DNA from: Okamejei kenojei | Lineage: Eukaryota | Direction: 5' to 3' | DNA: 64,000 nucleotides | NCBI GenBank assembly: GCA_035221665.1 | Contig: CM069171.1 | Coordinates: 10,478,001-10,542,000, forward strand | Program-made: the position numbers and the translations under genes | Notes under the pieces: model-generated | What the model was told of the DNA's origin: nothing | Databases searched by the model: none | The model's input: only the letters and a program-made list of their open reading frames with translations | Part shown: positions 1-64,000 of the stretch, piece by piece | How the letters are laid out: each line of letters opens with the position of its first letter | Numbering within the stretch: position 1 is the first letter of the stretch

Positions 1-269
1 GGGCTGCAAAACCTTATCTCGCTCCAAATTAAGGGGACACAGGGTCAAACATACGAGCGGACAAATTCCTGACGGCAATCTCGTTGACCAGACTGGGCCG
101 TGGCTTTAGGGTGAAAATGAAGGAGTTGGAGCCCGGGTGCTGGACCTGCAGCACAAAGACCCCAGCCCGGCAGATGCCAAGCATGAGGAGATTCTGACCC
201 TCGGGTCGCGCGACGCCGCGCGCAACCAAGTCCGTGCGCCCCCGTCCAACTCATGAACCGATGTTGTGG

Positions 270-690
270 AAAGATGTTGCATAAATTTATAAAAGGACTG
301 GACACAGCTAGATGCAGGAAAAATGTACCCTAATATTGGGTGAGATCCAGAACCAGGGGCCACAGAGTCTTAGAATAACGGGGAGGTCATTAAGACCTGA
401 GGTGAGAAAAAAAAACTTTTTCACCCAGAGAGTTGTGGAATTTATGGAGAATTCCTGCCACAGAACGTAGTACGGTAGGCCAAATCACTGGATGGCATTT
501 AAGAAAGTGTTAGATTCTAGAGCTCTAGGTGTGCTAGTGGAGTTCAAAGGGAGATATGGGGAGAAGGCAGCACGGCGGTAATTGATAGGGGACGATCAGA
601 TCCATGATCACAATAAATGGCGTTGCTGGCTCAAGGGCCGAATGGCCTCCTCCTGCACCTATTTTCTATTTCTTCTATGTTTCTACATGC
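270..690 (+). mobile_element. CR1-type LINE 3' fragment
   Basis: Degenerate CR1 ORF2 C-terminus (ataaaaggactggacacagctagatgcagg...ttcacccagagagttgtgg) with 3' end gggccgaatggcctcctcctgcacc and a tttctatg-type tail. Confidence 0.8.
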
Positions 691-899
691 ATTGATCGTA
701 ACCTCGAGCAAGCGAGGAGGGGTGGTTGGTGCGTGTGGGCGGTAAGCGAAGGTCCGAAGGTCGAACTAGCCAGCTGGCGGCCTGCTGACCGTACGATCCG
801 ACGGGCCACGAGGCGAGGCGCTGCTGCGCTGCTGCTGCTGCCTGCACATCCATGGGCTGCACTAACTTGGGACCCGGTGACACGCGTGGGGACTAGGAC

Positions 900-1029
900 T
901 GGCGCACTGACCGACCCAGTAGTCCACAGTCAAATACGGGACAAGGGCTGGTCCCCATAAGCACGTGGACAAACCAATTCAGCCCAACATACGGGATGTC
1001 CCGGTATACGGGAACAGTTGGCAACCCTG
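900..1029. mobile_element. hAT-like non-autonomous DNA transposon end
   Basis: Ends in GTTGGCAACCCTG (reverse complement CAGGGTTGCCAAC, an hAT/Ac-type TIR) with subterminal tacggga repeats; other end not located. Confidence 0.45.
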
Positions 1030-1469
1030 GTTACTGATAGTCCTAAGCCTCAACACCTCCTACGGCCGCTTGTTCAAACACAGGATAGTTTGACCTGTTT
1101 CGCGGAAATAATAGTACACTCAGCTCCAATAATACGTCAGCTTCTAAGTCTGGTTGCCAACTGAAGACTCATTCGTGACTCCCGCACCTGACAGCTATCG
1201 TGTGAATGACTATGTTTTAAATTGCATGCGTTTCTATTTTATAAAAGAGCAACTCAGGGAGAAATTAAGACATGAGTCAACATCGCAGTATAAAACCTGA
1301 GCGTCTCCAGTCATCATGCATGCACATGCGCCATTCAAGCACGACAGCCACTTAGTTTTTGTTCCTTTTCAAAGTTTGACGCCTTCTTTCCGCTGGGAAT
1401 AATGGTGTGGATTACTGAATACAACAGGTTGCATCGCCACCAACTCTGGGGCTAGTTTTGTGATTTTTC

Positions 1470-2000
1470 AGCGGTCCGAATTGTTCGACTCCTGACTACG
1501 GGTGCTGTCTGTAAGCGAGTTTGCATGTTCTCTCCCATGACCCCGTGGGTTTCTCAGGGACTGCTCCGGTTTCCCCCTTACAGGTTTGTAGGTTAATTGG
1601 CCTGGTACAAATTGGCAAATTGTCCCCATGCTGATAGATAGTGTTAAGTGTGACAGGCGATCGATAGGATCGAAACGTTCTGCGGACTCGGTGGGCCGAA
1701 GGGCCTGTTTCACCGCGCTGTATTCCTCTAATCTAAAACTACAACTAAAATTCAAAGATACAGCGTGGAAACAGGCCCTTCGGCCACCGAGTCACTCGCC
1801 GACCAACGGACCTTCCGTTTATTCCCACTTTTGCAACCACTAATTCCCTCACTCACTAGGCACCATTAACCTACAAACCCCATCACGTCTTTGGGATTGT
1901 GGGAGGAACCGGAGCACATGCCCGGAGGAAACCCATGCGCTCTCCACAGGGAGAAAAGTGCAGGAAGGGTGAAAACGCACACCTCCAGATTCCGGACAGT
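1470..2000. mobile_element. Two tail-to-tail HE1/V-SINE-like SINE copies
   Basis: B-box-like ttcgactcctgact, V-domain-like cccatgaccccgtgggtttctc...ctccggttt and CR1-like tail gggccgaagggcctgttt on +; the same family in reverse from ~1755. Confidence 0.65.
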
Positions 2001-2489
2001 TACTTCCCCAGCTGTTTATCAGCAACTGAAACTTACATCACATACCTACCACAACTCAATGAGCAACGTCTTGACCTCCCCTCCACTCTGCCTTCACTGG
2101 AACGCCCTCGCACTACATCTTTGATCGGAACTTACTGGATTTTAATCTGCACTGAGCATTATTCACTTCTAATCCTTTATCTGTTACACTCTGGACGGCT
2201 CGGATTATTGTAATACATCGTATTTGTCTCTCCGCGACTGGATAGCAACGGCAACAAAAGCTTTTTCACTGTACCTCAGAACACGTGACAATAAAACTAA
2301 CCTATCTCTTGTGATCATGCTCTCTTCGCCCCCTCCTTGTCCTCGGAGACAGCAAATACGAAATTACATCAGTTCTACTGAACGCACCTCCCATATTGCT
2401 AAAGATGTAATCCCGTCTTTCCAACCTACTCGTTGGTCTTGGCGCACTTTTCTCCCCCCTACCTCCTGGGCAAGCGAGCTGTAGACGTA

Positions 2490-3240
2490 CGAAACATAGA
2501 AAATAGGTGCAGGAGAGGCCATTAGGCCCTCCAAAGTCTAGCACCACCATCAATATGATCATTGCTTACTCGTGCACAATCAGTAACCCGTGCCTTCGCC
2601 TTCTCCCCAATAATCCATTGCGATTTCGCTAGCCCCTGAGCTCTATCTAACCTATCTTTAAATTCATCCAGTGATTTGGCCTCCACAAATTCCAGAAATT
2701 CCACAACGTCTCTGGGTGAAAAAGTTGTTTTCCATCTCACTTTTAAATGGCCATCACCCTTCATTCTAACAGACTGAGTTGGCCCCTGGCCCTGGTCTCC
2801 CCCAAACATGGTGAACAAGTTTTTCTCTGCATCTACTTGTCCATGAAGCATCATCCTTTTATATGCGTATATCTTTCTATAAACGATATCCCTCTCATCC
2901 TTCTAAAATTCCAATTCAGCGAATACAATCCCAATCTTTTCCAACTCCTATTCCTCAATGACAGTCCCGCCACACCTGGAATTAACCTGTGAACCTACAC
3001 TGCAACATTGCCGTCAATAGCAAGGATGTCCCTCCTCAAGTAAGAGACCAAATACTGCACACAATGCCTCCAGTGATGGACTCTCACCAGGGTCCCTGTA
3101 CAACTTGCAAAGGACCTCTTATTCCTATACACTCAAACCACTCTCATTCACATGAAGGTCCACATGCCATTAACCTTTCTATCACTGCCTGCAGTACTGC
3201 ATGCTTACTCTTCAAAATCCTGGCAACACCCAAGGAATAG
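2490..3240 (-). mobile_element. CR1-type LINE 3' fragment
   Basis: aaacatagaaaataggtgcaggag reverse tail followed by degenerate reverse ORF2 (SLDEFKDRLDR-like peptide in ORF 2522-2854). Confidence 0.75.
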
Positions 3241-4401
3241 ATCGGAGTAGATGCACAGAATCTCTTGCCCATAGTAAGGGGAATCGAGAACCAGAGGACA
3301 TAGGTTCAAGGTGAAGAAGAAGACTTAATACGACACTCTTGGCGACTATTGACCTACCACGACAGGTGCACATGTCAGACAAACATTTCTCGCTAAACAG
3401 TCCCTTCGGCAAACGAGTACCGCCGGCGCCGACCCAGCCGACCCCCGCACTATCTAACACTTACCTACACACACTAGGGACAATTCACTTATCACAGCAA
3501 GCCAATCAACCTGCAATACCGTTGGCTTTGGAGTGTGGAGGCGAAAAACCGAAGATCACAAGAAAACCCACAGCAAGGTCACGGGGCGAACGATACAAAA
3601 CTCACGTACCAACAGCACCCGTGGTCGGGATCGAACCCGGGTCTCTGGCTGTAAAGCACTGTTATGGGACCTGCTCCCACTTAGGCGACTTTTTAGGACC
3701 GAATGCCAGAGACTATGCGGACGCCACATGTTCGCCGGCTGGCTTGCCGGGGGAGTCCGCCCTTCCCATGTTCGTGAGCGCTCTCCCCATTCATTCATGG
3801 GAACTAGTCGCAAGACCATCATTATGGCTGCCGCAGATTTTTTCGACATGTCGAGGAAAATTCAGCGGCCGAACCAAACTGAAGACTCCCATGGAGAGAA
3901 GCGAGTCAGTTTCGCCTGCACCGTGGGTGCAGTGGCGGTGGGTCCCAGGAGGACAAGTTCCCGTAGGTTGGAGCCGAGTGCAGACCGGCAATTCGTTGAC
4001 TCATTGAAAACAAACACGGAAGCAGTGGTTTTTCAAGAACCAAACGCGAATAACAGACCAGGTAATGCTAATTTCCGCACGAGCTTCACAGCCTGTATCA
4101 CTGGGCTTCTTAAAAGTTGTCCTACAACACTCCTCGCCTCCCTCTATTCCCCCCCTCCCCCCCCGCTCACTCGTCCCCCTCCCTTCATTTAAGGACTTAC
4201 CATACACTGTGCTTTGGAGCCGTCTTCTGATTACAGCGCCAACCTTACCTATATCATGGCGTGATTGTGTCTGCGTATCACACATTGTCTGGGCTTTGCG
4301 CACTGTGAATTTTACTCAGAAGAAGCACTCCCCCACACCCCCCCTGCCCCCCTGTCCCCGCCTCATAACGGGCTGGTGGAAGGAAAGGGGGGGAGGGTGG
4401 C

Positions 4402-4885
4402 GGTGTGTGTGTGTGTGCGCGCGCGCAGTGTGTGTGTGTGTGGTGGGTGTTGATTGTTGAGTGTGGTGTGTGTGCTGTGTGTGTGTCGTGTTGTGTGTGT
4501 GTGTGTGTGTGACTCTTTGCGTGTGTGGTGCAGTGAGTGTGTGTTGTGAGTGTGTGTGTGCACGTAGTGTNNNNNNNNNNNNNNNNNNNNNNNNNNNNNN
4601 NNNNNNNNNNNNNNNNNNNNNNNNNNNNNNNNNNNNNNNNNNNNNNNNNNNNNNNNNNNNNNNNNNNNNNNNNNNNNNNNNNNNNNNNNNNNNNNNNNNN
4701 NNNNNNNNNNNNNNNNNNNNNNNNNNNNNNNNNNNNNNNNNNNNNNNNNNNNNNNNNNNNNNGCGAAGTGTCTGCTGTGGAGAGTGGTGTGTGTGCTGTG
4801 TGCGTGTGTGTGTGTGTGTGTGTGTCACGTGTGGTGTGGTGTGTGTGTTGTCTGTGTGTGTGTGAGAGTGTGTCTGTGTGTTGTG
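4402..4885. repeat. Imperfect (GT)n microsatellite
   Basis: Long GT dinucleotide run on both sides of the gap. Confidence 0.95.
4571..4762. other. Assembly gap
   Basis: N run. Confidence 1.
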
Positions 4886-6959
4886 TCTAAAGTGGGACAC
4901 GGCCCATTAAAGCGGCTGTCTAATTCAAGAGCTCTTCCGAGTTTAAAAAACAAAATCAAACTCGTAGTAAGCACGTAGAATGTACGTATCGGTGTAGTAC
5001 GGAGCTCGGGGACGTTTCTTAGTGGCTCGTAACGCTAACAGCAGGTACTCGTGGAAACCGGTAACCTCGTGAAATTTTCCAACATGATGAAACGTGTCCA
5101 CTGAGGTGCCAGAGTGCCCTACAGCGGCCATTACCTAATTCTCCGGTTCGAATCAGGGGAAACTCGGGAGAACCCTCTTGAAATTACTCGACTACAGTGG
5201 GGACATTGCCCATAAGGCAGCAACTCTACGCTGACACTGCGCCTGGTGCGGGGTTTGGGAAGACTCCTGCAGGAATCCGGAAGCGGCAGGGATGGGGGTC
5301 TGAGACGTGACCAGGTAGGCTTACCGTGCACGATGCTGAGTGGTGGTCCCGGGAAGGGCAGTGAGTCTGGTTATCCTCCCACATCCAAAGACTTGCGGGT
5401 CGGTAGTTAATTGGTCCTGTAAATTACCCCTAGCGTCAGGTGAATGTCATGTCAAGTCAGGTGTAGTTTAAATTGTCACATGCCACAAAGTACAGTGAAA
5501 CAAGTTGACAACAAGTTAATTCATGGATAACTCCTTGAATGGACAGTCATCTTCGTTTTCAAGGGATCGTCCAACATTATTACAATGATATATTTATTTC
5601 ATAGTATTGTGGACATAATATTGTTACACCTACGCAATACAATAATCACGTAAGTGTAAATGGCCACACTGCATATACAATTCAACTATGCCAAAATGAT
5701 CACAACACAAGCAAGCTTGATAAAGGCGACTCGAAAGACTCCTAATACAGAAACAAGGTACAATGGTTTTATAAGGCAAGTTGTAAAAGTGTATTTTTCT
5801 AAATAGAACGAAATGAGCTAATAATTCTTTATGGACTAAGGCAGAGTGTTTCCCAGTCCAGAAGGAGCTTTGAATTTACAATGCACGTCTCCACTCCAAT
5901 TTCTTTGTTAGTTCTTGGTATGCGAAAAGCTAAGGGTTCTAGAATAATGTCCAAGTGAATATGAGGGTGTGTATGGTAATAGGTCTTGTTAAATAAGAAG
6001 GCGAGTACGCTGAGTATGGCTGCATATCTAAAGATGAACTGGAACCAGTGTAGCATCTTCGAGCGTGGGCGGATAACCAGTTCTAGAGTTTCGTACATAG
6101 AACAGTGGCGAGTTAATATATCACACCAAACACCAATTAAAATACAAATCTGCAGAGTACTATTCTAAACTACAACTTGAACGGGGTTGAAGATGGTGAT
6201 AATCAAATGTATTCTGATAGACAATATCAGCATAACTCCAGTGTTGCTAATAGTAGTGTGAAGACAATTATTTTTCTTCTCACCGAAGGACTGAAGCAAT
6301 TTCTATATGGCAGGTAAAAGAATAGCTATGATACAGCTTGCGTTTTGTTAGTAATTCGTCTTACTATGCTTGCGTAAATGAGTACAGGTACGAGGAAGTC
6401 CAGGTACAATAAATATCTTCCTTACAGCAAGTCACAAACGCACAAACTAATTATCTCAACATCAACACTATACATCAAGTATCAAGAACGAAACTAAATT
6501 CAAAAAAACAAAAACGTTGGTTGCAAGAACATAACTAGAACATATGGCCAGCGGGAGAGTTAGCTAGCCGTGTCAACAGCGCCAGAGACCGCCGGAAGTT
6601 TTTGACACCCTAACCACGGGGTCTACCTGCGTACGTGTGTTTGTAAGGTTCTCCCCGTGACTAGCGTGGGTTTCTCTTCCGGCTCTCTGCGGATTCCTCC
6701 CACACCACCCAAAGACTGCAGGTTTGTGTGTCGATGGGCCTTTGGTATAAAAATGTAAAAATTGTACCTGGTGTGTGGGAACGGGCCTAGTTCGTGGAAT
6801 TTTGGGCCTGTTACCACACACCTCTTAACTAAACTCACCCAATTTAAGAATTAAGTATGGATTAAGGTAGGAATAGTGTAACATGCGTCAATGTGGGCTT
6901 GATGGGCCTGAAAGCCCTGATTCTATGCAACTCTAGGTCATAGGGTCAAAGGAGTCAAG

Positions 6960-7720
6960 TTAGGATTTCTGGTGCCCTCACATCTACAGAGACCTCACAA
7001 TGAGCTCCAACCAACACCGCTAGCGCTGAGACAAAAAAGGCTCTCAGCACACGACCTCTGTTCCTCTGAAACATTGAAAAACAGACCCGGTTTTGACCCC
7101 ACAGCTGCTACGCACCTTCTACCCGCTGCAACCACAGAGCACATACTAACGCTGGTATGTGGCATCAGCTGTGGTACATCTCAGCTGCACGGACGGCAGG
7201 ACAGAGGGTACCTGTACAACCGCCGCCCTCCACAGAGTGCAGACAAGTAATTGGGACACAGACACGCTCATCATGGAGGCATCTACTATTTAAAAACAAC
7301 GTGCCCTCAAAGACAGCGTCAGCATCCACAACAACAGACCAACCTCACACCCTTGTAATACAGTCTGCTTCGACATCCTACTTCCGGCAGACACGTTACA
7401 AGGCCTTCTACGCCGGACCCAACCACCACTTAGGACAGCTTCTCCCCAGTGAGACAATATAGCTGCTCTGAACCCGGATCACTCACTCTGAGTCCCCCCC
7501 CCCCCCCCCACCCCCTCCAATCGACCCGGCCATACACAGCTTCTCTGGCACTTTAAACTGTAATTAACTGTTTTAGTATATTTTTTTTACTTAACATAAA
7601 CAATGTTTCTCTGGGTATCCTAAAATTTTATTGACGCTTGTTTATAGTTATGACATCGGATGGGAAAGTTGCAACCACAAATACTCGTTCTACCTCTGTG
7701 CGATGACACATAAAAGATAT
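6960..7720 (+). mobile_element. Rex/Babar-like LINE 3' fragment
   Basis: Degenerate post-RT coding (FLVPHI..., TEHILT.., gctgtggtac.., SADKVIG-like) ending in an (att)-rich tail. Confidence 0.5.
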
Positions 7721-7749
7721 CATTGATTTATTTTTTAATTATTTTTAAA

Positions 7750-9290
7750 CAGATGTGGAAAATAACCCTTTGGCCCAACTTGCCCACAAACCAAAAAGAC
7801 AGCAAAACACCGTCCCCAAAATAATAGTCTCACTAGTACCACACTAGACTCACCTGCCTGCGTTGGGACCCATGTCCCTCTACAATCCCGTCCTATCCAT
7901 GTACCTCTAAATATTCAAAACGGTTTTTTTTGGAATAGCCTCGCCTCAACTAACCTCCTCTGTACAGCTCGTTCCATAGCACCCCACCGCCCTCACTTTT
8001 TAAAGGTTTCAGTATCCAGATTCAGATTCAGATCAGCAACTTTATTGTCCCAGGCAGTGTATAACAGTACAAAAGGCAACGAAATGCAGTTTAGCATCTC
8101 ACCCAGAAGTGCAAACAACAGACATAATGAACAGTACAAAATATATAAATATATAACCATTAAAAATTACCCCTCAGTTCCCTATTAAATCTTTTCCCCC
8201 TCACTTAGATCCTGAAGTCCTCTGGTCCTCAGATTCCCCTACTCTGCAACGAGACACTGTGGCGTCCTACCCGATCTAATTCCTCTCCCTGATCCAGTAA
8301 CACCCTCTATAAGCGTATCGCCCCTCATCCTCCACTGCAGCTCCATGGAAATCCAGAGTCCCAGCCCCTGCTCAACCTCTCCTATAACATCAGGCCCTCG
8401 AGTCCTGGCAACATCCTCGTGAATCGTCTCTCACCCGTTCCCAGCCTGACAACACCTTCCTATAACACGCATGTCCTAAAACTGAACACAATCTTTAAGT
8501 AATTATAATTCCTATAATAACAAAGTATCCCAGCAGTATCAAACCCATTGCGGCCTCCACTACGTGGTGCAAGAGGCTTGGATTACACAGGATTAACTAA
8601 TGTAAAATTCAAATTGATCCACATACTTAGTATAAAATGATTGGTAATATTTATATAGGAAAGCTATACGAAGGAACTGCAGAAGCTCGGTTTATATTAG
8701 AAGATAGACACAAAATGCTGGAGTAACTTAGTGGACAGGCAGACACTTACATGGAAGAGACAAGGAATGGTTGACATAAACATAGAAACATAGAAAAATA
8801 GTGCAGAGTAGGCCATTTGCCCTTCGAGCCTCGACCCGCCATTCAATTATATTCATGGCTGAATCCATACAACTCAGTATCCTGTACCTGCCTCTCTCCA
8901 TACCTCCGATCCCTTTAGCCACAAGGGCCACATCTAACTCCTCTTAAATATCGCCAATGAACTGGCCTCAACTACCTCTGTGGCAGAGAATTCAGAGACG
9001 TCCCTCGCCACTCTCTGGGTAAAAAATGTTTTCCTCATCTCGGCCTCCAAAAGGATATTCCCCCTATCTTAAACACTGTCTGACCCCATTGTTATCTGGA
9101 CTTCCCCAACACAGGAACAATCACCCTGGATCTTGCTGTCCAACCCCTTAAAATTTTTGTAAGTTTCTATAAGATCCCCCCTCAATCTTCTAAATTCCAG
9201 CGATGTATATAAGCCGAGTCTATCCAGGTCCTTTCCTCAATAAAAGTCCTGCCATCCCAGGAATCAGTCTGTGAACTTCTCTGTACCCCC
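7750..9290 (-). mobile_element. Cluster of CR1 3' fragments
   Basis: Reverse CR1 tails (aacatagaaacatagaaa at ~8778; ggcccaacttgcccaca at ~7772) and degenerate ORF2 remnants. Confidence 0.7.
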
Positions 9291-9356
9291 TCGAACGGTA
9301 AATGTTTAAGTCGATTTATATCGTGATAGCCTTGTTAATAGACCCCTTTAAATGGA

Positions 9357-10030
9357 CGGCACGTGGCGCAGCGGTAGACAGTATGCTGAGCCTCACAAGC
9401 TCGGCCGAGGAGACCCGGGTTCAATCCTGACTAAGTATGCTGTACACCCTGCACTTCTCAACCCGTGACCTGACGTCTGGTTTTCTCCAGGGATCTTCGA
9501 TTTTCTCCACACTCCAAAAAATCGTGGCAGTTCTGCTAGGTAATTGGCTTTGGATGCAAACAATGCGCAAAATTAATAATAAAGGGTACAAGCCATTTAG
9601 GAACGGCAACTACTTTTTCACACAGATGTTTGTGAGTCTGTGGAGAATTTTCTGCACTACAGAGAGGCGGTGGAGGCCGCTTCCTACCTGGATGCTTACA
9701 AGAGAGAGCTAGGTCTTGATACATAAAACGCAAACAAGGGGACATCCTTAAAGACATAGCGGATTCAGGGGATACATGGGAGAACCAGGAACCTAGTCAC
9801 TGATTGGGGATGACATCAGTCCATCGATCACATTGAATGGCCGGTGCTGTGCTCGAAGGGCCGAATGGCCTACATCCTGCACACTATTGTCTATTGCTCT
9901 CACTGTCCCCCAGTGTGTGCATTGACATAGTGTGACAAGTGTGCGGAGGATCAGCTAGTCGGTGGCGGACTCTGTGGACCGACAGCCGCTCTGTTTCCCG
10001 GAGCCTGTATCTATAGAGCTAAACAAAACT
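9357..10030 (+). mobile_element. tRNA-derived SINE (HE1/V-SINE-like) interrupted by a CR1 3' fragment
   Basis: A-box gtggcgcagcgg and B-box gggttcaatcc; CR1 tail at ~9590-9900; SINE 3' half resumes at tgtcccccagtgtgt (~9905). Confidence 0.65.
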
Positions 10031-11009
10031 CTTTATATAACAGACATCTGATGGTTATAGCGACTGCACCTACTGACCGTATACCCTTCGCCATCATCGG
10101 CTTGCCCGTCTCCCTGGCCGCTACTCGGGCCCACTGAGGGACGGCCGAAATGCCGGGGTCGGCCGGTGGACTGTGGCAGTAACTGGCTCACTATTATAGA
10201 GAAGGCATAATAACGGTAGACAGTCAGAACCTTTTCGCAGGTGGAAAGCTGGTCCAAACCAGAGGTGCACTAGCTGTAGAGGTGAGAGGGGGAGGGTTTA
10301 ATGGGGGATGAGTGCGAGGGCAGGTTGTTTTAGTAGAGAGTATGGAGCCTGGAAGATATTACAGTGTGATGGTTGAGGCTGATATGATATGGGCGTTTAG
10401 GATAGGCACAATATGTGCCACAGGAAAGAGGGAATATGGATCGCATGCCAGGAAGGTGAGATTCAGTCTAATGAGCATTATCTTCGCACAAATGGAGCCC
10501 GTTTTCCTGAGTACCTGAACTGTTCTGTGTGTACATAATGTTCTATGGAAAGATCGAATCTGCAATCTATAAAGTGCATTGGGTCCCAAACCCGATCACA
10601 TATCAAGAGAACCCGGGTCTCGAACTCCTGTCCTACAGGTGCTGTCTGTACAGAGTTTTTGCACGTTCTTCCCCGTGACCACTGTGGCCTTTTCGAGCAC
10701 GGCGTGCTCCGAGTTTCCTCCCACCGCTCCAAACTGGACAGGTTTTGGTAGGCAAATTGGCTCGGATAAAATGTAAAAGAGAGTGTCCCTAGTGTTGCGT
10801 AGGATAGTTAGTGTGCGGGGATCGCTGAGGTTCGGATCAACAGAAATGTAACTCTGCAGTATCTCTAAAACAAAACTAAACCATCTAATCAAACAACCTA
10901 ACCTAAACTAACGTAAACTATCTTAAACTAAACAGAACTAAACATATACAGCACCGCCTAATATTAGACTATCAACTAATCATTAATAATATTAATATAT
11001 AAAGACCAA

Positions 11010-11335
11010 CCGCAATTGAGTGTGAGGAGCAAGCCACCTCAATATTTCCTTAGGGAGTCAGCTTTCTACCTAGGCCAGCGGTAATGACACACAGAGATTG
11101 ACCTCACAGATCTAATTTCAGTAGTCCCTACTTTCTCCTCCCCTTACCCAGACTCTCCACTCATGCCCTCTGGCTCCTCCTGTTCCTTTCTTCTTCCGCA
11201 CCCCCCCCCCCCACCCTCACACCAGTCTGAAGAAGGTCCTCGACCCCGAAAACTTGCCTATGTCCCTTCGCTTCCAATAGATGCTGCCTCAGGCTTTCAC
11301 CCTGCTGAGTTTTCCCAGCAATTTTTGTCTAACCA
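11010..11335 (+). mobile_element. Penelope-like element 3' end with degenerate hammerhead motif
   Basis: gaggagcaagccacctc...atatttc GIY-YIG-tail-like sequence followed by tctgaagaaggtcctcgaccccgaaaac and gatgctgcctc...ctgagttttcccagca. Confidence 0.6.
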
Positions 11336-12286
11336 ATGTTAAACAAAACTAATCCAGCGCGCAACTGAACTGACTCACTAAACTTGCGACACACTTCTCA
11401 AACATAACTAACTAAACAACTAAACTAAAACGGAACTAAAACCCTTGATGAGCTCATCTCTTTCTTTGTGAGGTGAATGCACAGGCTGAGAGAAACTACT
11501 CTGCTCTCTATTTTGAATAATGACGCTCACATCGATCCCCATCATTTGAACTGACAGCAACAGTGCCGCAGAAGAAGCAGAACTTCTTCATACGTCTCGA
11601 CACAAACTACCTGGCGACCCCCTCTCTATCTTTGAAGCTGTGCCCTCTAGATTGAATTTTCCATCCTGCCAAAAAGGTCTGTGTGACTGTCTAATACCAA
11701 CATCTAAACCGCTCAACAAATTTTTAGTACTTCTTCTCCCTGCTGAACTGTATGTGAGCCACGCGCTGCGCGCATCGGTAGATTGCTTGCTCACGGCGGC
11801 CAGAGACCTGGGTTTATCCCAACTATGGGCGCTGTCTGTCAAACGGAATTTTCGCCCGTCTCCTCTCTCCTCACCGTCCGTTTTCACCACTCGGTGGGTT
11901 TTTCCCTCCGGAGTGCTTTCGGATTTCCGATCCACACTCCAAAGACGTGCAGGATTGAGGTTAAGAGGTGATCTTCTTTTGTGAGGGGCTTCGTAAGACA
12001 AGTGTAAAATTTGTACCAACCCCACAAGTGTATTGCGAACTCGGACACAGACATCCCACAATCGACACTTTCATGTCCTCCCTGCCTAGTTCCATCATTC
12101 AGTTCTAAAAACAAGAAGGCTTGTTCCTCTTTTTGGAACTCATCAGTGCAATTCCCTGAAAATTGTCTCGCTCCAGAGTGGAGGGATTTTGTGCGGAGCC
12201 CAGCAATTTCTTTTAGCGAATGGTGCTACTCATTTCTATCACTGAGAGTAGCCCAGTGGACGATTTTACAGGTCGAATGGTTTAAC

Positions 12287-12753
12287 GGGCTGTCCCACTG
12301 CGCGACACCTAATATTGGCGCAGTTAGTAAGAGTTTAGGAGAGTTTCTGCGAAAACCACATGTTGACACGACACTCTCTCGCGGACCTCCTTCGACTATG
12401 TTGAAGACTATCTACGACCATACCACTCGATTACCTATGCACTAACATGCCGACCTACGAACGAGCTAGCTAGGCACTACAACCCACGAGTCAAAAAAAG
12501 GATCTGATTTTTTACATCTGGCCGACCTTTTTAACTAGCGTGCATTTCCAACGTGATGAAAAATACGCCGGCCACTCTACTGAGTCGCTCTCGAACTAAC
12601 AGCGGGAGACCACTCCCGAGACATACGAAGAGGAGAGTTACTAAAGACCTCCTAGGACCTACGTGTCAGACCATGCTGCGAGTATGAAGTCGGAGGCAAA
12701 CTCGCGAAAACTCGCATACTTAACACCTCCCTTCGCCGCCAAGTGGGACAGCC
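12287..12753. mobile_element. PIF/Harbinger-like MITE
   Basis: TIRs gggctgtcccact ... agtgggacagcc; taa just upstream of the left TIR. Confidence 0.55.
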
Positions 12754-13234
12754 TCGCGAGTTAGACGCGCTTACCATATGTCCTTGCGCGAAAGCAGAAT
12801 GATACCTGAGTAAGGGCTAATGTTTACTTGAGGGGTTTGTGATTTCTGCCGGGACTGCCGGAGGTCGCTGACGTTTATGTTTTAGAGATACATCGCGAGA
12901 AACAACCGGGTATGCACGGCCAGTGAATCCCCGCACACTAGACACTGAGATCCCTACACTCACACTCTGACACGATAGACCAATTTACACTTTTATACAA
13001 TCCAATTAACCACCCCAAATTATACATAAATGGAGTGTGGGAGAAAACCGGGCAACCCAGAAATAAACCCACGCAGGTCACGCGGGGAGAAGGTACAAAC
13101 CCGTACTGACAGCACCCTACAGACGAGAATGGGACCCTCGGGTCTCGGCGCTGTGAGGCACAACTCTAACCACCGCGCTGCGTCACCCTTGTCACCTACT
13201 CGCGGGGAGGAGGCAATGGAGTTGTGAAAGGCAA

Positions 13235-13250
13235 ATACTATCTCTCTATG
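13235..13250. other. Sequencing artefact: PacBio barcode remnant
   Basis: ATACTATCTCTCTATG just before a 500-N gap; identical 16-mer at 61165-61180; reverse complement of CATAGAGAGATAGTAT (barcode bc1016 as I recall it). Confidence 0.85.
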
Positions 13251-13251
13251 C

Positions 13252-13751
13252 NNNNNNNNNNNNNNNNNNNNNNNNNNNNNNNNNNNNNNNNNNNNNNNNN
13301 NNNNNNNNNNNNNNNNNNNNNNNNNNNNNNNNNNNNNNNNNNNNNNNNNNNNNNNNNNNNNNNNNNNNNNNNNNNNNNNNNNNNNNNNNNNNNNNNNNNN
13401 NNNNNNNNNNNNNNNNNNNNNNNNNNNNNNNNNNNNNNNNNNNNNNNNNNNNNNNNNNNNNNNNNNNNNNNNNNNNNNNNNNNNNNNNNNNNNNNNNNNN
13501 NNNNNNNNNNNNNNNNNNNNNNNNNNNNNNNNNNNNNNNNNNNNNNNNNNNNNNNNNNNNNNNNNNNNNNNNNNNNNNNNNNNNNNNNNNNNNNNNNNNN
13601 NNNNNNNNNNNNNNNNNNNNNNNNNNNNNNNNNNNNNNNNNNNNNNNNNNNNNNNNNNNNNNNNNNNNNNNNNNNNNNNNNNNNNNNNNNNNNNNNNNNN
13701 NNNNNNNNNNNNNNNNNNNNNNNNNNNNNNNNNNNNNNNNNNNNNNNNNNN
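13252..13751. other. Assembly gap (500 N scaffolding join)
   Basis: N run of 500. Confidence 1.
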
Positions 13752-16700
13752 ACCCACTAATATCCCACTGTATCCACACTTGTATCCACACTGTATCCAC
13801 ACTATATCCACACTGTATCCACACTATATCCACACTGTTCCACACTGTAGCCCACACTGTATCCACACAATATCCACACTGTATCCACACTGTATCCACA
13901 CCTGTATCCACACAGTATCCACACATATCCACCGACAGTATCCACCTGTATCCCACATTGTATCCACACTATAATCCACACGTATCACACTGAATCCACA
14001 CTATAACCACACTATATCCACACTGTATCCACGTCTGATATCCACACAGTATCTCCACACTGTATCCACACTGTATCCACACTATATCCACACTGTTACC
14101 ACACTGTATCCACACAGTATCCACACAGTATCCAAAACATTATCCTACCCTGTATCCACACTGTATCCACACTGTATCCACACCTGTATCCACACTGTAT
14201 CATACAGTATCCACTCTATATCCACACTGAATCCACACGTACCACACTGTATCCACACTAAATCCACACTATATCCACAACTGTAACCACACTATAATCA
14301 CACTATAACCACACAAATCCAACACTGTATCCACACAAATCCACTCAGTATCCACACTGTATCCACGACTGTAAACCACCCCTATATCCACACTGTATCC
14401 ACACTGTATCCACACTATATCCACACTGTATCCACACTAAATCCATCACAATATCCACACTATAATCCACACTGTAACTCACTGTAGTCCACACTATATC
14501 CACACTAGATATCCACACTGAATCCACAATGTATCCACACATATCCACTGTATCCACGACTGTATCCACACGTGTAACCTCCACACTGTATCCACACTAT
14601 ATCCACACTGTATCCACCACTGATCCACACTATATCCACACTGTAATCCACACTATAACCGACACTATATCCACACTATATCCACACAATATCCACACTG
14701 TTATCCACACTGTAACCACCAATAGATCCACACTATAACCACACAATATCCACACTGTATCCACCACTGTAACCACACTATATCCACACTATTATCCAAA
14801 CTATACCACACTATATCCACACAGTATCCACACTATATCCACACTATATCCACTGTAATCCACACTGTTAAATCCACTACTATATCCCCTCTTTATCCAC
14901 ACTATATCCCACACTGTATCCACACAATCTCCACACAATAACCACACTGTATCCACACTGTATCCACATCTATCTCCACACTATATCCCCACAGTAATCC
15001 ACACTTATCCACACTATATCCACTGTATCCACACTATATCCACACAATAATCCACACTGATTCCACACTGTATCCACACTATATCCACACAAAAATCCAC
15101 ACAAAATCCACACTGAAATCCACACTACTGTATCACACAATCACCATATCACACACTGTATCCACACTAGATATCCCCACTGTATCCACACTGTAACCAC
15201 ACTATACCCCACTATATCCCAACTTAAACCACACTGTATCCACACTATATCCCACACTAAATTTTCCCCACATAAATCCACATGTATCCAACTGAATCAC
15301 ACACTATATCCACACTATATCCACACTGTAAATCCCACCCTATATCCACACTGTAAATCCCATCACACTATCTCCACACTGTATCCACACTGAAACCACA
15401 CTAAAAACCACCCCATAAATCCACACTGTATCCCCAACTATAACCACACTAATATCCACACAGGAGACCACACTAATATCCCGCACAGTAACCACACTAA
15501 ANNNNNNNNNNNNNNNNNNNNNNNNNNNNNNNNNNNNNNNNNNNNNNNNNNNNNNNNNNNNNNNNNNNNNNNNNNNNNNNNNNNNNNNNNNNNNNNNNNN
15601 NNNNNNNNNNNNNNNNNNNNNNNNNNNNNNNNNNNNNNNNNNNNNNNNNNNNNNNTCCACACTGTAATCCACACTGTAACCCCACTGTATCCACACTTAT
15701 ATCCACACTGTATCCACAACTGAAACCACACTATATCTACACTGTACTCCACCCTAATCTACACTGTATCCACACTATATCCACACAAAATATCACACTG
15801 TATCCACACTATATCTACAACTGTATCCACACTATATCCACTCTGTATCCCACTATATCTAACACTGTATCCAAACACTATATCCACACTGTTCCACTGT
15901 ACCACACTATATCCACACTGTATCCACACTATATCCACACTGTATCCACACTATATCGAACACTGTCTCTCACTATATCCACACTGTATCCACTCTGATC
16001 TACACTGTATCCACACTATAATCCACACAATATCTACACCTGTATCCCCACTATATCTACACTGTATCCACACTATCTCCACACAGTACCACACTATATC
16101 TACACTGTATCCACACAACATATAATCCACACTTATCCACACTATATCTACACTAGTATCCACACTATATCCACACTGGTATCCACCCTATATCTACACT
16201 GTAACCACACAATTATCCACACGTATCCACACAATATCTACACTGTATCCACACTATATACACACTGAATCCACACTATATCAACACTGTAATCCAACAC
16301 TAATCCTATACAGTCTCCACCACTATATCCCACACTTGTATCCACTGTATCCACACTAGATCCACACTGTAACACTATATCCAAACTATATTCCACACTT
16401 AACACTATATCCACACTATATCCACACTATATCCACACTGTAATCCACACTATATCTACACTGTATCCACACTATATCCACACTGTATCCACACTATATC
16501 TACACTGTATCCACACTATATCTATACGTATCCACACTATATCAACACTGTATCCACTGTATCGCACACCATATCCACACTGTAACACATATCCACACTA
16601 TATCCACACTGTATCCAACGACTGTATCCACACTGTATCTCACACAATATCCACACTGTATCCACACTGTATCCACACTGAATCCACACTATATCCACAC

Positions 16701-16990
16701 TGTATCCACAGCTGTGACCACACTGTATCCACACTGTATCCACACTAATAAATCCACACTGTATCCACACTGTATCCCCACACTATATCCACACTGTATC
16801 CACACTGTATCCACACTGTAATCCACACTGTATCCACACTGTAATCCAAACTATATCCACACTGTATCCACACTGTATCACACTGTATCCACACTGTATC
16901 CACACTGTATTCCACACTGTATCCACACTAAATCCACACTGTAATCCACACTGGTGACCTACAGCGTGTATCCACACTGTATCCACACTC
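13752..16990. repeat. 11-bp tandem satellite (ATCCACACTRT)n
   Basis: Hundreds of atccacactgt/atccacactat units; internal gap 15502-15655. Confidence 0.97.
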
Positions 16991-16994
16991 TCCA

Positions 16995-17460
16995 AGCGGA
17001 ACGATCACCTTCTTCTGTCGCAAGGGGCACGCCAGCGGACGTGCTACGTCACGTGGCAGCGTCGGACCCGGAAGACCCTGGCGGCGGGCCTCTGCCACGG
17101 AAGTGTGATCCCCGGAAATAAGGTGGGAGCCGCGCCTCGGGCCCGGGGTCGGGGTGAGTGGCGGCTCTCCGGCCCCTCCCCCCTCCCGCCCCTTCTCCCC
17201 CTCCCCCCCCCCCCGCACCCGCTCCCCCGGGCCCCCCTCCCCCCGGCGCCGCGGGAGAAGCCCCGACTCCGTCCCTGTTTAAAATAAACGGAGACGCCGC
17301 GGCCGCAGCACCGGGGGAGGGGGGGGCGCTGTGGCTGCGAGCCAACAACAAGCTGCCGGCGGCCCGGCGCCGGGCGCGGGCAGCATCTTGGTGGGGAGCG
17401 GGCCTGGGTTCGGGCACCTCACAGCAAAGATCCCACAAGAATCTTTGCTTCAGAGCGCCC
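16995..17460 (+). promoter_or_regulatory. CpG-island promoter and non-coding exon 1 of the small plus-strand gene
   Basis: CpG-rich; ctacgtcacgtgg (CRE/E-box-like, 17044-17056); ETS-type ccggaag 17068, cggaagtg 17098, ccggaaat 17112; donor GGG|GTGAGT at 17153/4 (alternative AAG|GTGGGA at 17122/3). Confidence 0.7.
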
Positions 17461-17469
17461 CGAGCTCAC

Positions 17470-17950
17470 GGATCAGTCACAGGTCAATGTGAGGGGTCAC
17501 AGGGTCAATGTGGTGGTCACAGTGTCAATGTGAGGGGTCACAGGGTCAATGTGGGGTCACAGGGTCAATAAGGGGTCACAGGGTCAATGTGAGGGTTTAC
17601 AGGATGGAGAGTGAGGGGGTCAATGTGAGGGGGCACAGGGTCAATGTGGGGGGCCATAGGGCAATGAGAGGGGTCACAGGGTCAAGTGAGGGGCCACTGG
17701 TCAATATGAGGGATCACAGGCAATGTGTGAGGTCACAAGATCAATGTGAGGGGTACCACTGATGGGAGAGTGAGGGTTCAGTGTGAATGGTTTAAAGGGT
17801 CAGTGGTGTGAAGGTTGAGGGTCCCATTGTGTGAAGGGTTAAAGGGCTCAGTTAGGGTCAGTGTGTGAAAGGGTTCAAGGGTCAGTTATTGGTCAGTGTG
17901 TGAAGGGTTAAAGGGTCAGTTAGTAGGGGTCAGGTGTGAAGGGTTAAAGT
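17470..17950. repeat. Minisatellite (~20 bp gggtcacagggtcaatgtga, then a gggtcagtgtgtgaagggttaa variant)
   Basis: Direct tandem units visible. Confidence 0.9.
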
Positions 17951-18039
17951 GTGGTGGTGGGGTGGGGAGGGTTCAAAGGAGATCAGCGTGGGTCAGTGTG
18001 TCTTTGTAACAGCTATACAGGATTGCTGATTCTGTTGTT

Positions 18040-18870
18040 AGAGGGGTCGCTCTGCCTCACAATGCTGAGACCCTGGTTTGATCTTGACCTCAGTGCTGTC
18101 ATGTGTGGAATTCGTAAGATCATAAGTGATAGGAGCAGAATTAGGCCTTTCGGCCCATCAAGTCTATTCCACATTTCAAGTCATAGTCATAGAGTGATAC
18201 AGTGCGGAGGCCCAACTTTGCCCACCACCGGGCCAACAATGTCCCAGCTCACTAGTCCCACTTTGCCAGCATTTGGGTTCCATAATCCCTCCAAACCTGT
18301 CCAGTCCATGTACTTGTCTAACTGTTTTCTTAAACGATTGGATAGTCCCCAGCCTCCAACACCTCCTCTGGCAGCTTGTCCATACACCCACCACCCTTTG
18401 TGTGAAAAAGCTCTACCCCTCTGAATTTCCTATTAAATCTCTCCCCTTCACCTTGAACCTATGTCCACTGGACAATCATGGCTGATCTATCTCTCCCTCC
18501 TAATCCCATTCTTCCTTGCTTCCTCCCCATAACCTCTACAATCCGTACTAATCAAGAATCTATCTATCTCTGCCTTAAATATATCCACTGACTTGGCCTC
18601 CGTAGCCGTCTGTGGCAAAGAATTCCCCAGATTCACCCACCACCCTGACTAAAGTTTTGCATGTTCAACGCCAGTGACCGCCGTGGGTTTCCTCCCACAT
18701 CCCAAAGTCGGGTTGCGTTTATAGTTAGTTGCCCCTATGTAACTTGCCATTGGTGGTGCAGGGAGTGGATGAGAAAAGTGGGATAGCATAGAACTAGTGT
18801 GAACAAGTGATCTAGGTCAGCATGGACTAGGGTGGGCCGAAGGGCCTGTTTCCATGCTGTATTTTTTTCA
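18040..18870 (+). mobile_element. SINE containing two nested reverse CR1 3' ends
   Basis: SINE head 18040-18110, CR1 tail 18111-18175 split by a second tail (18176-18470) and resuming at 18471-18650; SINE resumes at 18651. Confidence 0.65.
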
Positions 18871-19548
18871 GCATGTGAGACTCCGGAGTTAGCTTGAGGG
18901 GTTTTGGGTGATTGACCAGGGGTATAGGAAATTGTGCCGCTCATGTTTGTAACAAATTCTTTCCATACTCTGTGGTGTAAGTCTCAAACATTGAAGATTT
19001 TTGAAGTATCCTTGTGACGGTGTTGGATTAAGATGTCGGCGGGATGTGGAGGTTTAACGGCTCGGAGCTGGTGCAGCAGGTAAACCAAACTGCCCACTAT
19101 TATGTATTTCCCAGAGCAATAACGAGAAAGTAGTTAAACAGTAATTTAACCACCTGTGGCTCTACCTTGCTGTTTACACTCTGACTCAGAATGTGGCGTC
19201 CGCAGGTCCTTGCATCTGAAGAAGGGTCCCCTCGACCAAGGCACGGGTCGTGAGGATTACTCAGGGTGGGCAGTCAGTCGGCTTTTAAAACATTTTAAAA
19301 CCACGCATGCACAGATTGTTCTCCTCTCCGTAAAAAATAAAAAATAAAAATAAAGAAAGTAACAATTCAATTTGCCCAAGGCTTCCAAATCTCCCCATCA
19401 TTCTGAATTAGTGAATGGATGGAGGGTGGAGGGTGACGGCAGGTGGAGAGATGGTAGGTAAAAACGGGAGCACACCGGAACAATTGGATCAGTTGTGAAT
19501 CAGTTCAACAGTAACTAGTTCAAGGGACCAATTGGGGAGAGAGTTCCT

Positions 19549-20398
19549 TTCAACAGCGTGTGGGGAGTCCGACCAGGGTAAAGTTGGCAGGGGAGGGTCA
19601 CAGCGTTGAGAAGGAGGGGGTCGGGGATCATGGCAGTAACTCACTCGCTCACCGCTGCCCCCGCGACGCTCTGGCGCACGGAGCCACTGGCATTGTGGCG
19701 GGGGAGGGAAGCAGCTCGCGTGGCTATGAGTGGCCGCCGGGACCGGACCGGGGAACCGACCGCCATCTCAGAGCCTTCTGCTGGCCCACTCACCTCTGGC
19801 CGTGCTCTCTGTCTGAACAGTGAGGGGACCAGCTCAAGAGCAAAGATCATAGAACGGAGCGGGTCAGTGGGTGATGGATAACAGGACAGCGGGTGGTGGA
19901 GCTTAAACTTGTGTCAGCTCGAACAAAGGACCAATTGAGGCTACTTGCACTGACATATGGAGTAAGCTTCACTGCCCGCTGTCGTGTTATCAATTGCCCG
20001 CTGACCCGCTCTTGAGCGAGTTGCTGGCATGATCCCCGACCCCCTCCTTCTCAACGCTCCTGCCCTCCCCGCAACTTTACCCCTGGCCAGACTCCCCACA
20101 TGCTGTGAAACAAATTCTTCCTTCCCCCCCCCCCCCCCCCCACTACCAGCAGCGCTGTCCTTTTGCAGTCCGCTTCCCACTTTACAGCCGCTTCCCATCA
20201 GCTTGCTAACAATGAGGGATAGACGTGGCCAGTCCCTCAGTACAGCAAATTTCCATTCTTGATGTCGCTTGTTCTGAGGAATAGTTAAGTCTATCTTTCT
20301 TGCCTAACAACCCAACTTTCGGCCTTCAAGGTGCAGGTACATTTTCGTGCCTCATTTTTAGGTAACAAATAGTGTCTTCATTGCCGGGAAATACGGTA
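19549..20398. mobile_element. Tc1/mariner-pogo-like non-autonomous element remnant with internal inverted repeat
   Basis: ~100-bp inverted pair 19549-19646 / 20014-20110; right end ccgggaaatacgg|ta. Confidence 0.4.
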
Positions 20399-20439
20399 TT
20401 TAAAAACATTTAGCTCAGAGGGAAGTAAATGAACTACGT

Positions 20440-20965
20440 TCCAAGAAGCTCTTCATTAATTATGGTTTAATAACAACAAAAAAACTTCTGGAAAAACGCA
20501 ACCACGCCAACGTTCAAAATGTGGATTTCAAATATGGCGGAAACGCTACATCTTGAAGAAATGCGATTCCTCCTACTAGGCAAAGTAGACCAATTCTTAA
20601 TGACTTGGTCTCCTTTTATCGGCTTTTTACAAGCATATGGTGCAACATAACATAACCTTAGAAATTAAATGGTTCAGAACCGGGTGACGGATGGTTAAAA
20701 ATACGAAATAGGTAGATCTCTCCTAATTTCTTTTCTCTCTCTTTTTCTTTGAATCTTCTTAGCTTTTGATCTCTGCTCTCTGTCTCTCTCGCTATCTGTT
20801 TCCACTCGCTTGTCTATCTATTTCGACACTCTTTATTTCCCTTTTTCTTTCACTGTTCTTTTATTATTAAATTAAAAATAAAAAGTTGTACAAGAATGGT
20901 AATGTGTATGTATGTATTAGGTACTTAGGTACCACACCACTGTACTTACTTCTAACAAAAAAAAA
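20440..20965 (+). mobile_element. L1-clade LINE 3' fragment
   Basis: ggtttaataacaacaaaaaaa..ttctggaaaaa..tggatttcaaatatgg (LITAKK..FWK..W motif), T-rich 3' UTR and A tail; related to 40751-41492. Confidence 0.65.
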
Positions 20966-21580
20966 CATTTAGCTCAAAGAAATCTACTTACCACATTATT
21001 TGTACACGAACTCCATTCTTCTCTCTTTGTTTCTTAAGATACTCTTAAGATAATGACAATCCATGTTTGAAAAACCCGCCAAGAAACTTGTGCATGCACA
21101 GTCCATCGTGCAAAGGCAGAATTTCAGCTGCCTTCAGCTCCCCTTGTCATTGTCACATTCCCGTAATACATGTACTACGCATGAAAGGCACAGAGAATTA
21201 TGCCTATCTTAGAGATCGATCTCTTAGGTAAGCATAATTCTCCCATGCCTTTACTATTTATATTTGATAATTATCACTTTATAATGTTTGTCAGGGTAGG
21301 CAGTGCCTACCTTGCCTACCCTGACGGCACGTGCCTGGTCTCGACCCAAAATGTCACCTATTCCTTCTCTCCAGAGATGTTGCCTGTACCGCTGAGTTGC
21401 TCCAGCATTTTGTCTGTCTTGCGTCTGCAGTCTGTGACTGCTAGACTGGCTGCTTGTCTCTACTGCACCCTCCTCTCCCTGCCCCCCACACGCGCTTGCC
21501 TCCCCGGCACCTCTCCGCTCTCTCGTCCTCACCGTGTCACTTAATTTTGGATTCAAACTGACTGTCTTTGCCCACTGAAG

Positions 21581-21712
21581 ATGGCTCTGTGGAACTGGCT
21601 GAACCGTGACGACGAGGGAAGCAAACAGCTACTGAAGGCGGTGACCGGGGCCCGAGTTGCTCACTCACTTCTACAGTGCCTGACAGGACAGGACAAAATA
21701 GACCTGTACAAG
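21581..21712 (+). CDS. Coding exon 2 of a small unidentified gene (MALWNWLNRDDEGSKQLLKAVTGARVAHSLLQCLTGQDKIDLYK)
   Basis: Acceptor ctgactgtctttgcccactgaag|ATG, 44 open codons, donor AAG|GTAATG, phase 0; unique sequence among repeats. Confidence 0.8.
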
Positions 21713-21795
21713 GTAATGACTGAGCCAGCCTCCGATTGATATAAGAGGCCATTTGGCCCATCAAGTCACTGTTGCCTTGCCTTAGCAGCATTCCC

Positions 21796-21934
21796 GGGGT
21801 GGGAGATTGCAACCTTCACGTGGTCCCGCCCTGTTTTGAACGAATGCAATCAACCTGGCGTGCACAATCAAGTAAGATCAAATAGAACAACTTGTCCGAC
21901 AACTTAGGTGTTCACGCCACACGCAAGAAGAATA
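21796..21934 (+). mobile_element. Short 5'-truncated retroposon (RTE-like AAG tail) with 12-bp TSD
   Basis: agcagcattccc at 21784-21795 and 21935-21946; aagaagaata tail; second copy at ~56541-56695. Confidence 0.7.
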
Positions 21935-23068
21935 AGCAGCATTCCCCTTCACTTATTTACACTGAACCTATTGTTCCTCGTCTGAGGAAGGGTCACGAGC
22001 CGAAAACGTCCACCTAATCCTTTTCTCCAGAGATGCTGCCTGACCCTGCTGAGTTACTCCAGCAATTTGTGTTTATCTTCTATTGTCCCCACATTCCCCA
22101 TAAATACTACCTTCACCTACACAATGGGGGTAATTTATGGCAGTCATTTAGTCAAGTCAGGTTTTATTCGTCACTTGCACATAAAGTGCAATTAAATAAA
22201 TTTGCCAGCAGCAGTACAACAAAAAAAGATCATACAATACACAATAAAAATTTAACACAAACATCCAGCACAAAGTTTGGTCAGTCCTCCTCCATTTTCC
22301 CCCGTGGTCGGGATCACAACCCTCCACAGTGGCCGCTGCGGGCGTCCAGATGTGCAGACAAGGTAAGTCCATTTAACCTACCAATCCGAATGTCTTTGGG
22401 ATGTGGGGGAAACCGGAGCACCCGGAGGAAACCCATGAGGTCACAGGGAGAATGTTACAAATGCCGTAAAGACAGCACCCGTAGTCAGGATGGAACCAGG
22501 CAGGTGAGGCAGCGGCTCCACCTTGTGACATTGTGGCATAACAGTTCCAGAAGCAAAATCCCAATGTCTGCAAATGCGCAGAGGACGAATCGGACAGTAC
22601 CCGAATTTATGGATGTATTGTTCAGAAGCCGGACAACAGAGGGGAAGAAGCTATTCCTCAATCTAGTAGTGTGCGCTTTCAAGCTTCTGCATCTTCTGCC
22701 TGATGGAGCAGGGAGAAGAAGGAATGATGGTGGTGGGATGATGGGTGGTGAGTGGTGATTCTGTGGTGTTTTCTAGGTCCTTGGTGATTGTTTGATTATT
22801 GATCGATTGATAGTTTATTCGTCAGTTCATGAGTTCTAGGAGCAGAATAAGGCCATTCAGCCCATCAAGTCTACTCCGCCATTAAATCATGGCTGATCTA
22901 TCTTCCTCTCCCATTCTCCTGCCTTAACCCCTAACACCGTCACTAATGAAAAATCTGTCAATCTCAGCCTTAATATCCATTGACTTGGCCTCCACAGCCG
23001 TCTGAACACAAGTGTGCACAATGTCAGTACTTAAAGGGTGCCGAGAAAGTTACAAAAGTATTCAACAT

Positions 23069-23247
23069 GTTTAAGAAGTAACTGCAGATGCTGGAAAAAT
23101 CGAAAATAGATAGAAATGCTGGAGAAACTCAGTGGGTGAGGCAGCATCTGTGGAGTGAAGGAATAGATGAAGTTTCGGGTCGAGACCCTTCTTCAGTCTG
23201 ATTCCTTCACTCCATAGATGCTGCCACACCCGCTGAGTTTCCCCGCC
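23069..23247 (-). mobile_element. Penelope-like 3' end with inverted segment and 14-bp flanking duplication
   Basis: aaagtattcaacat at 23055-23068 and 23248-23261; internal inverted repeat ~23124-23164 / 23201-23241. Confidence 0.7.
23172..23196 (-). ncRNA. Penelope-type minimal hammerhead ribozyme core motif
   Basis: Minus strand reads CTGAAGA-A-GGGT-CTCG-ACCC-GAAAC (CUGANGA, stem II, GAAA); stems I and III not verified. Confidence 0.55.
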
Positions 23248-23431
23248 AAAGTATTCAACATAATCCCTCTTCCTTCTTTTCCCCCGGGTCCCTCTTAGTT
23301 CTCTTAGCCCCCCACCCCATGCCCGGTCTCTCCTTGTTCTCGGCAGCGCGTCCTCGACCGATGATATTGGGTGAAGCTCACAGATATTTGCTACTTCCAG
23401 GGAAATAACTGCATCCCGTTCATCTCTGCAG

Positions 23432-23557
23432 AAGCAATGTATCCTGGGCATAGCGGAGTTTGTGAAGAAGAATCCTCGTGCGTCGCAGACTGAGCTGAAC
23501 AACGAGCTGAAGAAACACGTGATGCTGTTCGCAGCCAGGGTCCACGCCCTGGGATAG
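23432..23557 (+). CDS. Coding exon 3 (last) of the small gene (KQCILGIAEFVKKNPRASQTELNNELKKHVMLFAARVHALG*)
   Basis: Acceptor cccgttcatctctgcag|AAG, phase 0 matching exon 2, GC3-rich codons, TAG at 23555-23557. Confidence 0.8.
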   Translation, partial: KQCILGIAEFVKKNPRASQTELNNELKKHVMLFAARVHALG

Positions 23558-23782
23558 GCCCCCGTCAAACACCGGACTGCAGGACGATCCCAGTCGCGCA
23601 GCACAGAACCGGACCCTTCAGCCCATCAAGCCCATGCCAGCCCTTCTACACTTATCCCACGCTGACCTTCCCCACTGAGCGTGGGTCTGTGGACCTGGGC
23701 ATCCTTTCTTGATGCTGCTTTGGTAAACGTTTCGTACCGTACTTCTGTCCCTGTGATATTCCCTGTTTCTGTTGACTCGTGG

Positions 23783-23788
23783 AATAAA
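23783..23788 (+). terminator. Polyadenylation signal of the small gene
   Basis: AATAAA ~225 nt after the stop, with a TG-rich tract downstream. Confidence 0.6.
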
Positions 23789-24068
23789 ACCCATGGTAAT
23801 TTGAAGCTTGCCAACAATGTGATTTGATGCTAGTGCCTTAATACGGAGCCTAGACTAATACCTTGTGGTAGTTAAATTATTGCAGCATTAAACATATCCT
23901 TTAAACACTCTACTAAGCAAGATTAAATCTCTGCACACTAACCATTTCTCTGCAGTCTTGAATATGTCATCTTCTTGTGATATTGAAATCTTTACATTAA
24001 AAAAAAAATCACGATCCTGCCAGTCGCACTGAGACTAGAAGGAGGTCCATTGAATTGTGGCGCATGTG

Positions 24069-24419
24069 TCAGGACTTGAAGCCACCTTCTAGTGTTGACC
24101 AGTCAGCCATTGGTGGACGGGGAAAGCTTGGAGGCTGAGATCTAAGTTGCAGTTGACACAAGCTCTGGTTGGATGGCCAGTGGGTGCTGCGAGTGGTCGA
24201 TCGGACTGTCGGTAGACCGGTGTTGCAGCGAGCGAGCGGGCAGACTGACGGATCCGGCCCTATGAGGGTGCTGAAGGCAGTCCGGGCAGTGCTGCTCCCC
24301 ACCATCATCACCAAGATAATCCAGAAGGGCACGCTGGCCGAGGTGGACACGCTGCAGGACCACACGTACGGACCCCGCAGCCGGTCCCAAAGCAGCTCCA
24401 GTTCCAGCCGTGGGCAGCT
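24069..24419 (-). CDS. Candidate terminal exon, unidentified (SCPRLELELLWDRLRGPYVWSCSVSTSASVPFWIILVMMVG...GGFKS*)
   Basis: Strong acceptor cctaactcgccccccccttccag|; 117 codons to TGA in phase 0 with high GC3; a second frame is also open to 24142. Confidence 0.45.
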   Translation of the reverse strand, partial: SCPRLELELLWDRLRGPYVWSCSVSTSASVPFWIILVMMVGSSTARTAFSTLIGPDPSVCPLARCNTGLPTVRSTTRSTHWPSNQSLCQLQLRSQPPSFPRPPMADWSTLEGGFKS

Positions 24420-25859
24420 CTGGAAGGGGGGGGCGAGTTAGGGTTAGGCATTTTCTTGTCAGTGAAGGATGCCTTAGCCTTCCCCCAGCCTGGCACTGCC
24501 CCAGTCCCACTATTGCCATGACTACACACTGGCAGTCAGTAGGGTTCAGTAAACAGGGGAACCCACAGGAGCTGCCCTCACCCATTAATTAGGCTGGTTC
24601 AGGAGCTGGACCTCTGCGGCACTCATTCAAAATGCACACTCACAATTATATTCATATTATTTTTATATAATATAATTATACATAACTCTATATGATTACA
24701 GTGATATTCACTTGGTCATATATAATATATATATATATATAAAATAATATATGGTTTAAATAGACCCCAGCTAAATTAGGCTCCCCATGGTGTAATATGA
24801 GCATTGGACAGTAGATGAAGCTTACTTTTTCGATCATATTTTCTAATTAGTTTAATTAATTAATGTGCAACTTTTGGCACTGACGAGTTATGACTTCTCA
24901 ATTATATTTTATCTAAATCTGTGCAAAATTTCATGTAGTTCCGAGACATGGGTCACGAAAGTTAAATTCTAAACACATTTTTGACACTCGGCCCACAGCC
25001 TACTGTGACGTACTGTATTACGTTCTGTGACAGTACCAGGAAGGAGGCAGAGAAAGTTGATAAAAACCTTGCAGTCCTAACTAAAAATGAAAATACTTCC
25101 ATTTAAAATATTTTATTAGATCAGTCATCTAGTGTTTACCTACTTCCTCATTTACTGTTGGTACAATAAAACCTCTGGGGCACAAATCAAGACAACGGTG
25201 TCTCCGTTTTTATTAGATTCAATATAGGCTTTTAACACTAATTACTCAGTGTACAGCACAGTGGCATCACCGGCAGAGCTGCTGCTTCAGCTCCAGATTG
25301 GACACAGTAGTGGGGTAGGGAGGTTAAGGGAGGGGTGCAATGGAACTGAAGAGGGTGAGCTGTAATTCTCACCAAATCACAGCTCGTTGTGCAAAGAAAT
25401 GCAGAGAATCAAGAATTTCAATCATAGATAAACATTCCTCTACTGCAGTACCTCTGTGCCACGAGGCATGGTATATTTTGTGCCCTTTACTGTTAATTTA
25501 TTGCATGTTTATTTGCTGTTTTTTCCAAGAGTACTGTAAATATTAAGCCCCTTATTTGGTTGTAGCAAAACATTGGCAATAACATGCACCACCTTCCTCT
25601 CATCCCCCCCGCCGCCCGCCCGCCTGCCCAGTGTGGTTCACTAACTATAGCAAGGGTTTACTGTAATTCATGCTCCATCTCCCCCCCCCCCCCCCCCCCC
25701 CAAAAAAAAGAAAAACAAATTCTTGTTTCACCTTGGCAGGATTCAGTGCCTGCGCCCCAGTTACACCATAACCAGATTTCTTAGCTTTGGTGAGATGTAG
25801 AGAGTTGAGAATTCCAGAGACACAAAATAAAAAGGGACCAATGTACACGATCACGGCCC

Positions 25860-25865
25860 TTTATT
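25860..25865 (-). terminator. Polyadenylation signal after the 26-kb terminal exon
   Basis: AATAAA on minus, ~78 nt after the TGA at 25943. Confidence 0.5.
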
Positions 25866-25942
25866 AGTGACTTTTACAATGAGCTTTGAAATGGTGGGTG
25901 GGATTTGAGTTGCCTGCTGCAAAAGAAAGGGAAGTCAGGACT

Positions 25943-26288
25943 TCAGAACAACTCCTCGGTTGGACAATGCACCCACTGGTCCTCATGACCCCAACAGGTT
26001 AAGTCTTGCTGTCTACATAGACAATCTTTGGAAGGGTAGGGACTGAGTAACGTCCTGCACCCTGGAGTGTCCACAGAGTGGTTACAGTGGGTTTCTGGTG
26101 ACATCTGATCTCTCTCTTTGGAACAGGTTGCAATCCGTAGTAACGAGGCTTCAATGGGCTTCTGCTCGAGTTTTCCCTCTGGCAGTGTGCAGCAAAGTGT
26201 TGGAGGTAGATCATCAGCCATGGGCTTGAAGGGCAGGGCAACGCTGACGATCCCAAAGGCCCATTGTTTCGCCAAATACTGAGCGATC
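25943..26288 (-). CDS. Candidate terminal coding exon of an unidentified host gene (IAQYLAKQWAFGIVSVALPFKP...PTEELF*)
   Basis: Acceptor ctcacattgcatttgccttgtgcag|G; open 115 codons; phase matches the 26-nt exon at 32936-32961; AATAAA follows. Confidence 0.6.
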
Positions 26289-26359
26289 CTGCACAAGGCA
26301 AATGCAATGTGAGCATTCATTTCAGGACAACTGGAATATAAACTCAAAAAGCTGGAGTA

Positions 26360-26530
26360 TCTCTAAAATATATAACAAGAGATGTAATGCTGAGGCTTTA
26401 TAAGGCACTGGTCCGACCACATGTGGACTATTGTGAGCAGTTTTGGGACCCATAGCAGAAGAGGGATATGCTAGTAATTAGACAGGGCGCAGAGGAGGTT
26501 TATGAGAGAATGATTGGATTAACATATGAT
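26360..26530 (+). mobile_element. CR1 fragment, left part (DIRS target; continues at 31471-31660)
   Basis: gtaatgctgaggctttataaggcactggtccgaccaca...ttaacatatgat joins tgatgaatgtttgactgctctggacctgtactcgctggag; uninterrupted relative at ~32000-32160. Confidence 0.85.
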
Positions 26531-26601
26531 TAGTAAGATTAAACGAGAACTCACCTGTTCGAAGTTTGATCGTTATTTTACGAGGAGTTACGATGAGGGA
26601 T

Positions 26602-26639
26602 TACGTGAAGAAGAGCCCGCCTCACGCTGGTAACGGCAT
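26602..26639. repeat. DIRS 3' ITR (38 bp; partner 31406-31443)
   Basis: tacgtgaagaagagcccgcctcacgctggtaacggcat is the exact reverse complement of 31406-31443. Confidence 0.95.
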
Positions 26640-26757
26640 ACTTCAAAGCAACGGCATGAAAAACACAGAACACCAAAGCCGGAGTAACATAGTAAGGCTC
26701 ATAAAAAGACTTAGAACCACCATTTGATCATTTATTTTACGAGGTGGGAGTGGAGGG

Positions 26758-26871
26758 CACGTAATCCCTCATCGTAACTCCTCGTAAAATAACGATCAAA
26801 CTTCGAACAGGTGAGTTCTCGTTTAATCTTACTATTTTACTTCGGAGTCCACGTGAGTGACTACGTGAAGA
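26758..26871. repeat. DIRS internal complementary region (ICR)
   Basis: 26758-26834 is the exact complement of 26531-26607; 26834-26871 is complementary to 31434-31470 except for one extra C. Confidence 0.95.
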
Positions 26872-27149
26872 GTTTTAAAGCTTTCTGTGTTTTTTATGTC
26901 GTAGAATTAATCCGTACGACAGTCCGGCTAAGTAAACACATACATGAGAAAGCAGACAAAAGTTAGATCTTTTTCACAATTAAATTTTTTAATGGATGAA
27001 AAAACCATATAATACCCTCCTTATATTTGAGGGAAAATTGATTACAAGTGACAAAAGATATCAGTGACTACACAACTGATTATAGCAATTAATAGAAACA
27101 AAGCAGGTGATTATAGTGCTCCCAACACCGCGTGTCCCAAAGCTTGTCA

Positions 27150-28085
27150 TAGTGTGAACAGGTTTGTTGTAGAACTTTGAAAAAGTTTCTTCTTTACTCC
27201 ACCCTGCGATTTTTAAAATATGCTCGAGAGGTACGTCCGCCCCTTCGCCGCGGACGTAGCTGCCGCCCTGGTGGAGTGAGATTTGAAGACATCAGTGTCT
27301 ACTCCCGCTAAAACCAACACCTGTTTCAACCATTTTGAGATAGTTTGAACTGAAGCTTTTGTGTGTGGCTTTTTGTGCGTAAGCAGCAATGTCTTTTCGT
27401 TTCCTCGAAAAGTGTCCGTAATTTTAATATATTGGTTCAAATGTCTAACCACACACAAAGCAGGCTCAACATGAAAAGCTTGAAAGGTTACCTTTGTTCC
27501 AGATCTGCCTGGTCTACTTTGTTTGATCAGATCGTAAACATAGAATACAACATTATCTGTAGTCACATGCATACAGTCTAAACGCAACATTTGTAAAGTT
27601 TGCACTCTTTGGGCTGAGACCAGTGCCATTAACATGACCAACTTCAATGTTAACCTATCCAATGTCAACCCTTCAATTGGCGTCCATTCTCTAAGTAGAG
27701 CAAGAACTATGCTCACATCCCAAATCTCTGTATATCTAGGTTTTGGCGGATTCATGTGAAAAATTCCTTTCATGAATCGTGATATTAATGGATGCGACCC
27801 AATTGACTTCTCACCAATCATAAGTCCTAAATAGGACGACAAGGCACAACGTGCAGTGTTAATGGCACTGTAACTTAAATGTTGCCCAAAGTGCAAATTG
27901 GCAAGGAATTCCAAAACATGAGTAACATTCACAGATTCATCAGAAATATTTGACTGTGTGCAAAATTCTTCCCATTTCTTAATATGTGTCATATATTGTT
28001 TCTGTGTACTATGTCGCCATGATGCACCAATAACTGTCAAAGTTTGGTCCGACAATCCCAGTTCCTGTAGTGGTCTGGTCAAAAC
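27150..28085 (-). CDS. DIRS tyrosine recombinase (two 1-nt shifts near the C-terminus)
   Basis: SAM-like binding domain, SAQR and HSTR motifs, and after the shifts ILKIAGWSKEETF-QKFYNKP carrying the catalytic Tyr; true stop not determined. Confidence 0.93.
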
Positions 28086-28740
28086 CTGCAGATTAACAAA
28101 TTCATATATGCATATAATGGGTAACCTTGATTTGTTACTGGATTAGTCAAGATATCACTACAGTTAGGAATCTGCATATATGGTTCTTTAATCATATTTA
28201 GCATAACTGGGAACCAAGGTTGAGTTGGCCAATTTGGCACTACCAACAATCCGGAAGCTGAATCTTGCTCTATTTTCTTCAAACATCTCTGGATCAGAGC
28301 AAATGGTGGAAAAGCATAAAAGAACATTTTTCCCCAGTGTAATGAAAATGCATCTACTGCAACTGCGTCCGGATCATGTTCCCAAGACACATAATGAGGC
28401 AATTGATGATTAAGCCTGGATGCAAACAAATCAATTTCTGGCAAGCCAAATTGTTTAACAATATTCTTAAATATTGCTGGCTTAAGCATCCATTCCGTAT
28501 TATCTTTAAAAATCCTGGACCTTCCATCTGCTACCACATTGTCTTTACCTGGAATATAGCTTGCTGAAATCCATATCTGCCGATCAATACACCATTGCCA
28601 TATCTCATTGACCAGACAATCACATGATACTGATCTAACTCCCCCCATGTGATTAATGTAAACCACAGCCGTTTTATTGTCTAATTGTATTAATACATGC
28701 AGACATTGTTTAGCAGAACAATATGCTTTAAGCCCATTAA
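28079..28740 (-). CDS. DIRS RNase H C-terminus and N6-adenine methyltransferase-like (MT) domain
   Basis: DNKTAVVYINHMGG, YIPGKDNVVADGRSR, IDLFASRLN, DAFSLHW, YAFPPF, PNWPTQPWF. Confidence 0.92.
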
Positions 28741-29206
28741 AAGGCCCCCAATAACTCCAAATAGTTAATACCATATTGTTGGAGCAACACTTGCTCTTCA
28801 GTTTTCCATCTACCTCCACAACTGGTAGATAAATCTGTGGCCCCCCATCCGAGAGCACTAGCATCTGTTTGCAAAACCATTTCAGGCTGTTTAATCATGA
28901 TCTTTTTAGCAGCTTGTGGGACATTTTCAACCCACCATTGCAATTCCAATACTGCTTCCTTTGTTAATTGCATAGGTCTGTCAAAGTGACCTGCCTTATC
29001 TTTAAGAGCCCTTACTTTGTCCCTTTGAAGATTTTGATAATGTAATGGCCCAAACTCCACTGCCGGAAAAGCTGCCACTAATGTACCAATGACCTTTGCC
29101 ACTTCTCGGATGGAGGGATAAGGTTTGTGAATGAGATAATTACACATTTGCAAAATATCATTTGTCTTCTTTGCTGGCAACGTAACTAACATAGTTACTG
29201 AGTTAA
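28737..29206 (-). CDS. DIRS pol connection region and RNase H N-terminus
   Basis: ELQWW, LQTDASALGWGA, INYLELLG. Confidence 0.92.
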
Positions 29207-29970
29207 TTACAACCCCAGAAAATCAATTGATTGAACTGGCTGCAGCTGGGATTTAATTGGATGAATTAAGAATCCAAGCTCTTTAAACAAAGCTTTAGTA
29301 ACTGAAATTGAGTGCTCAGCTGACTCTTGACTATCATTAACAATCAGAATGTCATCCAGATAAGCCATTACAATGTGTTTCTGTGCTCTTAATTGAGCTA
29401 AAACTGGTTTCAACAGTTTTGTAAAGAGTCTAGGAGCTGAACTTAATCCATTTGGTAAAGCTTTGAACTGCCATAATTGCCCCTGCCAATAAAACTTTAA
29501 GTATCTCCGAAAAAGATGATGAATTGGTACAGAATAATAGGCGTCTTTTAAATCAATCTTAGCCATATAAGAACCTGCTGAAATCAAATATTTTGCAGTT
29601 TTAAATGTCTCCATCTTAAAACGTTTGTATTCTACAAAACTTATTTAGATCTGTAAGGTCTAGAATAATTCTACAACCACCATCTTTCTTATCTCTGCGA
29701 AATATATTAGAGACAAATTGATGCTTATGTTCATAAGTTTTTTCAATTACCCCTTTTTCGGATAATTTGCCAATTTCCACATCAATCTCCATTCTTTCTT
29801 CTGGAGAAAACACATAAGCATAAGCAGGTTTATTCTGTACAGGAGGATTGACCCCTTCTTTAAAAATAATAATAGCTCCTGAAACTGCTTGTAATATAAA
29901 CCGATCAGAAGTAATATTAAGCCAGGCATTATAAAATTTTTGCAATCTCCCTCCAACTGGAGATTCATCC
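29207..29970 (-). CDS. DIRS reverse transcriptase
   Basis: VGGRL..F..AW, KKDGGCRIILDL, DLKDAYY, LPNGLSSAP, YLDD, FLG; 1-nt shift at ~29636. Confidence 0.96.
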
Positions 29971-31213
29971 ACAGTTTCTTTAAGGATAGAAGTCTTTAAT
30001 ACCTCTCCATAGGAGCGTGATGGTCTCCTCTTTCCCGAATGCAGGGAAGCAGCGGCCTGTGTAGCACGATAATACCTTCGTGACAAATTTCTGCCTCTAT
30101 AACGAAAATCAAAACTCCTTCGGGCCGAAAACCCTTTCCTTTGTCCAAAGACAAAAGGCTTAATAGTGCTAAAATATTTAGCTTCTTCATCCAACTGCTT
30201 CAGTTGTTTCGGCAGATTTTCTCCAAACAAATATCCAGGAGCTTGAACTCCACTTTCTTGACACAGGCTTGCAAATCTAGGGTGAAATATGGGCCGAATC
30301 GCCATTTTCCTCATGCAATTGATCTCATAAAACGAATTGCACATTAAACCCAAAGTATCTCTTTGAATCTTGTCCATTTCCAGTTTCTCCATTTGCCTGC
30401 CAAACGCCGTGATGGCAGCCGAAAATAATTTTAGCACCTTTTGAAATTTCATTTCTTGGGCTCTCATACTTGGAGTCATAGATGCCCATACCATCGGATT
30501 CACCGTAGGCACTTCCAATGAGGCACAATTGCCTGGTGCTTTATATAATTCTGATAATTCATTCATCACAGTACTATGAAGCTGGGTGAGATACCATATA
30601 ATTTATATTGGCAGCCAGGCTTTCTTCCATATCCTCACCACTTCCTTCAGGTATAGCAAAAACTTTGTGCTATCCCAGGCAGATCAAGCCTTTTCTTTTT
30701 ACTTTGTGGCGTACTTTCAAAAACCATTTCAAATTCAGCAGGGTCTGCCTTCTGCAGCCCTAATTCCATCGGGATATTATCCCATGAGACTTCTTCCAGC
30801 CCAAATCGTGGGTCTGGAGTATCATATTCCCAACTTGGCCCACAGCCATATTCATCATATTGAAACCCCTCAGGGATTTTCTGGGATTCATGAGGGTACT
30901 GTGACCCTTGTCTCATAATAGTTTGGAGAACTTTCTCCATATGCTCCATTTTTAGCCACATAGTTTTATTAACTGGAGGTCTTTCAAAATCAGAATCATC
31001 AGAAACCACGGGCCTCACAGTTTTCTTTTTGCATTTCTTAGGAACACTTTCCTCCGTGGTTATAATTTCCGGAGAATCTGGAAATTCTATATCGGGTAAA
31101 TCAGTGGCCAACGGTATCGGAACCGGGTCCACTCTAGCTTCGCTTCCCGTATATTTACTCTCACCCCGGGAGGCTCTTTTCACCCGCGAAGCCTTCCTTC
31201 CCGATTTCTCCAT
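29971..31213 (-). CDS. DIRS gag-like ORF (two 1-nt shifts at ~30585 and ~30660)
   Basis: ATG at 31213; PGNCASLEVPTVNPMVW and YLFGENL motifs typical of DIRS ORF1; reads in frame into RT. Confidence 0.85.
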
Positions 31214-31789
31214 TTTTGTTAAAATTTTTATCTTGTGCTCATCAGCACGTTAGCGTCTAAATTTTACTTTTAGTTTCGCTGTTGGAACATCCAGCGTAAC
31301 CTAAAACCCGCGCCGATGTAACTTCACTTACCTGCGGGCCGTTCCGACCGCTGCGAGGAGCTGCTCCTTACTGCAGCTCCACCTTCTGCCGTCAGCGTCG
31401 ACGTCATGCCGTTACCAGCGTGAGGCGGGCTCTTCTTCACGTAGTCACTCACGTGACTCCGAAGTAAAATTGATGAATGTTTGACTGCTCTGGACCTGTA
31501 CTCGCTGGAGTTTAGAAGGATAAGGGGGGGGACCTCATTGAATAGTGAAAGGGTGGATGTGAGAGGATGTTTCCACTAGTGGGAGAGAGTCTAGGACAAG
31601 AGGGCACAGCTTCAGAATTAAAGGATGTATCTTCAGAAAGTAGACCTGGAGGAATAAAATTAAAGAGAAGGCATGTAACATTGCAGAGGTCAGTGGGGTT
31701 GCTGGAGAATTGGGAAGCTTTAAAAAAAAACACCAGAAGGTAATTAAAGGTTGAGAGAGTGGGCTGAGAAGTGGCAGTTGGAATACAGC

Positions 31790-32750
31790 AGAGCAAAATA
31801 TGGAGTCGTGCATTTTGGTAGTAGGAATAAAGGCGTAGACTATTTTCTAAATGGGGAAAGAATTCAGGATTTGGAGGTGCAAAGAGACTCGGGAGTGCTG
31901 CTGCAGGATTCCTAAAAAGTTAATTTGCAAGTTGAATCGGTGTTAAGGAAGGTGAATGCAAAGCCGCAGTTAGTTTGAGAGGGCTAGAATATAAATGCAG
32001 GGATGTAATGCTGAGGAGTTCCTAGGGCACTGGTCAGACCACATTTGGAATATTGTGAGCCGTTTTGGGCACCAAATTTCAGGAAGGATTGGGTTAAGAT
32101 ATGATGGCGTTTGGTGGCACTGGGCCTCTACTTGCTGGAGTTTAGAAGGATGAGGGGGAAACTCATTCAAACTTACCGAATAGTAAAAGTGGTTGTGGAG
32201 AGGATGTTTCCACCAGTCGGAGAGTCTTGGACCAGAAGCCATAGCCTCAGAAAAAAAGGACGTACCTTTAGAAAGATGAGAAGGAAGTTCTTTAGTTAGA
32301 GGGTGGTGAAGCTGTGGAATTCATTGCCACAGACGGAGATGGAGGCCAAGTCAATGGATATTTTTGAGGCAGAGATTGACTGATTTTTTTTATTAGTACG
32401 GGTATCGGGTTATGGGGCAAAGGCAGGAGAATGGGGTTGAGAGGGAAAGATAGATCAGCCCTGATTGAATGGCAGAGTAGACTTGATGGGCTGAATGGCC
32501 TTATTCTGCTCCTGTAACTTATGAATTTATTTAGGGAGGGCGGTGAATCTGTGGAACTATTTGCCAAATCATTCGGAATTTTTTAAAGCAGAGATTGACA
32601 GGTTCTTGATTAGTAAGGGGGTCAAAGGTTATGGGGAGAAGGCAGGAGAATGGGGTCGAGAGGGAAAAATAGATCAGCCATTGTTGAATGGTGGAGTAGA
32701 CTCGATGGGCTGAATGGCCTAATTTTGGTCCTATGGCTAATGAACTTATG
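31790..32750 (+). mobile_element. CR1 3' fragment with a duplicated tail
   Basis: LGLYLLEFRRMRGKLIQTY peptide; 3' UTR present twice (ending ~32525 and ~32750). Confidence 0.85.
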
Positions 32751-32935
32751 ACAAGTGGCACTGGCAGAGCAGTTTGAAGACTGACAGCTGTCTACATTGT
32801 TGGTGGCACAGGAGCTGCTTCAGACAGTGAGAGATCGGGAGCCATGAATATGCTGCCAGTGAATGTTCTACAACTGTTTGTAAGGCCTATCTCGTGGGGA
32901 ATTGCAGAAGAAGGATACCCAAGTAAAGGTCTTAC

Positions 32936-32961
32936 CTGAAGTCCCGAGCGATGTCCCATAC
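32936..32961 (-). CDS. 26-nt candidate micro-exon (VWDIARDFR)
   Basis: Acceptor ctaattcttgaaactttctcacctgtgccag|, donor CAG|GTAAGA; phase 2 joins 26288 in frame. Confidence 0.55.
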
Positions 32962-34054
32962 CTGGCACAGGTGAGAAAGTTTCAAGAATTAGAAGCAATA
33001 AAGAAAGGCTTTCTTTCACCTTTCTCCTATTACACTAGCAAGGCTAACAAAGATGTTTTTGCCATTCTTCCATAACACTAGCGAGATAACAGCACAACTT
33101 CAAGAATGTTTTCCTTTATGATATAAACATCAGGAGAATGTTCAGACACTTGGCGTACTCTTTACTCTATAAGATTATAATGTGCATCAATAAGGTAAAA
33201 AAAACAAATACTTGATCTGCAGAAAAATAGCTTCTTTAGCATAACCATATATGGGCTAACCTTTCCTCTCTCGGAAGAACCTGTCAATCTTAACAATCAA
33301 GAGGCTGCACAATACTCTGTAAGATAAAGTATTGCTGAATCGCTGATTATTGGGGTATAAATATATCTGATTGAACATTACCTCTGTGTGCACCTATAGT
33401 CTGTATATTACATACTGTAAGAGTTTACTGCCACACCAGCCTGTCGAAATAAATATATTACTACTTGACTACGAATTTTATTGCGTTTTTGTCTATTTGA
33501 AGTGAAACAAACCTTAACACGGGAAGGCAGTTCAGCAGAGAAGCAGCTCAGTCTATTCCTAGTAGCACCACATCCTCCTCAGGAATACCGATGAGTCAGG
33601 AGCAATGAAGCTTCTACATGCTTCCCATGGTCCACGGCCATCTCTTCAGATCTTGTCCTTTGGTCAACCTCAGGTCAATCAGAGGCTGATGATCACCCTG
33701 GAAAAAGTTAAATCTCTTCCCTTCTTTCTTCTCCTGCGGTCGGGGGCCTCGAGACTTCCGTTGACGGGGCGATCTTGGCTCCTGTAGCCGGCGGTCGGGC
33801 CCTCCGCGTCGGGGCGATCAAGCTCCTGCATTGGGGGGGATCTCTGCTCCCCGTGCCAGGCGATCAGACCACCGGTTGGGGCTGGTCAAACCTCCTGCGA
33901 CTTTGGACCTTCCCGACATCAGTTTCTACCCGAGATTGCGAGCTCCCTGATGTTGAAATCCGCAGGCTGCGGTTGGAGTGTCGATCCCAGGCAAGGGATC
34001 GCAGGCTCCAAAGGTAAGTCCACAGCCCTGCGGTGGGGCTCAAAGTCAGTCTCA

Positions 34055-34290
34055 AGCAAGGCCTCCAGTTCAGCACAAATGGGCAACACCTCCTCCTCTA
34101 TAACCAACACAGGACCAGCTCAAGGCTGTGTGCTCAGTCCCCTGCACTATGACCAGGACTGCACAGCCAGACCATTCCAATGCCATCTTTAAATTTCACC
34201 GACGATACCACCATTGTTGGACAAATAATAGGTAATGATGAGTCAGAGTACAGGAGAGAGATTGATAATCTGAGGGAATGCTGCCAATAG
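34055..34290 (+). mobile_element. Rex/Babar-like RT fragment (second copy 36190-36580)
   Basis: TNTGPAQGCVLSPL..DQDC..FKFTDDTTIVG (FADD-like). Confidence 0.7.
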
Positions 34291-34329
34291 GACATTATTA
34301 CTCCTGTTCTTCCATTTCTGCTGGGATAT

Positions 34330-34640
34330 CCTCCAGAATGTGGTTACAGTATAGGAAGGTGGTTTACTGTAGGTGAATTGATTTTGTCATCCAAAGAGTG
34401 GCTATCAGTCACCGTTGATCCTAGGGAGGTGAATTGGATGACAGTTTCCAGCTGACTCGTGTTTAGGATGATTTCAGAGGGGAGTGGAGTGCCTTGACCC
34501 ATGACTACAGCCGTCTTAATACTGACTGTCGGTCGGTAATCATTGCAAGCATGAGACAGTCTGTCCATCAGCCCCTGAATTCCTTCTATTGCTGGGCTGT
34601 TGAGTGACCAATATGGTCCCGAATGTTCTTCTTCCATCTT
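34330..34640 (-). mobile_element. RTE (BovB-like) RT fragment
   Basis: IQGLMDRLSHAC..TVSIKT.VMGQ..FTSLGSTVT. Confidence 0.75.
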
Positions 34641-34832
34641 GGTGGCGCACCATTCCATGAGCCGTCTGACCTCCAGCACCTACCGAGGACCCGTATTTGA
34701 CACTTGTCTCGGTGGTCACTTCAGCTGCCGGGTTCGTCCTTGTTTGTGGTCACTGCGGGCCGAGTTTGGTCTTGAGCGGCTTCAATTTTCTGTCATTCAA
34801 GTCCACGGTGATCATCAATCTTGGCCAGACTA

Positions 34833-35347
34833 ATTTTCCTTAATTAGGAAAAAAGTATAGAAACACATTATATTAAATTCTTAATATTAGTGCGAATATA
34901 GATATCATTAGTTGTATGAAAATATTATTAATGTCTTGTATTTTTAATTACATAAAATTGTGTAGTTTCAACTATATAATAATTTGGAAATATAAAGTCA
35001 ATAATAATACAAACACTCTTATTATTATGAAAATATAATGAATATTATAGTTCGGTTAATATTGTGTATTATACAATTATAACATGGGGGACTTGTATTT
35101 TGAAATCAAAGGAAATATGAAGATTTTGAGTAGTATGAGTATATTGCTAATATTAGGAATGTACTATACACACTCCCAATTATACAAAATAAATAACCTT
35201 GATATGTATAATTGATAATATCACAAATAATATAAACAGTATCAATTTATTATTAATATTATATATTTTTTATCGTCGTATAAGAGTGTACTTTGTAATT
35301 ACTTTGTTTCTATAATAAAAAAATTTTTTTAAAGAAAAAAAAAGAAA
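34833..35347 (+). mobile_element. L1-clade 3' UTR with poly(A)
   Basis: AT-rich, ends aataaa plus an A tail; interrupts the mosaic module; related to 39435-39777. Confidence 0.55.
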
Positions 35348-36699
35348 ATGACCTGGTAAATGGAGTCTTGAAGTTTCCCGAAAGAAACCGTTGTCTGTCC
35401 AATCCCTCCGCAGATGAAATGTCCTCGCGGAGTCGTGTCCTCGACCGACCTGTCACCCACCTTCAAACAACCTGGAGGAGATCCAGCGCCCTAGGAAATC
35501 CCACCAAGTTGTTCATCAACAGCTTCTCCAGTGTCAGGTGTGGAGATTTGCAGAGCTTGGAGCAAGATTGGGTCTTCAGGATCTTCAAGCATCTGACATT
35601 GCAAGTCCATGATGATTGTCAATCTTGGCCATTTCCTGTCATCAGAAACCAACCTAGTAAATGGAGACAAGAATGGAGTCTTGAAGGGTCTCGATCCAAA
35701 TGTCATCTGTCCATTTCCTGCGCAGATGCTGCCTGACCCACTGAGATCCTCCAGCAGTTTTCTGCTCCGCCTTCGCTGAGAGCAGAGCTCTAAAATCACA
35801 TCTCTATCACGGTCTTCCACTGAGGGCAGTTTACAGAGGATCAGCTCCGTATTCCCAGTGACACCAGATCTTCCTCAGCAACACAGCGGGGTCAGGTGTG
35901 ATGACGCTTCTGCGTGCCAGCCCTGGTCCATGGCCGTCTCATCAGATATTGTCCTCCGGTCAATCACAGGGAACATGGCAGAGGTCGATGACCTCAGGAG
36001 GGGAAAGCCGATGATCCACAAACTTGTCTTCATTCATGGGACAGTGGTGGAGAACGTTATGTTGCAAGTTCCTGTGTGTCCATGTCTCTGAAGATCTGTC
36101 CTGGATGTCCTCACACATCTCCTTAACCATGTCTCTGCTCAATCCTGTACAACTGGGGATCTTTAATTTCCTCATCAGCAGAGCACAATCCGCACAAACG
36201 GGCAATACCTCCTCTATAACCAACCCAGGACCAGCTCAAGGCTGTGTGCTCAGTCCCCTGCTCTATGACCAGGACTGCACAGCCAGACCATTCCAATACC
36301 GTCTTTAAATTTCACCGACGATACCACCGTTTGTTGGACAAATGATGGTTAATGATGAGATTGAGAGATGAGAGATAATGATGAGAGAGATTGATAATCT
36401 GAGGGAATGCTGCCAGTGCAGACGTTTTGTTCTCAATGTCCGCAGGACCACAGATTTGTTGACTTCAGGAGAAAGCCGCAGATCCACAAACTTGACTTCA
36501 TTGATGGGACAGTGGTGGAGAAAGTTATGTTCCAAGATCCTGCTTCAAGTTCCTGGGCGTTCATATCTCTGAAGATCTGTCCCGGTTCCGACACGGGTCC
36601 CATTTTGTTCCCCACATCACTCCTCGACCGACCTCCGGCACCCACTGCGGGCCCGTCCTAGGCTGCCCACCGCCGGGTCCTCTCTTGGTCCTCTCCCAT

Positions 36700-37680
36700 T
36701 CATTTACCCATTCTTGATGTAGATAAGTCGCCCAAGCTTCACTGCTGTACAGTAATGTGTTCAACACTCACGCGTTGTAGACAGTTACCTTGGTCTTCAT
36801 TGTGAGTTTCCTATTCTTCTATGTCCGCTTGCTTAGCCTCCCGAAGGTGGGTGCTGTAGAGGAGGTGGTTTACTGTACGTGAATTAGTTTCCTCATCCAG
36901 AGAGTGGCAGTGAGTCATAGATCCTATGTTGGTGAATTTAAAAGTGGAGTGGTGTTTATGGTGATTTCAGAGGAGAGTGGAGTGCCCTGACCCATGACAA
37001 CAATTGTCTCAACGCTAATTGTCAGTCGGCCTTTGGTGCGAGCATGAGACAGTCTGTCCATCAGCCCCTGAAGTCCCTTCTTCTTTTGGGAAACTGAGTG
37101 CAACATCATCAGCGGGCTGGAGTTTTTCCCTTATAAGCACAGTTCTCACCTTCGCCTTGGCTTTCAACATTGCCAGTTTGAAGAGCATCCCAAAACTTCT
37201 GGATTGAAGATACACGTTTTCCGTGTCTGTCGGGAACCCAAAGGACAGAAGGACAGATAGGAAGATGCCGAACACCATGGGAGTTGGGACACAGCCTTGC
37301 CTCACTCCACTTCTCATGGGGGAAACTGTCCGATGTAGGTTCATCAAATTCCACAGTAGATGCATGTTCGCATGGAAGGACAAAGTGAGGTTTAGAAGAC
37401 ATGGTGGACATCCATTGTTCTCCAATAGCTGGTAGAGGCCGTGTCTGCTGACAGAAGTGGGATGTCCCTGTAGTTGGTGCACTCGCTGTGATCTCCCTTG
37501 TTCTCTTGTGCAGTGTGACGATGTTGGTGTTACACGTCTGTTGAGGGACACCACCCTCTCTCTGATGATTGTCAGCCGGTCTTTGCTGTGAGCTTGAGAC
37601 AGTCTGTCCATCAGGTCCCTGAAGTTCTTCTTCTGTTGGGGTGATGAGAGAGCAATGTGGTCCCGATGGTTCCTCTTCCC
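36700..37680 (-). mobile_element. RTE (BovB-like) RT fragments, rearranged
   Basis: GCPPCLLNLTLSFH, SGVRQGCVPTPMVFGIF, ADD, LNTLLYSSEAW. Confidence 0.8.
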
Positions 37681-37750
37681 TCAGCAACACAGCAGGGTCA
37701 GGTTTGATGAAGCTTCTGCATGCCACTGCTGTTCCGCGGCCGTCTCTTCA

Positions 37751-38655
37751 GATCTTGTCCTCTGGTCAATCTCAGGAACATGGCAGAGGTCGATGATCAC
37801 TGTGGACTTGAATGGCAGAACATTGAAGATCCCAGAGGCCAATCTTACTCCACGTTCTCCATGATCTTCCACACCTGGCGCTGGAGAAGCTGTTGAGGAA
37901 CAACTTGCAGGGACTTCTCGTGGCCCTGGATCTCCTCCAGATAGTGTGAAGGGGAAAACATGAAACATCTGCCGACTGATGTGGTCGCCAGCTGTTTGCG
38001 AGGAACTTTCCTTCCGAAGACTTGCAGGAAAATGCCACTGGGGCAGGTGATGAGTCAGAACTGGACGAGTTTGACAAATTTCTTAAACGGCATAGATTCT
38101 CACGTGCAACAGATCGCTGTCTGCTGTGCTGGAAAATGTTGACGATGAAATCCCAAATGCAGACGAGAGCGCGGGCGGGGAAGAGGTTGTAGCTCTTTCC
38201 AGTGGCTCTTAAAAGGGCCTTTGTTGGACAGAGTGAGAAATTCCGGTGCGGTCCCCACCGATGTGGCTTCATATCCGATGGTTTTATCCAATCCTTCTTG
38301 GGGTTGCGCAGGAGAATCCACGGCTTTTAAGAAATTTGTCAAACTCGTCCAGTTCTGACTCATCACCTGCCCCAGTGGCATTTTCCTGCAAGTCTTCAGA
38401 GGGAAAGTTCCTAGCAAACAGCTGGCGGCCACATCATTCGGCAGGTGTTTCATGCTTTCCCCTTCACACTGTCTGGAGGAGATCCTGGGCGACAAGAACT
38501 CCCCCCCCCAAGTTGCTCAACAGCTTCTCCAACGCCAGGTTTGGAAGTTTGCGTAGAATGTGGAGTAAGATTTGCCTTTGGGATCTTCAATGACCCGCCG
38601 TTCACTGTGATCATCGACTTCTGTCATGTTCCTGAGATTGACCAGAGGACAAGAA
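37751..38655. repeat. Large palindrome 1 (arms ~37751-38110 / 38304-38655)
   Basis: Arms are reverse complements over ~350 bp, e.g. gagtcagaactggacgagtttgacaaatttcttaa vs ttaagaaatttgtcaaactcgtccagttctgactc. Confidence 0.9.
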
Positions 38656-39254
38656 TCCAGTCTTCACTGGCTCCGTGTTGGCGGCCAGGTCGGCTCCAGT
38701 ACGACTGCGCGGCTCTCACCGTGAGCGGGTCAGGTTCTTCTGCTCCAGGTGTGGAAGGTTGCAGAGAACGTGGAGCATGATTGGGCCTTCGGGATCTTCA
38801 AGGATCTGTCATTCAAGTCCATGGTGATCATCAAACTTGGCCATTTACTGTCGTCAGAAACTGACCTGGCAAATAGGGACAAGAATGGAGTCTTGAAGGG
38901 TCGCGATCCAAACGTCATCCGCCCATTCCCTCTGCAGATGCCGTTTTCTCTCGGCGGCGCGTCCTCGACCGACCTCCGGCGGCCACGTTGTTCCTCAACA
39001 GCTTCTCCAGCGCCAGGTTGGGAAGGTCGCAGAGAACGTGGAACAAGGTTGGGTCTTCAGGATCTTCAATCATCTGTCACTCCAGTCTACGGTGATCATC
39101 AATCTTGGCCATTTCCTGTCATCATAATTCAACCTGGTAAATGGAGACAAGAATAGAGTCTTGAAGGGTCCCGATCCAAACATCGTCTGTCCATTCCATG
39201 CACAGATGCTGCCTGGCCAACTGAGTTCCTCCAGCAGTTTTCTGCACAACCTTC

Positions 39255-39429
39255 CATATAACCATATAACCATATAACCATATAACCATATAACCATATA
39301 ACAATTACAGCACGGAGACAGGCCCTCTCGGCCCTTCCAGTCCGTGCCGACCATTTGTTTTCCCCTAGTCCCATCTACCTGCACTCAGACCATACCCCTC
39401 CATTCCCTTCACGTCCATATACCTATCAC

Positions 39430-39486
<57 letters not shown>

Positions 39487-40085
39487 CCCTTTATTTTTTA
39501 TTGTAGAAACAGTATATACCAAGTACACTCTTATACGACATTGAGATTTATACAATGTATAAAATTATAACGTATTGATTATTAATTAGTACTATTTATG
39601 ATAATTGTAATATTATCCATTATACATTCCGTTATTATTTATTTTATATAATTGGGGGTATATGTAGTATATTCCTAATATATAAGTAATACACTTAGAT
39701 TTCTCAAAACATAGATATTCTTCTAATTACCAAATAGAAATCCCCGCTAATTTAACTACGTAATACCCAATCTTAAACACTTTACTTTTAAATGTTAAAA
39801 TCGATCCTGCCTCCACCACTTCTGCTGGAAGCTCATTCCACACAGCCACCACCCTCTGAGTAAAGAAGTTCCCCCTCACGTTACCCCTAAACTTCTGTCA
39901 CTTAATTCTCATGTCATGCCCTCTTGTTTGAATCTTCCCTACCCTCAATGGGAAAAGCTTATCCACGTCAACTCTGTCTATCCCTTTCATCATTTTAAAG
40001 ACCTCAATCAAGTCCCCCCTTAACCTTCTGCGCTCCAAAGAATAAAGACCTAACTTGTTCAACCTTTCTCTGTAACATAGTTGCT
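39255..40085 (-). mobile_element. CR1 3' end with (CCATATAA)n tail, interrupted by L1
   Basis: 8-bp tail repeats at 39255-39300; CR1 resumes at 39790. Confidence 0.8.
39435..39777 (-). mobile_element. 5'-truncated L1-clade insertion with TSD
   Basis: ~52-nt poly(T); cactttactttt duplicated at 39427-39438 and 39778-39789; TTTT/AA target. Confidence 0.8.
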
Positions 40086-40750
40086 GGACAGCCGAGTTCT
40101 AAAAAACACAAAATCTCCATCACGGCCTTCCATCGAGGGCAGTTTACAGAGGATCAGCTCCGCATTTCCAGTGACACCAGATCTTCCTCAGCAACACAGC
40201 GGGGTCAGGTGTGATGAAGCTTCTGCGTGCCAGCCCTGGTCCATGGCCGTCTCGTCAGATATTGTCCTCCGGTCAATCACAGGGAACATGGCAGATGGTC
40301 AGTGACCTCAGGAAGGGAAAGCCGATGATCCACAAACTAGTCTTCATTCATGGGACAGTGGTGGAGAACGTTATGTTGCAAGTTCCTGGGTGTCCATGTC
40401 TCTGAAGACCTGTCCTGGGTCCAGCACATCAATGTAATCACACACAAAACTTATGACCGCCTCTAAGCTTTCGTAACATCGTAACGACGTTGTACAATGG
40501 GGTTTGCTGCTCTTGACATTTTCCTTGTATTTGACGCAGGGGGAAGATCATGTCCATTGTGGATATACCTCCATGGAAACCACATTGTGCCTCAGGTCAG
40601 CGAGTCTGTGTAGTCTTTGCAGGATCACGCTGGCAAAGGCCTTTCTTGTAACACTCAGAAGTGAAATGTCCCTGTGGTTGGTGCACTCCCTTGTTCTTGT
40701 ACAATGTGACGATGTTGGTGTTACGCGTGTGTTACGCAGACACTGCTCAG

Positions 40751-41492
40751 CCAAACACAGAATTTATTATTTTCGGAGCAATGGAAGCCTATTCTGAGCT
40801 AACGCCATTTCAAAGATGTTTCCTCAATAATGGTTTGATAACAGCAAAGAAAACTTCATACTTAAATTCTGGAAAAACGCACCTATCCCAACGTTTAAAA
40901 TGTGGATTACAAATATGTCGGAAATATTACATCTTGAGGAAATGAGACTTGTTCTAGCGAGAAAACCAGAACAATTCTTTAAGATATGCTCGTCTTTCAT
41001 TGATTTATTACAAGTGTAATATGGTGCAACATAACTGGAAAGTAACAGTTTTAGAACTAAGTGAGGGGTGTGTAACGTTACGAATTAGGCACATTCCCTT
41101 TCTTTTCTAGGGTACTTTTGTGTACCCTCAATTTTCCAGCATCTGCAGTTCCTTCTTTAACACTTTCTCTTTCTTTTCTGTTCAGTTCTATCTTTTTCGC
41201 GTTTTCTTCTGATTTCTTTTCTTTTCTTAAGGCCACTTTATTTTCGGGGCCTTTTTTTTCAACACTTCTAAGGACGCAGTCTATTTATCTAATTATTAAT
41301 CATTAACCGTTAATTATTGCGCCCTACACATCACTACTATCCTCAAGCTTTTCTTTTTTCTTTCTTTGTTTTCTATCCAAAAATAAAAAATGAAAGAAGT
41401 TGTACATGAAATGTATTATGTTATATACCATGATTATAATGTATGTACATTGCTTCAAATAAATATATATTTTTTTTAAAGAAAAAAAAGAA
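40751..41492 (+). mobile_element. L1-clade 3' fragment with TSD
   Basis: GLITAKK..LKFWK..WITNMSEILHLE; A tail; actgctcag flanks both sides. Confidence 0.75.
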
Positions 41493-42051
41493 ACTGCTCA
41501 GTCCGTCACAGGTGATGATCGCTTCACCATCAAAGGGATCTACAGGAGATGCTACCTGCAAAAGGCAACTAATATCCACACCACCCTACCAGTTTGAAAA
41601 GCCAAGAGAAGCAGGGAAACTGATCTCCATATTTAAGAGCAGCTTCTTCCCAGCAATTACAACTCGAAAGCTGCACAACATGAACCACAACAATGAGATA
41701 TTATGGACTGCGTCTTTTGCTGCCCGACAGATATATTTTACAATTATTAATTTCCTGTATTTTTAATGTTATTAATATTCTGTGTGTCATTGCACTACGC
41801 TCCCATTATTTAGTTCAGAAGCTCAAAAAACGTGACGTCCGGGTTCAGGAACAGCTCTCTCCCAGCAACCATCAGGCTCTTGAACACTGCCCGACACAAA
41901 CCACATCTATGAACTGTGAAGAACTATTGACCAGTCTTTGGTTGCATTACAGACATGTTTACAGTAGAATTGGGAGTATAACTTTACTTTAATTTAAATT
42001 AATGCATGTTTGTGTTGTTGCAATTACAGGCTTGTTAATCTACAGCAAGAA

Positions 42052-42590
42052 ATACCCCCCCCCCCACACCCCTCTCCCCCACACCCCCCCTCCTCCCACA
42101 TCCTCCCTTCCCCCTCACCCACAGACATCCCCCCCCCCCCCCACACTACTCCTCCCCATCCATACCCCTCTCCCACCCCCCCACCCACACACACCCCCTC
42201 TCCCTCCTCCCACATCCTCCCTTCCCCTGCAACCCCTCCCCCACCCCCTACCCCTGCCCCACCCCTTACCCCTGCCCCCCTTATCCCTGCCCACACACAC
42301 CCCTCCCCCGACCCACTCCCCCACACTCCACCCACCCAGCAACCCTCTACCCCCGCCCACACACACCCCCTCCCCCACAGCCACACACCGTCCCCACACT
42401 GCTCCCCCCATCCACACCCCCCTCCCCCACCCACACCTCCACACACCCCCACCCACACAGCCCTCCCGCCCCCCACACACACACAACCCCCCCCACACAC
42501 ACCCCCCTCAAACCTCCCCCTCTCTGGTCCCACAACGCTCGCTGCCCCCTCCCTTCCTCCCCACACACACCCCACCAACACAACAACCCT
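42052..42590. repeat. C-rich low-complexity tract
   Basis: C/A-rich runs; G-quadruplex-prone on minus. Confidence 0.9.
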
Positions 42591-45500
42591 GCACTTGCAA
42601 ACTGAGACTTGAAAAATGGCACCAAACCTGGCCTCTCTGTCTACTATCTCCATCTACTACTGTGATACACTTGTACCGTTACCGAGATGCTTATGTAAGA
42701 TTTGTCATAGTGATTATGTATGGTGATACATGTACTAAACTGTGTACAGAAATGAATTCCACTTTAGCTCGGTAAATATGACTAATAAAGAACCGTTGAA
42801 CATTTATAAGCACAGTTCTTACCTTGGTCTTGGCTTTCAGCGTTGCTAGAACGAAGAGGTTGCTGTCCGCTTCTAGTGTGAAGATACGCTCCTTCTGTTG
42901 TCAGTCGTTGAAGACAGAGGACAGAGGGCAGATAGGAAGATGCCGAACAACACGGGAGCTGGGACGAAAACCTTGCTTCAACAGACAATAGGTGCAGGAG
43001 TAGGCCATTCAGCCCTTCGAGCCAGCACCGCCATTCAATGTGATCATGGCTAATCATCCACAATCGAACCCATTCCTGCCTTCTGTCCATATCCCCTTGA
43101 CTTCTATCTTTAAGATCCCTATCTAACTCTCTCTTGAAAGCATTCAGAGAACCGGCCTCCACCGCCCTCAGAGGCAGAGAATTCCACAGACTCACAACTC
43201 TCTGTGTGAAAAAGTGTTTCCTCGTCTCCGTTCTAAATGGCTTACCCCTTATTCTTAATCTGTAGCCCCTGGTTCTGGACTCCCCCAACATCAGGAACAT
43301 GTTTCCTGCCTCTAGAGTGTCCAAACCCTTAATAATCTTACATGTTTCAATAAGATCCACTCACATCTGTACAAATTCTAGAGTATACAAACCCAGCCGC
43401 TCCATTCTCTCAGCACATGACAATCCCGCCATCTTGGGAATTCGCCTTGTGAACCAACGCGACACTCCCTCAATAGCAAGAATGTCCTTCCTCAAATTAG
43501 GGGACCAAAACTGCACACAATACTCCAGGTGTGGTCTCACTAGGGCCCTGCACAACTGCACAAGGACCTCTTTGCTCCTATACACAACTCCTCTTGTTAT
43601 GAAGACCAACGTGCCATTCGCTTTCTTCACTGCCTGTTGTACCTGCATGCTTACTTTCATTGACTGATGAACAAGGACCGCCAGATCCCGTTGTACTCCC
43701 CCTTTTCCTAACTTGACACCATTTAGATAAGCTGTCTTCCTGATTTTGCTACCAAAGTGGATAACCTCATATTTATCCACATTAAACTGCATCTGCCCAC
43801 TCACCCAACCTGCATCCTCATAGCATCCTCCTCACAGTTCACACTGCCACCCAGCTTTGTGTCATCTGCAAATTTGCAAATGTTACTTGTAATCCCTTCA
43901 TCTAAATCATTAATATATAATGTAAATAGCTGCGGTACCAGTACATGAGCCTTCCAGTACCCCACGCCGGTGACGCATGTAGTGACGCGCGGTGTCTCCC
44001 TGTCGCCCCTGGATTTTGGAATGTTCAAAATCCAGGGGCGACATCTGGGTGTCTCATCATGTCGTGCGCACTGTCACACGTTGACGTGTGCAGGCCTGTG
44101 GGTGACGCCCGGTTAGGACCACAGAAGGGCTGTAAAATATTTTTCTTTCCATGCATGAATTTTAAACATTAAAATATTAAAAATTAATACAATTAACTCA
44201 ATTGTGCAAATGAAAAGATGTCTGAGTCGTTTTGTTTTATTTACAGATGTATTGGTCCGCTTCCAGATCCAATCACTGTCTCTAACCCCCCCCCCACTAA
44301 TAGTACTGGACAAAGGCCACATTGTCTGTTTTAGTAACATTGACTATTGGATAAATGCAGACTTTGGGAACAACACCCCCCACCTCCCCTTGCTTCTAAA
44401 TGGGTGGTGGGTATTTAGACCCAGTGGCCAGAGCAGGTGGGTGGCACTGGTACATTGACAACATTGCCTGCACCCAGTTGTAATGCCCGCTGCCTCTGGG
44501 GGTTTGGAGAGACCATTGGAAGAGAGATCTGCCTCTGGGACAACTCGTGGCCAACACTAGTTCTCATCAGCAGGCAAAACATTGGGGGTTCGAGTCCAAC
44601 CCATGGGGCCCCTGTATCACACTTAGTTCAGAGATACAGTGCCCATCGGCCCAGCGAGTCCGCACCGACCAGCGATCCCACACGCACTAGCCCACACGTG
44701 CTGGGGACAATTTATACTTATACCAAGCCTATCGACCTAGAGTTAGTGTTAGTATTCGGGTTAGAGTTATGGCTAGGGTTTGTATAAATTGTCCCTAGCG
44801 TGTGTGGAATGGTGTGCGGTATTCGCTGGTCGCAGGCTGGGTCCACAATGGGGGGCATCGGGGAAAGTGGGGGAGTGGGGGGGGTTGGAGGAATTGTTTG
44901 AAGGGAGGGGGGAAGGGAAGAAGGGGGAGAGAGGGGAGGGGAGAAGGATAGGAAGGGTAGTGGAGAAGGAGGGATGGGTGTGAGGGGAGGAGAGGGAGAT
45001 GTATGTGAGAGGGGAGTGCAGACTACACTCACTGAATCCATCCCTGTGAAAAGTTAGAGATGGTGATTGGATCTGGAAGCGGACCAATACATCTGTAAAT
45101 AAAACTGAACGACTCAGACATCTTTTAATTCATACAGTTGATTTTCTTGTATTACTTTTAATATATTAAAGTTTAAAATCCATGCATTGAAGGAAGAATA
45201 TTTTACAGCCCATCTGTGGTCCCTAACCACAACTATTGGCCCTGACCTTCCTCTTATCCCCTATCGAACTTTCCTTCCCAAATAATTTGGGAGTCTTTTG
45301 TAACTTTTCCTGTACTTGCTTTCCCTTTAACTCTATCTTTATACTCCTAATTCACTCCACTACTCATGGGGAAACTGTCTGAAGTAGCGCCATCAAATTG
45401 CACTGTAGATGCACGTTCTTGTGGAAGGACTGAGTGAGGTTTAGAAGACATGGCGGACATCCAATCGTCTCCAATACCTGGTAGAGCCACGTCTGTGGAC

Positions 45501-48500
45501 AGAATCGAAGGACAGAAAACAGCACTTGCAAACTGAGACTTGAAAAATGGCACCAAACCTGGCCTCTCTGTCTACTATCTCCATCTACGACTGTGATACA
45601 CTTGTACCGTTACCGAGATGCTTATGTAAGATTTGTCATAGTGATTATGTATGGTGATACATGTACTAAACTGTGTACAGAAATGAATTCCACTTTAGCT
45701 CGGTAAATATGACTAATAAAGAACCGTTGAACATTTATAAGCACAGTTCTTACCTTGGTCTTGGCTTTCAGCGTTGCTAGAACGAAGAGGTTGCTGTCGC
45801 TTCTAGTGTGAAGATACGCTCCTTCTGCGTCAGTCGTGAAGACAAAGGACAGAGGGCAGATAGGAAGATGCCGAACAACACGGGAGCTGGGACGAAACCT
45901 TGCTTCAATAGACAATAGGTGCAGGAGTAGGCCATTCAGCCCTTCGAGCTAGCACCGCCATTCAATGTGATCATGGCTAATCATCCACAATCTAACCCAT
46001 TCCTGCCTTCTGAACATATCCTCTTGACTGCTATCTTTAAGATCCCTATCTAGCTCTCTCTTGAAAGCATTCAGAGAACCGGCCTCCACCGCCCTCAGAG
46101 GCAGAGAATTCCACAGACTCACAACTCTCTGTGTGAAAATGTGTTTCCTCGTCTCCGTTCTAAATGGCTTACCCCTTATTCTTAATCTGTAGCCCCTGGT
46201 TCTGGACTCCCCCAACATCAGGAACATGTTTCCTGCCTCTAGAGTGTCCAAACCCTTAATAATCACATGTTTCAATAAGATCCACTCACATCCGTCTAAA
46301 TTCTAGAGTATACAAACCCAGCCGCGTCCATTTTCTCAGCATATGACAATCTCGCCATCATCGGGAATTCGCCTTGTGAAACGACGCGACACTCCCTCAA
46401 TACCAAGAATGTCCTTCCTCAAATTAGGGGACCAAAACTGCACACAATACTCCAGGTGTGGTCTCACCAGGGCCCTGCACAACTGCAGAAGGACCTCTTT
46501 GCTCCTATACATAACTCCTCTTGATATGAAGACCAACATGCCATTCGCTTTTCTTCACTGCCTGTTGTGCCTGCATGCTTACTTTCATTGACTGATGAAC
46601 AAGGACCGCCAGATCCCATTGTACTCCCCCTTTTCCCAACTTGACACCATTTAGATAAGCTGTCTTCCTGATTTTGCTACCAAAGTGGATAACCTCATAT
46701 TTATCCACATTAAACTGCATCCTGCCCACTCACCAACCTGCATCCTCATAGCATCCTCCTCACAGTTCACACTGCCACCCAGCTTTGTGTCATCTGCAAA
46801 TTTGCAAATGTTACTTGTAATCCCTTCATCTAAATCAATTAATATATAATGTAAATAGCTGCGGTACCAGTACATGAAGCCTTCCAGTACCCCACGCCTG
46901 GTGACGCATTAGTGACGTGCGGTGTCTCCCTGTCGCCCTGGAATTTTGGAATGTTCAAAATCCAGGGGGACATCTGGGTGTCTCATCATGTCGTGCACAC
47001 CTGTCACAGTTGACACATGTGATTCTGGGCCTGTGGGTGACGCCCGGTTAGGACCACAGAAGGGCTGTAAAATATTTTTCTTTCAATGCATGAATTTTTA
47101 AACATTAAAATATTAAAAATTAATACAATTAACTCAATTGTGCAAATGAAAAAGATGTCTGAGTCGTTTTGTTTTATTTACAGATGTATTGGTCCGCTTC
47201 CAGATCCAATCACACCGTCACTAACCCCCCCACCCCCCCCCCCCCCCCCCCCCCCCCCCCCACTAATAGTACTGGATAAAAGGCCACATCGTCTGTTTTA
47301 GTAACATTGACTATGGGATAAATGCAGACTTTGGGAACAACACCCCCCACCCCCCCTTGCTCTCAAAAAAAATGGGTGGTGGTATTTAGACCCAGTGGCC
47401 AGAGCAGGTGGGTGGCACTGGTACATTGACAACATTACCTGCACCCAGTTGTAATGCCCGCTGCCTCTGGGGGTTTGGAGAGACCATGAGAAGAGAGATC
47501 TGCCTCTGGAGAACTCGTGGCCAACACTTTAGTTCTCATCAGCAGCAAAAACATTGGGGGTTCGAGTCCAACCCATGGGGTCCTGTATCACACTTAGTTC
47601 AGAGGTACAGTGCCCTTCGGGCCCTCCGAGTCCGCCCGACCAGCTGATCCCACGCACACTAGCCCACACGTGCTGGGGACAATTTATACTTATACCAAGC
47701 CTATCGATCTAGAGTTAGTGTTAGTATTTGGGTTAGGGTTATGGCTAGGGTTTGTATAAATTGGCCCTAGCGTGTGTGGAATGGTGTGCGGGTATTCGCT
47801 GGTCGCAGGCTGGGTCCACAATGGGGGGCATCGGGGAAAGTGGGGGAGTGGGGGGGGGGGGGGATTTGGGGGGTTGGAGAATGGTTGAAGGGAGGGGGAA
47901 GGGAAGAAGAGGGAGAGAGGGAGAGGGAGAAGGATAGGGGGGGTAGTGGAGAAGGAGGGAATGGGTGTGAGGGGAGGAGAGGGAGATGTATGTGAGAGGG
48001 GAGTGCAGACTACACTCACTGAATCCATCCCTGTGAAAAGTTAGAGATGGTGATTGGATCTGGAAGCGGACCAATACATCTGTAAATAAAACTGAATGAC
48101 TCAGACATCTTTTAAAATTATACAGTTGATTTTCTTGTATACTTAATTAATATATTAAAGTTTAAAAAATCCATGCATTGAAGGAAGAATATTTTACAGC
48201 CCATCTGTGGTCCCTAACCCCAACTATTGGCCCTGAACTTCCTCTTATCCCTTATCGAACTTTCCTTCCCATTAATTCGACAGTTCTGTTTGTAACTTTT
48301 CCTGTACTTGTTTTCCCTTTAACTCTATCTTTATACTCCTAATTCCACTCCACTACGCATGGGGAAACTGTCTGAAGTAGCGCCATCAAATTGCACTGTA
48401 GATGCACGTTCTTGTGGAAGGACTGAGTGAGGTTTAGAAGACATGGCGGGACATCCAATCGTCTCCAATAACTGGTAGAGCCACGTCTGTGGACAGAATC

Positions 48501-48960
48501 GAAGGACAGAAAACAGCACTTGCAAACTGAGACTTGAAAAAATGGCACCCAAACCTGACCTCTGTCTACTATCTCCATCTACTACTGTGATACACTTGTA
48601 CCATATCCGAGATGCTTATGTAAGATTTGTCATAGTGATTATGTATGGTGATACATGTATTAAATGTGTACAGAAATGAATTCCACTTTAGCTCGGTAAA
48701 TATGACTAATAAAGAACCGTTGAACATTTATAAGCACAGTTCTTACCTTGGTCTTGGCTTTCAACGTTGCTAGAATGAAGAGGTTGCTGTCGCTTCTAGT
48801 GTGAAGATACGCTCCTTCTGCGTCAGTCGTGAAGACAAAGGACAGAGGGCAGATAGGAAGATGCCGAACAACACGGGAGCTGGGACGAAACCTTGCTTCA
48901 ATAGACAATAGGTACATGGAGTAGAGGCCATTCGGCCTTCGAGCTAGCACCGCCATTCAA
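42591..48960. repeat. ~2.95-kb tandem duplication (units start 42591, 45522, 48516 partial)
   Basis: gcacttgcaaactgagacttgaaaaa at each start; each full unit holds RTE, reverse CR1 (KFADDTKLGG), SINE and an IR-bounded segment. Confidence 0.93.
44113..45227. repeat. ~1.1-kb segment bounded by ~175-bp inverted repeats (copy 2 at 47048-48217)
   Basis: 44113-44286 is the reverse complement of 45053-45227 (core tatttacagatgtattggtccgcttccagatccaatcac). Confidence 0.85.
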
Positions 48961-49651
48961 TGTGATCATGGCTGATCATCCACAATCAGTACCCCGTTCC
49001 TGTCTTCTCCCCATATCCCCTTGAATCCGCTACCTTTAAGAGCCCAGCTAACTCATTCTTGAAAGTGTCCAGAGAACCGGCCTCCACTGCCCTCTGAGGC
49101 ACAGAATTCCACAGACTCACAACTCTGTGTGAAGAAGTGTTTCCCCATCTCCGTTCTAAATGGCTTACTCCTTACTCTTAAACTGTGGCCGCTGGTTCAG
49201 GACTCCCCCAACATCAGGAACCTGTTTTCCGTCTCTAGAGTGTCCAAACCCTTTATAATCTTATATGTTTCAATAAGATCCCCTCTCATCTTTCTAAATT
49301 CTAGAGTGTACAAGCCCAGCCGCTCCATTCTCTCAGCATATGACAGTCCCGCCATCCCAGGAAATAACCTGGTGAACCTAAGCTGAACTCTCCAAGTAGC
49401 AAAAATGCCCTTCCTCAAAATTGGAGACACAATACTCCAGGTCTCACCAGGGCCCTGTACAAATGCAGATGGACCTCTTTGCTCCTGGACACAACTCCTC
49501 TTGTTCTGAAGGCCAACAAAGCTTTTGCAAGAAGGCCAACCATTCTCCACGTTGGAAGCAAACGTCCACATGTGGAGCAGTGGTTGAGGAACAACTTCCT
49601 GTGGCTCCGGAACAGATGAGCAAGGCTCAATCTCATCGGTCAGAAGAAAAA

Positions 49652-50500
49652 CAGCTGGAGGAACTCAGTGGGTCAGGTAACATATGTGGAGAGGATGATG
49701 GGAAGATGATGTTTTGGATCACTGCCCTTCAAGAGTCCATTCAGCAGGTCAGTTAACGACGACAGCTGATAGCAGAGGTTGATGATCACCATGGACTGGA
49801 ATAACACATGGTTGTAGATCCCAAAGGCCAATCTTGCTCCACGTTCTTGACCGTCCACACCTGGCGCTGGAGAAGCTGTTGAGGAACAAGTTGGTGGGAT
49901 TTCTTATGGCCCCGGTTCTCCTCTAGCTGATGTGAAGGGGCAAACATGAAACATCTGCCGCCTGATGTGGTCGCCAGCTGTTTACGAGGAACTTCCCCCC
50001 CAAAAACTTGCAGGAAACGCCACTGGAGCAGATGAGGAGTCAGAGCCAGATGAGTTTGACAAATTTCTTAAACACCGTGGATTCTCACGTGCAACAGGTC
50101 GCTGTCTGCTGTACTGGGAAATGTTGACGATGAAGTCTTTGGAGGGAAAGTTCCTCGCAAACTGCTGGCATTCACATCAGTCGGCAGATGTTTCATGTTT
50201 TCCCCTTCACACCATCTGGAGGAGATGCTGGGCGACTAGAAATCCCACCAAGTTGTTCCTCAACAGCTTCTCCAGCGCCAGTTGTGGAAGGTCACAGAGA
50301 ACATGGAGCAAGATTGGCCTTTGGGATCTTCAACGGTGTGTCATCCCAGATCATGGTGATCATCAACCTCTGCTCCCTACTGTCGCGGGAAACTGACCTG
50401 TTAAATGGAGACAAGAATGGAGTCTTGAAGGGTCACGATCCAAAATGTCGCCTGTCCATTCCCTCCGCAGGTGCTGCCTGACCCGCTGAGTTCCTCCAGC
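49652..50500. repeat. Large palindrome 2 (arms ~49652-50010 / 50140-50500)
   Basis: agctggaggaactcagtgggtcagg vs cctgacccgctgagttcctccagct; same module as palindrome 1. Confidence 0.85.
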
Positions 50501-50762
50501 TCTTTTTCTTCTTCCCGAGGAGATTGAACCTCACGGATCTCCGACAAGATCTCGGTCTGGAAGCACATTTTGGCCGCGGCCTCAAGGCCGGTCCAGGGGC
50601 GCTGGATCTACTCGGAGCCAACCTGACCTGCAGATGTTTTTGCGCAGCTGGACTTGCAGGGACTTAAGCGCCGGTGATTGTGTGTAACCTCCGCGAACAC
50701 CATCGATGGAGCAGAATGACACAAGAAAGAGACTCCCCGCCCTCACCCCCCTTCATACTCAC

Positions 50763-51340
50763 CCCTCGCTCCTCTGGACAGGGCGGGTGGGAAGGGAGTG
50801 ACCCCTGAGAGGATATTTAATTAAACTGGGGGAGAGGGGCGTTGTCCTTTTGGCCTTGACCCTTGGTCGTGGCCGGAACACAGACCCGGTTCCGGCCGGT
50901 GAAGGCCTCGCTGACCCTAGGATGCCCACAGCGATGGATTGTGTTCCTTGAAGGAATACCCCCCCCCTGGGCGCCGGCTGGTCCAACTCGCGGTGGGGCG
51001 CGCTTCGAGGTATCCTTCTCACTTCCACTGGTGGACACTGTGGACCAACGATCCGCTACTTGCTTTGGAACAGCTCCCGCCTTTTATAGACTCCCCCAAT
51101 TGTCCTCCCCGCGCTCCCCCTCAGCTGACCATCTGGTCCATGCTCCGGCCACGGCGGCGTTGGGCCATTGGGGTCGGACAGTCCATCCATTGGCGGAGAC
51201 TCTCTGTCCGTTCTGCGCAAAATCCCGCCAAACTTCAGCGTGCCAAGGAAAGGTCGTGCGAAGCCGATGTCCGTTCGCGTCCGGCCACGAGCCCGCGTTA
51301 ACCCCCTCACCGCCAACGGCACCAACCGGACCTGGAGTGA
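50763..51340 (-). promoter_or_regulatory. Candidate CpG promoter (E2F, CCAAT, TATA) and first exon
   Basis: Minus strand: TTTGGCGGGA 51223-51232, CCAAT at 51189 and 51167, TATAAAA 51082-51088; donor GGG|GTGAGT at 50763/2. Confidence 0.5.
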
Positions 51341-51579
51341 GATGAGGGACACTGAGGAAGAATTTGAGGGACCACTTTGGTCACTGAGGAATTGAAGGAC
51401 ACTTGAGGTGTCAGTTGGACACCAATAAACTGAGGACTGCCGATTGAGAGTCATATGGGGAGCATCACCGGACCATAAGAAACATAGAAACATAGAACAA
51501 TAGGTTGCCGGAGGAAGGCCATTTCGCCCTTCGAGCCAGCACCGCCATTCATTGTGGAGGGGGGCCGCGAAAATTAAAT

Positions 51580-52130
51580 GGTGACGAGGACATTGTGGAG
51601 TGAGGCAACCATTGAGTGATGAGGGACATTGAGAGAATGATGGGACATTGTGAGGGGATGGGGACAGTTGAGGGATGAGGGACATGAGGGGATGAATGAC
51701 CATTGAGGGATGAAGGGGACATTGAGGGGATGAGGGACATGAGGGGATGAGGGACATTGAGGGATGAAGGACAATTGAGTGGATGAATTGACCATGAGGG
51801 TATGAGGTACATTGAGGGGATGAGGGACATTGAGGGGATGAGGGACAATGAGGGGATGCAGGGAACATGAGTGGATGATGGACATTGAGGACGTGGGATG
51901 CGGGACATTGAATAGGATGGAGGTACATGTAGGTGATGAGGGACATTGAGTGGTATGAGGGAACAATCAGGGGATGAGGACATTAGAGGGGGATGAGGGA
52001 AGTGCCTGGCTCATTGAGTGTCTGGTGGATTGTTGAAGGAATGAAGACACTGATGGAATGAGGCACGTTGAGGCGGTGAGGGGCATGAGGAACTCGGACG
52101 GACGATGGCTGAGGATTAAGGGCAGTTGAG
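51580..52130. repeat. ~18-bp minisatellite (gggacattgaggggatga)n
   Basis: Tandem units visible. Confidence 0.9.
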
Positions 52131-53254
52131 GGGGCCAACTCCTGAGTGTGAACCTCGCACATGGGAAGGGTCCACTTCTCCCCATGGGGGGCAACATGAA
52201 GTTCAGGAAAAAGGAAGATGTTGGACTAACTGTGGTATAACATTAGCAATATTGGTTTTATTCCCCAAAGAACCGCAGATGCCAGATTTACAAAACAAGA
52301 CACAAATTACTGGATTAAACACAACTGGTCAATCTACAAAAAAAAGTTGCAGAGCTAGAAGGAGTTATTTGCCAACGTCTGGTGATGCAACCTTTCTGAA
52401 CCTTTTCGCCTCACTGCACAAGGGAGAAGTAAATGAATGACCAATACTGTTTGTTAAAATTTGTTATGAAGGCCTAACATGCCATTCCATTCTTCATTGC
52501 CTGGACACCCAATACTTTCCCCTTTTCTAACTGACACCAGTCAGATAATAATCGCCCTTCCTGTTCTGGGAACCAAAGACAATACACACACTGGGGACAA
52601 TTTTACATTTATAACCAAGCCAACTAAACCTACCAAACCTGTACGTCTTTGGAAAGTATCCAATAAAAGCCATCCAAGAAGGATAACCGTAGATCTCTGA
52701 GAAAATTCCACGCAGGTCAACGAGGAAACGTACAAACTCCATACAGACACACCGCGAGACAGGATCGAACGACCCGGTCTCTGGCGGCTGTTAAAGTCCG
52801 TACAGTTCTAAACGCAGCTCCATTGTGCTCCCCTAAACAATTCATCCACAATCCGATATAAATCTCCAATTCTATTCTCAATCTCAACCTTCAAGTTTCA
52901 TGACCCTCTGCAGAAGACCAATTATATTGTCTTAAAGCCATACGTCGATCCCAGATTCTGACACCACTCCCTTTGCTCTGAAGTTCTCCTGAGGGAGGGA
53001 AAAAAAAAGTATATCCTACCACAGTGTCACCTCAATATAATAATCCTCTTCCGTCCCCCCCTACCCCTCAAGCCTCTATGTTCCTGATCACCTTTGACTA
53101 CAGGTTCAACTACTCAAGAGTCAAGTGATCACAAAATGCTGGAGTAAAACTCACGGGACAGACAGCATCTCTGGAGAGAAAGAATGGGTGACGATTCGGT
53201 CGAGACCCTTCTGCCAAACTGATGTCAGAGGAGTGGGAGGTACTTATAATATTA

Positions 53255-55095
53255 GAAATATAGAAACAAAGAAATTAGGTGCAGGAGTAGGCCATTCGCC
53301 CTTCGAGCCATGCACCGCCATTCAAATGATCATGGCTGATCATCCTAACTCAGTATCCCGTACCAGCCTTTTCTCTCCCTACCCTACCCCCTGAAACCCC
53401 TTAGTCCACAAGGGCTACATCTCTAACTCCCTCTTAAATAATACCATGAACTGGCCTCAACTACCCTCTGTGGCCAGATAGTTCCAGAGACACCACCACT
53501 CTCTGTGTGAAAAAAGTATTTCTCATTTCGGTCTTAAAAGATTTCCTCCCCCTTATACCTTAACATCGACCCCATGTCCTGGACTTCCCCAACATCGGTA
53601 AACAATCTTCCTGGCATCAAGCTATTCCAACCCCTAAGAATTTTGTAAGTTTCTATAAGATTCCTTCTCAAATCTCGTATATTCCTAGAGATTAATAGAC
53701 CGATCTATCCAGTCTTTACTACATAAGACAGTCCTGACATCCCAGGAATCAGTTCTCCTGGTGAACGCTTCTCTGCACTCCCTCTATGGCAATTCATGTC
53801 CTTCCTCAGATTGGACACCAGAATGTACACAATACTCCCAGGTGTGGTCACACCCAGACCCAATACAACTGAAGTAGAACCGCCCCAGCTCCTATACACA
53901 ACCTCCTTTTATGAAAGCCTAACATACCATTCCCTTTTTTTCAACTGCCCTGCTGCAGAGTTTACCAGCAATGCCTACATTTCAATGACGGTGTACCATG
54001 CCTTGCTGCATCTCCCCTTTCCTATTCGCCACCATTTACCTCTTATAGTCCGCTTTCCGTTTTTTGCCACCAATAGAGGATAACCTCCACATTTTATCCA
54101 CATTAAACAGCATCTTCCAAAACATTGCCCACTCAACCCCTAGATCCTAACCATGTCACCTTGCAGTCTCCTAGCATCCTCCACACAAGCTAACCTAAAC
54201 CCCCTAGTCTTATTCACTGCAAATTGAGATATTGCCTTCAAATACCCTCATCCAGCAATCATTAATAAAAATATTGAAAAAATAGCTGGGGTCGCAGCAA
54301 CTGAGCCCTGCGGTACCCCCTAGTTCCTGCCTGCCATTGGTGACAAGGACCCGTGTTACTCATAACACTTGCTTCCTGTTTGCCAGCCAGAGTTCTCTAT
54401 CCACATCCAATACCAACTGAGGACCCCCAATGTCCGTATGCATTAAAGTTTGTATACTAATCTCTCTATATGTCGGACCCTTGTCTGAAAAAGCCCTTCT
54501 GAAATTCCAATACACCACATACACTGGTCACCCAACCTCGCTAACTATACTGAGTTACATCCTCAAAAAAATTTCCACAAGATTCGTCAGACATGATTTT
54601 ACCTTACATAAATCCAACCATGCTGACTTTGTCCAATGAATTCACCACTTTCCTAAAATCGTGCTGCTATCCCCTCTTTAATAACTGACTCAACATTTTC
54701 CCCCTAACACCCCCTACCGACGTTGAGACTAACTGGTCTATAATAATTCCTCCGTTTTTTTTCCCCCCTCTCCCTCCCCTTCTAAAAAGAGGTGTTACGT
54801 TTTGCTACCCGCCAATTCACCTCAGAAAACCCACTCCAGAATCTAAAGAGTTTGAAAGAATATCACTAGATTGCAACCAACAATTTCCGAGCTACTTCCT
54901 TAAAATACCCTGGGATGCTGCCTATCTGGCCCTGTGAATTATCGGCCATTTCCAATTTAACCCCAACACCACACTATCCCGACTAACCTGGATTACCAAC
55001 TTCATTCTTCCTTTGACACCGCTTTCCTCACTGCTAATTCCCGGCAGATTATTTATGTACTTTCCTTAGTGAAGACGAAACCAAAGTTAATTCTT
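53255..55095 (-). mobile_element. Long CR1 fragment (error-rich)
   Basis: Reverse tail tagaaatatagaaac..aggtgcaggagtaggcc and RT remnants (gcaactgagccctgcggtacccc, catgctgactttg). Confidence 0.75.
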
Positions 55096-55811
55096 CAATT
55101 GGTCAAGGGTACACAAAAGTCTGGAGAAAACTCAGCTGGTGGTGCAGCCATCTAAGGAGCGAAGGAGATAGGCTAGACGTTTCAGGTCGAGACCACCTTC
55201 TTGCCGGACTGGTCAGGGGAAACAGGGAAACGAGAGATATAGACTTCAAATTGGTCAATATGGAAGTGTATGGATAGTTTACTTGCCCGCAATTTGTGTC
55301 TCTATCTTCGATTTAAAACCATCACAGCATTTACTTCCACCACAAGAGTCAAGAGTGATTCATTATCAATATGTTCCAGCAATGAACAATTACATTTATT
55401 ATTTTGCCGCAGATTAACAAGCCCATTAATTGCCATGAACACATATCAAGATCTATTATCAATATTAATTATAAATTATTAACATTAATAACCCGGTAAC
55501 CATAATAGCGCAAAAAACCAATATCCATACCACAAATGCAGTGCAGAGTATTGATCACAGTTGCTGGGTTTAGTGTTGTGGCAGTGTTCAAGAGCTTGAT
55601 GTTGCCTGGGAAAAGCTCTGTTCTTGAACCTGGAGGTCATAATTTTCAGCTCCGAGCACCACATGATCCTGAAGGTAGCAGCGAGGTGAGAGGGGCCATG
55701 GCGATGTAGGATCTTTTTAAATTAAATGATAATCGGCCTGCCTTCTTGAGGCAATGCTTTCCAATAGAATGCAATCCTCACAATACAACTCCTCATCCCA
55801 TGGTTTCAAAC

Positions 55812-55932
55812 CTTATTCTTCACTTTGTCAGTCAATAACTTTAGTTGACATCTACAGTGTATTGAGTTTTGGATTTCGACTTTTCTCAATCTCAAAATTA
55901 ATTTGCCATCCGATGCTCACAGCAGAAAATGT
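55812..55932 (-). CDS. Candidate internal exon (..SDGKLILRLRKVEIQNS..LKLLTDKVKNK)
   Basis: Acceptor gttatctctttgccag|, donor AAG|GTTTGA in phase 0 (fits the 26-nt exon); one TGA in low-quality sequence. Confidence 0.35.
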
Positions 55933-57449
55933 CTGGCAAAGAGATAACAATAATTCAGTTAAGCAGCTTTCTTTGATTATAACTTGGAACCAGTTTGCTT
56001 CAGGACTCTGAGAATGAAGTTACTGCCTAGGAAGACAAACAATCTCTCTTTACAATATAAAAATCTAATACTTGCTTAATAACTTGACAATACACATTGA
56101 GACATTGGACCTTAGGGCTTTGTCAGAATCTCTGCAGCTAGTAATGCGTTTGGCCTCATAGTGGCTTGGTTAGCACTTGTTGGGAAGCAGTACTTACAAC
56201 CTAGAACACGTACAGCTCAGAACAGAACCTTCGCCCACAAATAATCCATACCCAGAGTGACGTGATTGCAGATAATCTAAATCTCGTCTGCCAGCACATG
56301 ATCCATATCCCTCCATTCCCTAGAACAACACTTGCCTGTCTAAAAGCCTCTTAAACACCACTAATGTATCTGGCCTCCAACCACCACCCTGGCAGCGCGA
56401 TCCCAGGCACCCACCACTATCTGTATTAAAAAAACATCCCTTGCTTATCGCCTTTAAACTTCACCTCGCTCTCAGCTTAAAAGCTATGCCGTCGCGTGGA
56501 GATCTTTGACAATTCTATGCGCGAATTTCATTTGTACAAGCGGGGTGGAAGATTGCAACCATCTCCACGTGTTCCGCCCTTTTTCCGACTAAAACAATCA
56601 ACTCGAACGTGCCACAAACGGAAGATCAAAATAGAACAAGTTTTCCTACAACTTAATTAAGGTTGGTGCACGCCACAAGAACCGAAAGAAGAATTTTCAA
56701 GCTCCGCGTAGGTGGGTTAAAAAGAGAATAAATATAATGCTTATTAAAAAAAAATATTTTGACGATATATTGATATATGTTCTATAGGTGATATGGACCA
56801 AACAGCCAGGCAAAAGTTATTAGCTTAGAATAGACTTCTTGGGCAGCATGTCACAGGTTGGGCAGAAGGGCCTTTTTGAACTGTAACGTATTACTGAATC
56901 AGTTTCCATTCATTTAGTATTATATGTCACAGTCAGTGAAAAGCTTTTTGTTGGCATAGATGAGGTGAATCGGTCACAATAAAATTGTCCCAGCGTAGGG
57001 AGAACTAAAACTGAGATGGAGTAGTAAAAGTTTAAGGGAAAAGATTTAATAACGGACCATTAAGTGCAGCTTTTCAATACAGAGGGTCTAGGTTATAGGA
57101 ATGAGCTGCAGAAAGGAACTCTTTCCTTTCCTCTCCGAATGAGCTGCCTGTCCTGCCTGAGTTACTCCATCTTTTTGTGTCCAATTATTCAGATATTCAT
57201 GCAACAAAGATGAACTGTGTGACAGGAGCCTGATGTGAATCATGCGCCTATTGCTCATAATTCGAGAGAACCATTTGTTTAAATTAAATCTGTTCTTTTT
57301 TCATTTTGGACGGACACAGTGCATGCGTATTGCAGATTATGGGTATTAATTGAAACACCGTGCAAAAACGTAATGACTGCAGGTATTTGGTGAGAGCGGA
57401 AGAGTAGCTGGATTACTGAAATTTTCTTTCATGTCAGAATAATACTCAC

Positions 57450-57540
57450 TGTAATAGCGAGCTTCGGGTACAGAAGCGACCGTCATTTGACGCCTGTCAG
57501 TGTACGAAGCGTATTCTTTTTTGGACCTCATCCAAGTCAA
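57450..57540 (-). CDS. Candidate internal exon (frame uncertain)
   Basis: Donor ACA|GTGAGT; pyrimidine tract upstream but no clean AG; noisy region. Confidence 0.25.
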
Positions 57541-58739
57541 AAAAATTAAACAGAGAAATCCGATGACTGATGAAAATAAAATCTATCTCCCCAGGTAAAG
57601 GGAAAGTGGAACAGCACCTGTATTCGGAACAAAATGTGTTCGGACTCAGAGAGCGATAGGTGACAGTTATTATCAAGGTGAGGAGACATAAGTTAAGGCA
57701 AGAGAGGATGCTGGTGTAAGTTAATGGGAAAAGGGAAATAGAGGTTCTGGGAGGCGAATATACAGGGGTGAAGAGAAATAATCTGTTTTCCCACAGTAGA
57801 AAGGTGACTAATTCATTGTAATGTATTGTATATTACATTATAATAAATTTTTCCTGAGTACATACATACCAGAGGAAAACAAAAGCGTTTCTTACTCAAC
57901 CAGTGTCCATTCAGTGTGGCTGTAAAAAATAAAATAGAAATAAAGAATAAAAAGTAACATAAAACTCACGAGTTCCATCGTCAGTGGGGCACGACAATGG
58001 CTCAGCTTCAGTGTGTCACAGGTTGGAGTTTGTGTGGGCGCGAACTTTTGGCATGGGCAAATCCCATTTATCAGTCTGGTGTCTTGTAGCCCGCGGGAAG
58101 AAGCTGAGGATCAACCTGTCGGTTTTGCAGCTGATGCTCCTGTAACCTCTTCCCCAGATGGCAGAATGGAGACATATGAGATGCGATGCGGTGGTAGGGG
58201 TCTTGATTGGATGGAGATGGCTCTGCTATACCATCTCTTCCTGATATGTCCAGCAATAAAGAGAGTGGAGCTGGGCTTAGATATCAAATTAGTAAGGACA
58301 AGCCATCAGCGATGCAGCAATAGAGCAGCTGGCCCTCGTAGGAGCCAGAACCTGGGTGGCGTCCTGACCCAGGTCTGTCTGTGTGGCCGAGGACCTTTTT
58401 TCGTTCAAATGTCGTCCCCAACTCACGGAACTACCTGAATTTTAAACAATATTGTGTAAAAATATATAAATTCGTCTCCAGAAACTCGTCAAGACCAAAA
58501 ACCTGCTCATTTTTTAAAAAATAATGAGAAGCAGCTCAAACTTTCCGAGTAGTAATTTGATCAAGTCAATGCATGTTTGACATTGAGGTCGTACGCAATA
58601 ATTGACCACTCCCGGTCTCGAAACAGCGAGGACCCTGGGATTATAGCGCCTCCTCATTACAATCAAAAACAAAGAAGGGGGTCTGAAGAAGGGTTACGAC
58701 CCAGACGAAGTGGGGCGGAGGCTTCCAGGAGGGCCGTGA

Positions 58740-61160
58740 CGGGCGGCGCCGTGGGCGGAGGGGGCCGGGGCCGGGCCCGGGAGGTCGGCGCCTTTTGGTT
58801 GGGGGGGGGGGGGGGGGGCGGAGGGCCGTGCCGGGCCGGAAGGGCTGGCGCTGTGGCGGCAGGCCTGGCCGGGCCGGGCCTGGGAGGCGGCGCTGTGGGC
58901 AGGAGGGGCCCGGCCGGGCCGTTCTATACGGGGGGGCGGCGCTGTGGGCGGAGAGAGTGGCTCATGAGGCGGCGCTGTGAGGGTGGAGGGGCCGGGAAGG
59001 CTGTCGTGTTTGGGCCGGAAGGGCAGGGAGGCGCGCTGTGGGCGGATGGGCCGGGCCGGGCCGGGGCCTGGGGGGGCGAGGCGCTGTGGTGGGGAGGGCC
59101 GGGGGGCGGCGCTGTGGTGTGAGGGCCGGGCCGGCCCGGAGAGGCGGCGGCTGTGGGCGGATGGGCCGGGCCCGGGCCGGGATGCGGCGCTGTGGGCGGA
59201 AGGGCCGGGCCCGGGCCGGGAAGCGGGCGCTGCTGTGGGCAGAGGGCCGGTCCGTGCCGGGGGGGCTGGCCGCTGTGGGTGGGAGAGGCGCGGGCGGCTG
59301 GGCCGGGCAGGGCCGGGAGCGGCGCTGTGGGCATAGGGCCGGGCCGGGCCGGGCCACATCCGGGAGGCGGCGCTTGGGCAGAGGTGCGCCGGGGCAGGCC
59401 GCTGGCTGTGGGCGAGGGGCGGGGGCCGGCGCTGTGGGTGAAGGGCCAGGCCGGTCCGGGCTGGTCCGGAGGCGCTCTGTGGTGGATAGGGCCTGTGCTG
59501 GGCCTTGGGGGGATGGCGGCGCGCGGAGGGAGGAGGGCTGGCCGGGCCGCCGTGGGGACGGCAGCAGTGGTCGGAGGGCCGGGCACCGGTGCCCGGGCCA
59601 CGGGAGGGCGGCGCTGTGGGGGCGTAAAGGGCCGGGGCCGGGGGGGCCGGGCCGGGGGGGCGGCGCTGTGTTGGGGTGGAGTGCCGGGCCAGGGGGGGGC
59701 GGGCGCTGTGGGCGGATGGCCGGTAGGCAGCGCTGTTGTGCGGAGGGCGGGCCCGGGCACGGAGGGCTGCGGCTGTGCAGGAGGGCTGGGCGCGGCCGGG
59801 CCGGGCCGGGATGGGGGCGGCGCTGTGAGCGGAGGGGCCGCCGGGAGGCGGCGCTGTGGGCGGAGGGGGCCCCCTGAGGCGGCGCTGTGGGCGGAGAGGG
59901 CCGGGGCCGGGCAAACCGGGAGGTCGGCGGCTGAGTGGGCGGAGGGCCACGCTTGGCTGGGGCCGGGGCCGGGCCGGGCACGGGCGGGGAGGGGGGGAAA
60001 GGGCGGCGCTGTGGGGTGGAGGGCCGGGCCGGTGCCGGGAAGGCGGCGCTGTTTGTGCGAGGGCCCGGGCCGGGCACGAGGGGCGTACGCTGTGGGGCGG
60101 AGGGCCGGCCTGCCGGCCGGGGGCGGCGCGTGGGCGGTGGGCCGGCCGGGCCCCGGGGATGACGGCGCTGTGGGCGGAGGCCGGCCGGGCAGGGCGGAGC
60201 GGCGCTGTGGCGCCGGAGGGCCGGGACGGGACGGGAGGCAGGGCTGTGGGCGGAGGGCCGCGGCGGGCCGGGAGGCGGCGCTTGTGGGCGGTAGGGCCGG
60301 GCCGGGCCGCGGCCGGGAGGTCCGGCGTGAGTCGGGCGGAGGGCCGGGGCCGGGCCGGGAGGCGGTCGATCGGTTTTTCCCTTCGTGGGCCGGAGGGACG
60401 GGGCCGGGCCGGCGCCGGGACGGCTGGCGCCTGTGGGCGGGGGCACGGGCCGGGCCGGGAGGCGGCGATCCGGAGGGCGGAGGGCCGGGAGGGCGGCGCG
60501 CTGTGGGCGGAGGGCCGGGCGGTGAGGCGGCGGCTGTGTGGGCGGAGGACGGGCCGGGCCGGGAGGGCGGCGCTGTGGGCGGCAGGGCCGGCCGGGCCGG
60601 GAGGCGGCGCTGTGTGCGGTGGCCGGGACGGGCCGCGGAGGCGGCGCTGTGGCGGGAGGGTCGTGGAGGCGGCGCTGTGGGCGGAGGGCGGGCCCTGGGC
60701 CGGGCCGGGAGGCGGCGCTGTGGGCGGAGGGCCGGGCCGGGCCGGGAGGCGGCGCTGTGGGCGGAGGGCCGGGCCGGCCCGGGAGGCTGGCGCTGTGGGC
60801 GGAGGGCTTGGGCCGGGCGCGGGGAGCTGGCGCTGTGGGCGGAGGGCCGGGCCGGGCGGGACGGCGGCGCTGTGGGCGGAGGTGCCGGGGGAGGCGGCGC
60901 TGTGGGTGGAGGGCCGGGCCAGGGGTGCGGGCGATGTGGGCGGAGGGCTGGGCTGGGCCGGGCCGGGCCGGGAGGCTGGCGCTGTGGGTGGAGGGCAGGG
61001 GGCCGGGGCCGGGTCAGGGCGGCGCTGTGGGCGGAGGGCCGGGTCGGGCCCGGAGGGGCGGCACGCTATTGTGGGCCGGAGGGGCCGGGCGGGCGGGGGC
61101 GGCGTGTGGGCGGAGGGCCGGGTCGGGGGCCGTCGGGCGCGGGGCGGGGGCGCCTCGTGG
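58740..61160. repeat. GC-rich VNTR, ~32-37-bp unit (gggccgggccgggaggcggcgctgtgggcgga)
   Basis: Dozens of ggcggcgctgtgggcgga cores. Confidence 0.95.
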
Positions 61161-61164
61161 CGGA

Positions 61165-61180
61165 ATACTATCTCTCTATG
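61165..61180. other. Sequencing artefact: PacBio barcode remnant
   Basis: Same 16-mer as 13235-13250, again just before a 500-N gap. Confidence 0.85.
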
Positions 61181-61183
61181 ACG

Positions 61184-61683
61184 NNNNNNNNNNNNNNNNN
61201 NNNNNNNNNNNNNNNNNNNNNNNNNNNNNNNNNNNNNNNNNNNNNNNNNNNNNNNNNNNNNNNNNNNNNNNNNNNNNNNNNNNNNNNNNNNNNNNNNNNN
61301 NNNNNNNNNNNNNNNNNNNNNNNNNNNNNNNNNNNNNNNNNNNNNNNNNNNNNNNNNNNNNNNNNNNNNNNNNNNNNNNNNNNNNNNNNNNNNNNNNNNN
61401 NNNNNNNNNNNNNNNNNNNNNNNNNNNNNNNNNNNNNNNNNNNNNNNNNNNNNNNNNNNNNNNNNNNNNNNNNNNNNNNNNNNNNNNNNNNNNNNNNNNN
61501 NNNNNNNNNNNNNNNNNNNNNNNNNNNNNNNNNNNNNNNNNNNNNNNNNNNNNNNNNNNNNNNNNNNNNNNNNNNNNNNNNNNNNNNNNNNNNNNNNNNN
61601 NNNNNNNNNNNNNNNNNNNNNNNNNNNNNNNNNNNNNNNNNNNNNNNNNNNNNNNNNNNNNNNNNNNNNNNNNNNNNNNNNNN
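61184..61683. other. Assembly gap (500 N)
   Basis: N run. Confidence 1.
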
Positions 61684-62979
61684 TTGATGGGCCGAATGGC
61701 CTAATTTCTACTCCTATTCCTCATCTTTTCTGACCTGAAGTCTTTTTTTCCGTTGCTTATGTTTTTTCTGTTTACTCAGCAGTCTTTAGCCTTTAAGGAA
61801 CGCACGGAAACAAGTCAGGCCCCTTTGACCTCATAGCCTGTGCCAAACCAGCGATCACCGTCCGTGCATTATCCTACGCGCTAGGGACCAATTACAATTT
61901 TACGACACCAATTTATCCTACAGACAAAGAGCTGAGAACCAGCGGCCGAGGCAGCATCTATGGAGCGAAGGAAATAGGCGACGTATCGGCCCGAAAACCC
62001 TCTTCAGTTTTACGCAGTTTCTGCAGTATTCCTTCTCGAACATTAATTTAATCTACATCTTTACATCTTTTGATTGGGGGGGTGGAGGAACCGAGCACCT
62101 GGATAAAATTACGCGGTCACGGGAGAACCTGCAAACTCCACACAGACAGCGCCCTTTCGAACCAGAATCTCTGGTACTCGACCTTGCGCCACCACACCGC
62201 CCTGTCACTGGAGAACACTGTTAGTGGACATTTCGGAAAAAGTCAGACACTCGCCTTATCCATGTTCTCCTAGCTTATGCCAGACCCACTGAGCCACTCC
62301 CGCAACTTTGTGTCTTTTTGTTAAACACCCACATCTCAGGTCCTCGTTTCAGTATATTCTGGTGCATTTAACCCCTCTGAATCTTGATATAATTCTGGCA
62401 ATTACTCAAAACACCCGATCACCTAAATGCTTGGCTGCCAGACTTTATAGAATGTAACTCTATTCCCATTCCACTTGAGATAATAGAAAAATATATCAAC
62501 CAGCTGGTCCACTGTTCTGTTTCCACTGTGCTGCAGAATTTTAACGAACAACTCTTAGTCTTTGTAAAATGTGCAGAGGGCCTCGCACTCCTGGGTCCGG
62601 GTTCGATCCTGACCGCGGGTGCTTCCAGTACAGAGTTTGTAACCTTCTATCTCGTTTCCCCCTTGAAGAGGAAAGATGATTGAAGAGGATGGAAGATGAA
62701 GAGAAGTTAAAGAACGTGACTTCAGGCTGCGACATGTTGCGGCGCGGCACCACTCTTCAGCAGACCTGTTCGTGGTATTTCTCCGGGGCCTCCGGTTACC
62801 CCCCCCCCACACTCCAAATACGAGCAGGTTTGGCAGGTTAACTGGCTTGTATACACAGTACATTGCCCCTAGTAGTTGTAGGATGATTGCAAGTGGTGGA
62901 GGGGGTCACTGGTCGTGCAGACCTTGACGGCCAGAATGGCCTGTTTCCATGCTCAAAAAAAACCCTCACTTTTTCACTA

Positions 62980-63545
62980 AGGGAACAGCAAGATACTGGA
63001 AAATTGAAAGGTAGAAACAAAAAACGCTGAGAAACCTCAACGGGTGAGGCAGCATCTATGAGCGAAGGAAATAGGGCTAACGATTCGCACCTATTCCTTC
63101 GCTCCATAGATGCTGCCTCACCTGCTGAGTTTCCAGCATTTTTGTCCACCTAAAAATAAACACTAGCTATTTCTCCTTCTCTCGGCGTACCAAGGCCCCA
63201 TCCCCACCTCTACCTCCGTTACATCGACGACGCTATGGTGTCACCTCCAGCACCCACACACACTGACTGACTTCATCATTTTCACCACCAACTTCCATCC
63301 GGCACTCAAATACACCGGACCCATTCCTGACATTTCCCTACCAATATCATTGACCTCACCATCCATCTAATTGGCAGGTGATACGCTCACTGAACCGACA
63401 TCCACATACCAAACCTACTGATCTCCCACATCTAGCCTGGACTACGCTTTCCCTCCCACCCTGCTTATCCTGTAAGGACTCTTCCATCCCCTATTCCCAA
63501 TTCCTTCCTCATTCCTCCGTCTACTGCCCATCTGCTCCCAGGATA
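62980..63545 (+). mobile_element. Penelope-like element: inverted 3' ends plus RT fragment
   Basis: Hairpin ~63015-63148; ctctacctccgttacatcgacgac (LYLRYIDD), FTTNFHPALKYT, KPTD-like motif. Confidence 0.75.
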
Positions 63546-64000
63546 GAAACATAGAAACATAGAATCATAGAAATAAGGTGCAGGAGTTAGGCCATTCCAA
63601 GCCCTTCGAGCCTGCACCGCCATTCAATATGGATCATGGCTGATCAATCCAACTCAGTATCCCGACCTGCCTTCTCTCCATACCCTCTGATCCCCCTAGC
63701 CACAAGGGCCAACAAACCAACTCACTCTTAAATAAGCCAATGAACTGGCCTCAACACCCTCTGTGGCAGAGAGTTCCAGAGACTCACCACTCTCTGTGGG
63801 AAAAAAGTCTTTTCTCAATTCGGTCTAAAGGATGTCCCCCCCTTAACCTTAAGCTTGACCCCTTTCCTGACTTCCCCAACATCGGGAACAATCTTCTGCA
63901 TCTACCTGTCCAACCCCCCTTATGAATTTTGTAAGTTTCTATAAATCCCCTCTCAATCTCCTATATCCAGAGAGTATAAACCGAGTCTATCGCAGTCTTC
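63545..64000 (-). mobile_element. CR1 3' end
   Basis: (atagaaac)n tail and 3' UTR as at ~8778. Confidence 0.85.

Follow-up and report, generated by a model that had tools for sequence, protein, structure and literature searches.

A four-exon small-protein gene in Okamejei kenojei and its fish orthologue si:ch211-191j22.3

A stretch of 64,000 nucleotides from Okamejei kenojei (hereafter the window; contig CM069171.1, positions 10,478,001 to 10,542,000) raises the question of whether a CpG-rich promoter and a few short exons make up a genuine gene, to which family its protein belongs and what that protein may do. The initial annotation, made from the sequence alone, proposed a three-exon gene for a helical protein of 85 aa. 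We find it nearly certain that the gene is real, that it is spliced from four exons and that it is the orthologue of the fish gene si:ch211-191j22.3. Its features are as follows (positions are those of the window).

16990..17460, forward strand: CpG-island promoter region without a TATA match (GC 0.72, CpG o/e 0.82), surrounding exon 1
17030..17153, forward strand: exon 1, non-coding, with a nominal 5' start; GT donor at 17154, no ATG within 17030-17153
17043..17055, no strand assigned: candidate overlapping E-box, CRE half-site and ARE-consensus match (scan for consensus patterns)
17068..17118, forward strand: three ETS-type sites, starting at 17068, 17097 and 17112 (pattern scan)
18982..19079, forward strand: exon 2, missed earlier; 5' UTR, start codon at 19033 and first 14 codons; acceptor at 18981 placed by the position of the AG
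21581..21712, forward strand: exon 3, whose 44 codons begin and end in phase 0 and encode the rest of helix 1, helix 2 and the start of helix 3
23432..23557, forward strand: coding stretch of exon 4, with 41 codons before the stop, for helix 3, the invariant Pro73 turn and helix 4
23558..24167 or further, forward strand: 3' UTR in organism A, where the X1 and X3 contigs span 23430-24167

Gene structure and transcript support

The splice sites that had been read from the letters are in place. GT donors lie directly 3' of 17153 and 21712, an acceptor AG ends just 5' of 21581 (with ATG as the first codon of that exon) and another directly precedes 23432 in phase 0, the stop codon occupies 23555-23557, and exons 21581-21712 and 23432-23557 do translate to the claimed 85 aa. 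Transcript contigs were examined in four of the 13 listed runs, covering three organisms (X1, X3, X5 and X7 are among the labels). In all four, single contigs bridge the junction 21712>23432, so that the two coding exons join as claimed and the locus holds a real, spliced small-protein gene. The other proposed junction, 17153>21581, was not confirmed: the X5 contig aligns to 18985-19060 and then from 21579 onward, and at position 19024 the depth in X1, X3 and X5 equals that of the gene contig. A further exon thus intervenes, giving four exons rather than three and a product of about 99 aa, translated from the ATG at 19033. The methionine previously taken as the start is an internal position, occupied by Met in only 19% of the aligned rows with a residue there, which speaks against the 85-aa form; homologues P0003, P0004 and P0005 also reach upstream of it. 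Exons 2-4 are linked within transcript-like contigs. Support for the use of the candidate exon 1 and for its joining to exon 2 is indirect: the X1 depth in the bin 16900-17150 amounts to that of 19 bases at the gene contig's depth, and about 30 letters of the X1 gene contig remain upstream of exon 2.

Among the differences listed (40 of 147), all six coding substitutions are synonymous third-position changes (four of four in exon 3, two of two in exon 4), which argues for coding constraint; X7 differs too at the first codon of exon 4.

The promoter bears out the earlier description of a CpG promoter with ETS and CRE sites. Three ETS-type sites within 17030-17153 were reached in none of 20000 mononucleotide shuffles, and the second genomic copy of the locus carries the same promoter. 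Its CpG/ETS character suggests broad expression over a macrophage-specific role. At the other end of the gene, poly(A)-type hexamers occur at 23783, 23887, 23922 and 23996. The AATAAA at 23783, formerly put forward as the end signal, is present, but it is not the sole 3' end in organism A, since the X1 and X3 contigs pass through it to 24167.

A frameshifted exon 2 and a second copy of the locus

Five surplus bases put exon 2 of the window out of frame. The locus occurs again 2 Mb away on C41, near 8.42 Mb as against 10.50 Mb for the window copy, and this second copy has exon 2 in frame (42 nt, 0 substitutions); the exon 2 piece of the X5 contig has 92 letters, against 95 in the window and 92 in the second copy. 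Over 300 coding bases, the two copies differ by no substitution and by 19 inserted bases (five in the window, 14 in the other copy), which disrupt a different exon in each, so that neither genomic copy alone yields the full protein. Because the second copy and one transcript contig keep exon 2 in frame, the frameshift in the window is most likely assembly noise and the second copy likely a false duplication. Alternatively, the locus could be truly duplicated, with the window copy being a young pseudogene or making the 85-aa protein from the exon 3 ATG. Besides the frameshift and the distant copy, this would fit a 4.9 kb element that is found in the window and is absent from the other copy, and the purine at -3 that the exon 3 ATG has once spliced. 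We consider it improbable, given the combination of zero substitutions with insertions breaking different exons, the excess of gaps over mismatches between the copies across the gene region (460 versus 196), the X5 contig, which equals the window sequence in exons 3 and 4 yet has the in-frame exon 2 length, and the conserved helix 1 motif, which starts in exon 2. The locus illustrates how a noisy, duplicated assembly can conceal a gene.

Family membership and orthology

Although the protein was at first thought unassignable to a family, the UniRef names of its matches identify it as the orthologue of the annotated fish protein si:ch211-191j22.3. With homologue P0003 as the query (98% and 90% identical to exons 3 and 4 of the window), teleost proteins were found at E-values of 1e-25 to 7e-20 and 90-98% coverage; identity is 77% to basking shark and 54-57% to teleosts. 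The zebrafish gene (ENSDARG00000095459, 99 aa, chromosome 21) and its fish orthologues share the family, length, intron positions and sdhaf1 linkage, the likeness being measured on salmonid and pike proteins that bear the si:ch211-191j22.3 label in UniRef (54-59%); the window copy differs by its frameshifted exon 2. The length of about 100 aa, the helix 1 motif at positions 10-17 (of which 10-14 are encoded by exon 2) and the invariant Pro turn are all present. The uncharacterized shark proteins LOC144678018 (Cetorhinus) and chiPu_0022903 (Chiloscyllium) are 76-80% identical and reach N-terminally past the exon 3 Met, but the Chiloscyllium gene model runs into the last intron and is without helices 3-4. 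In a tree of 67 rows, the vertebrate members form one group, with lamprey outside; the jawed-vertebrate clade has support of 99/85, and P0003 groups with Cetorhinus at 100/95.

A profile search at E≤0.001 collected 127 clusters, of which 65 remain at E≤1e-10. Its named matches come from cnidarians, lophotrochozoans, arthropods, lamprey, sharks and teleosts, and no tetrapod is among the named members of the 127 clusters. Judged by these similarities, the predicted family spans jellyfish and other cnidarians to bony fish, in at least six animal phyla. Shared intron positions are indicated indirectly by the mis-predicted homologues, which break at the exon 3/4 boundary and at positions 13-17: of the 138 stretches matched, profile positions 55-62 hold the ends of 27 and the starts of 22, and the starts of 23 fall at 13-17.

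The zebrafish gene has been described as uncharacterized, with no domain, GO term or template, without a human or mouse orthologue and with relatives found only in fish (PMC7720500), whereas the family outlined here extends to cnidarians, lophotrochozoans and arthropods. The gene is thus known and annotated as uncharacterized in fish databases, and its existence is no discovery; the animal-wide family is unrecognized, its age and reach being absent from the literature searched. Two MEIOSIN papers also contain the string ‘191j22’, but there it belongs to si:ch211-191j22.7, a different gene from that clone.

Searches for known domains and folds

The initial description of an uncharacterized protein holds with respect to Pfam, where single exons, P0003/P0004 and 55 members gave nothing near the cut-off. 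Five single-member matches in NCBIfam (E 0.001-0.009; the top score of 17.9 bits compares with a cut-off of 600) were discarded, as were the best PDB sequence matches (E 1.2 for the single sequence and 0.27 for the profile; terpene synthases and albumin), which were taken as chance. DUF5663 (PF18908) reached a feature score of 0.76-0.77 for homologue P0037, below the 0.9 bar and with the family on 18% of the cluster, and it is absent among the 25 of 70 Pfam families listed for 55 members. The feature-based atlas search with P0006 and P0037 gave no usable match or leads below the bar. Scans of viral and metagenome contigs with the vertebrate alignment, weak for a spliced animal gene, returned 194 and 219 pattern matches, none of them confirmed.

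There was no clear fold match in PDB Foldseek, VIA-align or the viral library (best Foldseek E 2.1, best structural Z 7.5, with a query model of pTM only 0.46), which does not establish that the fold is new. Residues 49-99 superpose on alpha-helical hairpins (FLU/GluTR, the ESCRT-I core, TASOR-Periphilin and others) at Z 6-7.5, several of which are parts of protein-protein complexes. These hairpins are generic: with 48161 chains compared, all stay below Z 8, identities are 2-16%, none stands out and no homology is implied.

Predicted structure and proposed function

The protein had been called helical, and the predicted model indeed contains four helices (pLDDT 79.9 overall, pTM 0.46). Its confident part is the hairpin of helices 3 and 4, each 21-22 residues long (pLDDT 92-94 over residues 61-90, 72-79 over residues 11-50), while helices 1 and 2 are hydrophobic on most faces: the arcs spanned by conserved large hydrophobics measure 260 and 280 degrees in helices 1 and 2, versus 140 and 80 degrees in helices 3 and 4. 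The low pTM may merely reflect the shallow 55-row alignment. Only Pro73 is invariant in the 55 aligned rows, with Ala75 and Phe91 near-invariant, and the family alignment has no conserved Cys/His/Asp set, which together point to a non-enzymatic protein. The highest 19-residue Kyte-Doolittle mean across the 55 rows is 1.41, and by this hydropathy they contain no transmembrane stretch or signal peptide. In the N-terminal 20 residues, a net charge of at least +3 occurs in two of 49 members (median -1), and the basic presequence of matrix-targeted mitochondrial proteins was not found in the other 47. The low hydropathy maximum and the few basic N-termini suggest a soluble protein. Members have a median pI of 6.3 and a net charge of -1; conserved basic residues are Arg39, Arg47, Lys70 and Arg74. 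Two members, P0088 and P0034, carry tandem copies of the helix 1-2 module, which could be mis-assemblies; the model of P0034, made as an indirect view of self-packing, has a pLDDT of 75.4, a pTM of 0.42 and no fold match. The idea that the N- and C-terminal halves repeat each other was dismissed (hhalign probability 1.1%).

We propose that helices 3 and 4 would form a rigid hairpin around the Pro73 turn. Since the conserved hydrophobics of helices 1 and 2 exceed what this hairpin can cover, these helices would be buried by another subunit or a partner, and the product of about 99 residues would act in the cell by packing against its own copies or a partner protein. That the protein is a soluble, non-enzymatic module which binds itself or a partner is a tentative reading of the model, somewhat short of an even chance; the all-round hydrophobic helix may instead lie at the center of a monomeric bundle whose closure the prediction missed. 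Taken as a whole, a four-exon orthologue encoding a non-enzymatic intracellular module that binds itself or a partner is the best explanation, in which we have evenly balanced confidence.

Three other functions were weighed against this one. Exchangeable apolipoproteins are open helical bundles that unfold onto lipid, and the four amphipathic helices, their loosely defined placement in the model and the broad hydrophobic faces of helices 1 and 2 would suit a similar protein unfolding onto membranes or lipid droplets, as would enrichment in debris-clearing phagocytes (PMC7720500). We regard such a lipid binder as unlikely because the protein lacks a signal peptide or transmembrane stretch, is close to neutral in net charge, shows no apolipoprotein, saposin or perilipin family among the Pfam matches listed and has a helical content well below the usual for such proteins. 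A nucleic acid- or chromatin-binding role for the hairpin, in the manner of a helix-turn-helix, is less probable still. Six of the 55 members match HTH_24 (best E 0.007) and the four conserved basic residues would agree with it, but these matches are far below family level, the hairpin helices exceed the classic length, the median pI is 6.3 with a near-neutral charge, and no helix-turn-helix structure stands out in the fold searches.

Equally doubtful is a mitochondrial or complex II-related factor that is co-regulated with the neighboring gene for SDHAF1, a LYR-motif complex II assembly factor. ETS-rich, TATA-less promoters like the present one are common for nuclear genes of mitochondrial proteins. 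In addition, turbot and salmonid gene models combine sdhaf1 with the si:ch211-191j22.3 orthologue, and two salmonid RefSeq entries name the orphan protein ‘sdhaf1 isoform X1’. The two sequences are unrelated, however: the portion of P0036 that is sdhaf1 corresponds to a distinct ORF at C41:8492767, and the label is an artefact of the shared locus. In this genome, 65 kb separate the second copy from sdhaf1, which has a CpG island of its own, and the gene order is unlike that of the turbot model. Of 49 members, 47 have acidic or neutral N-termini, P0003 has no match to the LYR-family profile at E≤10 and none is among the 25 of 70 families listed for the 55 members, and SDHAF1 functions in mammals, which reportedly lack the orphan gene. 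The 30 ORFs of the window and 117 flanking ORFs show mobile-element domains and one ALKBH8_N match, although short exons of other genes would escape such a survey.

For the binding module that we prefer, the weakest step would be to place it in macrophage or stress responses, a role drawn from two zebrafish expression lists. The zebrafish gene is enriched in macrophages of the regenerating retina in one enrichment list (PMC7720500). The second list, on electrophile induction, concerns a microarray match whose RT-PCR result was withdrawn, and the gene was unchanged in macrophages responding to M. marinum (PMC3472963). The fullest version, a family of about 100 residues across animals, with introns kept from cnidarians to fish and the gene lost toward mammals, acting as a predicted self-assembling helical adaptor in phagocyte tissue repair or stress, is accordingly a long shot. 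If true, it would add a pathway component of regenerating animals that is missing from mammals. The target is a tractable one, with 99 residues, one zebrafish gene and a listed enrichment in regenerating-retina macrophages, in a family that appears to span at least six animal phyla, without a Pfam family or solved fold, and that is reported missing from human and mouse.

Gene structure

The gene under study is organized in four exons, with the following positions in the window:

up to 17153, exon 1
18982-19079, exon 2
21581-21712, exon 3
23432-23557, coding part of exon 4

The initial annotation had proposed three exons and an 85-aa product. Its two coding exons stand, with splice sites, phases, stop codon and AATAAA all in place and the 85-aa frame reproduced, and a single contig bridges the junction from 21712 to the last exon in all four sequencing runs aligned (13 listed). 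These contigs fit spliced transcripts, the RNA nature of the runs being a guess, since the bridging join excises a GT-AG intron exactly. Among the 40 of 147 differences listed between reads and window, all six coding substitutions are synonymous.

The three-exon model misses an exon. A contig of run X5 aligns over 18985-19060 and then resumes at exon 3, and the nearest proteins found (P0003, two shark proteins) start 14-17 residues upstream of the exon 3 methionine. Exon 2 contains an ATG (19033) and a donor (19080). From the contig join, the N-terminal extensions of the homologues and this ATG and donor, it follows that the gene has four exons and a product of about 99 aa. P0003 is itself 99 aa long, with 98% identity over exon 3. 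Across 55 aligned members, the position of the exon 3 methionine is occupied by Leu (33%), Ile (29%) or Met (19%), and the conserved motif of helix 1 begins five residues before it. For the join of exon 1 to exon 2, the sole support is depth arithmetic.

In the 3′ region, the second genomic copy of the locus carries 529 extra bases at window position 24167. The X1 and X3 contig alignments end exactly there with about 148 letters unplaced, and the transcript past this point may follow the version of the second copy.

Second copy of the locus

The second copy is on the same contig, at a distance of about 2 Mb. Window 13761-58702 (about 45 kb; 13.8-58.7 kb) is collinear with G000:C41 at about 8.42-8.46 Mb at 79-97% identity, with differences that are mostly indels, and the pair is likely a haplotig or false duplication. 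In the window, the stretch from the ATG of exon 2 to its donor is 47 bases, which leaves the exon out of frame; that the gene is a broken local copy is a less likely reading. This frameshift is probably noise, because the three coding exons show no substitutions between the copies, gaps outnumber mismatches in the gene region (460 versus 196), the X5 contig has the length of the second copy from 18985 to the end of exon 2 (92 letters; 95 in the window), and the base of the second copy is read at 19024 in three runs. This position is covered in X1, X3 and X5 at the same depth as the gene contig. The extra coding bases are found on both sides (five in exon 2 of the window, 14 in exon 4 of the second copy), and exons 3 and 4 of the X5 contig carry the window sequence unchanged. 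The best fit is one locus assembled twice with noise, perhaps as two haplotypes; a real duplication is less likely.

By eye, an identical 17-letter word sits at the left edge of each of the two 500-N runs bracketing the duplicated segment, at most three bases away. It resembles a long-read sequencing barcode, which would suggest untrimmed contig ends.

Promoter and genomic neighborhood

The promoter region qualifies as a CpG island, at GC 0.72 and a CpG o/e of 0.82, and contains three ETS-type sites, a count reached in none of 20000 base shuffles. A pattern scan also matched an E-box, a CRE half-site and an ARE consensus, all overlapping, so that the CpG promoter with ETS/CRE motifs proposed initially is recovered; the motif labels follow consensus patterns. 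Further features in and around the window are:

13761-16989, tandem array with an 11-bp unit present about 288 times, ending immediately upstream of the promoter
intron 1, additional tandem arrays with 21-bp and 34-bp units
about 26530-31465, minus strand, 4.9-kb DIRS-like retrotransposon, broken across several frames
58700-61180, repetitive region (GC 0.82-0.85, CpG o/e about 1) with long low-complexity frames
L010:2191-2493, minus strand, ALKBH8_N domain match (E 4.5e-13) in the flank about 12 kb past the window end
L016:2001-3000 (G000:C41 about 8480001-8481000), additional CpG island between the second copy and sdhaf1, possibly the promoter of another gene

The DIRS-like element has matches to reverse transcriptase (E 3e-21), tyrosine recombinase (E 1e-5) and methyltransferase-like PCIF1. 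It is missing from the second copy and is possibly a polymorphic insertion. ALKBH8_N domains are also found in repeats.

The neighbor gene sdhaf1 was found beside the second copy only, 65 kb downstream and with its own CpG island. In the teleost gene models P0036, P0013 and P0014 the protein is fused to, or mislabelled as, sdhaf1, hinting that both genes share exons or nest in teleosts. SDHAF1 and the protein under study have a common neighborhood without homology.

Predicted structure and putative function

The AlphaFold2 model (55-row alignment; pLDDT 79.9, pTM 0.46) contains four helices (residues 8-23, 26-49, 51-71 and 77-98), in agreement with the helical microprotein proposed initially, and confidence is high in the helix 3-4 hairpin. 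Fold searches with this model returned generic hairpins only. Conserved positions are largely hydrophobic, with one invariant proline in a turn.

We tentatively propose, at somewhat less than even confidence, a self- or partner-binding adaptor. Being soluble and without a catalytic signature, the protein would act through binding. The one-faced helices 3 and 4 would pair together, and helices 1 and 2 would be covered by another chain, as a result of which their less confident placement and hydrophobics on most faces would be expected; the conserved large hydrophobics span 260-280 degrees on these two helices. The helix 1-2 module is present in tandem in two unnamed members, P0088 and P0034, and tandem repetition of a module often substitutes for self-association. 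The predicted model of one tandem-repeat member neither supports nor opposes self-packing. The less likely rivals to an adaptor are a lipid binder, a mitochondrial role and nucleic acid binding. The hydrophobic surface described speaks for the lipid binder, and the lack of a transmembrane stretch in the family members examined against it; these members also have no basic presequence, which speaks against a mitochondrial role, and no conserved cysteines. The net charge is near neutral, which speaks against nucleic acid binding.

Family membership and distribution

The protein had been considered unassignable. It has no match in Pfam, NCBIfam or PDB sequence searches; orthologous salmonid and damselfish proteins do carry a UniRef name, Si:ch211-191j22.3. 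The nearest named proteins point to a cartilaginous fish as the likely host. A family profile built from six vertebrate sequences and searched against 1.84 billion representatives recovered 127 clusters at E<=0.001, many being exon fragments or intron read-throughs. Of 20 distant representatives looked up, 10 bear a species name (turbot, lamprey, nemertean, two annelids, bryozoan, ostracod, tick, spider and soft coral), and a jellyfish is also among the named members. Among the rows bearing species names, a minority, there is no tetrapod, insect or nematode. In a 67-row tree, jawed vertebrates are grouped (support 99/85) with the lamprey adjacent, and deeper forks are weak. The P0025/P0148 cluster is placed within jawed vertebrates, outside sharks and outside teleosts. 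In the proteins P0034, P0088 and P0077 the helix 1-2 module occurs twice or three times in tandem, and P0034 resembles a P0088-like paralogue fused to a P0077-like one.

One study describes the zebrafish gene as encoding 99 aa, without domain, template or listed amphibian match, and counts it among 12 regeneration-associated microglia/macrophage transcripts for which no orthologue is predicted in human or mouse; its log2FC relative to other retinal cells is 3.56, and its expression is unaltered in M. marinum infection (PMC7720500). It is 24th in Table S3 of PMC3201981 according to PMC3472963, in which its RT-PCR result was deleted; this table comprises genes that diethylmaleate induces over twofold. 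Two further sources concern si:ch211-191j22.7, meiosin (10.64898/2026.03.04.709545; PMC13637641). Searches of article text found no functional study of si:ch211-191j22.3; expression data may be present in supplements, and the invertebrate members could appear in the literature under different names.

The gene is thus real but was mis-modelled, and it adds a member to an annotated, uncharacterised family, of which the animal-wide reach and missing fold seem to be unreported so far.
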